Made by a program: the position numbers and the translations under genes
In this document: positions 1 to 64,000 of the stretch, one piece after another
Position numbering within the stretch: position 1 is the first letter of the stretch
How the letters are laid out: each line of letters opens with the position of its first letter
Assembly (NCBI GenBank): GCA_964106915.2
Contig: OZ066915.1
Source of the DNA: Podarcis gaigeae
Lineage: Eukaryota
DNA: 64,000 nt
Strand: one strand, 5' to 3'
The notes under the pieces: generated by a model
The model's input: the letters and a program-made list of their open reading frames with translations, nothing else
Told to the model about the DNA's origin: nothing
Database searches by the model: none

Positions 1-1761
1 GAAAAAGACGACCAAGGGAGATTGAACCGCCTCTATTGCGAAAATTCTAAGGGGGTGGGATAGAGAAAGGATGACAAGGAACAAAGGAAGACAAGGGAAG
101 GGTCCTATTAGTATCATCATAATCACCATCACCACCATCATCAGATAAATAAATGCACTGGTTTCAGCACCCACGAACACGTGTTTTATTGTAATAATAA
201 TTAGAGCTCTTCTCATTGCAGCGCCAGGCAAAACAATGAACAGGAGGCTGGGCCCCTGTGAAATTCTAGACTTCTACAGGCCTCCAGGACGTGACATGTT
301 ACTAGGAGGGCAGAAATTCACTCCGAGGAATGGCTAAAAACATGGACTATCCCAACCCATTTCTCGAGGCAATTCCACTCGGTGACGATTCCTTGGGCCC
401 CAACCCGTGGAGGAAGGAGCAGAGGAACGGCGCCTGGATTTTCTGGAGAACCGTCTCTGCCTATGATGTCAACGTTCTCTTTGAAGCCGATGTACTCCGA
501 GAACATCTTAGAAATGTGCTTAGAAGTGAATTGCTGGAATTCATGATGGTCAATAGGGGAAAAATAAGTAGAGGAAATAGGATGGTGGAGGCTTCGCCTA
601 TTGTCTCCCATAGCTTTGCGTATGAACACACACACTGACCTGCCATTTTCCACACACAACCCTGTGTGCAGTCAGTCGGTTGCGAGGGGGGATTTACAAA
701 CTTTCAGAGTCTTCTGCTACACCTTGGAGAGAATCCAAAAATCCTGGGACAATTATATTCATTCAGTTCTGCCGTGAAGGAACCATGACCATTAATTTTC
801 TCCAAAATGGAGCGGAGAAGTTTGCAAAGCTTTAGCTTTGTACTGAACATGTTTGAACAACAACAGAAGACGAGTCTTTGAAAAACCAAAGAAAACACAT
901 ATTTATACACACACAAAGCAAGAAAGGGGGGTGTAGAAGAAAGAACGTACAGTACTTGTATAACGTGAGACGGAGAGTTACAATTTCTTGGCTAAATTTG
1001 CATTCCAGGGGGGAATTATATGCAGTTAATGCTAAAATATCCCCGTACGGGGCATTTTGTTTTCCCTTGATGGCTCAAAATCTATGTTCCTTGCCCAGCA
1101 TGTTGATGGAATGAGAGAAATCCCTTCCAACCGTATATTTATTATAGGGCCTTTCGTGGCGAGTGACGGGCAGACCCAACAGATTTCCTTGTTGATGGAA
1201 GGGCTAGAAATGCTAATATAAAGATTACTGTGGGAATCTGCCATAGGGATTCTGCAGCGGTGTGGGGAGCAACTGGTCCGAAAAGCCAAAATTACAGACT
1301 ATTTATGGACAAAGAAAATTCAGTGGTGGAACCACCAATGGGCTGAAATGCGAGGAAGAATAAAGAGATGCCACAAAAGCCACCAGTGGCAGGAAGATGG
1401 AAAGGATATCTATGGTTTGTGTGTGTTTTAAAATGTTTCCTTTGAAATAACAACACACACTACAAATAAATCATTACACCAGATGGGTATGTTGAGGAAG
1501 TTATAAATATATCTGGGCACCCAAGGAGCTACTTTTGGATTTCTGGTCTTCTAGTGTGCTTATGAAATGTTAACTTCCACAGCTTCCTATTGACTTTGTT
1601 GCCTGTGTGAACCCCTTTAACTATCCCTGTGTAGATATTCCGGGGGTGCTATCCCCCCCGCACTGTTTGTATGCCCTAATTCGCATGAAAATATACTTAC
1701 ATGTCCCCGCTGTAGTGAATTAAGATCTACACTTTTTTAAAAAAAGTTTTTACCCACATTA

Positions 1762-1940
1762 GGGATTCAATCTTATGCCCACTTACCTGGGAGTAGGTAC
1801 CACTGAACTTAGTGGGGCTTACTTCTGAGTAGTCCTGCTTAGAATTGCACTGTAATGCTGCAATCCTATACTTGCAGAAGGAGCAAACCTTGCCGACTTC
1901 AATAGGACTTACTTCTGATCAGAGTGTATAGAATTGTGCT
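1762..1940. mobile_element. Two adjacent copies of a ~90-bp palindromic interspersed element
   Basis: Both follow the pattern GCTGCAATCCTAT..CTTACCTGGGAGTAAG.CCCACTGAA..CAGTGGG.CTTACTTCTGAGTA..ATAGGATTGCAGC, which recurs through the window. Confidence 0.6.
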
Positions 1941-2230
1941 ATGACTCTGTTTATAAACAGTATATATTTTAATGGAAACATGTTTATTTCTAATTTTTGT
2001 AGGGGTGAGAAGATATATGAATTTGCATCACCGGGTTCTAGCACTTTACAAATGGAAGGTATTGGATTCATGTCTTAATCAGGTCAGGCTAGTTTCTGGA
2101 CTTTTGACAGAAATGTCATACAGCATGGAAAAAATCCGTCCAGGTGACAAAAGTTCTCTAAAAATAATGTACTGGGGGAAATAAACTTACCGCTCTCATA
2201 GACTTTCTGTCTCCTACAATAGATCATACC

Positions 2231-2275
2231 TATTGTATAATATTGTATAATATTGTATAATATTGTATAATATTG
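2231..2275. repeat. Tandem repeat (TATTGTATAA) x4.5
   Basis: Read directly from the sequence. Confidence 0.95.
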
Positions 2276-2784
2276 ACAATTGTTCCCAAACAATTGATGG
2301 GCTTTGATTTAATTATTTTAAAAATACACCCCTCATTTCCTAAATCAGATCATATACTTTGCAATCAAACTAATAAAGAATTTGGCATTTGCTTCCTCCT
2401 CCTGGTTTCCAATCTGAAATTTATGTTATTGTTCTTATGCAACTTGTTTTCGGCTGAACAGGTTTTTTTCACACATAAAGAGTCGGATCCCAGGCATATA
2501 GATGGGTCTTACTAGCATGTGGGACTGCAATTTTATACATCGTTACCTGGGAGTAAGCTTTCTTGATCAGAGTGAGACTTACTTCACAGTATATGTCGAC
2601 TTCCATACCGAAAATTATTCAGTGCTCTTACTTATATTTTTATCGCATTGTTCTCATAGACTTTTCTGATTATGAAACAGGATGTCGATATGTCTACAAC
2701 ATGCAAGGGGGGAGGCGGTTGGGAGATATACCCCTTATCGGCAATAACAACAGATACCTGATACTAATATAGTCCAGGAAAATG

Positions 2785-2847
<63 letters not shown>
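2785..2847. repeat. (TTTC)n microsatellite
   Basis: Read directly from the sequence. Confidence 0.95.
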
Positions 2848-3515
2848 ATTGGGGCCCTTTTAATATACTGCATCACGGCAAATGTAGTAAACAGATCTGC
2901 TCGGTGTTCTTCCCCCGGAGATAGAAGCCTCCTTATGCATTTTTAAGTTAATTAACCCACTAGAATTGACTCCTGCTATCAATCCACAGCTCCGTATCTT
3001 AGCAAGATCAGCCCGTTTAAATGAGATACCGCTAAGCAATTTATGAAATGAAAAGCAGCTCAAGACAAGGCAGATAAATGAAGGGGACGCCAGGCCGTGG
3101 GATAAACCTGCTGTTTAAGAAATGCAAACCCACCCCCCACTTCCTTTAAAACACACACACACACACATTGCATTTCTTACAAAAGGCTGGATGGATTCAT
3201 TCCTCCGGCCTTATTTATTTTGCAATTTCCACCGAAGTTTAAAGCCAGTGTTAATTTCCCGAAGCATGAAATGTGCAAATTTTCTCGAGTTTTCGTCTTT
3301 GCTGTTTTTTCCCGTTTTCCCTGTCGCAAATGTGCCACAATAAACGGAATTGTAAAAACCCCAATTTTAATTAAACCTATATGTCATTGAAATAGGAATT
3401 GTAAATGGCCTTGCATTCATTCAATAAATAAATAAATAAATAAATAAATAAATACCGGACATCTTTTGCTTATTTACTACTACTACTATTCTCCTCCTTA
3501 CTCAGGAAGCACACC

Positions 3516-3531
3516 TAAATAAATAAATAAA

Positions 3532-3585
<54 letters not shown>
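3516..3585. repeat. Compound (AAAT)n(AAGC)n microsatellite
   Basis: Read directly from the sequence. Confidence 0.95.
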
Positions 3586-3586
<1 letters not shown>

Positions 3587-3889
3587 CCTAGAAATGAGGT
3601 TTTTGTTCTGCACGAATTCAAAACCAAGCACAACCCGGTAGTGTCCCTTATTATGGTTACCATCAATCCGTTCATTTCCAGATTGTGTCTCCTCTGCTGT
3701 AAGGCAACCTCGGAACGCTCACTCTCCTCCGATAGGAAGAGTCTTCCTCGCTGCTGCAAGCACAGAACTGGGTCCTTTGTTACCGGAGCCACTCTCTCAC
3801 CCCACCGCCATCACCCACATTAGAAGTCCAGCTTTTCATGCATGTATTCCCACCCTTTCTGGGCTGATATTCTCAATTGCCCATATACC

Positions 3890-3891
<2 letters not shown>

Positions 3892-3932
<41 letters not shown>
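3892..3932. repeat. (TA)n microsatellite abutting the Penelope-like insertion
   Basis: Read directly from the sequence. Confidence 0.95.
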
Positions 3933-3935
<3 letters not shown>

Positions 3936-3941
3936 ATAAGT

Positions 3942-4330
3942 CTTTCGTAGATTTTCACGGGTACAGGAATGCAGGTTTTGGTGTCCTCGGGTGTCTTCCC
4001 GTGTAAAAGTTGGGGTGTCTAGGCGACGTTTCGACGAGGTCTCACTCGTCATCTTCAAAGATGACGATGACGAGTGAGACCTCGTCGAAACGTCGCCTAG
4101 ACACCCCAACTTTTACACGGGAAGACACCCGAGGACACCAAAACCTGCATTCCTGTACCCGTGAAAATCTACGAAAGCAAATATCTTACCTCTACGGGGA
4201 GGAAACCTTCCAGCTGACAAGAACCTACGAGAAACTAGAAGTGAAGATGACGAGTGAGACCTCGTCGAAACGTCGCCTAGACACCCCAACTTTTACACGG
4301 GAAGACACCCGAGGACACCAAAACCTGCAT
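3942..4330 (+). mobile_element. Penelope-like retroelement remnant: inverted plus tandem pLTR copies with hammerhead-like core and ORF 5' fragment
   Basis: Three copies of one unit: 3942-4057 inverted, 4058-4241 direct, 4242-4330 direct. The unit contains TGAAGA-T-GACGAG-tgagac-CTCGTC-GAAACGTC. The middle copy continues into RENLRKQISYLYGEETFQLTRTYEKLEVK, which resembles Penelope/Poseidon ORF N-termini. Flanked by direct repeat ATACCTATAAGTC (3930-3942 and 4329-4341). Confidence 0.8.
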
Positions 4331-7124
4331 ACCTATAAGTCATATATATACACAAACTATATTTTAATGAGGTATATCTTCTGAAGAACCGGTCACTAGG
4401 ATGAGAACCACTCTGGACACCAACTCTTGCAACCAACTCCAGGAACTTGAAGTTTCTTGCTTTAAAATGTGATTTCATCCAGGGTTCCCTAACCTTATTT
4501 TGCCTCCAACTATTTAAAGTGACCCCCTTCTCTCCCAACTCCCCGTTTCTAGCAATGGCCATTCCTTTGGATTCGAGGGCTTCCCAGGCACATAGGCACT
4601 ATATGTGAAGTTCATTCTTTTCTGTCTAGACACTAATTGCGAGCCAGTTTGTCTCTTTTGCCTTGACCTTGGACTTCGGACTGATTTGGTTGCTGTGGCC
4701 GAAGGACTTCGGGCAACGGTTGCTTCAAAAGCATGGAGTCCATTTGAGAAGGCAGAACGTTTCCAGGAGAAAACCAAACGTTTGCTAAAGACTTCATTTC
4801 TGAAAGCCATTTTCTAGACAGGGTTCTTTGTTGGGAGTTTTGGCGGAATTGTCTTAGTTTCCACTTGGACCATGGCAGTTTGATGACGGGAAGATCTAAG
4901 GAGTTTGGAGGCAGCAAATGCTGGTGCAAATAGAGACATTGCCATTTGAGGATTAAAAATAATAATGTATTTATTTGGGGAAAATTCATACTGAGAACTC
5001 CAAACGTGATAGGCATGTTCCCAAACAATGGGCAAATGATGATGATGATTCTAACTGGTGAATTGATGTTTATTTAACACATACATTATACTACATGCAT
5101 TGATGCTCTTATGTTTTAGAGCAAGTGGACTTTCACCTGCCTTTATAATCACATATAAAGTTGTTTGTATTGAAGTTCTCAACTGAAAAGAACAACTTAG
5201 GGTAGGTAGAGTTGGGTGAGAGTTCCATAAGATTTTTGGCTTATCTTGACCACTACTGAGGCTTGGACTGCAACGGGATTTCATTGACTTCACTTGAACT
5301 GAAGCTTACCGACCCTTCTTTGAAAGTACATATTGCTTGAAAGTATTGAACTCGGTAAGACTTCTTTTTCCGCGTAAGCACGCACAGCACTGGCCTGTAA
5401 GCTGTGTGCGGGACGGAAGTCTGAACTATTAATTCTTTGCTCTAGCTTCATTATCCTCATGTCTGGATGTACTGATTTGTCAAACTTATATTTTGTAATG
5501 TGGGGATAGGGGGGGAGTGGAAGGAGCCTGTCCTCCTGATGATCTCCAGTTAAATTTCACATTATTTCAAAAGCATCGATCAGAATCTAATCAGGAACGG
5601 CCAGTGAGGGGATTCTGAATGTTGGGGACATGAGTCCCCGAGAAAGGTAGGTGGGTGTGTGTGGGTGTGTGTGTGTGTGTGTGTATCGCAGCCATCAATC
5701 TCTGGCAGAGTAGTCTGCTATTCTTCTATTTCATCTATTTAATTATAACCCATCCATCTCCGATCCTGTTTACGTTGTATGATGTGAGTTGCATTTATTT
5801 TCTTTCACACACACAAATCAACACTGAGAACATTATATATATATCTCACACACACTTTCAATAGTAGGCATTGTTGCTGCGATATTTACTACTCAAGTAT
5901 TAAAAATTAATAACATAATATCATAATCACAACCAGTCCCTTTAAAACATCCCCAGTTGGTTGAGCACGAAAGATTAAGCATTATTGGGTTGGACTCATA
6001 CAAGGAACAGACCCCATAAAACGTCGAAACGTTTGGGAGGCATCTATTATATTCTTGCGAGGTGGCGGGCGGTTTTCTTTCTTCCTCTTTTATGCCCCAA
6101 AAGCAGCAGAATACTGATCATCAACAAAAAAGAAATAGAGAAATAACCCTCAAAGAAACAAAGGAGGAGTTAAAGATGTCATATATGTCCCTTCTGTGGG
6201 AAATTGTATTTTTAATAATTAGAATAAAAGCTAAAGCGATTATAATGAGCAGGTATGCGTTGATCTTTTGTTAAGCAAACAAGGAGTTAAAATTTCACAT
6301 ACCTTCTTCTGTGAAAAATAAGGTACTGTACTTTGGAAGAAAAACATACACACAATTCTTTTGAGCAAATGTATCCGCTGATTTATTTATTTATTTATTT
6401 ATTTAGCAAACAGATATTAATCTCCCCATTCACTCTTGAGACTGAAACAGACTGAGAGAAAATCAATTTCCTGGGCGATAAATGTCCAGATTCCTTACTT
6501 CCCGTAAGATCCAATATTTGATTCCCAGAAAGAGAAGATGCAGGGAGGGGGGAGGACGGAGAAGAAAGCCAGACAGACAGCAAGCGGATTTTAAGAATTA
6601 AAAAAAAAAAGCGCCCCCAGTCCCCACAGCTCCAGCTCACTTGCTCTAGTCCGTCATTTGGTCTTCTAGAATTTGAGCTTCTCTCATTTGTTGTGCGCCT
6701 CTTCAGATAGTCACTATTTTTTCTTTATCAGATAAACTGGCTGCTACCTGCCACCTCGCTTTATATCATATCCCTTGGTATTACAATTTCTAGGTTTTCC
6801 TCACCTTTCAGCCTCCCAGCTACCCTTCCCCTCTGCGGTTCATTGATATATAAGACACCAGGCTCCTGGTCAATTCTATATAGCGAGAGGGCTTTATATA
6901 TATATATAAATAATTGATTTTCTGAAGTATATTATTCCTATCATTAGTTTGATATTTAATCCTGAGGATATCTGAAGGCACAAAGATTCTAGCATGGCAT
7001 AGCCCAATCTCTTTGTGTCGGCCAAATTTTAAACACCCACATTCCCCTTATTTATTTCCCCACGCTCTTTACAATCAATGGGTGTCTCCCTTTGCCTTTA
7101 AGGATTTCTGTTTCTGTCGCGGAG

Positions 7125-7375
7125 GGATAGCCAATGGGAGCTCGCCGCTCTCTTCCCCAAGCCAAGAGGAACAATGTGATAGGGCTGCCGGAGGGTCACA
7201 TGGCCGAGCTAACTGCAGCGAGAGCTATTTACAGGTCACGTGGCCCGGCGGATTTCTTAATGAACCGAACCCATCCCGCTGCCTCTGCGCATGCTCCTGC
7301 GTAAACAATATGTTGGGGAAATTAGGTGTCTCTCTTTGGGAAGTCGAGTTTTAAAAAGCTCGGGCAGACCATGAT
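7125..7375 (+). promoter_or_regulatory. HOXC13 proximal promoter / 5' leader
   Basis: CCAAT box (GCCAATG, ~7130), GGTCACATGG and GGTCACGTGG E-boxes (CACGTG 7237-7242), CpG-rich, directly upstream of the ATG. Confidence 0.6.
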
Positions 7376-8039
7376 ATGACGACTTCACTGATCTTGCATC
7401 CACGCTGGGCGGATACCTTCATGTACGTGTATGAGGAGAACCCGAATGAAAATAACCAGAATAAAATCCCAGCAATGGAAGGGCTAAGTGGGAACTGCCC
7501 AGCTACCCACTGCAGGGATTTAATCAGTCACCCGGTATTGGGTCGTCATTCCAGCACCATTGGGACTCACCAGGGTTCTGTCTACACGGATATACCTGCT
7601 CCAGATGCCGCCAGGCAGTGCCCCGCGCCACCAGCCTCCTCCAACGCCACCTTGGGCTATGGTTATCCTTTTGGAGGCAGCTACTACGGATGCCGATTGT
7701 CCCATTCCCACAACGTGAACTTACAACAGAAGCCTTGTTCGTACCACCCAGCTGAAAAATACCCCGAGCCCAGCGGCTCCCTCCCCAGCGAAGAACTATC
7801 CTCAAGGGCCAAAGAGTTTGCTTTTTACCCGAGCTTTGCCAGCTCCTACCAGGCGGTTCCTGGTTATTTGGACGTATCAGTGGTTCCAGGTATCAGTGGC
7901 CACCCAGAACCAAGACACGACGCGCTGCTTCCCATGGAAGGATACCAACACTGGGCTCTTTCTAATGGTTGGGACGGGCAGGTCTATTGCTCGAAGGAGC
8001 AATCACAGTCTACCCATCTCTGGAAATCACCTTTCCCAG
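7376..8039 (+). CDS. HOXC13: Homeobox protein Hox-C13, coding exon 1
   Basis: Translation MTTSLILHPRW...CRDLISHPVLGR...YGYPFGGSYYGCRL...SSRAKEFAFYPSFASSYQ...HLWKSPFP matches the vertebrate HOXC13 N-terminus. Phase-1 donor CCAG|GTAGGG at 8039/8040. Confidence 0.97.
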
Positions 8040-10748
8040 GTAGGGTGCTCTTGAGATCGACTTCTGCGCTTTTTTGCTCCGGCATGATCGCGTGCATATG
8101 CTATAATCTTTAACCGCCCAGGTAAAATAGGCTTTGGGACGCTTGCATGGGCACGTATGGGGAAGAAGGTGAAACAAAGCAGCCGGTTCTCATATCTAGA
8201 TACATACCTTGGAGCTCCAGGGTGCTTTCGCAGCCAGTTTGGCAACCGCACTCCTGTGTCTGTCTGTGTATGTGCGTGCGTGCCCCTCCTTCCCTCGCTG
8301 CGTTGGCTCCCTTACCTGGATCTCTATCTTTTTCTTTGATTTCCCCCCCCCCCGCGCTTTGAATATTTTAAATTAAATTTCAGAACATAGGAAGAGGTAG
8401 CATCTCTCTCCCTCTCCCCCCCTCTCTTTCTCTTTACTCAGAAAGGCTGGGCTTTTCGGAAAGGTACAGTAAATCATATTGCAATTACAGAAGTAGCTGT
8501 CAAGTGACATGAATCTTACAAATGAACCTTGTAAGACGAGTGGGGAGAGAACGAGAAATAAGGCGCTGCTTTTGCCTCTGGTTAGAAATCTGGAATGAGT
8601 GACAGCCTGCGAGTAACCCTGAAAGCTGCGAGTGCTCCGGGCTTATCTTATTGCCTTACCACTTAGAACAGGGAGGGAGGGAGCGAGAGGGAGAGGGAGA
8701 AAGATGAAAGACCAGCGGACGTCTCCTTTGCTCTTGGGGTCCCCACCCTGTAATCAATAAGCAGGCCCCTCTTAATGATTCGAATGGATGGATTGGAGCG
8801 AAGAGATTAAGATAAAGTAACCGGGGAAATAAATAAATAAGGGGGTGGGGTTAGGAGGAGAACACACACACACATTTATCTTAGGAATACTGGAGAGGGG
8901 ATACCCCATCGGATAAGACAGGGCTTGCCAACAATGCCTGCGCAGAGCGTTGCATGATGGGTTTTCCCTTTCCATGGGAAGAGGAATCAGAGTGTAGCGA
9001 GTGTGGGAGAGAAGGCCTATCTAGATCTTAACTGTGTTGCAGCCACATATTGGTGTCAGAGCTTGGAAGGGTCGATGGCAGGGGGAAAGTCCCCACCCCG
9101 CGCTTTTTTTTTTTTTAAAGAAGGCATTGAGACTTTTTTGCGGAAGCTGAAGGGGGGGTTGGCGAGTGGGGGAGAGAGGTCCATGGGATTCCTAGCATGA
9201 GATGACTTTCCCCATCTCGATTGCTTTCACCCGCCTGGCTAAAATGTAGTTGAGGTTGGAAGGACCTGCTCCGTGAGTTACTATTGCTCGGGAGGAAGGT
9301 GGAAGACGTTGTAAATGAACTTCTCTTCTCTTCCCACACCCCCCCCCAACCCGCCCCATTACCTTATTTATTCTGATCCCATTTTTGTATAGCCCTGAAA
9401 ATATTCTTAAGCCGCCATACACCAATTCCCAAACATTGAGAGGTCCGTGAGAGACAGCGCGCTCGCAGTAGTGTGAACCACAATTTTGTTTTGCTTTCCT
9501 ATCCTTGGGCCTTGATAGGATTCCCAGTAAACGTTGCTTATATAGACACTTCTTAGAAACAAAGGAAGAACAATCAAAAGCAGTTCAGGCTGTTTCTTTA
9601 TTTTATATCTGTTATGGAACAGACCGGCTGGGGTAACTGGAGAGATTTTCGCTTTGCTTCGATAGGGATCCCCTCTTTTTTCAGTGTTTATATTATTATT
9701 CCGCAAACCACTCTTACTTCGTATCGAGTCCTAAGCCTGCATCTTTAGATCAAGAAGCCATGGGAAGGGAAAGACTTGGTGCGCAAGTGATTACAGTTAA
9801 TCATGAAGAACTGGCATAGACAGCCTTAGCATAAGGGGCTATTAAGGAGAAGACTGAATGCATTAAGGGTGATGGGAATTCATTGATTCCCCGGCCGGTT
9901 CTGGACCAGGAGTAGGTAGGTAACATTTCTCCACAGCTTGGGTACCGTCAAAAAAGCCGCTGGGCCCTTTTATTTTATTTAATGCCTCTACCATAAGCGA
10001 CAAAGGATGTGGAAAGGCTAGTTCAAGGTCCCTCAAGCTTGCAGATGGTCCTTGTGTTGCATAGATCAATCAGTGCGGAGCATCTCTAGAACAACACAGA
10101 CGCGCGCACTCACACGCACACACGGCTGCTTACCCTCACCAAGTCCCCTACCCGGATCCTACAAGCTAGCATAATTAATGAGGTCGCCTAGGCTATCAGA
10201 GGACCTGTCTTTTAAAACGACAGGTTAAAATTGACCGGATGCTTAGAAGGGGAGTGAAGAGCTGAAGGTTAGATTCTGTCTCCAATTTTTACTAATTTGG
10301 GAGCTAACGTTAAGGGTGCTGTGCTTGCGAAATGCCTGGTCCGTGACTTGGTCTCCTTCTTTATATCTGTCCTGGACAAATATCGCCTGGAATAGTAGCA
10401 GTCCCCCCCCCCCCGACCCTATGCTAATATATTAATACTTTGCTCAGCCAGCCAGCCAGCCCATCCGAGTCCCAGCACCTCCCGCTCTTTCTTTCCTTCG
10501 GTCTTTCCTCTTCACATTTCCCCCTCTTCCTCTAATTTATATCCTTTTCCCCACACGCATACAAACTCCTTTTCCTTATTTTTCTCTCTGTTCTCTCCAT
10601 AATGTCTGGCACAGACATTGTTCAGTTAGTTTACCAGATGCTGTTTAATGTAACATACACCCTCTCTCTCTCTCTCTTTCTCTCTCTCTCCTTCCACGGT
10701 CTCTCTCTCCTGCTTTTCCCCCCTTTCCTGTTCTCCTCATCTTTACAG

Positions 10749-11005
10749 ATGTGGTACCTCTCCAGCCCGAAGTGAGCAGCTACCGTAGGGGTCGAAAGAA
10801 AAGAGTCCCCTACACGAAAATCCAGCTGAAAGAATTAGAAAAGGAATACGCCGCCAGCAAGTTCATTACCAAAGAGAAGCGAAGAAGGATTTCCGCGACC
10901 ACTAATCTTTCCGAGCGCCAGGTCACTATCTGGTTTCAGAATCGCAGGGTGAAAGAGAAAAAAGTCGTTAGCAAATCTAAGACACCTCACCTTCACGCTA
11001 CCTGA
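10749..11005 (+). CDS. HOXC13: Homeobox protein Hox-C13, coding exon 2 (homeodomain)
   Basis: A long pyrimidine tract and TTTACAG|AT acceptor join in frame (G+AT=Asp) to [75 protein letters not shown] ends at 11005; spliced CDS is 921 nt. Confidence 0.98.
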
Positions 11006-11742
11006 CAAAGAAATCTCTCCGGAGGGGGAAAAAGATAAAATTTAAAAGGAAAGGGGGAGAGAAACAAACAAACAAATACAAATATTTATCTGGTAAATTT
11101 GTATAAATAAGAACACGCATTCGAACTCTTTGAATAATCTGATTATTTAAAAACACCAAGGCGGAGGGGGCGGGCATTAAACCGCCATCTTCGGTTTATT
11201 TTGTCCCTGCATTGCCGTCTCGAACTGTGAATCCGGTCGCCCTTTTTAAACATTCATTTTGATATGGTTTTCAATGTGCACATTTAACAAGGAGGGGGGT
11301 GGAGAAAGAGGGGAGGGGAGAACACACACATACAAATATGTAGATTTGCTACGTTGGAATCCTGAATGTTATTTTGTAGCTCTGTATCATAGTCCAAGCC
11401 TTGCAGCTGAACAAAGATTTTCCATTTCTTTGGCTGTTTCTGTCTCTGATGGTGTAAAAATAATAATAATTATAATTAAATAGATAAATATATATATATA
11501 GAAATAGATATATATATATCTGTGAAGAAGGTATTGACAGCGGATCCAGCGAAGAAATCCTAGATTTCTTTTGTTTGTTTGTTTTTAAACGTGGACCTTA
11601 AAAAAATGAATGAAAAATAATAATAAGGCTGCTACCCTAAATGTTTTGTTGTTGCTGTGTTCCTGATATTAGACCGTATTGCACGCCAACAATTTGAAGT
11701 CACTTCTGAATTTGAAGTGGCACCGTGGCTGTGTAATTCCTA

Positions 11743-11862
11743 GGGCACGATCCAGCCGAATATAGCCACTTCCAGATCGGCTTGATTTTCATAGCGGGGG
11801 CAGGGAATCAAGTTTGGGTATAAATGGGATTTCCAAGTCTTAATACTGGAGGATCGTGTCTC
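11743..11862. mobile_element. ~120-bp MITE-like element with GGCACGATCC terminal inverted repeats
   Basis: Left end (TA)GGGCACGATCCAGCC, right end GGATCGTGTCTC(TA). A second copy with the same ends lies at 41941-42053. Confidence 0.55.
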
Positions 11863-13094
11863 TAATTATTATTATTATTACCTTTAATTTTCTGGAATAT
11901 GTTCTCACTGAGGTTGAGTTGTTGTTGTTGGTTGTTTGTTTGTTTCCGCCAAAAAGCCTGGAATGTTTATTCTCCATCGACAGTATGGAAAGTGCGCGAC
12001 GTTGCTCTGTTCTTGTCCCCCCCTCACCCCATTATCAGTCACTAAAGAGCAGTCAGTCTTCTTTCTTCATGTTAAAGCGATCCATTTTTTAAAAGAAAAA
12101 AAAATGTCTTGTATATGTATATAATGTGGTGTCCGAATGATATGTACTGAATGCAGAATACATTTCTTAAAAATAAATCTCTCTCTTTCTTCCCCCCTCC
12201 CCTTTTTTTTCTGCCTCGGAAAACTCATATGGCTAGCTGACCTTATTTTTTTTGATACTAGGAGAAGTGGGGAGTTGATATCACCGCCACCCCTCAATTT
12301 TTTAAGAAAGGTTCAGATTTACGCAGACTGATCCACAATCCAATCCGGCTTTTTCCAGAAAGAAAGAAAAAAAAGAGAACCCAGATTCTCACATTGCTTC
12401 CTCAAGAGTAATTCCATTGTTGTCAATAGGACTACTCCAGGAGGGAAGCATGCGTCGAGAAGGCTTGCAGTGCAAACTGGGTTGGTTTTTCACCCCAGGT
12501 TTGTTGGGTTTTTTGGCTTATTTTTTTAGTTAAAAAACCCCCACACGTTTAGATGAGTGACTTATAAGTAGATCACATACGGATCCCAACCTGTTTCTCC
12601 CATGTACAGCCGACTGAAATCTATTGAGATAAAGGTGATGCGATGAGAACATTTGCAGGGAAATGGGGGGGGGGGGAGAGAAACTAACGTGGATATTTTA
12701 ACATTTTTTCATAGGAGGTATTGAATACGTTGTGAGATGCGCTTAGAAGACTTTCCATGGTTGTTTCAAATAGCGGACTGAATAGCTGGGACATGAGATA
12801 GGAAAGGGAGCCACACGCAGAAGATGGAGCAGCGCACCTCATTGAGAGGTGCTGTAGCAAGCGAATCTGGCATTTGACTTCATATCTTTATGGGAAATTA
12901 CTTTGCTGAAGGACCAGTAAACCACCCGGCCTTGCCCTGCCACAGAAAGCTCTACAGTATTTTGAAAAGGTCTCCTTTTGCCTCAACGAGTTCAACTACC
13001 GTCTCCTGAGAACTGTTGTAGCTCTGTGCGTCCTCATTCCGGAGCACGTCCTATTTAAGACTCTGGGACTGATTTTCGAATAAGAGGCGGGCGG

Positions 13095-13165
13095 TCTACT
13101 CGGCAGTAAGTCCCACTGAGCTCAGTGAGATTTGCTCCCTGTTTAGGGTGTATAGGATCGCAACC
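13095..13165. mobile_element. ~90-bp palindromic interspersed element copy
   Basis: CTACTCGGCAGTAAGTCCCACTGAGCTCAGTGAGATTTGCTCCC...TATAGGATCGCAACC, with a perfect central palindrome CACTGAGCTCAGTG at 13114-13127. Confidence 0.6.
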
Positions 13166-15756
13166 AGAGTGCTCAGCAGAGCAGGGCTCCAATCTTCTTA
13201 TATTCTTACTTGCGAATAAATACCGTGGTACCAGGTGAGATTTATACCTGAGTAAATACCTGTAGGGTTAGGTCCTGATTTCCAAAAGTGCATCTGCTGT
13301 CAGTTAGCGCTAAACCTTGCATATTAAATAAGTGAGGAGGGAAGTACCAGATCAAAAAAGCTCCTTGGAAATCCAAAGATCTCTTAAATCCACTCTCAGT
13401 AGTTGCTAGTTTTGTTTCCTTAGGCAAGACCTACCCTCCTTAATATTTGTTCCAATTAATTACATCGTAAAATTGTCAGCGGCAAACGCTTTGAAAGCGA
13501 TGTAGGCTAAGCCAATGTTGGTTTTACCTACATTGAGTGCCTATGGAGTCACCGATGTCCCGTACAACCGGTCCTGAGAGTGTTCCGTCGCTGACAGCAA
13601 GTGCGGGCAGATAGGTAGGAAGGTAGATTCGAGTACCTTTTAAAGATATCCTAAGATGCTTTTTGAATATGTTGCGTGTCCTACAGAATCCCTTCCTGCC
13701 CACGATCCTGTGTACTGTACTGCTGTGCTCACTTTTCAATTCCCTTAAAACTCTATGTGGATCAAGCTCCCTCGACGCTGCCGGGTTGTGATCCATTGTC
13801 TGCAGTGCAAAGGACGGTTAATAAAAAGAAGGGGGGCGCACGACAGGTTAATTAGGTACCTAATATCCCAAACCTTTGTTATGTGAAGACCGTTCAGAGT
13901 AAGTTAAATGGGGTATGTGAATCTTACGGGACTTGTTGCATCCAAGTCCTAATTCTGTTTACTACTAGCAGGAAAGCCTGACCAATATCAATGTAATGCA
14001 TTTCCAAGGAAGTATTCACAGAATGATGGCATTAGGCGCTTAACTTTCTATAAATTAGGCCCAAGAACATATGACCCCTTCCGCCTACGCACAGTAGACT
14101 CTTCGATGCCCTCTAATGATCAGAACCTTATAAAATTATCGCATATATTCAACAGCGTATGGATTGTCTACCATATTTTATGGAGGTCCACCACACTCAC
14201 AACCAGTAAAGATGGCCAAGAGAAGATGGGTGGATTCTCATTTCCCCTCCACCGAAATCAAATAGGCCCTGAAATCAACTCATCCAATCTGTTGTGAACT
14301 CTTAAATTTCTGAGATCTTCCCCAGCCCTCACCCCGCTTCCGCCTTCTTCATGTTCTTGGTACGTGGTGTAGAAGTACTCTTAAGACAACCCCCACTGGA
14401 CACGCCCTTCCCGTCTTAAATATAGAAACTATAAATATTCAACCGGGTTGGGTCCTTTGGCGGTTGTTTTTTAAACCCAGGTAGAAGGTGAAAAATAGAT
14501 CGGTTCAAGTTTCCTAACCTCAGCTGGGATTTGGGGTTTGACAATGATAATAAAAAATCTGGAAATATATATGGGCAGGAACCCCTCCTGAGTTTGGGAG
14601 ATCTAAAGATATCGCTCTGTTCAAGTCAAGTCCGATTAAGATAGAAAACCATGACTCTCCTCATATGGAATTCAGTCTCGTCTGGCCCAGTTTAGTCAGT
14701 TATGACCCCTGGACATGGACAAAGAGTTCTTATAGCAGGGTCTCGCTATGGGGTAATAGGAAGGGTATCTGAATTGCTGCTTACTGAAGTTCCATTACCT
14801 CTCCCTCTTCCCACAAGCCCACGACTCCATCTTAAATGCATTGATCAAAAAGTTCCGTTTTATTCCAATTGAAAATTATTCTCTTTAGGAATATGCCAGT
14901 TCACGGGATTTAACTATGCTGCGTTTAGCTAGAGTAGACCGTACCCCCGCCCCCCCTTTTTTACAGGCAAGACCCATTGATTTTCAAATAATATGCTTTT
15001 GGACCCCCTTAACCTAAGCAACTGAACCTACTATTGATAAAACCCAAAAGCAATTGATTGCAGACCCAACCTAAACTTGATGAATTAAGAGCAAGCCAAT
15101 AAGCCTAAATATACTTATATGGGTTGAAGTTGCGATGTAGTCAGTACAATGCGTTCAGGCGGTACAGCAGTTGATTTCGCAACCCCTTTAAGCCTAGATA
15201 TTGAGATAGCGACGCCATTTTGTCTTCAGTTTCCACTAATATCGACTGAGGTCCCTTTTTTTTAGCTTAGCTGGCCTGTACATCGGACTGTGTATCTGCT
15301 TAAATCCAACGATTCCAGTTTCAGTTGTGCATATAAGAACTGCTCGTTACTTTCAAGTTACAGACTTGATTGCTTCATATTGTGAGTTGGTTATTGTTTT
15401 CGGCTTGTTCCCTCTTCTTATGTCTGAAAGAAAGCGCTTTATGTCTAAAAACAATATCAACAGCCAAATAAAGAATTTAAATTGGGAAAGAGAGCAAAAT
15501 GTACCATATTTAAACATCTCCTCCTCGCCCCCCGCAAAATACAAAACTCTTGTAGTTTCTCTGAGCTCCTGGAGAAATTTATTTTTGTTTGCTTTATTAC
15601 ATACAGATTATATACCGCTAGATTGTAAGAAAATACATCAAAGCGGTTTACAAACGTATTAGATGGCCCTTCTATCCGCCGTCCCCTCCAAGTTAACAGG
15701 AGGACGTGGGGCAACAGCACTAAATGTTGCCGATCAAATTCTGCCCGAGTTCTTGA

Positions 15757-16070
15757 AGCTGATTTATTCATGTCTACTCAGAAGTAAGACTCACTGAGTT
15801 CACTGGGACTCACTCCTAGGTAAGCGTGTCTACCACTGCAGACTCGGGTTTTCTTCTTAAAACTGGTGCCCACTTCATTCTGCAAATTATTTAAAGGGAA
15901 ATTAGTCCCCTAAAACCTTCCAAAATAAATGATCTTTTGAATGAAGAACTGGGAGTTCAGACCCATTGACTGAAGGAATAAGCAACCCAATTCTATGTGT
16001 GCTTACTCGGAAGCAAATCCCCAGTGAATTTCCATGTGGCTCACTCCGAACCTTGCAAAGGATTGCAGCC
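15757..16070. mobile_element. Two ~90-bp palindromic element copies (15757-15842, 15981-16070)
   Basis: CATGTCTACTCAGAAGTAAGACTCACTGAGTTCACTGGGACTCACTCC and GCTTACTCGGAAGCAAATCCCCAGTGAATTTCCATGTGGCTCACTCC...AGGATTGCAGCC share the family pattern. Confidence 0.55.
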
Positions 16071-19000
16071 TTAGGCTTTGCATGCTGTGGGTTTCGATTA
16101 ACGTATCTTCCTTTAATGTTAACTTCGAGGATATATTCAAAAGCACCCTTACTTCCACCTAAGTATGTTGAAGATCGGGGTGCGACTCCTACCAACTTCA
16201 CACACTAGCAGGTTGGCAGATCCAGTCGCTCCTCTTCAGATCTTGTTGAGCACTTTGCTTTGGGTTAAGTTGAGAAGGACACAGGGCAGCATCCCTGGGT
16301 CCAGCCCCCTGCAATTGGAGGGGTGGCAACTCTCTCTATCTTGCTTCACTCAAATCCGAATCGCTATCAGTTCGATCCAGGCTAATTGGAAAGGGGCTTC
16401 ATTGATCTTTCGGAGTTCATAATAACTCGAGATGTTACAGCCAGAAGAGGACTCTTGGCATCTTCCATACCATTCAATAGTACCCCCTATATGGGAATCG
16501 GATTTTCGTGTACTACTATATCGCTCGCTCCCCATATTTACTGAACTTAAACACCCACACCCAATAATTTTAAATGTACATCTGTGATCGGCATAGAAAT
16601 GTGTTGTGTCTTGGACTAGCCTCGAGTTTTCTTAGCTTTGGGACACACACTTCGTAAAACTCGCTCGGCACCTCTACATACCCATGTTTATTACCTGTAT
16701 AACAACTTAGGTGACCCCTTGAGAGTATCTCCAGAAGTGGAGTCTACGAAGGGCTTGAGCAACAGTGTCTTCTAAGGTGCTGCAGAATTGTGTTGCTGCA
16801 GAATTGTACCAGAACTCACCTCACTTCCTACCGCATCCTAAAAGTGTCGCAATCCGGAGAAGAGTTGTATGAAAGTGATCAATGGATGAAGCCAGAAACA
16901 ATTCATTTTGAGGGCGTTGAAGTGCGTCCCAGAATCACCAGCACCAGGCACTTTGGCTGCTGATTTCAAGGGAATATGGACGTCTAAAGAGTCAATGTAC
17001 ACAAATGAAGAAACTTTATAAAAATACTAAAAGTGCATGGAATAAAGCGTCTGCTCAGGCACACACGCGCACTCTCCTATGGGTATATATGTTTGTCTGT
17101 CTCTGTTTGTCTCCTTCCATCTATCCACCCTTCTATCCTTCCCCTAATAAAAGAGATACCTTAAAGACCAGGGTTCGAGGAAATCAAAAGATTTCTGCAT
17201 CATGTGTTGGTACCCTCTTAGGTCCCTTTCCGCCATTCCTTTTCTCACTGCTGTATAAATTTTACTTCCTCTTGTTTTCCTTCCTTCTCTAAACATTAAC
17301 AGGCACCTGTGATCGTAAAGAAGCACTCGTGTCTCTACAACCTTCACCATCTTTGGGGAGGCAGAAGAGGAAGGAGAAAAGATATTGTAAAAAGTGAAGC
17401 CTAGTCTCCGACAAACCTACCAGTACAATTGACCAGTGCTGTGGGCCTGGAACCTGTTTGTAATCTAATTAATGTATTTGCACCCAGAATTCTCAACCTT
17501 TTGGGGGGTGGGGAGTTAGGAGGCGGGGTTGTCAGTGGATTTCACAGACATGGAAGATGGTCTTGTTTCCCCTCTCCTTCCCATTTCTCCCTGAATGCAC
17601 AGGGACCGTCCACCGTCCACCTTGTGCTGAGTAAGTTTGTTGGTCGTTGGTCGTTGGTGTTGGTTGGGAACGCTCTAACGTCACTGCTGGGCTAGCCTTG
17701 ACCGTGACTATGCGGCCTATTTGACCTTGACATCACCAGCTTCACGCATAATACTCAACAAGGCTAGAGCCTTGATCTTCCTGCAACAACTCAGGACTTG
17801 ATCTTCTAGCAGCAACTCAGGGGCTGATCTTCTCCAAAGTGTCCCTTGCTTCTGTTTACAGATAAACAAGGTGTCGTTTCAAGTCTAGACAGACGGCCTA
17901 ATGACCAACAATAAAGGCATGAAAAGGAAGCTTCCCAGGTTTAGCCTTTTCTTTCCTTTGTATTAAGTGCTTTGAGTAGCTCCTTAACTATGGGCTTTCA
18001 TAGTAAAAGGCGCCCCCTCTTTCCTCCGTTTTCCCATTTCCTAGTCATGTATCACTTGCACTTGAAGTTGTTGTTTTTTAAAGTTTTTAAAGTTGGTGTT
18101 TTGTACGGAGGGAGGGGGAAGCTTGCTCTCACACCAAGCTATAAGCTGAGGTAAGTTGCTAAATCGCTGTACTCTTCATCATCTTCCTTCCTTCGTACCC
18201 TCAGTCCAGGAAATTACATTTAGAATTGTTTTATTAATAAAAGAGGGTGAGATATGCACACCATACCAGTGAAGTATGTTCCATAAATCCATAGATCTAT
18301 GAGAGAGAGAATAAGAGAGAGAGAGTTGCCTTAGATTGCTTTATTTTGTCACCCTTTAACAAAAGTTTGAGAAAACTTTTGGATATTGAGATCCAAAGTT
18401 TTCTGCTTGGAAGTGAGCCCAATTGAGAGCAAGGAGATTTATTTCAATGTATTTAGAATTGAATTGATTTCTCTGCTCCATAAAAGCACATTGCACAGCA
18501 AGGCAGGACGATATACAGATGTAGATAAACATCCCTCCAAACAAAGGAAACCCTTATAATTATTTTGTCTTCGCCTTCTATGGGATATACTTTTGCTTCA
18601 CTGAAGATGCAGACAGTTGTTTACATAAATCCAGCAGGAGAATGATAGCCTCTGCTGGCAGTGTTGGGGAAAATGTAGCTGCATCATAAGCATTTAACTC
18701 TTCAATGCACAGAGAGAGACTATAGACGGAACTTCTAATTTGATTTCAAAGTCCATGCAAAACGCTTTTAAATCTAATTTTATATATGCTTTCCAAAGGA
18801 TTTACTCTTTCTGCATTTCTTTTGCTGTATCTATTTCATTCTGTTACTCCCTTCCATCTTTTCTCCCCGTCTGCATTTCATAAGAACTATCCAATTTGAT
18901 CTATTCAAGCTTTCACACTCAGATAGCTAAAACAGAATAATTTCCATAAACATTGGTGGTCCTTATCAACCTTTAGAGACCACTTGTAAGGTCCACTCTT

Positions 19001-19491
19001 AATAAGTATATTCTGTTAGTCTCAAAAAGGCCATTTTCAAGGATGGAATGGTGTCAGTAGATGGTCTGAGGTGTTGTTTATTTTTTTAATTTTAATTTTA
19101 GTGATCAAGCTATTCAATTAAATTAGGACTGCAGGCGGAGTTTGGGTTTTGCCTGGTAACATACTCACAAAAGAGAAGTTGAGACTATGTCAATTGGGTG
19201 TTAAAAAGGAAGCGGGGGAAATAGAAGGCGGTATAGTTTTTATGTTGGGGAAAGGAATTTTCCGCTAGAAGGTTAAGTTCAATTGTATTTTCTTGCAGCA
19301 ACTTCCAGGTCTTCCTGAGTCCATTTTTAATGTAATTTTAAACAACATTTTGGGGAATCAGGTATAGGATGGCACTATATGAACTTGCGGGGGTTTTAAT
19401 CGGGAGAAGCTTAGGCAGTGGTAAAGAGCTGCTGGAAGCAGAAATCTAAAAATAAAGAAAGTGAAAAGTTGAGGGCATAGGGAGTATAATC

Positions 19492-19492
<1 letters not shown>

Positions 19493-19568
<76 letters not shown>
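19493..19568. repeat. Compound (GT)n(GA)n microsatellite
   Basis: Read directly from the sequence. Confidence 0.95.
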
Positions 19569-19573
<5 letters not shown>

Positions 19574-22500
19574 ACTTTATTGAAGATCTTAGAATGCTGA
19601 AGATAACATTGGAACAAAGCTTCGGAAAGAGGCGACGGGGAAGAGCAAGCTGTCCCCCCACCCAGTGAGGGTCTTTTTTCTCTCTGTCTCCCTTTCTCTC
19701 TCCTCTGGCAAGAGCTGGTGTTCTTTCAAGACAGTCATTTGCATAAGATGTAGAGCCCATTTAATACACTAGACAGTGACCTTGAACTGGCTCAAGCGCC
19801 ATCTCGGCTCGGATTCGACTTTCTGTGAGCACCCTATTTTCAAAGGATCATTAAGGGAGCTTTCCGCTGGTTCTGCAGAAATATCCAAAATGCCTTTAGA
19901 GCAAAGACAGGCGATGGGGGGAAATTTCGAAACATTTCTCTCCTCCATAACGTTATGCCTTCATAGTAGATTTCAGGCCTGTTAGTATTAATTTTTTTCC
20001 TCGATAGCTACTGCTGTTGCTGAATGTCTGTATGTCTGAGGGGGGGTTGGGGGGAGGTCTAGGGTATTTGATGTGATAGTAATTTTAAAAAAAGAAATCC
20101 GATGTGAACGTAGAAATGCATGGAACTGGGTCCCTGGGGGGGGGGGGGACGCATCTCTGAATCCCTCAAGAAAGAGTCTGATATGTATATTCCCTCCAAA
20201 AGAATATATCCCCCTTCTTCTTCTAAATTAGTAATATAAATTATTCATGAAAAAGCCTTAGTCGAGTCTTTAGAATGTTTTATTTTAAGGTCCGCTGTAA
20301 AGTAATTACATTCTCTTGCTGCAAGTAAACGGGGTGGATTAAAAAAAGAAAAGAAAAGACAATCATAACCGTCAGATTATTATCATCATCATTATTTTCC
20401 CACCGAAATGGGCATCCTTACTGGCAATAAATAGATTATCACAGAAACCTGGAGACATTAAACACCGTCACCGAGACTCACCCCCCACCCTTGGCTCCTT
20501 TGGACCTCCGACATCATTTATTCCAGTGTGAACCGCTGCAAAGGGTGCAATGAGGAGGGCCGGTGTTTCCAAATAAAATAATACTAATAAAGCTTTATCA
20601 TTGTTAAACCGGCCAGAAATATATCAACGTGTCACGCTGTGTACCTGTGAACCTGCTTTCCTGATGTTATGGGCTGCGGTCTTGACAGAGTCAACCGGCT
20701 TCTAGCCCACTGAATTCAACAAGAGTTGAAAAGGTCTCGCGGTGGACACGATTGCAGCCAAACCGAGAGATACCACCAGGTTTTTATTCTTGGGTTTTAA
20801 GATGGTTCGAGACCTGCTGCCAACGAGAACAATCTGGGTTTCTCTCTCTCTCTTTATTCTTGAGAGGGTGGGGCGTTATCTCATAAGATAGAAACGATAC
20901 GGTCTTCTTGGATGGCAAACCTCGGTGCCTCTACAACTATTGTTATCTCTTCCCCTCGCTGTTAGAGCGAGTGAAAGAAGGATTAAAATGTCTCCGCGAG
21001 GCTAAAGTTAATGTTCCGGTGTCGATAAGAGAACAAAGCCACGAAGACTGTTGGAGAATGTAAGGTAGAATGATTAAAACAAAGAACGATTATTATTTTT
21101 CCCTAAAAGAGGTCCAAATTTATACTCGGTCTGCGGCGATCATGCGCTTGCTGGCTCTAAAACGGTTTACTCCGTCAAGAGATATGCACTATCTCCATTT
21201 AAAATCAAAGAAGTGCAAGGAACTGCACCTGAATTTTTAAAATAATAATAATAATAATGTACTAACCTTAAGTAAGGACGGGTTAACAGTGTTTAGCCGG
21301 ATACAAAGATCTCACATTAAGGTACGTATCTGCCCGAAAAGGATGCCCGCTTACACATAGGTGTATGAGGAGCATGTTGGAAGAGAAATTTGGGGTATTA
21401 GGGAGCTGGCCCTTTAATAGAACTAGGAAAGAAAAGTGTTTATTTGATTAACACGTGATTTTCCCCCTTCCTACATAGCTGGCAGAGCTAAAGTACGGAG
21501 CGTGTCGGGAGAAGGGGGAGTAGCCATTAATGTAAAGGAAGTCCCGGGTAATGTATTCCGAGGGATTTCAATAACACCGGGGTTTTGCGCATCAATATAG
21601 GGGTTAGGTTGCTATTGTTTAAATAAAAATAAAAATAAAGGTATGTAGCCGTCCATTCCTCATGTTGGTTTTCTTATATGGGGTAGGGTGTCGAGGGTTC
21701 GGTGCCTTCGACAAGACCTCCGACAAATCAGTTTTTACGTATACATGAGTATTTACGGTAATTTGTCGTCGAATTCTGTAGTCTTGGAAGTTGGTAGCAG
21801 AGAAAATTCCTCCGATCTTCTTTTTTTTTGGGGGGGGCGGCTTGGCATGCAGTCCCCATAAATATATATATATATACCCCCTTTCCCATAAGATAACCTC
21901 TCTCCCCTTTGTTCTCCACGAAGCTTAGTTCTGATCATTCCTAAATCGGGATTGCTTTTTAAGGTTCCTTTCTCAAAGCGAGATCTCTCTGACACAGTAT
22001 ATCGGATTTCTGAAGAGGACGCCCCCAGCAGTCTCTCTCCTAGACAGAACCAGCTCTTATTTTCGGGGTCCCCTCCCTCCCTCCTTCCTCTAGCTCAGAG
22101 CTTTAGAAAGGACCGATTCGTCCCACTTTGAGTGGGTACTAATTGAAGGTCCGCTAACGCGTCCTCCTCACTGTTATTTCAGGTGAGCGGAGCGGATAAA
22201 ACGACGCCCCCCCCCCCCGCCAGCTCCCTTTGTTTTAATGTATCTAATTTTCATAAGGGTGATCATTCCTTTTTTTAAAGCCCTCAGAAATTGGCCGTGG
22301 CAATGTTTGCCCACCCACCCCCCAGAAAAAACGCACACACAAATTCACCCTAACTAGGCTGTTGGATTGCTTTAAAAAAAAAAAATAAACAGAATTGGGG
22401 GGGGAGGCGGCGCAGAGGCAGAAGCCCCCCGCACTCCGCCCTGTTAAAGGTGGAAATGTTGAAGAGATTTAAAAACTCTTTCGCCCTATCATCTGTAAAT

Positions 22501-22879
22501 ATGAGCCTGTTGCGGTTAGACTCATTCGTCTCCTTAAAGAGCCTGTAAACTTTATATGACACAATATCTAATAGTAATTTATTGAGAGATATTGTAAATT
22601 TCAACTGTTTTAGTTAATAAAGGAGCTAATTAATGAGAAAATTGCTTAATTTTGCCAGCTGTTGAAGGGACCCTAAAAGCAGCTGGGGGAGAAGGGTGTC
22701 ATTTCTTTAAGGTGAAGGGGGGGGGATAATATTTTTTATTTTTTACAGTGCTTTGGGTTTCTCAGGCCAGTGCTTAAAGCCCGTTGTTTTATTTTATAAA
22801 ATGTTTTATGATTTTTTTAAAAAGCATATAAAAAACCGAAAGGCAGAACTTAGTGTTTTGTTTTGTCTCAAATTGCTAA

Positions 22880-23015
22880 AGGTGGGTGGCACCCTTTCTC
22901 CAACGCAAGTTGGCGCCCACGTGACCCCTGCGGACCAATAGGGTGGACCTTTAGGTTTAACTATGTTTAATGTCAGATAGCAATAAACTAGAAGCTCTTG
23001 GTCAGGCCCGCGGAA
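22880..23015 (+). promoter_or_regulatory. HOXC12 proximal promoter / 5' leader
   Basis: CACGTGAC E-box at 22918-22925 followed by a GACCAATAG CCAAT box. Confidence 0.6.
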
Positions 23016-23580
23016 ATGGGCGAACATAATCTCCTTAATCCTGGGTTTGTGGGACCGTTGGTGAACATCCATACGGGAGACACCTTCTATTTCCCAAATT
23101 TCCGAGCCTCCGGAGGACAGCTGCCCGGCTTGCCGTCTCTCTCCTACCCAAGAAGGGACAATGTCTGTTCTCTGCCCTGGGCATCCTCAGAACCCTGCAA
23201 CGGATACCCCCAGCCCTATCTCAGCAGCCCCGTGTCTATTAACCCTTCCTTCAGCCGAGCCTGCGACCTAGCTAGAGTGGAAGAGAGCAAGTGCTACTAT
23301 AGGGAGGCGTGCTCCGAGAACGCTCCCCTCAAAAGGGAAGAGAGGGTTAGGGACAATGCCTTGATGCCTCTCGAATCGGGGATCCCCAATGGAATGAGCG
23401 GCAGTTTCGGCAAATTTGACTATCCGGCTCCCGAGGCGGTGCCCCACGATCCCCCCTCTTGTCAGTCTTTGGAGTCAGACTCCAGCTCCTCCTTACTCAA
23501 TGAAGGCAATAAGGGCGCCACCAGCGAGCCGTCCACAATGGTTTCCCCTATCAACCAAGGAAGCAATCTTTCCGCTGGGG
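23016..23580 (+). CDS. HOXC12: Homeobox protein Hox-C12, coding exon 1
   Basis: [53 protein letters not shown]...[14 protein letters not shown] is the HOXC12 signature. ATG is at 23016 (the ORF track starts at an upstream TTG). Donor GGG|GTAAGA at 23580/23581. Confidence 0.97.
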
Positions 23581-25234
23581 GTAAGAACGTGCGACCAGGA
23601 AATATATATATATATATATATACGAATAAGAAAAGCGAATTTATGCAATGCCTCTTCTTTATTTTATTCTTATTTTGTGTTCTCTCTCTCTCTCTCTCTC
23701 TATTTCTCTCTCTTACGCGCGCGCGCTCTCTCGCTTGAAAAAGTCTGCTCGCGACTCTTGCTGTTATAAATTCCATGAAATTAGCAGCTGGGACTGAAGC
23801 ATGTCTATTTGTGCCGAGGCCACTAGGGGTAGCACTCAAATGCCTCGTGCTTTATTAGGTGCTGCTTCTTTTAAAAGAAAAGCCTATAAACATGTAAATA
23901 TCCCATAAAAGAGATCGCGATGGCCCAGATAGACAGATTTTCATGCCTCTCTCTCTGTCTCTCTCTCCACCCTCCTCCCGAATCCGAACAGGCACGCTAC
24001 ATGCCGGACAATTTGCCACTGGGTGCGTGAAGCTTTTGCAACAGAAATGAAATGTAGAAGTGTGTGTGATTGTATTCGGAAGATCTGGTAGAAGTCTGAC
24101 TGCAGGGCTGGGAGGGCTAAACTTCCACGGGTTTTCTGTCCCCGGTGAGATTAGCCACCCTGGGTAAAAACCCATTTTAAGGATGGTGCCAAGCTCTAAG
24201 CTCTGCATTAAAAAAAAGAAAAAGAAACAAACACCCTGGTTTTCAAAACCCAATTCTCGCCTTCCCGCCATCCCAGCCTATCCCCATACAAAACCGGGAA
24301 GGTTCTATAAAGAAAAGTATATATCTCCACGCAATGCTGAGACACCATTTGCCAAAATACAAAAAACAAAAAACAAAACAAAAAAACAAACCCAACCCAA
24401 ACAAACTCTCTCTCATAAAGCTTCCCGTTATGTGCTGATCCTCTGGTGAGCAAATACTTCCAGGAACAAGGACCAGTTGGTTCTCGTCTCCTGTGAAGCG
24501 TCCCTGGCTGCTGGAGATGTTTCATTCCCTCTGCAGAATCTGGCTTTGGGACTCTGAAAACAGAGGCTTCCTCGTCCTTAAACTTCAGATCTGACATCTC
24601 CTAAACCGGATACCTAAGGCATGCCAGCCCATCTGGTGCCTTGAGGTCTTACACGGTAACCACAGAGACACTCTAGCATTCATTCTAGCTGGTGGTGCTG
24701 GTACTTTTTGGCTGTTCGGGATCCGTAAGAGCTAGCTTAGGTTGCTTAATTTTCTGTAAGATAAATAAGCAAAAGTTGCCATCGGTTATAAAAGTCCAGC
24801 GGTGTGTGAGTGTGTGTGTGTGTGTGGGTGGGTGTGGGTGTGGGTGTGTGAGAGAGAGAGAACCCTAACTAGTTTTTTTAAGGTCTCTCCTTAAATCCTA
24901 ATAGTTCCGAAAACCTGCAATGTATGACTTATGTGGTATGCGTGGTGACACAGGAGTCCAGGAGCTTGGAATCTAAAACGAAGATGTAAAGGTCTTCTTC
25001 CCACCCATCCTCCTTTCTCTCGAAGTTAAAGCATCTTTACTGGATTGCGCATTAGAAACGTGTATCTCATATTATTAAATAACTAGCCATGTGTGGGTCA
25101 AAAAGGGAGGGGGGAAGCATTCCCTTTTTTAAAGTGTTACCCGCTCCCCTTTTTCTTTTCTTTTCGTTTATTTCTTTCTCTATCTCTCTTCCCCTCCATG
25201 TGTTTAAATCTCCTTTCCATCACGCTGTTCTTAG

Positions 25235-25473
25235 GTGCTCCCTGGTACCCGATGCACACAAGGTCCCGGAAAAAGCGAAAACCCTATTCTAAACTACAGC
25301 TAGCGGAGCTGGAAGGGGAGTTTATGGTCAATGAATTCATTACTCGCCAAAGAAGGAGGGAGCTTTCAGATCGGTTAAACCTGAGTGACCAGCAGGTGAA
25401 GATCTGGTTCCAGAACCGGCGTATGAAAAAGAAAAGACTCCTCCTGAGAGAGCAAGCCCTTTCCTTCTTTTAA
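25235..25473 (+). CDS. HOXC12: Homeobox protein Hox-C12, coding exon 2 (homeodomain)
   Basis: Acceptor TTCTTAG|GT, then [79 protein letters not shown]-stop. Spliced CDS is 804 nt. Confidence 0.98.
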
Positions 25474-28400
25474 AGTTCAGACAAGTCCGCTATCGGGTAA
25501 AAAAAAAACCCCACAGAGACTCTCCGGCCTTCTTCATCACAACTGGTGGTACCGGGACTCTTACCTGATCTGGTTTGAATAGCCAGTTTAGATTATTATT
25601 ATTATTTCCTTTACGACAAAACAAACCAACGAAAGTCAGTATCCTTAAAAAAGATAAAGAAAGCCAGCCAACAGCAGGCGTGTCTACGTTATAAGTGTGT
25701 GATTGAGAGAGTATGAGGGGGTGGGATGCTTCTCTTCCACTTCTGGACCTGTTAGGGAAGAACAAAATGTGAATACGCAGAAAGGAACCCCCCCCCCTTC
25801 ATCAATCAGCGTGGCTTTTCTAATGTATGGTTCACCAAGATTTGTCAGTCAGTGTCGTTGAGTATGTTCTGAATGTGAGTCTTGAGCCCGACACTCGCTC
25901 TTATTACGCGTGTGCGAGCATTCACAGGTAGGGTTTCCCCTCTAAGCAACAGGGTTCCCTGTTTTGTGTGGGGCAGAGTGAGGGAGGGTCTCCATTGCCT
26001 TGGCCTTGGCTTTGTTTGGTCGGTAACCCGGTCCTCAGCAAGAGAGCATTCCAGGAAGCAAAGTCACTGTCCTATATATATCTCGGTTTAGTGTGTTGGG
26101 ATTTTTCATTCTCTGGAGTAAAAGCTTAAGTGGATGTGGCATTCACCTTAAATCAACCGTAACCATTCTGATGGAGAATGGCGAGCCAGTGTTTTATGTT
26201 TGCCAGGGTTTATTTTCAGGGCACACTGGGCGGAAAAAAGTTGAGTACCTAGATAGAGGTTTGCAGCGTATCTATCTCGATAATAATAGGGGTGTCCAAT
26301 ATTTGAAACTTCGAGGTTCAGCTGGCTGTCCCCCGTGCTTGGCGGGTGGGAAATATATTGGTGCTTTACTCGAATGCTCTTCTGGGGGAAAGTCGAGCTG
26401 AGGATGGAATTTTGTAGACATCTACTCCCAAGGCTTTTCCAATGGCAGGCGGTGCCCACACGCGCCCTTCTGCGGATGCCCACTGTACCTAGACCCAGTG
26501 TACCTAGTGGGAATACTTTCAAGTAAACAACGCCTATGATTGGGCTGCAAAACACCAAAAAAAAAGGGGGGAGAAACCCACCTCGAGTTAATCCAATACC
26601 CCATAAAGTGAGGAATGATTTGTCATGTTAGGGTATTATAAAAATGCAACCTTTTCAGAGGCTACAGCTGCAACCCTATACTCCTTGGCATGCTGGGGTT
26701 TAGCAGGGGGGCTTACTTCAGAGTAGACCTGTGTGGAATTGCGCGGTACCTCTCGCGTTCCTAGTCCAGCCGCGCCGCCTGCATGGGTCTCCTCTGTCCA
26801 CAACCCCATAAGCGGGACAGAACGATAACAATAATTTCAAATTGTGTTTTGATAATAGCTCCACTGAAGGAGACTTCGTCCCGCTTATTATGCTACTGTG
26901 TTTATTGATGATCAAGATGGTGGCGAGGGGCGGTGGGGGGATGCCCCCTTTTATACATTAACTATAGTGGCAGCCCCTTGGAGCTAATTAAGCTATTAAT
27001 AGCTTCCCTCCTTCTAAGATAGAGAGTTCTCTTCTGGCATTAAAAACGTTTTCTTTAATGGTGGCTATTTTCGAAATGAATGAGATGTTTCTCCTCTACC
27101 TCCACCACCCCTCCCCTCTTTTAATCTTCCTCATATTTAGTTAGATTTTTATTTTTAATCACGGCAGTTCTCCCTTAAGAATCAAAAATTCTGTCTCTCT
27201 CTCTCTCTCTCTCTCTCTCCCGTGTGTGTGTGTGTGCGCGTGCGTGTGTGTTCTCTCTCACACAGACATACACACACACTTATTTTCATTCCTGATTTTT
27301 CATAGGCAGCAGCTGATGACTCTGAACATTTATGGGGGGTGTCGCCTTATCCCCCCCACACACACACTACAGCCACACAAACGCACGCATTCTGCTTTGG
27401 GGGATATACGGTAATTTCTGCCCAACGCATTCATTCATCCGTCTAACTCCCACCCCCCACCTTCGGTTCCCCTTTGTACTTTCCCCGGTGTAGAACAGTC
27501 CCAGAGCAGGCAAGGGGAAGCGCAGAGCGGGTCGCCTTGCCGGTCAGCTCCTGCCTCAGACAACCATTAGCTTTCCTAATAGCTCTGCCAGGCTAGGGCA
27601 TTGCTTAAACTCCCATTCCTTAAATTCCCACTCAATGCGGGGAGGAAGGCGCGCGGGGAGGCGGCAGACAAGGGTTGTTCCACCGTGGAAGTAACCCGAC
27701 AGGAATCTCTCTCCCTGTCAGCCCGTTAAATGATTGACTTGGGAATAAGTTCCCTTGATATTCCTGGTACTTATTCCATCGGGGTCCAGGAACCTATTCT
27801 CGTTCTGTTCTGCTGGTTTCCTAATTGCATACTTTTAAAAAAAAAATGTCGCGGGCGGGGGGGGGGGGTTGGAGCGGCCGGGAACTGGACGAAGAGACAA
27901 ATGAGCCACAACAGCAAAGTAGGGTGAGGGGGGTCAAGACGGTCTAAGCGGCGAGTTTTGCTACGACAGGCTTTGCTCCATTCGTTTTTATATCGGAGGG
28001 GATTAATTTTATGACAAAGGCAACGTTTTCCTGGGCCAGACTCAATTGTCACCACGTGGCTCCCCGTCCCGGCGTTCATGGTCATGGCCGGTGGCAGGAA
28101 TGCTTCGCCTTTACGAGCTGCAAAGGATGCCGTCTAGTCCTTAAAATGCCTCTGTGTGTCCCCCGCCCCGCTCATTCTCCGCCCTTGCAAGCCTTATATT
28201 TAGGTCTGCTTGCCATGGCTGTGCCATCGTTCCTTGTCTTTAGTCCGCTTTCCCCCTGCCCCCCCCCCCCCAATATCCAGAGTTTTGAGAGGTCCCCCAT
28301 CCCAGTATCACCCTTTTGGTATATCAAGTCTCCCCTTTACAAACTCTAACCTTTGTAAAAGAAGAGGCATCCCAGTCACAATTATGTGCAATAGATTGGG

Positions 28401-31400
28401 GGGGGGGTGAGAGACATCCATATATTTTCCCCCCAGTTATGTGCAATGAACAGAGCACATGTGGGTGTCTGTGTTGTTAGGCGGCTAAATGTGGAGGACG
28501 CCTACCTATTTCTCCAAAAAGGTACCTTGAAGAACAGAAAACTGTAGGCTTCAGTCTAACGCTATTCCCGTTGTCTCCAGCCTGTGCTTTGCCTCCTTCG
28601 TGCAGAGCAGTCCGATGAAACCGCTTAAGCCGGTAGCGCTGTCATCATCCATTTTGTCCCAGTTTTCTCAATAATATTAACAAGAAAGAAGCAGCATTTT
28701 CGGTCAAAATAACGACTTTCAGCCAACTGAAATGTCATGGGGTGTGTTGCATAAATCTAGAAGGGAAGTCTTGTGTCTGTGCGGTAAAGGAGGAACATGT
28801 TCGAGGAATCAGACTTATCAGTATTGTACTTGGTTTGCTACCTTCGCTTCCTCTTGAAAAGATGTGAGATGTCACTCGCTGGCAAAAGGTTGCGTTTTGG
28901 AAGGGGTTGGCGGGGCTGGCTTACCAGGGTTTTGAACGTTTAAGGGGCAATGTTATAACGCAGCGTTCGGTTACAATTGTGGCAGGCGACAGACAGAGAG
29001 AAAGAGACTGTCTTGATGTTAATATTTTACGCGCCGAGAGCGATTTCTATCTACAGCGAAGGAGTTTTACGCTTAGAAATACAATACACAACCCACCAGC
29101 AAGAATCTTGAGACCTGAGAATGGTCTCCTTGGTGTGTAACTGCACATAACAGGCGATTCTCAGTTGCCACTTCAACGATTTTTTTAAAGGGAGGGGGAG
29201 TGATAATTTAAAATTTGAAAATGAAGAAGTTGAAATATATGCAATATTCTCGTTCAGATTGCATTGAAGTATTATTATTCCGTGTGAATTCTGTTCGTCT
29301 TGTGTTAGTTCCCGGTGTCTGTGGCTCGGTCCTTCGCTTGTTATTCTCTAGTCTAGTTTCCTGCTGTTGTTAAATATGCATCGTTGGCAATATAGTCCAT
29401 ATGTAATGTTTCTTACCTCAAGCTATTATATGTAGGGCCTATGCAAATGTCTGTCCATAGCACGTTCCCCCGGCTTTATATAGTCATGTAAAAAGTTGTT
29501 TCACAATAATGATGATGATAATAATAATAATGATAATAATAATAATAATAAATTGAATGTATTATTATGTGATTTCTGATAATAAATAAAATGTTTCAAA
29601 CCTCTGGTTGGTGATTTCCTATCGACTGTTGGAGGACCGAGAGAGCTTAGTAAAAGAGTAGCGCGCACACAGAAATAAGCCAATGAAACATTTGGAGGTA
29701 TATAGATCATGTTTCCCTTAAAAAAATAATTAAGTGGATATATAAAATAGGTTGTAAAGTAAGGGGTGCCTCGGAGCACAATGATAACTATAATTAAAAA
29801 AAAAACACCAAGAAGATAAGAGAGTAAATGAATCTGGGATGTTAACGTTTAATGCGAATACAAGGGGTTTTTTTGGGGGGGGGTCTTCTGATGGCCTTGC
29901 TTATAAACGGAATCATTACTGATATTTTGTTCTCTGGGAAAGAGATGTGTCACCAGTCTATTTCTTTTTGTCCCCTTTCAGGAGCAACTGAGGCCAAGAC
30001 AAAGTTCCCCTAGATTAAAGAGGGAAGATATTTATTTATTTAAAATAACATGGATGTTTTTTTTTTAATTAAGAGACACTTTTATTTAAACCTGCAACTC
30101 TTGTAATATAAACAAAAACAAAACAAATACCCCACCTCCAAAACAAAGCACAAAAACCCTCACGAGCCTTGGATTCGATCTTCTTCAATAAGCCCATATT
30201 TAATTCCTCCCGTTGGCTTCGTGTTTTATTCTCTCTTCTGAATATCCAGCCAGGTGCCTTTATAGCAGCGATTCCACAGAGTCAATTTAAATTTCATGAA
30301 TTGTGTAGGTTGTATGAGTGGTAGGGGATGGGGGTGTATGTATGTATGTATGTATGTATGTATGTATAGGGAGAGAGAGAGGTGGAATCTTCCTCTGGAA
30401 AGGAAGATTTACATGTAATGGCTTTATCCACCTTTCAGGTCTTCGGTTCAACCATAAAGTTTAGTGGCGGCTGGAGCAATGCATTAATACACACACCGGC
30501 AGGCGCGCGCACGCCAAAACCCTTTTAAAAGATCAATAAGTGGATTGTGAAGGGGAAGAGGGAGAGACCATCTCCAAAAAGCGGATCAAGAACTGCTCAT
30601 CCCCATGTAGAATCCTTTGCTCCTTCGGCTCTTAATAAGTAGGAATAGGATAGGTGTGAGCTTATGCCAGTCAATTCTCTCCGCTTTCTTTAGTCCTGTT
30701 ATTAGAAGAAGGCACTTCCTTGCAAAGAGGTCCTGTGTTCTTATGGTATAGGTGCATTAAGGAAAGAAAAAGATTGCGCGAAGGCAATTGTTAGAGATCG
30801 GTGATGCACTTTGCTAACTCCTCTCTCCTCCCCCCAACCCGCGACGCCCCCTTCTGAACATACACAATATTGACGCGCCAGAGAGGCTGCTTGGCTTGTG
30901 GTGTGCAGGAGCTGCAATTGTGACCAAACGACACTCGCACACGTATCGGTAGCAGAGACGGATCATGGGGGATGCATTGATTTGTATACTGTGTGTGCAT
31001 AATATTATTTAAAAGGTGAACATACAAGGTTTGGTCAGCCTCCTCTTATTTGTCGGCAACAGCATCCGATTGAATTCAGCTCTGACCCCATCGCAGGCAT
31101 TTAAAATACTGGGTGGAGCTGCGGGTGTGTGTGTGTGTTTGTGTGTGTGTTTGCGCGCGCGCGAAATTAATAGGAAATCCTTCATAAAGTCCAGGAAGAA
31201 ATTATAACAGCGGGCTATGAGTTAAAATTTAATGACACGAATGATATAAAACGTTGCTTCTTTGTTCATAGGGCTATAGTGCCTTTGTAGGTGAACATTC
31301 TACATTTGGAACTCGATATAGTTCAGTACCTGGGCTGGATATGAGCCCAGAAGCTTTTAGGATGTAATATCCATTTCAAGGGAAACTATTTCTATGATAC

Positions 31401-31702
31401 ATCAAGAGTAATTGAGATCTATGGGAAGTTGCAAGACAACGGGGCCCTGATCCTTTAAACATTCACCGATTCCTCTAATATTCACACTGTTCCCCTTAAG
31501 AATCCGGCCCAAATTTATTTAAATGCTAATAATGGCGGCTATGGATGCCTCGAGGTATAGATAGGTAACTCTTGATTCCCCTAGCACAGAAAACTCTATG
31601 TGCGTTCTTTTCCTTGCAATAATTCAAGCCTAAGGTGCTTATCTGGAAGCAAGTTTCGCTGAGGGCTAGTCCCTGGTACAAACCTCGCTGCGGCCCTTAA
31701 GA

Positions 31703-32010
31703 GTTCAATTCTCTACATGCCTACTCAGAAGTAAGCCCCATTAAGTTCAATGGAATTAACTCGCAGCTAAATTTGTGTAGCGTTATAGCCTAGCAGGCGC
31801 TAGGCAAGCTGTTACCATGGCAACCTCACCTTGCTCACCTTTAATAACACTGACCTACCGTACAAGGTTGTTGTAGCGATTGAAGTGCTCAGAACACTCA
31901 AAAGAGCTAGCAGCAGCAGTAATACCGTCTCTATGCACACTTTACTAGGGAGTAACCTGCATTCAACTAAGTGGGGCTTACTTCTGTGTAAGGACGCAGA
32001 GGACCTTGGT
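31703..32010. mobile_element. Two ~90-bp palindromic element copies (31703-31790, 31930-32010)
   Basis: CCTACTCAGAAGTAAGCCCCATTAAGTTCAATGG and CTATGCACACTTTACTAGGGAGTAACC...GTGGGGCTTACTTCTG share the family pattern. Confidence 0.55.
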
Positions 32011-34586
32011 GTATCTCTGTAGGACTTTCTTTCAAGTGCATCTGTTTAGGGGTGCCCATCTCACTGAATCACTCCCCACCGTGCTTTCAAGAGCTGTCAT
32101 TCACCACCATTAAAATCAATTGGAGACTTGCCCTTGGCTTCAAAAGGATATAGATTTCACTCACAAGGTTTCTCTTTTATTTTTTCACTCTCATTTCTTC
32201 GAAAGAAGTACCCACACAAATATCATTTCTGCCTCTTTTACTGGAGGTGTGCACGGAACGTTGGTTGTCATATGAGGACTGTTAAGGGCTCCACAGAAGT
32301 GAATAGGGTTCTGGATCATCTCCAACAAGCCTAGATTGTATATAGAGGCATAAATTGTGTAGAAAATTGTGGATCGGTTCACCTTGAAGAGGGAATGCTT
32401 GGTTCCAAAGATGCTTAAACACTCACCCAAATAGATAAAACTTATTTATTACCAGTGAGTGGCTAGGACAAATTGTTGCTCGCAGTAAAAGTGCGTATTG
32501 TTCCTCAGCTTGCTTGCTGCTTCTGCTGCTGCTTTTTTTTATATAGGGGTGTATTTCATAGCTATGGCTTTAAAATGAATTCATTAAGAAGCGGAAAGTA
32601 TAACCCCATCTCCTGAATTGCAAGGAATAATTCTGCCTTCAAGAGAATAAGGGGGGGAAACCCCAACAACAGGCACACACCCAGTTAAGTTGTATTTCAA
32701 CAGTGCAAATTATTCCAAAATTATGGGAAATATGCAAAAGCGCATAGGCTTGATCCAAAAACAAGTAATGCTTTATCTTTATCATTATTAGTATTATTTT
32801 ACTATAGGTGTTCTCTATACTGAAAGGGTTGTGAGCAAATGTTTTATGTGTTATCGAGGGGAAATAGAGAATTTACCCTCTGGGGCTGAACATATGCACA
32901 TAATAGTCATTGTTCAGCGCAGAAAGATGGTGCAAAGAGTAATTATATATTATAGATCTGAAGCGATGCATGCTAGTCCCAAGAAAACCCCAACGATGTG
33001 TTTTGCTTGCTCGCCAGTATCAGGTAAGCCCCACACGCATCACCACCACAACTACCACCCAAAATTCAGGATCGGTTTAACAGGATGTCCTTTTCCTTCT
33101 TACTAAACCACCACCAACAGCAGCAGCAGCAGCAGCAGCATGTCGCATTATGCATAGTTATTCCAATGGAACTTGTTCCCAAGTAAGAAGGCAGCTTTTA
33201 CGATCCGGATAACAACGCTAACAAGTATTTGACACATTTCCTTCAAGTTACCAAAGTAGGGAAATGTTAGCGTGGTTTTTTTTTAAAAAAAAGTGCAAGC
33301 CAGTGATTAATTTTTTTATTATTATTTTAAATTATTAAAACGCCATTGTCTCGTGCTAATGTGCAAATGTGGAATACTGGTTGGCCTGCCTCCGCTTTCT
33401 GTCTGTCCGTCTTATCCATCTGTCTGTCTCTCTCTCTAATCCCTGTATCTATCTTATATTTCGGTAAGCTTAGCCTCTGCAGTGACTGCCACATATCTAC
33501 TTACTGAGAATTCATAATCGGTGCTATTTTGAAGCATATATAAGACAGTTGAAATACTGTTTCTCGCGGTTTCCCGGGCGCACGGGGTGTCTTCCCTCTT
33601 GACAAATGGTCCCTCGCTTGGGGGTCAGCAAGCTTTGGTCTTGCACTTCACGGAGGATCTGCGGCAAAGCTATCTGTCTGTCTCTTCCCTTGCCTTGGCT
33701 TTCATCCCGTCAACGGCTGCGGCCAAAAATGTTTTGCAAACATTCCCATGCTCTTCTGGTATTTTGGAAAGACCCCGCAGACTGAAGAGAAAGCAAAAAA
33801 GATAACATAACAAATCTCGTCGTGAAGGGCATTAAAAAAAATGAAAATCCATTATATAGGGTCATTCGCTCGTGTATGACACTAGGCGCCATTTGCCACG
33901 TACAAACTGTGTCTATTTTCGAAAAAGGGTAGGTTTTGTTACGAATGCATCTTCTTTAGGGACACCGAATAGCAAAGGGCGATCAGAAGATTGGGGCCAG
34001 GCGTGTTCCGGAGGAAATATTATAGCCCTCATTATTAATCTCTCCAACCTTTTTAAACGGGTAGCTTAAAAATGAATACTTACATAACATTATGTAAACA
34101 TTAATATGGCACCCTATATTAATGCCACCCTAGGTACGCTATCATATAGGTGCAATGTGGGAGTAGTAGAGTTAGTTATACAAAGGGGCATGATCTACTC
34201 AAAATTAAAAGCTCTTTGAGTTAATCAGGTGTTTAACTCTGATTACCCTACTGTAATCAACAGGACTTTAAAGTGGTTACCTTTTCTTGGATTCTTCATC
34301 ATGATAATGATAGATCCTATCCAGTCAGAGTTAAACACACTTTAAGTCCCATTGTTTCCCATTTGAGAGGGCTAACACATCAGAAGAGCTTAAAACCACA
34401 TCAGAGAGGACTCTTAGATGCTGCTTAATGAAAGCAACATCTACTTTCCCCTCATTTCTGATTTTATTTCAATACTAGTCCTCAGCCACACCAGAAGAGA
34501 TATCCCTGGAGGGGTAAATAAATACCTTAACAGCACTGATGTGGGCATACCTCTCTTCAGCAAATGCAAACACAGAGGATCAAATC

Positions 34587-35015
34587 CTGTAGTGATGTAT
34601 GGAAGTGAGAGCTGGACCATAAAGAAGGCTGATCGCCGAAGAATTGATGCTTTTGAATTATGGTGCTGGAGGAGACTCTTGAGAGTCCCATGGACTGCAA
34701 GAAGATCAAACCTCTCCATACTGAAGGAAATCAACCCTGAGTGCTCATTGGAAGGACAGATTGTGAAGCTGAGGCTCCAGTATTTTGGCCACCTCATGAG
34801 AAGAGAAGACTCCCTGGAGAAGACCCTGATGTTGGGAAAGATGGAGGGCACAAGGAGAAGGGGACGGCAGAGGACGAGATGGTTGGATAGTGTTTTCGAG
34901 GTTACCAGCATGAGTTTGACCAAACTGCGGGAGGCAGTGGAGGACAGAGGTGCCTGGCGTTCTCTGGTCCATGGGGTCACGAAGAGTCGGACACGACTAA
35001 ATGACTAAACAACAA
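34587..35015 (+). mobile_element. BovB (RTE-clade) LINE, 5'-truncated 3' end
   Basis: Uninterrupted translation VVMYGSESWTIKKADRRRIDAFELWCWRRLLRVPWTARRSNLSILKEINPECSLEG...WRSLVHGVTKSRTRLND is the BovB RT C-terminus. It ends in a (CAA)n tail, with candidate TSD CAAATC at 34581-34586 and 35016-35021. Confidence 0.95.
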
Positions 35016-35138
35016 CAAATCAGCCCAGGAGGTGTAACCATCAACTAGCTCCCCTGGGAAGTGGTCTGCCCTGCCCACTTGTTTGGAAGTGAGATTGCAA
35101 TTGAAGCTATGTGCCAGCATTTACTCAGAGTTTAGGGC

Positions 35139-35390
35139 CAGGAGGTCAGCAACCTTTTTCAGCCATGGGCCTGTTCACCGTCCCTCAGACCATGTGGGGG
35201 GCCAGACTATATTTTGGAGGGGGGAAATGAATGAATTCCTATGCCCCACAAATAACCTATAGATGCATTTTAAATAAAAGGACACATTCTACTCATGTAA
35301 AAACACACAGATTCCTGGACCGTCCGCGAGCCAGATTGAGAAGGTGACTGGGCTGCATCTGGCCCCTGGGCCTTAGGTTGCCTACCCCTG
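35139..35390. mobile_element. Non-autonomous hAT-type DNA transposon (MITE)
   Basis: Imperfect TIRs CAGGAGGTCAGCAACCT ... AGGTTGCCTACCCCTG, subterminal GGGCC repeats, and a degenerate 8-bp-type TSD (GTTTAGGGC / GATTAGGC). Confidence 0.8.
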
Positions 35391-35596
35391 GATTAGGCAA
35401 ACAGAGGTCCCTGAAATTCCCTAGAAGCCATGGCCCCAAAACAGTCTTTTCTGAATACACCTGGAGCACTGTAGACATTGTGCAGGGCTAGCCTATGCTT
35501 GGGCCTTCTGTTGTCATCCCAGTGTGCAATTCTGGTCCTCATTCTCTTCTTCCTCACCCTGAGACTGCAGTCCTATATACACCATCAATAGTCTAC

Positions 35597-35718
35597 TGTG
35601 GTGTTCTGCAGATGTTGGACTCCAACTCCCATCATCCCTGACCATTGGACATGCTGCCTTGGACTGATAGGCTTTGGCAGTCCACCACACCTGGAGGGCA
35701 CCACGTTGCCTAACCTCA
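35597..35718. mobile_element. Degenerate hAT-like MITE with internal palindrome
   Basis: CAGATGTTGGACTCCAACTCCCATCATCCC ... GGACTGATAGGCTTTGGCAGTCCACCACACCTGGAGGGCACCACGTTGCCTAACC has self-complementary arms and a hAT-like right end. It resembles an abundant squamate MITE family (from memory). Confidence 0.6.
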
Positions 35719-38700
35719 AAGAGGCTCACTTCTGAGTAGGTGTGTATTGGAATGCGCTGCGAGTGAGTCCAATATTTTATTCTCAAAGTGGAAATCTGCT
35801 AAACAAAATCTCGGCTGATACATTATCATCTTACACTGTCCCTAGCGACACTGCACTCTTTTAAGTAACATGTGCCATTATCATCAATATGCCAGCGCAC
35901 CTTTTACTGAGTATTTTCTCCCCCTTTTATATGGGTGGGTTCATAAATACACAATCAAGACAGAGTGGGAATAATTAGCAATGTTTACCAACATATGCCA
36001 CCCACGCCACCTTTGAATCCATCTTACACTCCGGGATTGGGAAATGAAATAGAATACGAGTAATTAGTTTTAAAGCAAATCATTTCAAATGGAAACTTAT
36101 AGGTAATGCCTAATGAACTGCAGAGGGGGTAAAAAAATAAACCCTGATTTTTATATGACTTGGTTGGTAGCAAGGAGACACAGCAATATTTTACTGTTGA
36201 GAGAATAAATTAATTAATATGTCTGTAGCAACCAACTGCAGTGGCTTCATGGTTGACTGCATTTAAACGAGATATATGTATCAAGCCTCGCTGGTGTTGT
36301 TAACAAGAGTGATAATAAAGATGAAAAGGATAGGAAAGATACAAAGATGGATACATTTGTATTCCTTGCAGGAGCCATAAGAGTTTGCTTAGAATTTCTT
36401 ACAGCCAGGCTTTGTTTCTGCGAGATTATGTTAACCAGCAGAGTTGATGAATCAATTAAAGAAAACCACTCACTTATCAACCAACAAACTAACAACATGA
36501 GGTTATGTCTACGTGTATCTCCTAATAACCTTAATTTGAAAGGAAATGTGCACACATTCTAGCTTGAGTTAAGGTCTATGGAGTTCTATAGAGTTCAGAG
36601 AGATGTGCTCCCTCATCCTACCCCTATTTACTTATTCCCAAGTAAATGTGTCTGCCTATAACTATAAAGCAAGTGTTTAAATCTCTCCCACTTGAAAGCG
36701 ATAATTTTTGCAGCCGGATCCTATCCAGTTTTACTCAGAAGCAAGTTGACGCTTAACTTGGACTGAGTTGTTCTCCTATATTTGGAAACGCTAGGGCTTT
36801 CCCATAATTAAGAGTGAAGGTGGCTTTAAAAACTCTCCTTTTATGGCATGCCCAAAAGTTAGAAATCTCATTTGCCTTTCTGGAACCCAAATAAGACCGT
36901 ATTTGCATTTAAGAATCTTTGTTTATGGTTGGCTGGGCCTGAAACAGACAGGCTAAAAATACTTTCCCCCTTTAATAAAGTGATGTGATGAAGGCCTTGT
37001 GGTAGTTGATTGTTGTTATGCAAGCAGCCTGGGCTATATCTGAAGATCTGTTAAGAATCACAGCCAACATTAATCTTCCCAAGGGGGGGCGGGGAACCAT
37101 CTTTGTAGTTGTATCCAATACCCGCCTTTACCTTCTCCAAAACCAGTGTTCGCTGGAGATGAGATGATAATTAAAGGGCATGTGAAAATTCATCTCATTG
37201 TGATGAAGAACTATTAATCTATTATGAGGCTGTGTGAGGTTTTGAGGAAGAAAGAATCATTAGTATTATTATATGAAATAGGGTGGGGTAGGAGGGAGTC
37301 CTAATAACGAACAGCTAGCGCCTTCCTAGACTCACCATCAAAATCTGCGAGAGCTCTGCCATTTACTGCAGTCGAAGAGGGAGTTCCACCGAATTGTCCT
37401 TTAAAGGTTGCACAATCAGCAAAGTCCTGCTGCCGGCATCCCTTGTGTCCCTCGAGAATTCCTGACTGAGTGGGGGCAAAATATTTGCACATATTCTGCA
37501 TGCGTTTGCGTGGTAGTGCAAATTTTGGGCCAGTGAGGGGCCATACAAAGCAGCCATAGGAATAAAGGAATAAATATTCAAAGGAACAAATCCAGAGCTC
37601 TGGATGTAAATGACAAAGGAGAACGCATGTACTCCGTCTCAGAGGTACACGTAGGGCCACCAAACGAAGGGCTTGAAACACCCACAAAACACACCTCCCA
37701 GTAGCTGCTGCTACTAAAATCAAAGGGAGAGTCCAGCTTTGAAATGAAGGCGACGATTAGCCCGCCAAGACCGGGCAATACTGTAGGTGGTTGTGTTTGC
37801 CGACAGAGACTTGAACACGTTCACCCTTTTTCATGCTTATGATGAGTCTGATTAGAATGTTGTGTTTCTCCGCGCGCGCACACACACAAATAAACAAACA
37901 TGCTCTGCTTGCTATGCCAGTTATTTGCGTCAGAATGCAGTGATACAATATCAGCCTAATAATACCTATGTTTACTGCCTCCTCTGTATTCCTGAAAGGG
38001 CAGGATCCAGTCAAAGTGGAGCGCTTGTAAGTCCCCTTGTTGTCGATTAAGCAATTCCTCATTGAAATTAATTGGTCTTTGGTCGTGCCTTTCCTAGTTA
38101 CTCATCTATATAAACGACTGGCGGCGTTGCATCAGTGAAGTATGCGGCGCTGATTTTAAAAGTTCTGAGTTTGTGAAAGATGCAATAACTTGGTGGCCAT
38201 TATTACTCGGTTGGTTTAAAGGGGGATAAAATGACTTAAATGGAGACGATCGCCTAATACGTGCAGTGGATCGGGATCCATGACCCATCTATCGATAGCG
38301 CTCCATTATGTCTAGGTAATTGACAAGCAAAAAGGTATGTTAAATAAATTATATTGTTTGATCAGGTACAGTCTCGATTCCTCCCCCCACTCCCAGCCGC
38401 CGCCACCATACAAGGCTGAACTCCCCGCACTGACAATCACGGACCGAGCGTTTTCCTGGGCCCAAACACAGCATTTCGAAAAGTAAAACCTATTTTCTGC
38501 ACTCTGACAAACTTTTTGCCACTGTTGTGATTTGGCTGCTGCGGAAATGGCGAGTCAGGAGACTCTCGTTGCCTTCCTTAAAAAGGAAAGAAGGAAGGCT
38601 ACTCGCGCTTTCTTTTAACACTTTCCATTTCAGATTGACGTAAACAAAACATTCTATAGATTTAAATAAAAGCAGAGGCGATTTTTAAAATGATCCCCTG

Positions 38701-40101
38701 CATTAAAATTAGAGTGAATTCGTAAATCGTCCGTCCTCGTCGTCATCGTAATGAATTGCTGTTTTTTTAAGAATCTGGACAGATAAATTCATTAAGAGGA
38801 GCGCCGACCACCCCCACCCAGTCACCCAGCCACCCTCTACCTCAAGGCCACATTCAACAACAGCTCCGGACGCTGTAATCTAAACGAAGCCCGATTTGGG
38901 GAGACCCCCTCTTAACAACCCTTTAATACAGCAAACTAAAGATCTGGGAAGACCTTTGTTGATCTCCAATGATGAGGCCCGCCCCCCCTTCTTCTTCCTC
39001 CTCCTCCTCCTCCATTCCCCACCCCCACTCCGTCCCCTACTGTAGTTCAGAGAATATTGTACCTCGTTTGCCGCAGCTTAAAAACCAGCAAATGTGTTAG
39101 CAATTCTGCGAGACCTTGTCTGCCCGGTGCTAATCTTTTTTTTTTTTTTTTTTGGTCGGATGACTTCTGTTTACAACAGTCTGTCTGGGTGGGCGGGGGC
39201 CGCCATTACAAAGTGAAGGTCAAGTTAGCATCCTACCTTATATGGTATACGGCGGTCCTCCATTTTCATGGATTTGCCACAACAGAGCTAAATGGCCATC
39301 GCATTTCTTACCCGAGTAAACATATGGGTCTCTGTCTCTCTTTTTAAACCCCCCCGGCCCATTTCCCCCCTCTTTTACATCACCATTCTTATTTTGAGGG
39401 AGGGGGGGCTATCTGAATGCAACGATCAAGAGGAAGGCTGTGGGGGTGCATGGAGGGTGAGACTATGTGGGAATGAGACCAGAAATCCGCATGACGACTG
39501 CTGCTTGGAAAGTTTTTTTCCCCTCCCTCTCCCCCCCCCTCCGGGATTGCAGACTTCAAACAACTCCTCTTTCAGCAAGATGCAAACACGTCTGCGATGG
39601 AGGAAATTAAACGTCATAAAGAAAAGCCCAATTAGGGTTTAATGTCTCAACATTACGGTTTCCTCCAGAAAACAATGAAGTTCGCTCGGTAAGGAGAGGG
39701 GGAGAATGGGTGGGGGGAGGGGATAAGGGAAAGGAGGGTTTAGATTTTCTTGTCTTAATCGTATAATCTTTAAATAAAGGAGGAGGGGGGAGGGATGGGC
39801 TGGATAGATCAGAGCGCCTGAAATTAATAAGAGCGGAAATGAGGGGAGATCCTGCAAAGTCTTGAGCAGCCTGTCTACTGTGGAGGGCTGGATTATAGAC
39901 ATTCTCATATCACAGGTTGTCCGTCGGAGGTCCCAGAACGGGCCTAATTGCGCACAGGAGATCTGCCAGGGATTCGGAGGTTAAAGAGGGGAGTGGGTGG
40001 GTGGTCTTTACATAGATTGAACCGATAAGGTGATATCGCGACTGGGATAAGGGCTGGAGGGTGGTGGAGGAGAGGGGAAGGGAAGGGAAAGGGAGGAAAT
40101 T

Positions 40102-40138
<37 letters not shown>

Positions 40139-40170
40139 AAGTGGATTGTTAGTGGGTGAATAAAGAGGCT

Positions 40171-40201
<31 letters not shown>

Positions 40202-41799
40202 TTTCCCACCCACCCCACAAAGGAAAGCGCCCCTCCCAGTCAGTGGCAAAGCTGTTCTCATTATGGTGAAAGATAAGTCTTCCTCTCGAAGGAAACTTAT
40301 GAAAAATGGCTGGAATCCTTGTTTTGGCTGAGACGGAGGAGAAGAGCAGGTTCGCTTCCTTACCACCGCAAGATGGTGGAGGGGAGCATGAGAATTAAAT
40401 CTCGATCGAGGTCAACCCATAATTTTAGGCTATCCAAGTAGCTTCAACACCCCCCCCCTCCCCGCTTCCCATTTTCTTCTCGTATTGGCAGCGACGTGGG
40501 AGTGCGGTGGGGACGGTGGGAGTAAGGAAGGGAAAGCAACAAACCAAACAAAAAAAACCCCACGCCTTTGCAAGAGAGTAGATTTCCAAGGGAATCAATG
40601 GGACTTTGTTCCCAAGTAATATCATAGCAAAATCATAACCGCAACGCCGGGGCCGCTATAAATTTCGCCTGGGTCTATGGCCCTCCTCCATAGCGGTAGC
40701 GGATACAGTTGTTACTTAGCTGAGGCTGCAGTGCCGCAACGCATATGAACAAAAAAACACAAACCCAATCATTTATATTGTCTTGACACCCGGCGTTCGT
40801 GCGTGCTGTTTAGCAAGGATATTGTTGTGGGATGGGCGAGGAATATAACAACAATCCTTCTCCTAGTCCATTAGAGAAAATGAACAGATTTCCCAGTGAC
40901 AGTTTCCAAAGCCGCCTAATCTATACAGCGTACGCGCGCGCTTGTGTGGCTCTTCCCAGACTAATGCCAGATGTGCATTTGCAGCGCTATCTGCAGTTCT
41001 TCCCCGTTTTGAACTTCCAGTCCTGTTTATTTGTTTGTTTTGGGATTTCTGCGTGGCGCAGAAGGCACGGGAGAGCTTTTTTCCCATTCATTAGCCCTGC
41101 ATGGCAGAGGAAATTGGTAAACAGGACTCCACCTGAAAAAAGACGGCCTCTGTTTGTATTTTTTTAAAAAAATCAACACGGAATATACTTGTCCTTTCCT
41201 TTCAGTCCCACATTATCAATTAGCGTTGCTTTATTTTTGTTGTAAACAGCAGCCTACTTGCCACGTTACCTACGATACGAGTCACTATGAGGAGACAATC
41301 CTTATGTGCACATCCTTGAAGTCAACGGGAACTCCGAGTTTAAAATATTTAGTATCTCGCTGTAGCATTTAAAGGTATTTTAAGAACAAAGCCAAACAAA
41401 TCTGCATCCTTTTCCAGCGTGCAGAGGACGCACAATTTTGGATTCGCTCTCCCTACAGTTACCCCTCTCGCTTACTGAAATGGACAATGCGACCATGTGA
41501 GTTCCTAAACTCCTTACTGTAAAAAAAATATCCATTTATATGCAGACACAGAATAGCAGATTTGAAGGAGTCCCAAAGGGAGTATGTCTGATAAAGAAAG
41601 CAGAATGATGGAATGTGCGCGTGAGGGAAAGAATAGAAGCATCAAACAGCACTTCAGACAAGCTGGTTCGGAATCCTAGTAGGATGAAGTCAATAACTAA
41701 AGCAATATAAAGTTACTAAGAAAACAGATATTTTAAATTTCAGTTTAGTAAGTCACTCTGTGTGTATATATCTATAAAGAGAGAGGGCGGGGGAGAGAC

Positions 41800-41808
41800 G
41801 AGAGAGAG

Positions 41809-41865
<57 letters not shown>
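41800..41865. repeat. (GA)n microsatellite
   Basis: Read directly. Similar tracts lie at about 40103-40133 and 42527-42582. Confidence 0.9.
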
Positions 41866-41870
<5 letters not shown>

Positions 41871-41940
41871 TCTGGTATTTAATAAAAAGAGGGTTTATAA
41901 ATGGGGAGGGGGACAGCTGAAACACAAGTAAATAGTCAAA

Positions 41941-42053
41941 GGCACGATCCAGCCAAAGACGGTCACTTTTAAATTAATTTCAGGGTAGTGTGTGTATATA
42001 AAGTATGTCCCTCAGTGATATTGGTGGGATTTAACTGTGGCCGGATCGTGACC
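41941..42053. mobile_element. ~110-bp MITE-like element with GGCACGATCC terminal inverted repeats
   Basis: GGCACGATCCAGCCA ... TGGCCGGATCGTGACC form near-perfect 15-bp TIRs, the same ends as 11743-11862. Confidence 0.6.
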
Positions 42054-42525
42054 ACAATAACTATTCGATTTCATAAGTGGAATGGCATACAGAGAAATAC
42101 AGCATTTGGGTTTTGTTCCGAGTAATTTTTTTTTAACTAAGTACCTCATTTTAGAAATATAATTTGAGATTTCAAGAAGGATTTCCAAGGGAATGCACAC
42201 GATTGAAAGTTAAATTGATTGCTGCACACTCCCCCCCCCCGCAACTTTATTGTTAAAGGACAGGATCTGGATCTTGACTGGATCATTTAGATCTTGTACC
42301 CCACTGAAAGTAACTCATCTACCGCTAATTTCTAGAAACCATGAGACATAATAATTCACGAGATTTCAAAACAAAACAAAAAGCACATATAGTCATGCGT
42401 TTGTAGTTGCATTTCATGCGAATTTCCAACAATTGATGTCTGTAGATGCCTTTGTGGGCTATCAAGTTACTTTCAACTGTTCTCATATGCATATATTGAG
42501 GGACACATAGATTTCACGAGAGAGA

Positions 42526-42586
<61 letters not shown>

Positions 42587-45500
42587 CCTTGCGCACGCGC
42601 ACACATCCCCATGCAAACAAAGAGGCTGATATTTCATAGCATTGCCAAAAGGCGCTCTGAAGTAATGAGCATTCCTTATAGCTGGTTTCTATGTTTGCCG
42701 AATGTCACCACACAACTATCCCAGGCATTCTGTTTCATTTTATTCTGATAAATGTGGATACTGGGGTTGATTCCAGCCCTACTGACTTACATCGGGGAGC
42801 GGGAGGGTAAGCTATTGAAGTTTCTTTCCGCCCCTCCCCTGTAAAAACGTTGAGATTTCACTTTGATCACGGTGTGTCTGATGGGAAAAAGGCAGCCTGA
42901 TGGCTGAAATGAAAGAAATGTAGGTATCAAGGTAGACTAAAAAGCTAAAAAAATCCAGCTCATACACACAACCAAATGCAGAATGTTTCATATAAGTTAA
43001 ACCCCTTTTGGCAAAATCTCACTCGCAGTGGCTGCTATGTCTTCCTTCACACAATCTAATAAGAAGCTATCCCGTTACAATACAGCTTATATCGTGCATA
43101 CGGAGATATTTGCTAATAAAACTGGACTCTCACGTGAAACCAAAATTCCTTAGCTGGGATTTGATGATCCACATCCCAGAACCTCATCCAGACAATAAAG
43201 CATTTTTAAAAAATCTATGCGAGTCTATTCACTCTCTGCGTGTTGTAGAATTTTATTATTTAAAACGTTGGGTGCTTTTAAAACGTTTGTGTATTATGTT
43301 GGTCAATGGCCCACTTTCTTTTGAACACAATCCAGTGCAGCTATTCTTTTTGAAAGGAACCTGAAACACACCGAAAATTGGCTTCTTGGGTGAATTACTA
43401 GGTCCCCTTTCATTTGGAAAGCGGAATAAGCCATTGGCAAACTCCAATGAACTTGGCTTTGTAGCATATATATTCTGGACTGGAAGGGTCTGGACTGGAA
43501 GGGTCGGCCAAATATGTTGGCGCAAGAGTTCCTTTTATTCGCTTCTAGCTTCCTAACTAGTGGAACTGACCTAACGATCCTTACATGTATATTGATATGG
43601 CTGCAACCCAATGCACGTTTTTCTTGGGAGTAAAGCCAAGCAACCCTCTGTAGACAATGGGCTTCAATCGAACTTGCTTGTGTGCACAGGATCAGACCCT
43701 ACTGAGCAATCACTGCACTTTATTATTCATTGCAATATGCCAAGTATCATTTGCAATCCTCCCAATTATGATGGTTTATATTACCCCAATAATGCGCAGA
43801 GGAGAATTCTGCGTGGGGCATCTAGTCCGGGCATCCCTCAGCGCAGCTATACTGCTCACTGTTGACTTTGCGTGTGGCTGGGAAGCATACCGCTTATCAG
43901 CTTTTATCTTTATTGGGTCCACATGATTTTGAACTTGCAACCCTGGCCTGTGGAAGATCTGAAACATTCTCCCCCTCCCCGCTTCCCCGCTTTGAATCGT
44001 TAGCAGCTTATGAAGTCGTCTTTAGTAGGCTGGCTTATATCCAATTAAATTTATCTTTGCCATTGGGGGACAATAATATTTTCCAAGAGCTTCCTACTTG
44101 TAGCTATTGTCTCTGGCCCCGGATTTCCTGAACACACAAGCAGTCGAGTATAATCTGCTTACTGGCGAAGGTTTGTAGTACCCTTTGGCTTGATTTAAAT
44201 ACATCGGGGTATTTTATTTTTCCTTGGGAAGTAATTGCATTGCTGTTGCACGGGGGGGGAAAAATCATTGCTAGGCTGTGATCCCAAACACATTGACTTG
44301 TAAGTCACTTGCATAGGATTCATTGGGAGTCAGTTGTTTCCAGTGAGCTGCATCGCTGAAGACTCACAGGTCACAATCCTAAAGCGTCAAAAGTTTGGGA
44401 TTCTTTGGCCCAAAGAAGGCATGCGAAAACGGCTGCTTGAAAGGTTTGGGTGGCTTCCCATCCCCAAACCTCACAAAAGTAATCCTTCACTCTCTGTATA
44501 GAGAACCTATCTTACTGTAGGCCGTAGAAATATCAAAGGGGCGTCCGCTTCATTCTGAAATTCGGGGGAAATCCGCCAAGAAAAGGCCAAAAGGCAAGAG
44601 GTAAACAACATTTTCGTGACCCCATTTCTCCCTAGGAAAAGCTTTAGGGTACATGTGCCTATGATTGGGATTCTGGGAGATGGGAAAAGAGAGATTTAGA
44701 TTAGAATATCTACATTTATGCATATTCTAGAAGGTAGTCTTTGTGTCATAGTCTGCACATTTCTAAAAGAGAGACCAGTATGGCCATCTCTGAATGAAAG
44801 CATTAATCGGTGTGGACCATGAAGTTAATCGAAATTTGCACTGATTTACATATGTTAATTTATCTCCCAAACTGATAAGAGGACGATGAAACTAGTTCAT
44901 ATGAAATCCAAGGCGGGTTTCGACCACACCTACAAATCTTTGCCGTCCATAGACTAGTTGGCAAATGTTTGTTAGTTTTGCCCAAATCCGCCTTGTCCAT
45001 CATGTACCGTTCAGTCTTGATTCGCTTAATGTACACAAACAAACCCAGAGACCGGACTTCTGACCACGATGGGAACATTTCTTTGGCCAAACCCGCCACA
45101 ACTATAATCGGAGCTGGGTTCTTTCAAAGTTCATTTTACCCACAGAAAAGTACGTTTCCTAGAAAGTCTTGTCCACGTGGATACAATTTTCTGCCTAAAT
45201 AATAATAACAATAACAAAATACTGGGATGTGTTTATAGTGTGATCTTGGTTCTGTCGGGCAAATGACCCGGCAACAGAAGAAGGGAATGTATTGCCTGAT
45301 TAACACAGCAATGCCATGTTGAAGTACACTTGGCGAGCCACAAACAACCAGCCCGGTGAACATATACATATGTCTAATTACACCTAGGAAACTCTGCCTG
45401 GCAATTGACACAATCCTGTTGTCTCTGCCTGCTCTGCTCTGCTCTTATGCATCTTCATAGTGAGTCACACCATCATACAACTTGGGGAGACACTGTCATA

Positions 45501-48500
45501 ACGCACCTACTTTGAAAGGTTTTTCCTTTTCTTACTTCTTCTCTCTCCCCCGTATATATTAAAGAGGGTTTTTAGACAACTAATTTTTTAAAAAAAGTTT
45601 TTAAAAAGTATTTCTTGGCTGTGAATATGAAATCTATCAACGAGTAAAGCACTCACGGTTTATGCTCAATGGGCTGTTGGGTTTTTTTTGTGTTGTTTTA
45701 TATATTTTTTTTCTAAGTGGAGACCAAAAGGAATGTGAGACTTCCAGCCTTCATTCTTCTGTTTTATGGTAGTCAGGGAATTGACTTTGGTGGTTCAAAT
45801 TCAAGTGCCTTGGCTCCACAGCTGTCTTTTCTGTGCTTCTTCGCAGGAAGTCGACAAATCCTATACTTTAAACTGGGCTTTAAAAAACACAACGGCACTG
45901 GGGCTCGCTTGAGCTTATATCTACCTATTAAGAGCAATAAATTATTCGCACACCTAGAGGAGATATCCTGTGTGTTATACCCCACATGCTTTCAACAGCC
46001 ACCCGCTTTAGACCCTTTCTGCTCGCCACCAATGCAGCCGGATGAGACACAGGAGAAATTTCTGCCCCACCAGGAAAAGTGGAAAGAAGGAATAAAGAAG
46101 AAGAGGTGGGGGGGGAATGGGCGGGGGCAACTCACTTTGCAAGAGATGTTGCAGAACCATTCCGAAACAGCACCCAGCACTGCAAATTTCTTCAGTTTCC
46201 CCACCCCACCTCGGGCAGGTTCCATAAATAGTGTTTGGTAAGAAGGAGTGGAGGAAAATAATGATCTCCGTAAACAATATTTTTATTAGTTTGTAGTTAG
46301 CATGAATATTGCTGCGTAAAAAGGGGTAGTTAAAGGCTCCCTGACACTTTAATTAAAAGTTTGTGTCCAAAGCAGCATCCAACTCATAAACGGCAGAGCG
46401 AAGGAGAGAGCCAAAACTGACCATCCCTGCAGAAGCCTTGCACTACTCCTGTCCCCCCTCTCTCACACACAACACACACCCATCTCTTCTTCCCATGCGC
46501 AGAGGTGTGTATTTGGTGAGGAGGCTCAGAATGGTTTGGAACCTGGAGGCGCGTTTATCTGAACCCTTTGCGGGCGAGGCATCCTACGCCCAAAGACGCA
46601 GAACAGTCGAAAGTGAAGAACGTCGCCCGTAGGCGTATGAAATTAAAAGGACAGGTTGATCAGAGGGCTTCACGTGAAAGAGAGAGCAGGAGCCGCCATG
46701 TTTTCTTTAGGTTTTGTCTGTAGGATCACTTAATAAAGACTCTGGATTTGAAAGAAACCCACCCAATAAAAGTCCCACTGTGGTTTTTAAGGCTATGCTT
46801 CAATCCCGAGTCACACACGACCTTTAAAGATTTTGATCTCCTGTCCGATATAGTCAGTTTCCTCCCCGTGACCAAAAATCATTTTTCGTTTCAGTCATTC
46901 TGTTCATTAATCTCACCCTCCCTTTTTGGTTTCAGCAGATGTCCCTTCCTTTCCTGGGGCGTCTTCGTCGCTGCAGACTGCTTAGGTATCTGTTCTACCT
47001 GCTGACTAAACTCTACCTGGTGGTTTTAAAAGTAAAAAGAGCCTTTCAAATTAAAATGAATTATGGGGCAAATGAGGTCATCGCAGAGCGTCTCCTTTTG
47101 TATCACAAGTTGCTAGATTTTTCTTCGTCTTAAGGATTTGTTCAAGGCTTACCCAAAGGAAAAGCTTCACAACCACAAAAAACATCACGTTAAAAAACAA
47201 CAACCCCTCAGTTCCCACATATTCTTATATACCAGCCCGCCATGTTCCTGGACTTTGTTATTTGTTCCTGAGAGTTTAATTTACTGCAACACGAATTGAC
47301 AGGATATCACTAGTAAAGTCATTTTGCCCCCCTGATGCTGTGTGAATTTTGTTATGAGGCTTTTAAACTGTCCAAAACTGGAGCCAGCGATGGAAATTAA
47401 AGCGGGAGGATTCTATGTAAACAAAGCAAAGTTGTTGGGTCCTACACACACGCACGCACGCACACACACACACACTTCTTTGAAGAGAGCAAAGTGAATT
47501 AAAAACAGAAATAAAGACAGAGATGACAGCAAAAAGACAACAAATTACTGGAGATATATTGCATCAGGTGGAAACTAAACATTTTTATTTATTTTTTTGC
47601 AGATCAATTACAGAACCTTTTTTAAAAATAAAATAAAAACAAATGAAAAAGTTGTCAATTCAGGCGCAAAATCTGTTTGATGAGCCTGTGTGATGTGTGC
47701 TCCAGATCATCTGAAAGACAGGAGAGTTTTAAGCACGCATCCTTTGTTTAGGGGGACTTTACTGGATATGCCAGCAGCCTCTATCAACTGTCAATATTCT
47801 CTAAACGCCTTTATAGCATGGCTTTCTGGATCATGACTGAAAGAAGACACTTTAGGTTAACAATTGTCTGAAAGTCAGGAGGAATGTTCTACAAGACACC
47901 TTTTACAAATATTCCTTCTTCCAGCTTTAAAAATCTTAGGGAATCACAGGGTGGGCGCTGAGAGACTCCAAGAGACCAAATACAAGGACAAATGACTTTA
48001 ATAAGAATCCTTTTTTTTTTTTTCAGTGCACCCCCCTGCCTTTTCTTTCGCTGGCAGAATAAAGGTCGCAAGGCACCGTGAACATACATTGATTGACAAT
48101 AAACAGCTGCATTAAATATTCAATATACCACTCTTACATAATAAATATTTAACCAAACGTTAAAGGGGGCTTTCGAATATTTATTAGTCCTATGTCCTGA
48201 TGTATCCTCCCTAATTCCAATACTCTGAAGTCATTAAGCCCATGCCTCAGAGGGTTCAGGTTCGGGCTTAAATCCCTAGAAAAGTTTCAAAGTTTATTCG
48301 GCTCCTCGCATATTTGGGATATGTTGCTGGAGGTGTGCATTCTCTTTGGCAGATTAGGTGTCCTTATGCATACATGAGATCCCTACATAAGCATCTAAGT
48401 AATTAATAAACGTGAGAAACTTGCCAGTTGCTCCCCTATACTGTATACCTATCTGTTCCAAAGATCCCACCCACACCCACTATATGGAGATGTGCTCCGG

Positions 48501-48831
48501 ATCCCTGGAGCAAGACCTTGAGAAATGTTTGAAAACTTACTGAAGAATCTTTATCCAGTCCCCTGGGCTTCTAACAGTTGAATCCACATTTTAAAGAAAA
48601 TAAAAGGAAAAAAAGACAGAGAAGAGAAGAAGAAAAAGGGAAATAAAAGAATATGTCTGATCATGCCTAAAATGTGACTTGCATGGAAAGAACCCCCTTA
48701 AAAAAAAAAGTAAGAGAGGAAAAATTACAGTTAACACATCCTTTAGACCCTCCCTCGCCTCCTCCACCCCTGAGCTACCCCCACCCAAACCCATATCTGA
48801 ATCCTCCTGAACAACTAAAAGCAAAATCCAA

Positions 48832-48835
<4 letters not shown>

Positions 48836-48881
<46 letters not shown>
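48836..48881. repeat. (GA)n microsatellite ~330 bp upstream of HOXC11 ATG
   Basis: Read directly from the sequence. Confidence 0.95.
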
Positions 48882-48883
<2 letters not shown>

Positions 48884-48949
48884 TTCACCAGCCATCCCCT
48901 CGCTATCTGCTTTGAATGCTTACAAGGGGTGTGCCTGGAAGAAAATGAA

Positions 48950-49207
48950 TACAAATCTGCGATTGATTTTCATAATGTTTCTGCGGTGTTTGAAAACCAA
49001 TCGTTTGAACCTCTGAGATCTTACCTAAGTGAACCACTCCTACGCTTCTAAGTGCTCCAAACTGATATATGACAATATCTACTTTGGATCACGTGTCCTG
49101 GAGAGAGCGACTAAGACGGATAGCGCGTCATCTCGCCTTCCCAAATTTTTTCCCCTCTGCACATCGGATCCAAAACATCTATCTATAGGAGCAAGAAAAG
49201 GAGAAAG
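48950..49207 (+). promoter_or_regulatory. HOXC11 proximal promoter / 5' leader
   Basis: CCAAT (AACCAATC ~48995), TCACGTG at 49089-49095 and GCGTCA half-CRE upstream of the ATG. Confidence 0.55.
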
Positions 49208-49886
49208 ATGTTTAACTCAGTGAACCTAGGAAACTTCTGTTCCCAGTCGCGCAAAGAGCGGAGTGCTGACTTTGGAGAGCGAGCAGGTTGCGCTTCCAAT
49301 CTCTACCTCCCCAGCTGCACCTATTACGTCCCAGAATTTTCAACTGTGTCATCTTTCTTGCCACAGGCCCCCTCTCGCCAAATCTCCTACCCTTATTCCA
49401 CTAACCTCTCTCAAGTGCAGCCAGTGCGAGAGGTCTCCTACGGGCTAGACCCCTCGAATAAATGGCACCATAGAAGCAATTACGCCTCGTGTTATTCCGC
49501 GGAAGATCTGATGCACAGGGATTGCCTCCCGCCTTCCACCATGACCGAAATGCTAATGAAAAACGAAAGCGTGTACAGCCACCACCACCACCCCAGCTCC
49601 AACCACCCGGCGTCCACGGGCTTCTACTCCAGCATGAACAAAAACAGTGTCCTCCCGCAAGGCTTCGACCGGTTCTTCGAAAACGCCTACTGCTCCACCG
49701 AGAACCCGCCCGAGACCTGTTTGCAGAAGACCGAGAGCAAGCTGGAGACCGACTCCCAGCCCACCGCGCTGTCATCCCGCGGCGACCAAGGCGTAGACCC
49801 GGAAGACGAGGAAGAAAACACCAACCCGGGCTCTTCAGCTTCATCCTCCTCTGTCAACAAGGAAGGGAGCAAAACCAGCAACTCGA
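49208..49886 (+). CDS. HOXC11: Homeobox protein Hox-C11, coding exon 1
   Basis: [64 protein letters not shown]...[15 protein letters not shown]. The only frame-preserving donor is TCGA|GTAGGT at 49886/49887. Confidence 0.96.
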
Positions 49887-50512
49887 GTAGGTAGAGAAAG
49901 CAGTAAATGGAAAGGTTAAGGGACTAGCCCGCTGTTTTGTCGGTCAAATTTTATGTGGAGTTTTATAAGCATTCAAAGGATTTTATTATAACCTACAAAG
50001 CTCTTTCTTGCAACGAGAAGAATTTTTACGATGGGAAAGGCTCTTTGAGAAAAATGGAGATGTTAGGCGCAGACACAGTATCTCAGAGTCTGTGAAATTT
50101 TAAAAGCACACCATGGTGACAAATATTAACTTTGATCATGAACTTACATGAGCATTTTAAAAGGATTTGGTCCCGGGCTTCTGAGGGTAAAAGGCAATTG
50201 GGCAGAACACTGCTCTTGCTTCCTGTCCTCGCGAGGAGGCACTGAGAGATGCACGCGAGCGAGCGAGGGGGGCGGCGGGTGGTGTTATTTTTTCCCCTTA
50301 TTGTAAATGCATGCAGAAATTCAAATATATATCTATATTGCTATGAATGTGGGGAAAGGGAATGCAACGTTTCCACGTCCTCAGTGCATCCTGTGTTGTT
50401 GTTCTTGCTCTTGTTGTTGCTTTTCTTCCTGCAAATTGCATTGCTTAGGCGTAGTTCTTTGGGTGATTTCTTTTCAAATAGATAATGCTTATTTTGCTAT
50501 TAAATGTGTTTA

Positions 50513-50513
<1 letters not shown>

Positions 50514-50549
<36 letters not shown>
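50514..50549. repeat. (CA)n microsatellite in HOXC11 intron
   Basis: Read directly from the sequence. Confidence 0.9.
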
Positions 50550-50550
<1 letters not shown>

Positions 50551-51336
50551 TTTAAGTATATTTTAATAGATGCCTTTAGATATTCATATATAAGTGGGTT
50601 TATTTTCATTTTTAAAGCAACAAGAACAACCCTAAATCGAAGCAACTGATCAAGCAAATGCATCATGGATGTTTATTTATTTTTCCATTCATAGGTGAAT
50701 GGAAAGCTAAGTCCTGCATGAACTTACACACCGACACACACACACACCCAGGCGCGCGCACACGTTGTATTTGCAATTCTGTTTGCTGCCTTGGGAAACA
50801 CATTGCTTCTCTTTTTTTTGACTGCTCAGATATGTTGCTTTGATTCTCTCTCTGTGTGTATGTGTGTGCTGAATGTATTTGGAGGGTGGCGTTCCCGATA
50901 ATCAAAAACTTATGCAGAGCAGAATTCTGAGCCCTCATAGTTCTAACGTTGCTCCTGCTGAATCTGTAAGAAAGGCGGCAGATTTGCAGTTTGAACGTGT
51001 ATGCTTCCCAGCTGCTTCGCCGGCTTCCTTCCCCCCAGCAGTTATTGTTGATTATTGCACTCAGGAATCCCTTTGGAAAAGCCCCCCAAAACAGGGCGAA
51101 ATGATCATGGGCTGGAAACAGGAAAGGCTGTCTTCATGGCTGTGTTGTGGTACACATGTCTGTTAGGATGTTACACATGGCCGTAGGATGTGCTTCCAGA
51201 TGGGCGTGCGTGTGAGAGAGAAGCTATGCATTTGAGCTCTTGGTGATGGAGGGGTTATTGGGGCTCTGTTGTGTCATTTGCTTAGTTATTTTCACTCCCT
51301 CCTGGTTATATTTTTCTCCCTCCCTCCCCCCTAAAG

Positions 51337-51569
51337 GTGCCCCCCGCACAAGAAAGAAGCGATGTCCCTATTCGAAATTCCAAATCAGAGAGCTAGAGAG
51401 AGAATTTTTCTTCAATGTCTACATAAACAAAGAAAAAAGGCTGCAGCTGTCCAGAATGTTGAATCTCACTGATCGACAAGTTAAAATTTGGTTTCAGAAC
51501 AGAAGGATGAAAGAAAAAAAACTAAGCAGAGACCGCCTGCAGTATTTCTCTGGAAATCCCTTATTGTGA
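51337..51569 (+). CDS. HOXC11: Homeobox protein Hox-C11, coding exon 2 (homeodomain)
   Basis: Pyrimidine tract and AAAG|GT acceptor, then [76 protein letters not shown]-stop. Spliced CDS is 912 nt. Confidence 0.98.
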
Positions 51570-52083
51570 ACCTCTTTTGTATATTATATATACATATCTA
51601 TCTATATATAAATAAAAAAATAAAAAATACATCCTCTGCTCGTTGAAGTATTCTGTGTATGAAGAAGGGAAGTTGCAAGCACGGTTTGACTGTGGAGTCT
51701 TCAAGCAACCCTCAGAGTTTTCAACCTTCTCCGTCCTTCCTTATATATTTGTATGTTTGGGACCTGGTTCAGGGTTTATACACGTTTCCTGATTACCTAA
51801 ACGTTGAAAGGACTTGAATACTGTATGAACTTTTAATTTAACGTTTAGTCTTGAAGAAATGGAATTATTTTTATCATCGGTGTTTTGTTTTGTTCAGTTC
51901 ATCTTCTTCATCATCATCATCATCTATGTTCGATGGAGGAAACTACAGTGCTGTGTTCACGACAGTATGCACCTACTTCTCCTTATTTTGATATGCAAGT
52001 TGATGATGCATCTACGCAAAAGCGCCTCCCAAAGACTCCCTGTCTTCGGTTGGGAGGAGGGCTTTGTCTGAGTGTGCGTGCAG

Positions 52084-52119
<36 letters not shown>

Positions 52120-55100
52120 CTACCCACACGTGTTCATCCGTGCACACGCACTCCACTCCATCAGGGTTCCACTGCTGTACATGCCAAGGACTGTTGTTCA
52201 TTGAAATCTAATTTAAGTAACCTATCCAAGAATTGGTATCACTATAAGGATGTGATTTCCATTGATTCCCTCATGTATCTTTTATATATTCATATTCTAA
52301 GCAGTCCCAGGTTTGATTTTTTTTCTTCCCCTCTTTGCATCTGGAGAGAGGGTAGGGGTGGGGGATGGGCGGGGGGGAGGAATGGGGAATGGACTACAAT
52401 AAATTCGCAATAACTGTCTCTTAAATGGTATGTAAATGCTTTTTTTCCTTTCTTTCCTGGACGTGGGAGACCAAACTGCAGCAGCAAGAACAAGAACAAC
52501 AGTAACAACCACAATTATAAATAAATCTTTGTGTATGTAAAGAAGTGAATCCCGGGAAACTCTGTGAAATTCTGTGGCAAATAAAGACATTTCAAGCTGT
52601 TCTACATTATGATTTTATTTGACCATTTTATTAGTATTTCCCTCTTAAAAGACTCATTGCGGTCAACGTGGCATGGACATTCCTATGGCCAAATGGTTAA
52701 ATTGTGTGTGTGTGCACCTACGCATGCATACACACACATATATATACGCACACATACGTATGTGATATGATATAGCCAAATTAATATGAACCTTCTGCGT
52801 TTAACTAGACATTTGTTGTGGAGTTCATTGTTTTCATCATTGCATTCAAATTTATAGGAATTTCTTGGCCCAATAATACAGCCCTGTGCTTGGCTCCAGA
52901 TGTCTTTGTCTGTTTTCCCAATGTAGTTAATCTTTTTATTTCCTTTCCCTTTTCCCCCACCCCACCCTGGAAGAGAAATATATTGCAATATGCTGAAATT
53001 GGTGCTTAATGAGCAATATTGCAACGTGCTTTTCCCCCTTTTTCTTTTTAAAAAGCACAACTAATGTGATGTTTGCTAATGAGCGCATCTCTGATTGCAA
53101 ACACAAAAGAAGCGGAAATTTTCGTAATGTCAAGGATAAAGTACCTCCCCCTCCCCTTTTGCCTCTTGCAATGCACAAATGCAAAGTCAAGTACTTAATT
53201 CCTTCTCTTAAACAAAAACAAGTTCAACTCACAGACATAGGGACAGAAGCGCAATTTTACGTTTACAACTCCTCCCTCCGTTAAATAAATGTAATTTTCT
53301 TCACAGTGATAAGAAAATGCGCAGGAAGACGCTTTCACTAGTTGAATGTATTTTTAAAATTTTGTGTGGTGGTGGAGAATATAAGAATTCTGAATGGTCA
53401 GTCTGTCTCCTGCTCTAAATCTACCAATTCATTCTTGACGAATCCTCGTGTTACTCACATTTGGTGTCTGAAGGTGTCTCTAGCTTAAAGGGCAAGCAGT
53501 AACAAAATTATATTCTCCTTCAGAGGCAATGTGAGATCCTCACGGGTTGCTTCTAAATGCAACCATTTGCAATGCAAATACTTTGATGTTGCCTTTTCGG
53601 TTTGATTTGTCAGCGATGGGGAAACCCACAAAAATGTGCTTCGTTTGCCAGAAAAGAGGCAGAGAGAAAAGAAACTTTAGCTTCCTTGATAGATCCATCT
53701 TCCAGTTCGCCATGATGCTATCTGAAAGGGTTATGTTAACAGGAATGTTTCTCATTAGAAGAGATGAGGGGAAAAGATTATGTATAATAATAGGGGTATG
53801 TGCGTGTTTGTATATAAACAGACATACAGACATATACATACACGGGATGGAAACTGCTTTATTTTTGCATTTATCTGTTTTTCTCCCTTCTTCCTCCTGG
53901 TGCATGTGTGTGGTGGTGCGGTTGTTCCCTGAAGAGTCTGGCGAATACGGATGTAGGGCCTATAACCTCCCTCTTCCTTGAATTAGACACTCAAGGTCTA
54001 CTGTAAATATGTCCTTGTCATGGGCGACTCTTTGGTTTGTGGTGCCCAGAGCACAGAAGGGTGTGGGAAGTGCATTGGAACCCAAGGTGGACCAAAGAAG
54101 GTCCGAAACAGCCCTTAGGAGTGGAGCCAAAACACCCCACTCACACGCGGGGAATACAGAGGAAACAAAATGGCGCATCTTTCTGATGGGGGAGAAAGGC
54201 GCCCGCCTCTCTTTAATGGGCGACTTCTAAACTTTTCCAAGGTTAGGGGGAAACTTAAAACGTAGGTGCAATAAGGTGCACATCGCCAGGTCAGAAAGTC
54301 CAGTCAATACCCCGTGACTGCGGCCGTTGTCTGGACAAAGGGGGCGACTAGTCTAGACATTGTAATAAAGACTGCAGCACTAAACAGCTTAATTTTTCCT
54401 TAATTACCACCGTCTGGCCATAGAAAAAGACTTCCGCAGTAAATAGTAAACAAATAAGGGTGTCTTTGCTTAGCTTTCTTCCAGTCCCCCCCCCCTTGCA
54501 CACACACACACACACGCTCTGACTCCTAACTTTCCTCCTCTCCTCTCCGCACCCCCATACCACCTCCTTTTCCACGTCTTTGGCTGGGGCTGCGACACAA
54601 TGAAACTGGAGGCCTAGTTCAAAGTTTTCTCGAGCTAAAATGGAATGCCAGTTGTAAAATCCAAGTTTATAGACCATGTGGGACTTTACAAGGGTATTAA
54701 GCAGCAGTGCGAGGTAGGGATAACCCGTTAATGTTCTTCGGGGTTTTTCCTTTTTCTTTTGGAAGGGGACTATTTAGCTAGGGGAGTGAGGGGGTACCAT
54801 TTAGGAGCAGGGGTGTCATTTTTTTAGCCTTCTGCCTCCCTTCCCTCCCCAAAGTCGAGGCATCTAGCGGCAATATAGACTAATAGCCAACTGTACTTTA
54901 TACGCTAGCGTTATGTTGGTTGCATTGTGTTTGGGGGGGGGGGGAGACGAAGGAGACCACAAGAACAACAACAAAAAAATGTGAATATATGATGTCTTTG
55001 AACTTCAATGGAGTCAAGTCCATCACCTTTAACCCTTTTGTAATAAACCGGAATCAGAAAGGCCTTCAGATTCTTTTTTCGTTTTTTTTTTTAAATGTTC

Positions 55101-55305
55101 CCGCCTACTGAGTTAAGAGTCCAGCAGCAGGCGGCGATACGTGGGTGTGGGTTTGTGGGTGTGGGATACACACACACACACACACACACTCATATGACAC
55201 CCATTTGAATATATATGGACTCACGCATTACAAATACCGATTTCGAACCAAGCCTGGTGTTTATGGCACTTAATATTTAACTCAGTTGCTCAGCGATTTA
55301 ATATT

Positions 55306-55442
55306 NNNNNNNNNNNNNNNNNNNNNNNNNNNNNNNNNNNNNNNNNNNNNNNNNNNNNNNNNNNNNNNNNNNNNNNNNNNNNNNNNNNNNNNNNNNNNNN
55401 NNNNNNNNNNNNNNNNNNNNNNNNNNNNNNNNNNNNNNNNNN
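55306..55442. other. Assembly gap (137 N)
   Basis: Run of N characters. Confidence 0.99.
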
Positions 55443-58400
55443 TTAATATTGTTATAAACCTTTTGATATCTTAACGCATGGAAAGTTTTTATAACTTTGT
55501 TTGGCATAAAAGTTTTACAAGTGCCCCCCTCTCTCTCCCTCTCTCTCTCCCCTCCTTCTTTTCCTCCTCCCTCTAAATTCCTAGCACGCATTTGGGGCTT
55601 TTCATAAGACAACTTTATTTCTCGCTCGGAAGGTCCATCAGGATAAGGTCCTCTCCCTCATAGGCTGGGGATCTCGGTGTAAACCCACGTTAATGGCACA
55701 CAGGCTAATTGCGAAGGACCTCTCGGTGTGACGTGCAAACACACAGCTAAGCGAACCTGTTTCCTGTCCCCCTGCCTGGAATCCCTCCTTAACGTATTGG
55801 AAGCTGCTAGGAGGTGACATTGTTGGGAGCTATAGCTCAGAGTGAGGAAGGTGAGGGGCGAGTTTCTTAATTGGATTCTGGGCAAGACTTCTTCTGTTTT
55901 AAAATGTTAATTGGAGTGCAAGAAATAAGTTCTCCCGTTTTGTTATTGCTGCTGTTTGTTGTTTGTTTGCGAAGTGCAAGCTGGTCCCCCCACCACAACC
56001 ATCAGTGGGCACTAGAGCTGGGGGAGATGGAGATGTGTGCGCGTCCGGGTGTATTTCTCCGTGTGCCTGGCGTGGTTTGTGCAGGCTACAGCTTTTATTG
56101 AACATGGCTGTTCACGGGCATGCAGACCCACGCACCTCTCGGCAAGTGGTCCCAGCAGCCCAGAGAACACTCCTCCTCCTCTGAGTTCTGGAGTTGAGAA
56201 ACAGAAACTTGACTGTGCAGCCTGCTCGCCGGTGGCATCATGTAAATAAAGCAACCCGGTTAAGCAACCCAGCAAAAGAACCGCCAGACCAGTCGCCCTG
56301 GGCAAAGCTTTCCACCACCACTGGAGGTCCGCAAAGAGTTTGGAATTTGGGGCTCGGAAAGTTGGCCTCAGTGGACCCTGGAGAAGCCTGTCGAGGAGAG
56401 AAAAGGGGCAGTGGCTTTGGCAAGTGGACTTGAAGCTCCTATCGCCTTGAGCCGGTCTTCTTCGCCTGGTTGTGGATTCGGGGAGGGGGGTGACTTTCGC
56501 CGCTCTGCTTGCAAGTAACTTCTGCAGGAGGCACCTCCGAGCCCCCGACGAAGAGAACCAGCCATGCCTGCGTGCCTGTAAATAAAATAGCCCCGCGACC
56601 CCCCATTTTGCTAGGGCGAGAGACTCTTGTGGGTCGTTAAGAGCAACCTCCCTCCCCTCCTCTCCAAAAGCATAATTGAATGTACGATTAATTTTGTCTC
56701 CTGCCTTTCTTTGCACATCTGATGGGCACAAAATTGGATAAAGGGGAGGTGGACTATGATAAGGCCTATTTTTTTCTCTTTTTAATATGGATTTGTGTGT
56801 GACTGCATTGGGAAATGGCATTGATGGGAATACAGCAAAAATAAGCCCCCCCCCATCCCTCCACACTTTCAATCCCCCCATTTAGATAATCCTTATATGA
56901 ATCTGAAGTTTACTTTGAGAGCAAAATTGATCAGGCTTTCACATTATATCATGCACCATCATTCTTGTTATATACCGTATTTTTTCACAAAAACCACCCT
57001 TAAAATGGCGTCTCATTAAGGCCTCGTTTATACTCTTTTAATAAAGTTGCGAACTGTACGGATGTTCAACATATGTTAGACCTAAGCGGGTCTCTCTGCT
57101 TTTGATAACCACCGAATTACAACATGAAACCACAAGAATGTGGCCTGCAGCCGCGGAAGACTTTCGAATCTCTGCTGCAGCGAATGAAAATTGATCACGC
57201 TGTTGATAGGAGCCGTACCAAAAAAACAATGTATATGTATGTTTATTCTGGCGAAAAATAAAATAATAAAATGAACAATCAATGTTGTTTATGGACTGAA
57301 AGCAGAACAAAAAAAGACGCTTCTCTACGTGGTTAAAATTAAGTCGACAACATTTTAAAAGAGCCGATCTAAGCAATACATGTACAGACCCATCTGCAGC
57401 CATTCTTTTCAAACGTTTTTAATGTAAACCTTATGTCTCGGTTCAAACGATTGCTAAAATAATTGGATACCCTTGTGCCGATCGAGTTTTTTTTCACAGA
57501 AATTGCACCTTAAAAAAAGAGCAGCGGCTGCGGCTGATATCAACATTACAACTAAGGATATGGTAGTGTGGGCGCTTGCATATATAACTAAACTCCCTGA
57601 AGCACTTATCGCTTCCTATTGAAAACACCTATGCTGAATTGTTAACTAATTGAATGAAATAGCATCCACACGTCGTGCCACAGATCTTTGGAACATAGCG
57701 ACGCAGGATACAGACTTTGGGTGGACTTATAGCCCAGGTTTTATTTGAACCGACGGCTTCTAGCTTTGGAGAAAGGATTCCAACACCTGTATCACTATTA
57801 ATCAATTTTAACAGTCGAGGGAAAAACTAGGGAAAAAATACATATTTCGAAATAATCGGGAAATGTGTTTTTGCACATCTTATCCGATAGCCTGCCCGGT
57901 TATATACTGCCATTGGAGGAAAGGCAGTTTCTCAGGTCTTTTGTCGTTAGTTTGTCTTAAAAACAGGTAATTAACTAATTCTGTGTATCCTAAAATTATC
58001 TTTCCGCGCGTTTTTCTTTTTTCTTCCCCACTGAGAATATAACATTGTTCTCTTCCCTGGGAAAAATACTATTTATTTTATTTGTATTTTTAAAATTTTC
58101 TTAGAAAAAGAGGTAGCAGCGGTGTAAAGGAGCACGTATTTTTGTAAACCATTGAACCACACTTTAACCCAATAATGGAACTAAGTCAGAAAATCCTTCG
58201 AAAATACCAGGCATAGTACGATGGTTTCTCTCCTAATAAACGCAGCTTCGAATGATATGACCCCCTTCAGCCTTCTCTGCTTCTTTGTCAACTTATCAAG
58301 CTAATTGCACGAAGTAGTTTGCAATAATAAAGTATTCATAAGCCAGATAGGTATAAAGATAGATATCCCCTCATCTATCAGGACCAGCTCGCCACACCCC

Positions 58401-60524
58401 AAATTCAAAGCTTTTTTCACATCACCCTTCGAGCTGAAATTGGAACGGTATCAGGAAAAATCAGATGCTAACAAATAGTAGGCAATATATTCACATTATT
58501 GCTTCTCTTCTCAGTGTGTGATTTTAGTTAAGAAGAGCCTGACGGATAAGGCCAGCGGCCCAGCGACTTTGATGTTCCCAATGCAATCTTTAACATTGCT
58601 TAAACTCCTCTTTTTTTTTGCATTCTGTGTGCATTGGGGGTATGTGTAACTGTATACACACACACGTAGAAAGAGAGAGAGAGGAGCAGCAACTTGAATA
58701 CTGTCACTGGTGTGTGTGAACACCACGGAGTAACTCTGGACAACTTTGGTCTCCACCATGCAAAACAAAGAAAGGTGGCTAACCTCAGGCCGGTCTTTTG
58801 GTGACTGAAGATTCTATGTTGGAGGTAGAAATAACTTGAGCACTTTTCAATACCACCTCAAGGAACATAATATCATTCCATAATTCTTTGACTTAAGTTA
58901 CTCCGAAAGAAGGAAGCAGTATAAGAGGGATTGTAAAGTTTGATAGATTTCTGGTGGTGATAGTTTACAGTTTCTAAGCCAACATCTAAAGGCGTGGGTT
59001 TTATTTTTGCATCACTGTTATTGTACTCTAGTGTACTTTACCATAAATCAGAATTATTTCCTCCACAACACGGGGCATAATACCAGGCAGGGGGAAAAAA
59101 TACAAATTTAAGGTAATCATTAAAGTGTTGCCACCAAATACTTCCTAGAAGCGAAAATGAATGCTCGCTATAAAAATGTTAAGGGGGGGAAGTTGGTTAA
59201 AAAATACAATGGACGTAAGAGACACTTTCCACGCATAACTCACGGTTAAATAATTAGAAGGAAAAGGGAACAGGTAAAATATTATGTGCAAGTTTGAGAT
59301 GTGCTTTTACGTGAATTATTGGACACGTGCATATTTTTTCTTCCTTCCTTGCTTGCTTTTTTGGGGGAGAAAAATTCTTTAGATTTTTATGGGAAATGTG
59401 GTGCTCTGGCAGCGCGCCTGTGCGCGCGCGTGTTTGTGTTTCCCACCCACCCCATAACCCCTCGCAGCCGCGTGCCCTCCGTCTCCAGCCCAGAGCAAAG
59501 CTCTAGGAGAGCAAAGGGAGACGGGTTTCAAGGCTCCTCTCCCCCTCTTTTGGGTCAACTGAACTGTCTGCCTTTGGCATTCACAGAGAGAGCAATCAGA
59601 CACCAAAGACAATAGCAGGACCGTCTGCAGTTTGCCTCATATGTCCAGACACTGGGAAGAAAGGAAGGAAGAAATCCCCTAATTTTTTTAAAAAAACTCC
59701 TCTTTGACTTTTTAAAAAACCACTTCCTGGCTTTTACTCTCGCGAAATCATACCGAAGTAGCCACAAGGCAAGAGAATAAGGCACTGCCGAACCCCACTC
59801 CACATATGTATAATTTCCCCCACCCACCCCAATCTTTCTTACCCTCTTCTTCCCCCCTCCATTCCTTTTTTTTAATAAGGGGCATTGCATGTTTCATTTC
59901 CACCCTGATTTCCAAAGGAGTGTAAAAACCCAGAGCAGGCAGTTATAGGTCTTTATTCCACACACAGGCTTTCTCCTTTTTAAGTTTTAATAGCATTTGT
60001 TGGTATTTATTTTCTGCAATTAGACTAAAGCATTTTTCCCAACGGGGGTTCTACTTAGGCTGATGGATTTTATTTCTCTTCCCATTAATGACCCATGTTT
60101 ATCATACTTCTAATTATTTTTAACTTTAAACAATATTCGGTCTCCTGGAGACATTCCCCAGCATTCCTTCAGCGCCAGATCCGCCAGATATCAAAAGACC
60201 TGGAATGATGTCAGGAGATATACATTTCGCTGTTTGTGATGAAGCGGGTTCTCCTCCACGTCCCTCCATCTACTATGACCATCTCTCGCCCCTTCTCTCT
60301 GACTGTTGTTTTATTTTGGGTAAGACTTTGACCGTCAAAGCCCACAAGAGACGCCTGGAATTAAATAACTCTATGGCTTTACATTTTAAAAAATGACTTC
60401 CGAGACACCTACGCTCCTTAAAATACATATGTATGAATATGTCAATAATCCTCAGTGAAAACAATGATAGTCAAAACCACCAGCTTTTCTTACACGTATA
60501 TACACACATGTATATATATATATT

Positions 60525-60559
<35 letters not shown>

Positions 60560-63339
60560 ACACACCCACCCACCCACAACATTTTATTTTATCTTCATCA
60601 TCTTCACACATTTAAAACGCCCTCTATCTTGTCTTCAGAGATATGGGTACAACATCTCATCCACTGAAAATTCCTTGGCGGTATGTGAATCTGTGAAGAG
60701 GATAAAAATCAAATTATTTGACAGGTTTCACCACAGTGCGGTTTGTAAATTCCTCTTCCTGCTTCCTAGTATGCGTGTGTGTGAGAGAGGAAGGGAGAAT
60801 ATAACACACAGCAAGAATGCACAGCAGTAAATAAGGATATAAAAGACTTGGAAACACATTTTCATTTTCATTCACAGGGAAGGAAACGGGGTCAAATGTT
60901 GGTCTCTCTCCCCGCCACAAAATGCACATATGAAGACGTGTAGGGCTTCAGAGCCTAAAAATATTGAGTCAGCCACATGATCTGCAAAAAAATAAAGAAG
61001 GGAAGGGTGGGGGAGGGGTGGGTGGGGGTGGAGAGAAAGAACAGGGAAAAAGCCATATAATGCCAAACTGCATTGGTCTTTAATTTCATCACCTATAAAT
61101 GAGGAAGTATTGGTTCCCATGCTAAAGTTTTATTCTTTGCTTATAAATATTATGTGGAATTTTCGTTGGATATCATAAAACTGAACGATTTCTATCAAAC
61201 TGTTTTAAAAAGACCTATGCAGATAACACAAATAGAGGCTATAAAGTCTCAAATAGCTTTCCAGAGGAAGCAAACGGCGTTTAAAGTGCAGGAAAAAAGC
61301 TCTTAGCGTGGCTGTATTTCGGGGTGGAGATGGATTGTGGGGCGGTCGGGGGTGGGGGGTGGTTGAGACAAATAGAATGATGCGGTTTAAGACTTCCTTG
61401 GCCTAAGATATTAAAACTTCTCACCCTTGAAGATGTGGAGGGGGCTGGTTTTGAAGGTGGGGGCCAGAAGGCTGCAAGCCCTTCCGAAGCAACAGCCGAG
61501 TGGAATTGTAAAACAGTTGTTGTAGAAAACATTGTCGTCAAGGTCTGATGGCTTTAGGCAGCCAGCACTGCATTTAAAACAAAAACACCCAAATATACAT
61601 TACTGAAATTGGTCAAGTTCCTCACTTCTCTCCACATACCCCACACCCTACCAAACTTTCTGGCTCAATTTTCCTCACCGTTTCCCGCTTCTATCTGAAA
61701 AGGCTTCCCTCCCACTCCTTGAGAATGACTATGAACTCTTTAAAAGGTTTCAGATCCGTCGTAATGATCTTGAGATTCCAGCCGTTTAGCTAATTCTCTT
61801 CCCAGCTGCCATTATAAGTATTGGTAGTATTAATATTCTCATTGTCTAGTACTATTCCTCTCTTTTTCATGGATTTAGCCACAAAGTGTCAGATTCCTTA
61901 AAAAAACAAAAACAACAACCACCCAAAACTACAGACATCATTGTCAAAGCGGGATTCTAACAGTGTAGTCAATTTGATATACACTAAATAATAATTTGGC
62001 TTAATTGCTAGCCTGTTTAGAAAACGTCTAATAAAGGAAACAGCACAGTGAAAGCACCTCGTTCAACATATCTTTATATCTGTAATACCAGTTATTATTC
62101 TGAGATCGTTAAATTAAAAGAGAGAGAGAAAGCGAGAAGGAGAAGGGAGACAGGATCATAAAGACTGAACGAGACTGGAGTAGGGAAATTAAGAAGAAAT
62201 AAACACACATAGATATTTGCTTGGAGTTTAATCAATGAAAATAAGATCAAATAAAAAACCGTGTTTGATCGGACAACCTTTCTGCTGAATAAAGCACCCC
62301 TAAAATACCCAATAATTTAAAATTTCATTCTATTTAATTGTCGTAATTTCCTGAAGAGGGGTGGGGAATGTACAGACTTGTACCCTAAGAGTAGAGGATA
62401 CTTCTGTGATATCTCCCATTGAGATATTTATTTTGATGCAATTTTGGGAAGTTTATTAACAAACCTGTGCAGAGCTTCTGCGTCAATGAAAGCAGGAATG
62501 ATGAAAGTTTGCGGGTTTGGGGGTTGTTAGAAAGGAGAAGAACGTTTCATTCAGTATTTGCAGGGCAAATATTTTTACAAAAGTACTCCAGAGAGAAACC
62601 AAAGGAGAGAACAATTTTATAACAGACTAGAAAGAACGATTCGCATGAAACAAAATCTAAAATGTCGCCATTTCAGTTATTAAGCTGGTTCCTCACGCAA
62701 AAAACACCTGAACTTAATATAAAGTGACCCTAACGACACTGCTTCAGATTTCTCAAGGTGCTTTGACCTACGTCTTTAGGGAATTGCATTCAATATAGCG
62801 AGGTTTGTTTCCTTTTTTTCCACATCAAAATGAATCTACCAAAGTAGTTCTGAAACAAGAAAAAAAATATGTCTGAAGGAACAGTTTTCATGCAGTTCAA
62901 GTTTAGCTCTTGGGGTGGGGAAGGGGGGGGGAAGAAAGAGGGAGAGAATGAAAAAGAAAGAGAAATTCGATATAAGGAGAAGGGATGGCGGGGGAGTTCT
63001 TTTGGGGTTTGGGGTTGATTAATTATTTGCCCACAAGAAATTAGACTTATCTTAAGGGGGTTAGACGAGAAAAAAGAAAGGGTAAGAATGAAAGAAAAGA
63101 GTGGGAGATGAAGGTGGATTTTTTTGCTGACCTTTTAATTTGAATTTGACTTTGCTTCTATTTACGCGTTCGCTTCCTTTATTTCCCCCCCACTCTGCTG
63201 TAGACACGCGTTCGTTCATTGGTAAACAAACTGGAGGAAAAGGGGGTCTCTCTCCTTTGTTCAACGTGAAGGTCCTGGGTTCTCTACCCTTCAGAAACTG
63301 ATAGATGTCGCTGTTGCTCCACGCTGGTTTTCTCCTCTC

Positions 63340-63523
63340 TCAACAACTTGACCCCGGTGACGTCACCGGCGTCTGAATCATCAAGGCCATTTTCAATCCT
63401 CATTGGCCTGACAGTCACGTGGTTGGGACCAATGCGTGGATAATTATGGTGCTGATATTTTTCCCTAAAAAAAAGATGTCAGCCCCTGGCTGTAGTATTC
63501 CTCTTTAAAATCCCTCTCTGAAA
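63340..63523 (+). promoter_or_regulatory. HOXC10 proximal promoter / 5' leader
   Basis: Perfect 16-bp palindrome CCGGTGACGTCACCGG (63354-63369) containing a full CRE. ATTGG and CCAAT boxes flank GTCACGTG (CACGTG 63416-63421). Confidence 0.65.
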
Positions 63524-64000
63524 ATGTCATGTCCCAACAATGTGACTTCTAACTCGTTTTTGATGGACTCGTTAGCCGGTACCTGCAGAGGGGAGAATTA
63601 TTCCTCTAACCAAGGAATGTATATGCAATCTGGGAACGACTTCAACTGTGGAATGATGAGGAACTGTGGAATTATCCCGTCTCTTTCCAAAAGAGACGAG
63701 GTGAATAACGCCAGCCTGTCTCTCAACACCTATCCATCTTACCTTTCTCAGCTAGACACCTGGTGTGACCCCAAAAATACTTACCGAATCGAACAACCTG
63801 TTGCGAGACAACTCCCCTCCTGCTCTTTCCCAACCAATGTCAAGGAAGAAAATGCTTGCTGTATGTACAATGCTGACAAAAGAGCAAAAAACGCCACTGA
63901 GGCGACCCTCTACCCCAATCAGATGCCTGAACCTTGCCTAAATGACCATGAAGTCCCCGTGCCCAGCTACTACCGAGCCAGCCAAGGTTATTCCTCCATG
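63524..64000 (+). CDS. HOXC10: Homeobox protein Hox-C10, coding exon 1 (partial, runs off window)
   Basis: Not in the ORF track because there is no stop in the window. Hand translation MSCPNNVTSNSFLMDSLAGTCRGENYSSNQGMYMQSGNDFNCGMMRNCGIIPSLSKRDE...SCSFPTNVKEENACCMY...HEVPVPSYYRASQGY matches HOXC10 motifs and its expected position after HOXC11. Confidence 0.95.
   Translation, partial: MSCPNNVTSNSFLMDSLAGTCRGENYSSNQGMYMQSGNDFNCGMMRNCGIIPSLSKRDEVNNASLSLNTYPSYLSQLDTWCDPKNTYRIEQPVARQLPSCSFPTNVKEENACCMYNADKRAKNATEATLYPNQMPEPCLNDHEVPVPSYYRASQGYSSM

What the first reader, a model, noticed from the sequence alone, without database searches (positions are those of the whole stretch)
3930..4341. Young Penelope-like insertion with three hammerhead-ribozyme-like pLTR copies 3 kb upstream of HOXC13
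Seen: three copies of one unit (one inverted, two direct with an exact 180-bp period), identical where they overlap apart from a 6-bp duplication, bracketed by the 13-bp direct repeat ATACCTATAAGTC. Each carries (T)GAAGA-T-GACGAG-tgagac-CTCGTC-GAAAC-GTC, i.e. a UGANGA box, a perfect 6-bp stem II, GAAA, a palindromic ACGU in place of stem III, and a GUC triplet. Known: Penelope-like elements carry minimal type I hammerheads with a palindromic stem III thought to act as dimers, and they insert as partial tandem or inverted pLTR arrays. Inference: this is a recent PLE retrotransposition product with CpGs still undecayed. All three copies begin within 2 nt of the same point, just after the C of the CUGANGA core (TGAAGA, AAGA, TGAAGA). 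That suggests reverse transcription repeatedly stalls or switches template at the ribozyme fold, leaving the copies catalytically crippled.
Basis: partly seen in the sequence, partly recalled or inferred. Interest (0 to 1): 0.75.

Follow-up and report, generated by a model that had tools for sequence, protein, structure and literature searches.

The report
Young Penelope insertion beside Hox13 gene
This is a recent, likely still polymorphic, 386-base insertion of a known kind of jumping gene (a Penelope-like retroelement) 3 kb before a Hox13 gene; its three short copies all begin inside the core of the element's self-cutting RNA motif, which likely marks the 5' end of the RNA that was copied.

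Summary
Observation confirmed. The unit is the start of a Penelope/Poseidon-type ORF overlapping a minimal hammerhead: its 60 codons match a public protein at 77%, and 11 of 12 long homologues of that protein carry a reverse transcriptase domain. The two outer ends lie at ORF +83/84 and +110/111, at or near the family's two habitual 3' ends (+84/85 and +115-118, mostly running into (TA)n), which correspond to the internal RT start sites published for the anole element PAc. The family is abundant and homogeneous; the site looks empty in another sample of the same species and in a second species. The 180-bp period is a one-off jump into ORF +175/176, not a pLTR or retrozyme unit. 5' ends at -5..+1 recur at other loci (6 of 13 listed), so the clustering is real. 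A stall at the fold is the weaker reading: the stop lies past the helices, and PAc RT reads through its hammerhead in vitro. Run-off at the RNA's 5' end is more likely, but unproven. All three copies lack C3. A known kind of event with one open mechanistic lead.

The parts
3893..3932 (.). (TA)n tract next to the target site (its last letters overlap the TSD)
   Evidence: family ends run into (TA)n at other loci, table 7
3930..3942 (+). Target site duplication, left copy (13 bp; 11 unambiguous)
   Evidence: flank contigs of runs X2 and X3 start to match at 4329 and 4331, table 8
3943..4057 (-). Copy 1: inverted terminal piece, -5 to +110/111 of the ORF's ATG (ATG at 4052), with a 26-28 nt tail beyond +83/84
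4058..4066 (+). Head-to-head junction and 6-nt duplication: likely a first stop at -1/+1, realignment at +6, second stop at -3
   Evidence: sequence; a 12-nt duplication of the same kind at another locus in run X3, table 7; order of events inferred
4058..4242 (+). Copy 2: -3 to ORF +175/176 (ATG at 4067); first 58-59 codons of the PLE ORF
   Evidence: family ORF continues past 4242 in all 4 runs laid, table 7
4242..4280 (+). Minimal hammerhead of copy 3: core from U4, stem II 4249-4266, GAAA-CG-UC, predicted cut after 4274; position 3 is G, from the ORF
   Evidence: same register of core and ATG as PAc (compared by eye)
4242..4330 (+). Copy 3: -5/-4 to +83/84 (ATG at 4247), tail-less end
   Evidence: modal family end at this place
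4329..4341 (+). Target site duplication, right copy; its first 9 letters match element +83..+91 at 7 of 9
7376..8041 (+). Context only: first coding exon of a Hox13 gene (HOXC13 by recall); right boundary approximate

Best explanation
The insert holds three short copies of the hammerhead and ORF start of a Penelope/Poseidon-type retroelement between a 13-bp target duplication, and it likely arose in one event in which both nicked target strands primed reverse transcription inside the element's RNA and each cDNA ran off that RNA's 5' end at -5/-4 of the ATG. Shown: family identity, structure, both outer ends at or near the family's two habitual 3' ends, a TA-rich target, loss of C3 in all copies. 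Inferred: a staggered cut 13 bp apart; the bottom strand primed at +83/84 (helped by 7 of 9 matching letters), ran to -5/-4, jumped to ORF +175/176 of a template, ran to -1/+1, slipped back 6 nt and ended at -3; the top strand primed at +110/111 on a separate template and ran to -5/-4; the two cDNA ends were joined head to head with at most one shared letter. The RNA 5' end is most likely a transcription start inside the hammerhead core. The insert itself is a dead product: no RT, no endonuclease, no intact ribozyme. Identity as a PLE insertion about 0.97; dual priming about 0.8; run-off at an RNA end about 0.55.
For: ORF N-terminus 77% identical over 60 aa to P0002; 255 relatives of P0002 at E<=0.001; 11 of 12 long ones scanned have RVT_1 above cut-off. 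3' ends in four runs: 48 listed contig ends at +118 and 21 at +84/85, mostly followed by TA-repeat letters (table 7); PAc RT starts at ORF +111-118 and at a second site one tail length away, extends both strands and is predicted to be a dimer. Copy 1 lacks copy 2's duplication and is longer than copy 3, so it is not a fold-back copy of either. 5' ends: four stops at -5..+1 in this locus, and 6 of 13 listed 5' ends at other loci in three DNA runs (binomial p 6.5e-4 against an even spread over 64 places; 3e-3 if one possibly shared locus is dropped). PAc products shorten with the template's 5' end from -126 and ignore ribozyme mutants. D. virilis Penelope starts transcription inside its pLTR.
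Against: No start-site data: contigs cannot show an RNA start, and the RNA label of run X16 is a guess. Two X16 contigs run on upstream of -5, so longer molecules exist. 7 of 13 listed 5' ends lie elsewhere (+23 to +59); 87 loose ends and 1122 pieces were not shown; my reference stopped at -5, so ends further upstream could not be scored. A start at -4/-5 leaves a 4-5 nt leader and the ATG lacks the +4 G of TISU (9 of 12 match), so such an RNA would be a poor mRNA. PAc's consensus has at least 126-145 nt of UTR before its ATG. No listed contig spans either inner junction (only the copy 2/3 junction was in the stretch laid). The family's own RT and endonuclease were not seen.
Confidence: 0.58

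Rival explanations
1. One reading: the RNA continues upstream, but RT is blocked at C3 by helix I or by protein bound there (a template boundary as in telomerase, the sister enzyme), then realigns or jumps.
For: Ends stop exactly before C3 and the 5' strand of helix I. PAc's hammerhead needs the element's protein to cut, so protein contacts this RNA. In a dimeric hammerhead the 5' strand of helix I would still be paired to the partner motif (inference). Short duplications at the boundary occur here and in X3.
Against: PAc RT passes its hammerhead in vitro and ribozyme mutants do not change product size (another family). Helix I of this family is 2 bp in register by the two X16 contigs; stems II and III lie 3' of the stop and are already unwound.
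Confidence: 0.2
2. A canonical inverted pLTR + pLTR-ORF-pLTR insertion that lost ORF +177 onward and the 3' UTR by a microhomology-guided deletion or jump; the boundary at -5 is inherited from master copies already truncated there inside (TA)n.
For: That layout, with 8-10 bp TSDs and a derivative with an internal microhomology deletion, is described in Adineta vaga. The family ORF has GAAGA two letters past the junction, the same five letters as -4..+1 (table 7). Many other boundary ends are preceded by TA letters.
Against: The junction keeps only 1 shared letter and drops the two letters before GAAGA, which plain microhomology joining would keep. Neither inner junction here has TA letters. 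It does not explain the stops of copies 1 and 2 at the same place.
Confidence: 0.13
3. A 180-bp non-LTR retrozyme unit copied from a circular or tandem RNA.
For: Exact 180-bp period, in frame; reptile retrozyme consensus length averages 176 bp in a 2026 preprint. The ORF letters before copy 3 would pair with the 3' strand of helix I at 4 of 6 positions.
Against: No unit has a complete hammerhead, which that paper requires in two consecutive units. In X2 and X3 the depth over 4207-4225 equals the ORF contig alone (2118.2 and 653.9), so the junction is not a high-copy form there (rare forms are dropped from contigs). The junction is not at the cleavage site.
Confidence: 0.04
4. Assembly artefact at a (TA)n tract.
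For: Perfect inverted repeat beside a microsatellite; no listed contig spans the whole stretch; the X1 contig at the right junction has only 21 letters on the element side, under the tool's 31-letter bar.
Against: Exact TSD, ends at the family's habitual sites, a tail on one arm only, and an X1 contig that runs 4308-4700 without a difference.
Confidence: 0.02

Closest known systems
PAc, Poseidon element of Anolis carolinensis (Frangieh et al. 2024, PMC11167929; parts 1-3 of 4 of the text read, figures not seen)
   Same: ORF starts at stem II with the A of ATG as core A9; cut site at +28 here, +29 there; internal RT starts near +84 and +111-118; AT-rich target; both strands extended; short helix I; ORF letters near +124..+135 shared (by eye).
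   Different: A different family (N-terminus MTSETSS). The text I read describes no pile-up of 5' ends at the core; its working template has a 126-nt UTR. Here the copies lack C3.
Canonical EN+ PLE insertion architecture (Arkhipova et al. 2013, PMC3846280; Craig et al. 2021, PMC8557442; passages read)
   Same: Two direct repeats plus an adjacent inverted one, TSD, pLTR that includes the first codons, tail on one arm, palindrome at the inverted junction, microsatellite bias.
   Different: Miniature: 176 nt of ORF only; repeat of about 88-122 nt instead of about 200; 13-bp TSD; tail 26-28 nt against 30-40. Those authors read the inversion as self-priming on an antisense template; here the inverted copy has its own RT-start end.
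Minimal hammerheads of metazoan PLEs (Cervera and de la Pena 2014, PMC4209133; parts 1-2 of 4 read)
   Same: No helix III beyond a palindrome, long helix II, unpaired base 5' of stem II, short helix I; reported there from snakes and turtle.
   Different: All three copies are cut at or inside the CUGANGA box.
Non-LTR retrozymes (PMC7229834, passages; bioRxiv 10.64898/2026.07.22.740005, parts 1-3 of 5)
   Same: Short tandem with a type I hammerhead motif, PLE-derived.
   Different: Incomplete ribozymes, unit made of coding sequence, junction not shown at other loci.
PLE accumulation in squamate Hox clusters (Di-Poi et al. 2009, not held; seen only as cited in PMC3899998 and PMC2997562)
   Same: A PLE next to a posterior Hox gene in a cluster that also holds other repeats.
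   Different: This copy lies just outside the 5' end of the Hox13 gene and appears not to be fixed.

Membership tests
EN+ Penelope-like element | Single ORF with RT and C-terminal GIY-YIG endonuclease | tested here: inconclusive
   The locus holds 58-59 codons only. Of 12 long homologues of the matching N-terminus, 11 hit RVT_1 above cut-off and 1 hit GIY-YIG below cut-off (E 0.002); 3 of 3 read by eye end in a GIY-YIG-like segment. This family's own RT and EN were not retrieved.
EN+ Penelope-like element | Terminal repeat that includes the ORF start, in direct and inverted copies | tested here: met
   definition
EN+ Penelope-like element | Optional 30-40 nt tail on one arm, set by two RT start sites | tested here: met
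   Family ends at +84/85 and +115-118, 31-34 nt apart; here 26-28 nt, on the left arm only
EN+ Penelope-like element | TSD and AT-rich or microsatellite target | tested here: met
   13-bp TSD next to (TA)20; empty site inferred from runs X2 and X3
Penelope/Poseidon clade | RT phylogeny; no Zn-finger-like linker between RT and EN | not tested
   No RT of this family in hand and no tree built; assignment rests on N-terminal and hammerhead likeness to PAc by eye
Minimal type I hammerhead (these copies) | C3 of CUGANGA and a 5' strand of helix I | tested here: not met
   Position 3 is U (copy 1), absent (copy 2), G (copy 3)
Minimal type I hammerhead (parent family) | Complete core and helix I in full-length copies | tested here: inconclusive
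   Two contigs of run X16 (another organism) agree on four letters at -9..-6 and put C at position 3, but each has other core changes; helix I 2 bp in register (table 7). Rfam: 0 hammerhead models among 16 matches.
Minimal type I hammerhead | Self-cleavage as dimer or with protein | not testable with these tools
   needs in vitro assay
Non-LTR retrozyme | [quoted passage not shown] | tested here: not met
   criterion; sequence

The most novel reading that the evidence does not exclude
Penelope elements make a retrovirus-like strong-stop cDNA. The transcript would start in the hammerhead core, RT would prime 85-118 nt from that 5' end, run off, and normally transfer to the RNA's 3' end, where hammerhead cleavage at +28 of the downstream repeat would leave the same -5..+28 sequence as a landing pad. 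One pass would then give pLTR-ORF-pLTR, give the ribozyme a job, and explain why short -5..+84/+118 pieces far outnumber ORF-bearing copies. This locus would be a frozen mis-transfer to ORF +176. Against it: no RNA-seq reads end at the PAc cut site and pLTR-less Penelope copies exist. My one search for it (three of four terms required) listed two unrelated papers; subscription journals are not covered.
Probability: 0.15. Interest if true: 0.75.

Novelty: new member of a known kind. Interest (0 to 1): 0.36.

Why it matters
As an object it is ordinary for a squamate-type genome: one of many short Penelope pieces, and PLEs in reptile Hox clusters are known. Its value is as a clean record. One 386-bp insert shows both published RT start sites used on opposite strands in vivo, which fits the dimer and two-strand activity seen for PAc in vitro, and it shows four stops at one boundary. 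How pLTRs, inversions and the hammerhead fit into PLE transposition is an open question in the papers read; a fixed template boundary in the ribozyme core is testable with one assembly and one 5' RACE. A polymorphic 116-bp perfect inverted repeat 3 kb from a Hox13 start codon could also serve as a marker or as a natural test of TE effects on Hox expression, but I have no evidence of any effect.

Tried and rejected
No whole genome is held for this window, so no genome-wide count. Exact 26-nt pattern: 0 matches in metagenome and viral contigs. Related-locus scans with P0002 gave 6 and 2 loci matching only 26-27 residues at 50-52%; I did not open them and treat them as chance. Rfam: only hairpin-driven miRNA-type matches below gathering score. 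No RNA holder listed at half of the words or more; X16 was laid but its RNA label is a guess. My first idea, a perfect 6-nt microhomology between the ORF and the core at the copy 2/3 junction, was refuted: the family ORF reads differently after 4242. TISU/YY1-type start: 9 of 12 match but no +4 G, and PAc fits worse by eye; kept only as a weak lead. Protected-fragment idea (RNA trimmed to -5..+176): PAc's 3' limit of +172 maps to +169 here, but its 5' limit is +20, so it does not predict -5. Splice-acceptor idea (a CAG lies at -10..-8 in one X16 contig, where D. virilis has its intron end): splicing would give a constant upstream exon, not ragged ends. ESM Atlas did not name the Hox paralogue. 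Supplement 2 of PMC11167929 gave figure labels only and supplement 3 no hits; Fig. S2 there, which I could not see, may already show the 5' coverage edge. Di-Poi 2009 not held. Age from zero substitutions: under 3-9 million years for assumed rates of 3e-9 to 1e-9 per site and year, a loose bound.

Full report
Observation. The window holds, between two exact copies of a 13-mer (3930-3942, 4329-4341), a 386-bp insert of three copies of one sequence: inverted at 3943-4057, direct at 4058-4242 and 4242-4330. The arms of the inverted repeat are 116 nt at 99% and the direct copies are 180 apart. There is no other copy in the 64 kb. The copies differ only by a 6-nt duplication in copy 2. CpG observed/expected is 1.14 against 0.60 and 0.42 in the flanks. 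A (TA)20 tract abuts the left TSD. A Hox13 first exon starts 3035 bp to the right; a Hox11-type exon and a homeodomain follow further on. The names HOXC13, C12 and C11 and the reading of the host as a squamate reptile are recalled or inferred, from no call.

What the unit is. An ATG at the start of stem II (4067, 4247, and 4052 on the minus strand) opens a frame that runs through the whole 180 bp. One protein among 7 candidates matched it, P0002, at 46 of 60 residues, and continues where the window jumps back. P0002 has 255 relatives at E<=0.001. I scanned 12 of the long ones: 11 carry RVT_1 above the Pfam cut-off, 1 has a weak GIY-YIG hit, 1 has neither. Three read by eye have the RT-then-endonuclease layout. 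The published anole element PAc has the same arrangement: ORF starting at stem II, cut site 26 nt after the start codon, RT starting inside the ORF at +111-118 and at a second site one tail length away, AT-rich targets, both strands cut and extended, predicted dimer (PMC11167929). By eye its printed template aligns with this unit at an offset of 1-3 nt. So the unit is the hammerhead plus ORF start of a Penelope/Poseidon-type element; only -5..+84/+118 is terminal repeat.

Family and age. I laid four runs (4 of 23 listed) on 4150-4700. In all four the ORF continues past 4242 with the codons that P0002 predicts. The single ORF contig has 186, 162 and 59 times the depth of the unique flank contig in X1, X2 and X3, with no differences from the window, which I read as a young family with of the order of 100 ORF-bearing copies. 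Summed depth over the hammerhead part is a further 110-917 times higher; the tool warns that this sum is no copy number and overlapping contigs inflate it, so I take only that short pieces far outnumber ORF copies. Of the listed loose ends behind the match, 48 contigs end at +118 and 21 at +84/85, mostly going on as TA repeats, 2 end at +122 the same way, and the other rows are family continuations. Copy 3 ends at +83/84 and copy 1 at +110/111. X1 has a contig that runs 4308-4700 with no difference (X1 may be the source animal, so it is not independent). In X2 (same species label, other sample and study) and X3 (other species) the flank contig starts to match at 4329 and 4331 and has 21 and 29 further letters that do not align; these letters were not printed, so the empty site is inferred. 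The insertion is therefore likely polymorphic within the species.

The 5' boundary. In this locus there are four stops: copy 1 at -5, copy 3 at -5, copy 2 at -3 after an inferred first stop at -1/+1. At other loci the three DNA runs list 13 scoreable 5' ends: 6 at -5..+1 (4242 twice, 4245 three times, 4247) and 7 at +23..+59 (tables 5, 5c, 7). I dropped one row at the edge of the reference, six rows that are family continuity, and two X16 rows that run on upstream. Against an even spread over 64 places p is 6.5e-4, or 3e-3 with one possibly shared locus removed. Limits: the list is the tool's selection (87 loose ends not shown) and the reference began at -5. One X3 end carries a 12-nt duplication of the same kind as copy 2's. 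The T at -5 can come from the neighbour in three of the four cases where it is seen, so the limit is -5 or -4. The two X16 contigs agree on four upstream letters and give C at position 3, so longer copies keep it; helix I is then 2 bp in register. An earlier unchecked note of this scan (e1-7858061) reports a similar pile 8-12 bases upstream of the core in another genome; it is a lead, not support, and its ends keep the core whereas these cut into it.

Mechanism. Both outer ends are RT-start ends facing outward, and copy 1 cannot be a fold-back copy of copy 2 (no duplication) or of copy 3 (too long). I infer two primings from nicks 13 bp apart on two templates. At the right end the target matches element +83..+91 at 7 of 9 letters (0.2% of 9-mers in the window do, 1.7% of those starting with AT), a hint that pairing helped choose the site; the left end shows 1 of 9. 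The right-hand cDNA stopped at -5/-4 and resumed at ORF +175/176 with one shared letter; my first guess of a 6-nt microhomology was wrong. Why stops fall at the core is the open step. A stall at the fold fits poorly, since stems III and II lie 3' of the stop, helix I is short, and PAc products track the template's 5' end from -126 whatever the ribozyme's state. Run-off at an RNA 5' end fits the ragged ends, duplications and jumps, and D. virilis Penelope does start transcription inside its pLTR (PMC2377424). Against it, the leader would be 4-5 nt in a weak context and no start site was measured. I put run-off at about 0.55, a helix- or protein-held boundary at 0.2, and deletion or inheritance from truncated masters at 0.13.

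Comparison and novelty. Inverted plus direct pLTRs with a TSD and a one-sided tail are the textbook PLE layout (PMC3846280; PMC8557442); minimal hammerheads in PLE repeats, snakes included, are described (PMC4209133); PLEs in anole Hox clusters are reported second-hand (PMC3899998; PMC2997562). The retrozyme criterion of two complete ribozymes is not met. I found no description of 5' ends piling in the hammerhead core in the passages read or in searches; figures, the PAc Fig. S2 and subscription papers were not visible, and the Lunse 2017 dimer paper is recalled only. Other papers opened: PMC13725137, PMC7229834, PMC3177215 (passages). Verdict: a new member of a known kind, interest 0.36; the strong-stop reading (probability 0.15) would deserve 0.75.

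Noticed in passing
window 34418-35008 (+): A 196-codon frame that by recall looks like the RT C-terminus of a BovB/RTE LINE, between the Hox12 and Hox11 genes; no Pfam hit at E<=0.1.
   Followed up: partly
window 1783-1851 (+), 15774-15824 (-), 31702-31770 (-): Three copies of an older 50-70 bp repeat at 80-84% identity, two of them inside the Hox cluster; unidentified, perhaps a SINE relic.
   Followed up: no
window 3943-4177: The 116-bp inverted repeat folds as one near-perfect hairpin (whole insert -265.7 kcal/mol); any read-through transcript would be long double-stranded RNA near a Hox13 promoter.
   Followed up: no
window 4295 and 4303 (run X16): A>G in 12 and 11 contigs of the probable RNA run and in none of the three DNA runs; could be A-to-I editing or a subfamily difference, since the organism differs.
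   Followed up: no
window 4270 and 4277 (run X1): Other loci invert head to head at the short palindromes ACGT (hammerhead stem III) and CTAG (helix I), a second route to inverted PLE ends.
   Followed up: no
window 4235-4238 with 4277-4280: ORF letters before copy 3 would pair with the 3' strand of helix I at 4 of 6 positions in exact register; chance or a guide for the jump is undecided.
   Followed up: partly
window 3420-3452 and 3517-3584: (AAAT)n and (AAGC)n microsatellites 350-500 bp left of the insert.
   Followed up: no
window 55306-55442: Assembly gap of 137 N.
   Followed up: no
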